Notes: a model not told the origin generated them from the letters alone. A stretch of 5,121 bases of DNA from Candidatus Woesearchaeota archaeon (GCA_964468425.1 CAYXSZ010000023.1:1-5121), one strand, 5' to 3'. Numbered from the stretch's first letter, positions 1 to 5,121 are shown. Numbers and translations are program-made.

Positions 1-1
1 A

Positions 2-328
2 ATAACATCAATGATATCTCTTCTTGCCGTATTGTTCTTTGTTTTGCCAGAACAAGTTTCGGTTCAACTGTTTGTATATCCCAAGCAAGCGTACATTTCT
101 CAGCAGGTTTCCATACAAGGAAATATCGCGATAGACGCCAATCCCGCGAGCGGTTCTGTTAGATTGATAATTTCTGGTCCTGTGAGTAAAACTGAAGTTG
201 TACATCTAACTAATGGAAGGTTCAAGTACACTTATACTCCGATGAGCCCGGGAGACTACAAAGTCAAGATTATTTACGTTTATAAAGGTAGAGAGTATAC
301 AGCAGAGGATCGATTTAAGGTGCAATGA
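2..328 (+). CDS. Hypothetical secreted or membrane-anchored protein with a hydrophobic N-terminal segment and one Ig-like beta-sandwich domain. Probably 5'-partial; an alternative start is the ATG at 11.
   Basis: The frame is open to the left edge (ITS precedes M at 11). The hydrophobic stretch SLLAVLFFVLP has no basic n-region if translation starts at 11, so an upstream start is likely. The remaining ~85 aa show alternating beta-strand patterns and a G-x-F-x-Y-T-Y-T-P-x(3)-G-D-Y-K-V-K-I motif typical of Ig-like, CARDB or Big-type domains. The TGA stop overlaps the next ATG (ATGA, 325-328). Confidence 0.6.
   Translation: MTSMISLLAVLFFVLPEQVSVQLFVYPKQAYISQQVSIQGNIAIDANPASGSVRLIISGPVSKTEVVHLTNGRFKYTYTPMSPGDYKVKIIYVYKGREYTAEDRFKVQ
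317..322 (+). promoter_or_regulatory. Shine-Dalgarno-like AAGGTG for ORF2
   Basis: It matches part of GGAGGUGA. It sits 2 nt before the ATG at 325, or about 4 nt if aligned on the GGAGG core. Confidence 0.35.
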
Positions 329-1053
329 AGCGATCCATTTCTTGGATAGAGTTTCTAATTACGTTAGGAATATTTATTATGGTAATTCTTTGGTTTTTTC
401 AAAGTTTTTTGAATTTTTCAAAGACTCTTCGCTTTCAGTTAAATGAGTTCGAAAATGTTCAAAAGGCTATTGACATTGCAATGTATCTTTTATCGTTCGA
501 TGATCTGCATGCAACAAACTACGATGCCATTTCAAAAGTTATTCAAAGTAACTACAACTTCGCATTATTTAATTACAAAGAAAAACCTTTTGTTATTTTC
601 TTAAAGCCATACTCGAAGCCATCCTGTAGCGACTGCGTATATTTTTTCTATAACACTTCAAATTCGTGCTACGAATTTTACGAGAGCGCTAGCTTAAACT
701 ACACCACGAACATAGAAGTTATAATATTCTCTAAAAAGTACCCTTCGATCGCAAAAATAGGAAATCCTAACATAGTGTGCTACGATTTCCTTAATGTCTC
801 TATAGCCAAACTAGGAAGTGTAAGAACATTCAAGTATTGTGAAATAAACTTGTACAAGAATACGGGAGTGCTATTATGTGATATAGAGGATATTATCATC
901 GTTGACAAGTATAGAAGTCTGTTGAATTTGCTCTTGGGAAATTCTTATACATTTTCAGAAAAAGGGGCAAACTTTACAAGTCCTACAGAGACCCTTACAT
1001 TTTTCAAACTCGGAAATAATTCCATAAATTTCATAACGCTAAACGTCAAATAA
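325..1053 (+). CDS. Hypothetical extracellular protein with a type IV pilin-like (class III signal peptide-like) N-terminus. The globular part is Cys- and sequon-rich, and I do not recognise its family.
   Basis: 242-aa ORF. The N-terminus MKRSISWIEFLITLGIFIMVILWFF is a short basic leader followed by a ~20-aa hydrophobic helix, and a predicted amphipathic helix comes next. The rest is beta-rich with 6 Cys and 6 N-x-S/T sequons (NFS, NTS, NYT, NVS, NFT, NNS). AAGGTG (317-322) sits just upstream and the start overlaps the upstream stop. Confidence 0.7.
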   Translation: MKRSISWIEFLITLGIFIMVILWFFQSFLNFSKTLRFQLNEFENVQKAIDIAMYLLSFDDLHATNYDAISKVIQSNYNFALFNYKEKPFVIFLKPYSKPSCSDCVYFFYNTSNSCYEFYESASLNYTTNIEVIIFSKKYPSIAKIGNPNIVCYDFLNVSIAKLGSVRTFKYCEINLYKNTGVLLCDIEDIIIVDKYRSLLNLLLGNSYTFSEKGANFTSPTETLTFFKLGNNSINFITLNVK

Positions 1054-1063
1054 ATTTAAATTT
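1052..1063 (+). promoter_or_regulatory. Putative TATA box for tRNA-Lys, a perfect 12-nt palindrome AAATTTAAATTT
   Basis: This is the only strong A/T box between the ORF2 stop (1051-1053) and the tRNA. TTTAAATT (1055-1062) ends 25 nt before G1 of the tRNA. Confidence 0.45.
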
Positions 1064-1087
1064 GTTTTCCAAATGTGTTATACAAAT

Positions 1088-1162
1088 GGGCCCGTAGCTC
1101 AGCCTGGTTAGAGCGGCGGGCTTTTAACCCGCAGGTCGCGGGTTCGAATCCCGCCGGGCCCG
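1088..1162 (+). tRNA. tRNA-Lys (anticodon UUU), 75 nt, with no intron and no encoded CCA
   Basis: Hand-folded cloverleaf. Acceptor GGGCCCG/CGGGCCC; U8 A9; D-stem GCTC/GAGC with D-loop AGCCTGGTTA (GG present). Anticodon stem GCGGG/CCCGC with loop CT-TTT-AA. Variable loop AGGTC; T-stem GCGGG/CCCGC with loop TTCGAAT; discriminator G1162, followed by CTT. Confidence 0.95.
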
Positions 1163-1175
1163 CTTAAATGCTTTG

Positions 1176-1213
1176 GTTTAAAAATCTAAGCAGAATGGAA
1201 ATTCTTTTTAAAC
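1176..1213. repeat. Perfect 9-bp inverted repeat GTTTAAAAA (1176-1184) / TTTTTAAAC (1205-1213) with a 20-nt spacer
   Basis: Read directly from the sequence. The right arm is the putative S19e TATA box. The left arm is the same box in the opposite orientation, just 3' of the tRNA. Confidence 0.8.
1205..1212 (+). promoter_or_regulatory. Putative TATA box (TTTTTAAA) for S19e
   Basis: The A/T box ends 21 nt before the ATG at 1234. No Shine-Dalgarno-like purine run lies in between. The same 9-mer TTTTTAAAC precedes pfdB. Confidence 0.5.
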
Positions 1214-1233
1214 ATTTTCGCAAAAGCTATTCT

Positions 1234-1746
1234 ATGCCAACCGCATACGATGTTCCGGGGCAAATTCTTGTAGAACGCTTAGCTAGAAAACTCTTTGAGG
1301 AATACAATAATCATGTTAAACCACCAAAGTGGGCTTTTTTTGTAAAGACTGGTCCGCACAAGGAAAGACCTCCTGACGATCCGGCGGACAAGGCGTACAA
1401 CGGAAGTCCCGGATGGTGGTACTACAGAGCAGCCTCGATTCTCAGGCAGGTCTATCTAAACGGTCCCATAGGAGTTTCCAGGCTTCGAACAAGATATGGA
1501 GGAATTCGAAAGAGAGGATACGAACCTGGGAGATTTCAAAAGGGGTACGCAAAAATCATTCGAACTATTTTACAACAATTGGAGGAAGCCGGATTAGTTA
1601 AAAAGGTCGAAGATGGAAAAAGAAAAGGAAGAGTGGTTACGGAAAAGGGAAGAAGCTTGATAGATAAAGTTGCCACTGAGATCTACAAAGAGCTCAGAAA
1701 GGAAAGGGAAAGTGCGGTTCAATACGCCTCCCAGCTAATTAAATAA
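1234..1746 (+). CDS. rps19e: 30S ribosomal protein S19e (eS19)
   Basis: MPTAYDVPGQILVERLARKL...VKPPKWAFFVKTGPHKERPP...WWYYRAASILRQVYLNGPIGVSRLRTRYGG...RGYEPGRFQKG...IIRTILQQLEEAGLV...GRVVTEKGRSLIDKVA matches the conserved S19e pattern along its whole length. The start was moved from the ORF-track ATG at 1168 to the ATG at 1234, where family conservation begins. Confidence 0.9.
   Translation: MPTAYDVPGQILVERLARKLFEEYNNHVKPPKWAFFVKTGPHKERPPDDPADKAYNGSPGWWYYRAASILRQVYLNGPIGVSRLRTRYGGIRKRGYEPGRFQKGYAKIIRTILQQLEEAGLVKKVEDGKRKGRVVTEKGRSLIDKVATEIYKELRKERESAVQYASQLIK
1739..1746 (+). promoter_or_regulatory. Putative TATA box (TTAAATAA) for the L37Ae operon, overlapping the S19e stop codon
   Basis: The spacing to the ATG at 1768 is 21 nt, the same as the S19e and SepF boxes. 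No SD is present. Confidence 0.4.
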
Positions 1747-1748
1747 AC

Positions 1749-1753
1749 TTTTT
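1749..1753 (+). terminator. Oligo-T tract (T5) 2 nt after the S19e stop, a possible archaeal intrinsic terminator
   Basis: The sequence is TAAACTTTTTG. Archaeal RNAP terminates at oligo-T runs. T5-T6 runs also occur inside CDSs here, so specificity is weak. Confidence 0.25.
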
Positions 1754-1767
1754 GATTAACAATTAAA

Positions 1768-1989
1768 ATGCCCTCCCATACCAAGAAGCTTGGACCTGCC
1801 GCTCGTTTTGGGGTACGTTACGGAAGGAGTATAAGAGAAAAAGTGGCAGAAATAGAATCGCTTTATAAAAACAAAATGTTAAAATGTCCGTTTTGCAGAT
1901 ATGAAGCTGTAAAAAGAGTCGCCTACGGAATCTGGAGGTGCAAGAAGTGTGGAAAAACATTTGCAGGAAAAGCCTACACACCATGGTAG
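1768..1989 (+). CDS. rpl37ae: 50S ribosomal protein L37Ae (eL43), zinc-ribbon type
   Basis: The sequence shows TKKLGPAARFGVRYG, the zinc ribbon CPFC...CKKC, AVKRVAYGIWRCKKCGKTFAGKAYTP, and the typical ~73-aa length. Confidence 0.9.
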   Translation: MPSHTKKLGPAARFGVRYGRSIREKVAEIESLYKNKMLKCPFCRYEAVKRVAYGIWRCKKCGKTFAGKAYTPW

Positions 1990-2123
1990 AGTATCTGTGT
2001 ATTCTCTGCAAAAGAAAAGTTTCTCATGATGTAATCAAAAAAAATATTAAATGTCCGTTCTGTGGTGGCAAAATACTCGTGAAGGTTCGTCCTCCAATCA
2101 CTAAGCTAGTTAAGGCAAGATAG
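1983..2123 (+). CDS. rpoP: DNA-directed RNA polymerase subunit P (Rpo12/RpoP, Rpb12 homologue), 46 aa
   Basis: MVEYLCILCKRKV...IKCPFCGGKILVKVRPP...VKAR is a CxxC...CxxC zinc ribbon with the conserved C-P-x-C-G-x-K-I-L-x-K-x-R-P motif. The ATG at 1983 overlaps the L37Ae stop by 7 nt. The L37Ae-RpoP gene order is conserved in archaea. Confidence 0.85.
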   Translation: MVEYLCILCKRKVSHDVIKKNIKCPFCGGKILVKVRPPITKLVKAR

Positions 2124-2324
2124 ATGTTTGAAGTCGTTATAAAAGTAGATAAAATCTTTGCAGAAGCTATTTCCTTTTTGACGGCCTCCGAAAAAATCGA
2201 GATTAAAGGAGACAAAATCCGTATCAAACACAAAGAAGTTTCAAAGCTTAGAGCAAACACCAACCTGATTCTTAGATGTCTAGGCATCCACCAAAAACTA
2301 AAGGAGTTTATAAACGATGAATGA
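2124..2324 (+). CDS. pcc1: Probable KEOPS subunit Pcc1-like protein, a minimal 66-aa form
   Basis: The ATG directly abuts the rpoP stop (TAGATG). The pattern is beta (FEVVIKVD), helix (IFAEAISFL), beta hairpin (EKIEIKGDKIRIKHK), then a C-terminal helix SKLRANTNLILRCLGI. That helix resembles the Pcc1 signature (...ALRAxxNSxLRxl...) as I recall it. Position downstream of rpoP is typical. The assignment is from memory and is not verified by a search. Confidence 0.5.
   Translation: MFEVVIKVDKIFAEAISFLTASEKIEIKGDKIRIKHKEVSKLRANTNLILRCLGIHQKLKEFINDE
2302..2306 (+). promoter_or_regulatory. Shine-Dalgarno-like AGGAG for the operon-internal ZPR1-type gene
   Basis: AAGGAG lies 10 nt upstream of the ATG at 2317 and is complementary to the conserved CCUCC at the 16S 3' end. 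Confidence 0.45.
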
Positions 2325-2844
2325 TGTAATTTGCCCGTTTTGCGGAAAGAAAAAGCTGAAGCTTAACGAGCTGCTTTATGAGTTGCCCGTAGTTGGAAGA
2401 GCATACATATATTCGTATGTTTGTGAAGAATGTGGTTTTGTTAAGAGAGATGTGCAGCTAATAGACGTAAAGGAGCCAAGAAGATTTATATTCACAGTTG
2501 AGACCCCAAAAGATCTCTATACAAAGATAGTTCGAGCACCAACAGGAAAAATAACGCTCAAAGAGGTTGGAGTAGAAATAATTCCTGGTATTATCGCTGA
2601 AATGTTTATTACGAATGTAGAAGGACTCATTCTAAGAGTTCTAGACATTCTCGAAACGGCTCAGAGATTTCAAGAGCAAGAAAAAAACGAAGAAGGATTG
2701 AAAAAAATTAGTGAAATCAGAAAATATTTAAATCTAGTTTTGGACGGAAAGCAAAAGCTCACAATAGTTATTGAAGACGAAGCTGGAAATTCAGCTATAC
2801 TAAGCGAAAAAGCAAAGGTAGAAAAGATTATACCTCCTCAGTAG
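2317..2844 (+). CDS. ZPR1-type zinc-finger protein (archaeal ZPR1 homologue, C4 Zn finger plus ZPR1 beta-helical domain)
   Basis: CPFCG...x26...CEECG zinc finger, EPRRFIFTVETPKDLYTKIVRAPTGKITLKEVGVEIIPG, ITNVEGLILRVLDILE, and LTIVIEDEAGNSAIL (the family motif DPxGNS). GGAG at 2303-2306 lies 10 nt before the ATG. There is an 8-nt overlap with the upstream gene. Confidence 0.85.
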   Translation: MNDVICPFCGKKKLKLNELLYELPVVGRAYIYSYVCEECGFVKRDVQLIDVKEPRRFIFTVETPKDLYTKIVRAPTGKITLKEVGVEIIPGIIAEMFITNVEGLILRVLDILETAQRFQEQEKNEEGLKKISEIRKYLNLVLDGKQKLTIVIEDEAGNSAILSEKAKVEKIIPPQ

Positions 2845-3205
2845 CTTCTTCTTGTCTCCTTCTATAAATTCTAACGAAGGAAGGAGTGGCGATGATCCAC
2901 TCGTTGCCTACGGAAATTATGTCCCCGTTCATAGCTTCTACAGTTTTCTTGATCCTGTTAACGACCTTTTTAAGCTCAACTATTTCTTTATCCCTAAGTC
3001 TTCTAACATCCACGAAAACGATGTAATTTCCTTCTCTAAGAGTATCTACAACCGCCTTGACGTCGGATACGTCTTTTAACACAAAAACGCGCACGAAAAC
3101 CTTGACTTCTTCGGTTTCGTGTGTGGGAGTTACTTCAATATAACCTTCTTCATGTTTCGATTCCTCCCTCTCTTGCTTCCTGAACAATGAGAAGAGAGAT
3201 ACCAT
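2828..3205 (-). CDS. sepF: Archaeal cell-division protein SepF (FtsZ membrane anchor, DUF552 family)
   Basis: N-terminal amphipathic MVSLFSLFRK (membrane-targeting-helix-like), EGYIEV, and VRVFVLKDVSDVKAVVDTLREGNYIVFVDVRRL...VNRIKKTVEAMNGDIISVGNEWIIATPSFVRI. This matches the conserved SepF core as recalled from haloarchaeal and methanogen SepF. Confidence 0.85.
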   Translation of the reverse strand: MVSLFSLFRKQEREESKHEEGYIEVTPTHETEEVKVFVRVFVLKDVSDVKAVVDTLREGNYIVFVDVRRLRDKEIVELKKVVNRIKKTVEAMNGDIISVGNEWIIATPSFVRIYRRRQEEATEEV

Positions 3206-3226
3206 TATTTAATTAGATACTGCTTA

Positions 3227-3234
3227 ATATAAAA
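3227..3234 (-). promoter_or_regulatory. Putative TATA box (TTTTATAT on the minus strand) for sepF
   Basis: The spacing to the ATG (3205) is 21 nt. No SD-like element is present. Confidence 0.4.
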
Positions 3235-3288
3235 TATTTTCTGTTACTGTCGCCTAGAAACTTTAAATACCTTTCTGTTTTTGCGTAG

Positions 3289-3633
3289 CTATTTTGTTGA
3301 GCGCAAGAACTTTTCAAGTTCGCTTTGCAACTTTTCTAATCTTTCTTTGAGACTCTGCTCTTGTTTCTCCAAAGACTGCAATCGAATCTCGATAACCTCC
3401 TTTTTTTCTTTCAGCTCAGAAAGCACAGCTTCTTTGTTCTTTTCAATCAAAATGTTTCCAACCATTTTATAGACTTTATTGTCTTCTCCTAACTTTTCTA
3501 ACTCTGCAATTGCATTGTCAATTTCATCGTATTGTTGCTTTAATCTTTGCTTTTGCATCAAAATTGCATAAAGCGTTTGCCGAAGAGCTTCAAACTGTTC
3601 AAACTTTTCGTTTATTTCTTTTTCAGTCACCAT
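3289..3633 (-). CDS. pfdB: Prefoldin beta subunit (GimC beta)
   Basis: 114-aa coiled-coil/beta-hairpin/coiled-coil layout. It carries the central motif NKVYKMVGNILIEKNKEAVLSELKEKKEVIEIRLQSLEKQE, typical of archaeal prefoldin beta. Confidence 0.88.
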   Translation of the reverse strand: MVTEKEINEKFEQFEALRQTLYAILMQKQRLKQQYDEIDNAIAELEKLGEDNKVYKMVGNILIEKNKEAVLSELKEKKEVIEIRLQSLEKQEQSLKERLEKLQSELEKFLRSTK

Positions 3634-3653
3634 TCTATTAGTTTGTATTTGCG

Positions 3654-3661
3654 TTTAAAAA
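3654..3661 (-). promoter_or_regulatory. Putative TATA box (TTTTTAAA on the minus strand) for pfdB, 1 nt after the gltX stop
   Basis: The spacing to the ATG (3633) is 20 nt. The 9-mer TTTTTAAAC is identical to the S19e box. Confidence 0.5.
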
Positions 3662-3662
3662 T

Positions 3663-5121
3663 TTATTTGTGCATCCAGATGAAGAGTTCGTTTTCTCGCT
3701 TGACAAATCCGTATCTAACAAAGTGCACGATCTCTCCATCTTTAACTTCGTTTATGTAACTTTCCCCAATTCCAGAAATAACTCCTTCCGGCTTCCATAC
3801 TTTCACAGATGTTTTATAATCGTTTGGAACCCACTGAACAATCTTAGCTCCTAGTTTTTTAGCAGTTTCCAAGGATGCGTCAATGAAACGCGCGACACAA
3901 TGATCTTCACTCCTTTCCAGAACCTCTATGTTAAATCCCTCCATTAAACGAAGATAACGATTTTTACTATCAGATCTTTCGATATAAACTACGTTGTCCT
4001 TTAGACAAAACTCTCTCTCACCTAAATCAACTTCTGGATGATTCTTAACCTTTAAAGTCATTTTAGGAAGATTTTCTATAATAATTTTTATTGGATTTTC
4101 AATGAAGAAAAACCTCTTCGCTTTATTATTATAAATTTCTCTGTTATATCTGTAAATCTTGTCCCAAGACACTACTATGTCAGAAGCTGTCACTCCAAGT
4201 TCTTCTATGTACTTTTTAATAGCGTTAGGGTGAATGCCTCTTCTTCGAAGCCCACATAGAGTATGAACGAACGGATCGCACCAACCAGATAATTTTCCTT
4301 CTTCAATTAATTTTCGAATTTCTGATTTGTGCGGAACCTTCAAAGCTCCAAAGCTAAGGACAACAGGCTCTTTCCATCCAAAATATTCATAAATATACTT
4401 TTGTTTAATAGTGTTTACTTCGTGCTCCTTCATTCTAAAAATATGAGTGATTCCTAGAAGGTAATCGTCGATTGCACAAGCGAAATTGTATGTGGGCCAG
4501 ACAGTGTATTTCGAACCCGTCCTCGGATGAGGATATTTTTCTGTATCGACGATTCTAAAAGCGATCCAGTCGCGAACGGATGGATTTGGATGATCCATTT
4601 CAGTTTTTATCCTAAGAACAGCTTCTCCTTCGTCAAATTCGCCTTCGAGCATTTTCTCGAAGAGCTCGAGATTTGTTTCAACGGATTGTTCTCTGTGCTC
4701 GCAAGGAATTCCCGTTTTTCTATTCTTACATATTTTTTCAGGTGAGCAAAGATCGACGTACGCATATCCACTTTCAATTAACTTTCTGGCATAATCGTAA
4801 TAAATTTCTAATCTTTCTGATTGAATTACAATTTCATCGGGTTTATCCTGAATCAACCAACAGACATCTTCAACAAACTTTTCATAAGCTTCTGGTAAAG
4901 GTTTCTTTCGTTTAGGATCTGTATCATCAATTCTAAGAATAAACTTTCCCTCATACATTTTAGCGTAGATGTAGTTTATTAAAATTGGTCTGGCGTGTCC
5001 AATGTGTAAATAACCAGTAGGTGCGGGTGCAAAGCGCGTAATTACCTTCCCTTTTTCAGCATTCTTCAATGTAGGAAGTCCTCTCCTTTGCTCCTTGGAT
5101 CTCTCTTCTAAAAGCTCCGGG
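3663..5121 (-). CDS. gltX: Glutamyl-tRNA synthetase, archaeal type (class I), 5'-partial because the N-terminus lies beyond the right edge
   Basis: RFAPAPTGYLHIGHAR (HIGH motif), ILRIDDTDP, NPSVRDW, HPRTG, WPTYNFACAIDD, ITHIFRMKEH, GLRRRGI, and RFFFIENP...IVQW...FVRYGFV. The frame stays open from 5069 to 5120 (PELLEERSKEQRRGLPT), so the ORF-track start at 5069 is a TTG inside the gene. Confidence 0.92.
   Translation of the reverse strand, partial: PELLEERSKEQRRGLPTLKNAEKGKVITRFAPAPTGYLHIGHARPILINYIYAKMYEGKFILRIDDTDPKRKKPLPEAYEKFVEDVCWLIQDKPDEIVIQSERLEIYYDYARKLIESGYAYVDLCSPEKICKNRKTGIPCEHREQSVETNLELFEKMLEGEFDEGEAVLRIKTEMDHPNPSVRDWIAFRIVDTEKYPHPRTGSKYTVWPTYNFACAIDDYLLGITHIFRMKEHEVNTIKQKYIYEYFGWKEPVVLSFGALKVPHKSEIRKLIEEGKLSGWCDPFVHTLCGLRRRGIHPNAIKKYIEELGVTASDIVVSWDKIYRYNREIYNNKAKRFFFIENPIKIIIENLPKMTLKVKNHPEVDLGEREFCLKDNVVYIERSDSKNRYLRLMEGFNIEVLERSEDHCVARFIDASLETAKKLGAKIVQWVPNDYKTSVKVWKPEGVISGIGESYINEVKDGEIVHFVRYGFVKRENELFIWMHK

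Follow-up and report, generated by a model that had tools for sequence, protein, structure and literature searches.

A Nanoarchaeota-restricted family of pilin-like proteins encoded next to a split type IV filament platform

Introduction

Attachment to a host cell is the way of life of Nanoarchaeota and other DPANN archaea, but little is known of the molecules which make this contact. The locus described here, a window of 5,121 nucleotides (the whole stretch of DNA analysed), raises the question of whether an open reading frame (ORF) lying beside housekeeping genes encodes a filament subunit of such an organism. A census of archaeal type IV pili published in 2016 reported secretion ATPases in nanoarchaea, the cognate pilins and a prepilin peptidase not being identified (PMC4858521). 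In particular, clade 2 and clade 4 secretion ATPases were found in N. equitans and Nst1, and no A24 prepilin peptidase in these two nanoarchaeal genomes, the ones then available (Makarova et al. 2016, PMC4858521). A study of the surface proteins of Nanobdella described two filament types differing in thickness and noted that several genes without annotation have predicted structures resembling archaellins; it gives no account of the pilin-like family or of the split platform treated below (bioRxiv 10.1101/2023.10.27.564410). No described nanoarchaeal pilin was found in the published literature. The family presented here is un-annotated and restricted to the phylum, and it fills a gap stated in that literature.

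The gene and its product

The pilin-like ORF (325..1053, plus strand) runs from an ATG to a TAA codon and encodes 242 amino acids, the product starting with MKRSISWIEFLITLGIFIMVILWFF and belonging to an unnamed, Nanoarchaeota-restricted family. With an in-frame stop only three codons before the ATG, the leader cannot exceed 4 residues. This putative class III leader, M-K-R-S (positions -4 to -1; 325..336, plus strand), has a basic residue at -2 and a small one at -1, and is followed by the hydrophobic segment ISWIEFLITLGIFIMVILWFF (+1 to +21; 337..399, plus strand), recognised by hydropathy, which contains the Trp+3 (343-345) and Glu+5 (349-351) that are invariant in the family. Cleavage after KRS would place Glu9 (GAG, 349-351) at +5. 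Residues 3-32 form the sole hydrophobic segment of the product (Kyte-Doolittle 19-residue mean >1.6). A preliminary description of the window had proposed a short basic leader, a hydrophobic stretch and a Glu at +5, and this proposal is borne out, with a leader of four residues (MKRS) and a stretch of 21.

The product contains exactly 6 Cys (residues 101, 104, 115, 152, 172 and 185) and exactly 6 N-x-S/T sequons (N30, 110, 125, 157, 216 and 231), against 3.5 +/- 1.6 sequons expected from shuffles of the same composition. In fact, sequons are enriched in all members of the family, where 4-11 are observed and 1.6-4.5 expected. Both counts had been given previously and are correct, but not all of the sequons lie in the beta region to which they had been assigned, N30 being located in the helix and the other five in the beta domain.

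Downstream of the ORF, the window carries tRNA-Lys(UUU) (1088..1163), S19e and L37Ae, and also a small RpoP-like Zn-ribbon protein (a weak, sub-threshold match), a 66-aa protein with no assigned family, a ZPR1-like protein, SepF, prefoldin beta and GluRS. Promoter/terminator and Rfam scans contributed nothing beyond the tRNA.

Distribution and identity of the family

A search of 5.8 billion proteins gave 3 close relatives and a profile search gave 17. HMMER, run exhaustively over 1.84 billion cluster representatives, recovered only 16 clusters at E <= 0.001. All the named members are annotated as "hypothetical protein" and come from Nanopusillus, Nanopusillaceae or DPANN MAGs. Genome scans located homologues in Nanoarchaeota MC-1, Ca. 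Nanopusillus, Nanopusillaceae and Ca. Nanoclepta minutus, and another is encoded by Nanobdella aerobiophila MJ1, a cultured strain whose genome is complete (AP019769.1, complement of about 366,371-367,054; locus L016, 11263..11946). The product of this gene starts with MKSQSWIEVLLT. The window also matches hydrothermal-vent metagenome contigs. The lineage is that of the Nanoarchaeota, which are reduced symbionts, in keeping with the reduced, possibly symbiotic archaeon supposed beforehand.

Searches of Pfam and NCBIfam with the full protein and seven N-terminal fragments at E <= 10 produced only noise, such as DUF5411 (E 0.014, below the cut-off). No match was obtained to PF04021 (Class_IIIsignal/DUF361, QxSxExxxL), either with the full protein (E <= 0.1) or with the fragments (E <= 10). 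Of the traits of EppA-type pilins, the HMM match is absent from the family, Gln+1 occurs in 4 of 27 members and Glu+5 in all 27. As regards the bacterial prepilin N-terminal methylation models PF07963/TIGR02532 (G↓FxxxE, the arrow marking the cleavage site), the product had no Pfam or NCBIfam match and Phe+1 is absent; neither the full length nor the fragments matched PF07811 (TadE). Pfam likewise gave no match to archaellin, ArlF or ArlG, nor to the PilN, PilO, GspL and GspM families, the predicted C-terminal domain being all-beta. A profile sequence search of the PDB found nothing below E 0.1. Finally, no HMM of Pfam or NCBIfam makes the product an ordinary enzyme, an alternative which had been raised at the outset.

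Conservation of the N-terminus

N-terminal statistics were obtained for 27 full-length members. In homologues of 19-53% identity, the N-terminal motif is nearly unchanged and the remainder diverged. Among the 27, residues 5-17 have a mean pairwise identity of 0.73, as against 0.28 for residues 18-242, and the class III-like N-terminus is the sole strongly conserved part of the proteins. Since the motif is kept while the remainder diverges, the features of the family exceed chance. An invariant helix start joined to a divergent head is the conservation pattern of type IV pilin-like proteins. A neighbouring, N-terminally anchored protein of about 200 aa, present in several of the same loci, has no conserved N-terminal motif.

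The motif can be written as M-[K/R]1-3-[S/G/A]↓[I/V/Q]-S-W-I-E-F-L-I-T, after which about 20 hydrophobic residues follow. The leader has 3 residues in 21 members, 4 in five and 5 in one. Position -2 is K or R throughout (27/27), and position -1 is small in 25 of the 27 (S in 12, G in 8, A in 5); the two remaining members, which have D and N there, count against a pilin. Position +1 is I, V, Q or A, mostly Ile or Val, with Gln in only four and Phe in none. Ser occupies +2 in 22 members, Ile +4 in 25 and Phe +6 in 24, and both Trp+3 and Glu+5 are found in all 27. The KRS-ISWIE start, whose conservation in homologues had been set as a test, is therefore retained in its basic -2, its small -1 and its W+3/E+5.

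The family has several properties of class III signal peptides: a leader of 3-5 residues with K or R at -2 and a mostly small -1 (S being tolerated), and some 20 hydrophobic residues immediately after the putative site, starting a long helix on a beta-rich domain. The FlaFind pattern, which is reported to go back to Szabo et al. in 2007, reads [KR][GA][ALIFQMVED][ILMSTAV][TSA]; by inspection, a strict match fails at +3, which is Trp in all 27 members, and also at -1 in the window protein, where Ser is found. The motif is a non-canonical class III one: its leader has 3-5 aa, its -1 is mostly Ser, and its Trp+3 and Glu+5 never vary.

In archaea, SPase III sites are marked by a basic residue at -2 (PMC3387779), and leaders as short as 3-4 residues are cleaved by PibD (PMC4187195). 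In addition, the substrates of EppA are acidic at +5, like most bacterial type IV pili (PMC4187195). Therefore, Glu+5 is not exclusively bacterial and goes with the Epd-type archaeal systems. The "bacterial-style" label previously given to it was misleading, since archaeal EppA-dependent pilins, also acidic at +5 (PMC4187195), occur with a two-gene platform.

Predicted structure

AlphaFold2 was run with a 17-sequence alignment and then with a 27-sequence one. The first model (pLDDT 74) had a helix over residues 7-56, and the second (mean pLDDT 89.7, pTM 0.75) a helix over residues 3-56, another over 66-77 and strands over 82-241. The predicted continuous N-terminal alpha-helix (residues 3-56; 331..492, plus strand) has a block pLDDT of 79-96; its first half is predicted to span the membrane and its second half to be amphipathic. 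The C-terminal domain (residues 82-241; 568..1047, plus strand) is modelled as all-beta and carries the five sequons mentioned above. Cys152 (778-780) and Cys172 (838-840) are invariant in the family, and most members retain the CxxC at 101/104.

The helix-then-beta layout proposed in the preliminary description is thus recovered, as a confidently predicted 54-residue N-terminal helix before a beta domain, but the comparison with pilin folds which it had advised gave no solved relative: Foldseek searches of the PDB with both models returned no pilin and no archaellin, the best matches being jelly-roll-like TNF/C1q/CBM35 structures, which were insignificant (E >= 2.5e-3, TM <= 0.36). The architecture expected of a pilin is present in the model, with no fold-level match to known pilins. 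The pilin-like reading itself came through three tests set in advance that could have overturned it (the N-terminus, the model and the enzyme HMM), but gained no match to a pilin HMM or structure.

The split platform and the gene order

The protein had been described as an orphan, which proves to be an artefact of the window edge. The window begins with the 3' end of another ORF (2..328, plus strand), which runs off the window start and encodes the last TM helix of a platform C-half and a C-terminal Ig-like domain (Pfam Filamin E 8.5e-6, Big_3_5 E 1.2e-4), the latter inferred to lie outside the cell. The stop of this ORF and the start of the pilin-like one share the ATGA at 325-328. The product of ORF 2..328 is 52% identical over 99 aa to residues 292-390 of a 390-aa protein of locus L003, which contains a T2SSF domain (PF00482, E 8e-20) and a C-terminal Big_3_5 domain. 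The same locus contains a second T2SSF gene (296 aa), transcribed divergently from the first. On the NCBIfam ArlJ/FlaJ profile (555 positions), the 296-aa protein covers 27-248 and the 390-aa protein 271-543, and therefore the two genes encode a single FlaJ/TadC-type assembly platform split into an N-half and a C-half. A platform with an Ig-like domain on its C-half is unusual.

The gene order, platform N-half (minus strand), platform C-half with Ig-like domain (plus strand) and pilin-like gene (plus strand), was found in every locus with enough flank (L003, L006-L011, L013, L014, L015 and L016). The syntenic loci belong to Nanopusillaceae, Nanoclepta, Nanobdella aerobiophila and marine vent Nanoarchaeota, and in all of them the start of the pilin-like gene overlaps or abuts the stop of the platform C-half. 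The order is kept even at 19-25% identity to the window protein and with differing housekeeping flanks. The supposed orphan is translationally coupled to a cut-off T2SSF platform gene and linked to it in all loci examined. As for paralogous pilins, a six-frame search for W-I-E-F-L-I across about 150 kb of the loci gave family members only.

In contrast to the platform, which is adjacent and coupled in all loci, a T2SSE/VirB11 ATPase is not linked to the gene, its presence in nanoarchaea being taken from the literature only. Within +/-10 kb, neither a T2SSE ATPase nor an A24 peptidase was found in L006-L016. One 336-aa protein of L013 with a weak T2SSE mark was considered as a secretion ATPase and rejected, being a generic AAA/wHTH ATPase. 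Cleavage of the MKRS leader is putative, the survey of two nanoarchaeal genomes having yielded no A24 peptidase.

Favoured reading and alternatives

The ORF probably encodes a dedicated pilin- or pseudopilin-like filament subunit of a Nanoarchaeota-specific, non-archaellar type IV module with an Epd/Tad-like split platform. A rather unlikely alternative is that the product does not polymerise and acts as a bitopic membrane partner of the split platform, with a function akin to that of PilN/PilO or GspL/GspM, or as a stator or collar piece; the conserved N-terminal peptide would dock on the platform or ATPase, and the beta domain would bind the Ig-like domain of the platform or the S-layer. Such a role would suit the strict 1:1 coupling with a platform C-half bearing an Ig-like domain inferred to be extracellular, and also a product which exceeds the usual size of a major pilin, whose beta domain is preceded by a second helix (66-77), and which lacks a pilin HMM or fold match and occurs in nanoarchaea, where no prepilin peptidase is known. 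PilN/O and GspL/M have a ferredoxin-like alpha/beta fold. The domain modelled here is all-beta instead, and there is no Pfam match to those families. Moreover, the conserved motif is not a cytoplasmic peptide, since it starts 3-5 residues from Met1 and runs into the membrane helix, and it has an invariant, buried Glu at +5, the position known from pilins, as well as a basic -2 and a small -1.

It is very unlikely that the module is an archaellum, with the split T2SSF pair as the nanoarchaeal ArlJ and the ORF product as a divergent ArlF/ArlG-like or archaellin-like part of a dispersed arl set. Nanopusillus, Nanoclepta and Nanobdella are archaellated and have non-traditional arl clusters (PMC10117864, PMC11104419), and in Nanobdella, where only ArlBHIJ are recognised (bioRxiv 10.1101/2023.10.27.564410), NCBI annotates the platform C-half as FlaJ. 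ArlJ models are in fact the best NCBIfam matches of both halves, but these reach only 58-83 bits, which falls far short of the ArlJ cut-offs (400-570 bits), and they match UpsF, BasF and GspF too. Furthermore, the L013 contig which carries the split pair also encodes a full-length 543-aa ArlJ (315 bits, E 1e-93, aligned over 24-543 of 555); the split platform was therefore rejected as the archaellum ArlJ and represents a second, non-archaellar system. The product lacks an archaellin, ArlF or ArlG match in Pfam, and archaellins have no acidic residue at +5 (PMC4187195). Most improbable of all would be an ordinary Sec-inserted, signal-anchored glycoprotein or adhesin whose adjacency to the platform is functionally meaningless. 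The Nanobdella genome is reported to have the Sec system only, and the flanking genes are housekeeping ones. Nevertheless, the start overlaps the stop of the platform gene, the order is kept down to 19% identity despite changing flanks, and an invariant W+3 and E+5 within the anchor would not be expected of a plain signal anchor.

Proposed mechanism and implications

On the favoured reading, that of a filament subunit, the protein would insert N-in/C-out through its hydrophobic helix, and the basic leader of 3-5 residues would be removed at the cytoplasmic face by some class III signal peptidase or, alternatively, be tolerated uncleaved. The split FlaJ/TadC-like platform would pull the subunits from the membrane and stack them through their N-terminal helices, driven in trans by an ATPase of the VirB11 family whose gene lies elsewhere in the genome, and Glu+5 would neutralise the N-terminus of the neighbouring subunit, as in bacterial and EppA-type pilins. 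The product may be the major pilus subunit, or else a short pseudopilus or tip component. The beta domain, fast-evolving and presumably disulfide-stabilised and N-glycosylated, would face outward as the likely contact surface for host or S-layer. A host-attachment role is plausible, given such a head in an obligate ectosymbiont.

A bolder proposal, which we hold to be quite doubtful, is that Nanoarchaeota, reported to lack A24 enzymes, assemble a type IV filament from a pilin with a minimal leader (M-K/R-S), left uncleaved or cut by an unrelated enzyme, and that this filament, based on the split platform with an external Ig-like collar, touches the host envelope or passes through it where symbiont and host meet. 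Should the leader not be cut by an A24 enzyme, the concept of the minimal type IV filament machinery would change. In any case, the family is a good and concrete candidate for the "missing" pilin of these tiny symbionts, one which fails the standard predictors, and its presence in the cultured Nanobdella aerobiophila MJ1 makes processing, localisation and function directly testable.

Comparison with known systems

Compared by eye with bacterial type IVa pilins and T2SS pseudopilins (G↓FTLIE), the family shares a hydrophobic +1, a small hydroxyl residue at +2, Ile+4 and Glu+5, as well as a hydrophobic run of about 20 residues, a long alpha1 helix and a head whose Cys form disulfide bonds. Unlike them, it has no TIGR02532/N_methyl match, never has Phe+1, has Gly-1 in only 8 of 27 members and shows, in its basic -2, the archaeal signature.

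Tad/Flp pseudopilins (TadE/TadF) have a processing motif of the G↓xxxxE[F/Y] type, which some family members fit exactly (RG↓ISWIEF). The bacterial Tad/Flp systems resemble the present one also in having two single-domain T2SSF platform proteins (TadB/TadC) and subunits of about 150-250 aa with a beta-rich domain. They differ in that the family, of archaeal lineage, has no PF07811 (TadE) match and has an archaeal-type basic -2 with a 3-5-aa leader, and in that no TadV-like peptidase, CpaF-like ATPase or secretin accompanies the nanoarchaeal locus.

Two-gene platforms are typical of archaeal system 1 (Epd) and of the DPANN subsystem 4A (bioRxiv 10.64898/2026.04.22.720090). Subsystem 4A, found in some DPANN/Nanoarchaeota (Sivabalasarma & Albers 2026) and compared here by description, is alike in its minimal cluster of two platform genes and a pilin and in having accessory genes downstream of the platform gene, but it is defined by an adjacent ATPase and arCOG11238/arCOG06117 pilins, whereas the nanoarchaeal loci have no ATPase within 10 kb. 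As to the Epd pili of Methanococcus maripaludis (archaeal TFF system 1), the family differs from them in having no DUF361/Class_IIIsignal match, in its mostly Ile or Val +1, mostly Ser -1 and invariant Trp+3, and in its beta domain of about 160 aa, the main Epd pilin having no globular domain; in addition, no EppA-type 9-TM peptidase is reported in nanoarchaea, and the nanoarchaeal platform C-half carries an Ig-like domain. The likeness to Epd lies in a platform made of two genes, in an acidic +5 followed by an aromatic residue in both sets of pilins, in the Gln+1 of the Nanopusillus/Nanobdella branch of the family (KS↓QSWIE), and in an ATPase which need not adjoin the pilin genes (PMC4187195; bioRxiv 10.64898/2026.04.22.720090).

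Platforms and putative surface proteins near the module

The contig carrying one of the related loci, L013, holds both a full-length ArlJ-like platform protein (543 aa, 315 bits; 15786..17417, minus strand) and the split platform of the module, and therefore two distinct platforms, one full-length and ArlJ-like and the other split, are present in these genomes. Immediately upstream of the module on the same contig (1405..5284, plus strand) lie three secreted or anchored beta-rich proteins of 324, 187 and 790 aa, with numerous sequons and, in two of the three, C-terminal anchors. None of the three, which are candidates for adhesin or S-layer-like partners, was matched in Pfam.

In the Nanopusillaceae, Nanoclepta and Nanobdella loci, a protein of about 200 aa of unknown family, N-terminally anchored and containing Cys, is conserved, its gene lying tail-to-tail with that of the platform N-half (L007 6306..6968, L009 7364..7954, L010 7350..7949, L014 2749..3348 and, in Nanobdella aerobiophila MJ1, L016 8507..9142). 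This protein is missing from the marine-type loci (L003 and L006) and from L013; the module may include it as a fourth component. Three loci encode on the minus strand, at a distance of about 3 kb from the module, a protein of about 1080–1155 aa (L010 3586..6837, L011 3598..6840, L016 3899..7366), which had no match in Pfam and is a possible S-layer or surface glycoprotein; its gene adjoins Glycos_transf_4 and polysaccharide-synthesis genes.

Gene arrangement in the window and in a Nanoclepta-like contig

The stop codon of the pilin-like gene is separated by 34 nt from tRNA-Lys(UUU) (1088..1163), immediately 3' of which starts the mechanically called S19e frame (1168..1746, plus strand); the Pfam match and gene callers point to 1234 as the true start. 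Further along the same strand, the ATG of the small RpoP-like Zn-ribbon gene (1983..2123) overlaps the stop codon (1987–1989) of the L37Ae gene (1768..1989), which suggests that the two are translationally coupled inside the ribosomal/RNA polymerase cluster. Between the RpoP-like and ZPR1-like genes, a 66-aa frame (2124..2324, plus strand), whose 3' end overlaps the start of the latter, is kept in three related contigs (L001, L004 and L005) and gave only noise matches, and no family, in Pfam. The ZPR1-like (plus) and SepF (minus) genes are convergent, their 3' ends sharing 17 nt (2828..2844). The GluRS gene (3663..5121, minus strand) is incomplete and continues past the window end; the TTG listed as its start (5069) is not the real one, because the reading frame is open up to 5121.

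The Nanoclepta-like contig L011 also carries, in tandem (17107..19243, plus strand), three gene pairs, each consisting of a nucleotidyltransferase (NTP_transf_2/Polbeta) gene and a HEPN gene; these are MNT-HEPN toxin-antitoxin-like modules.
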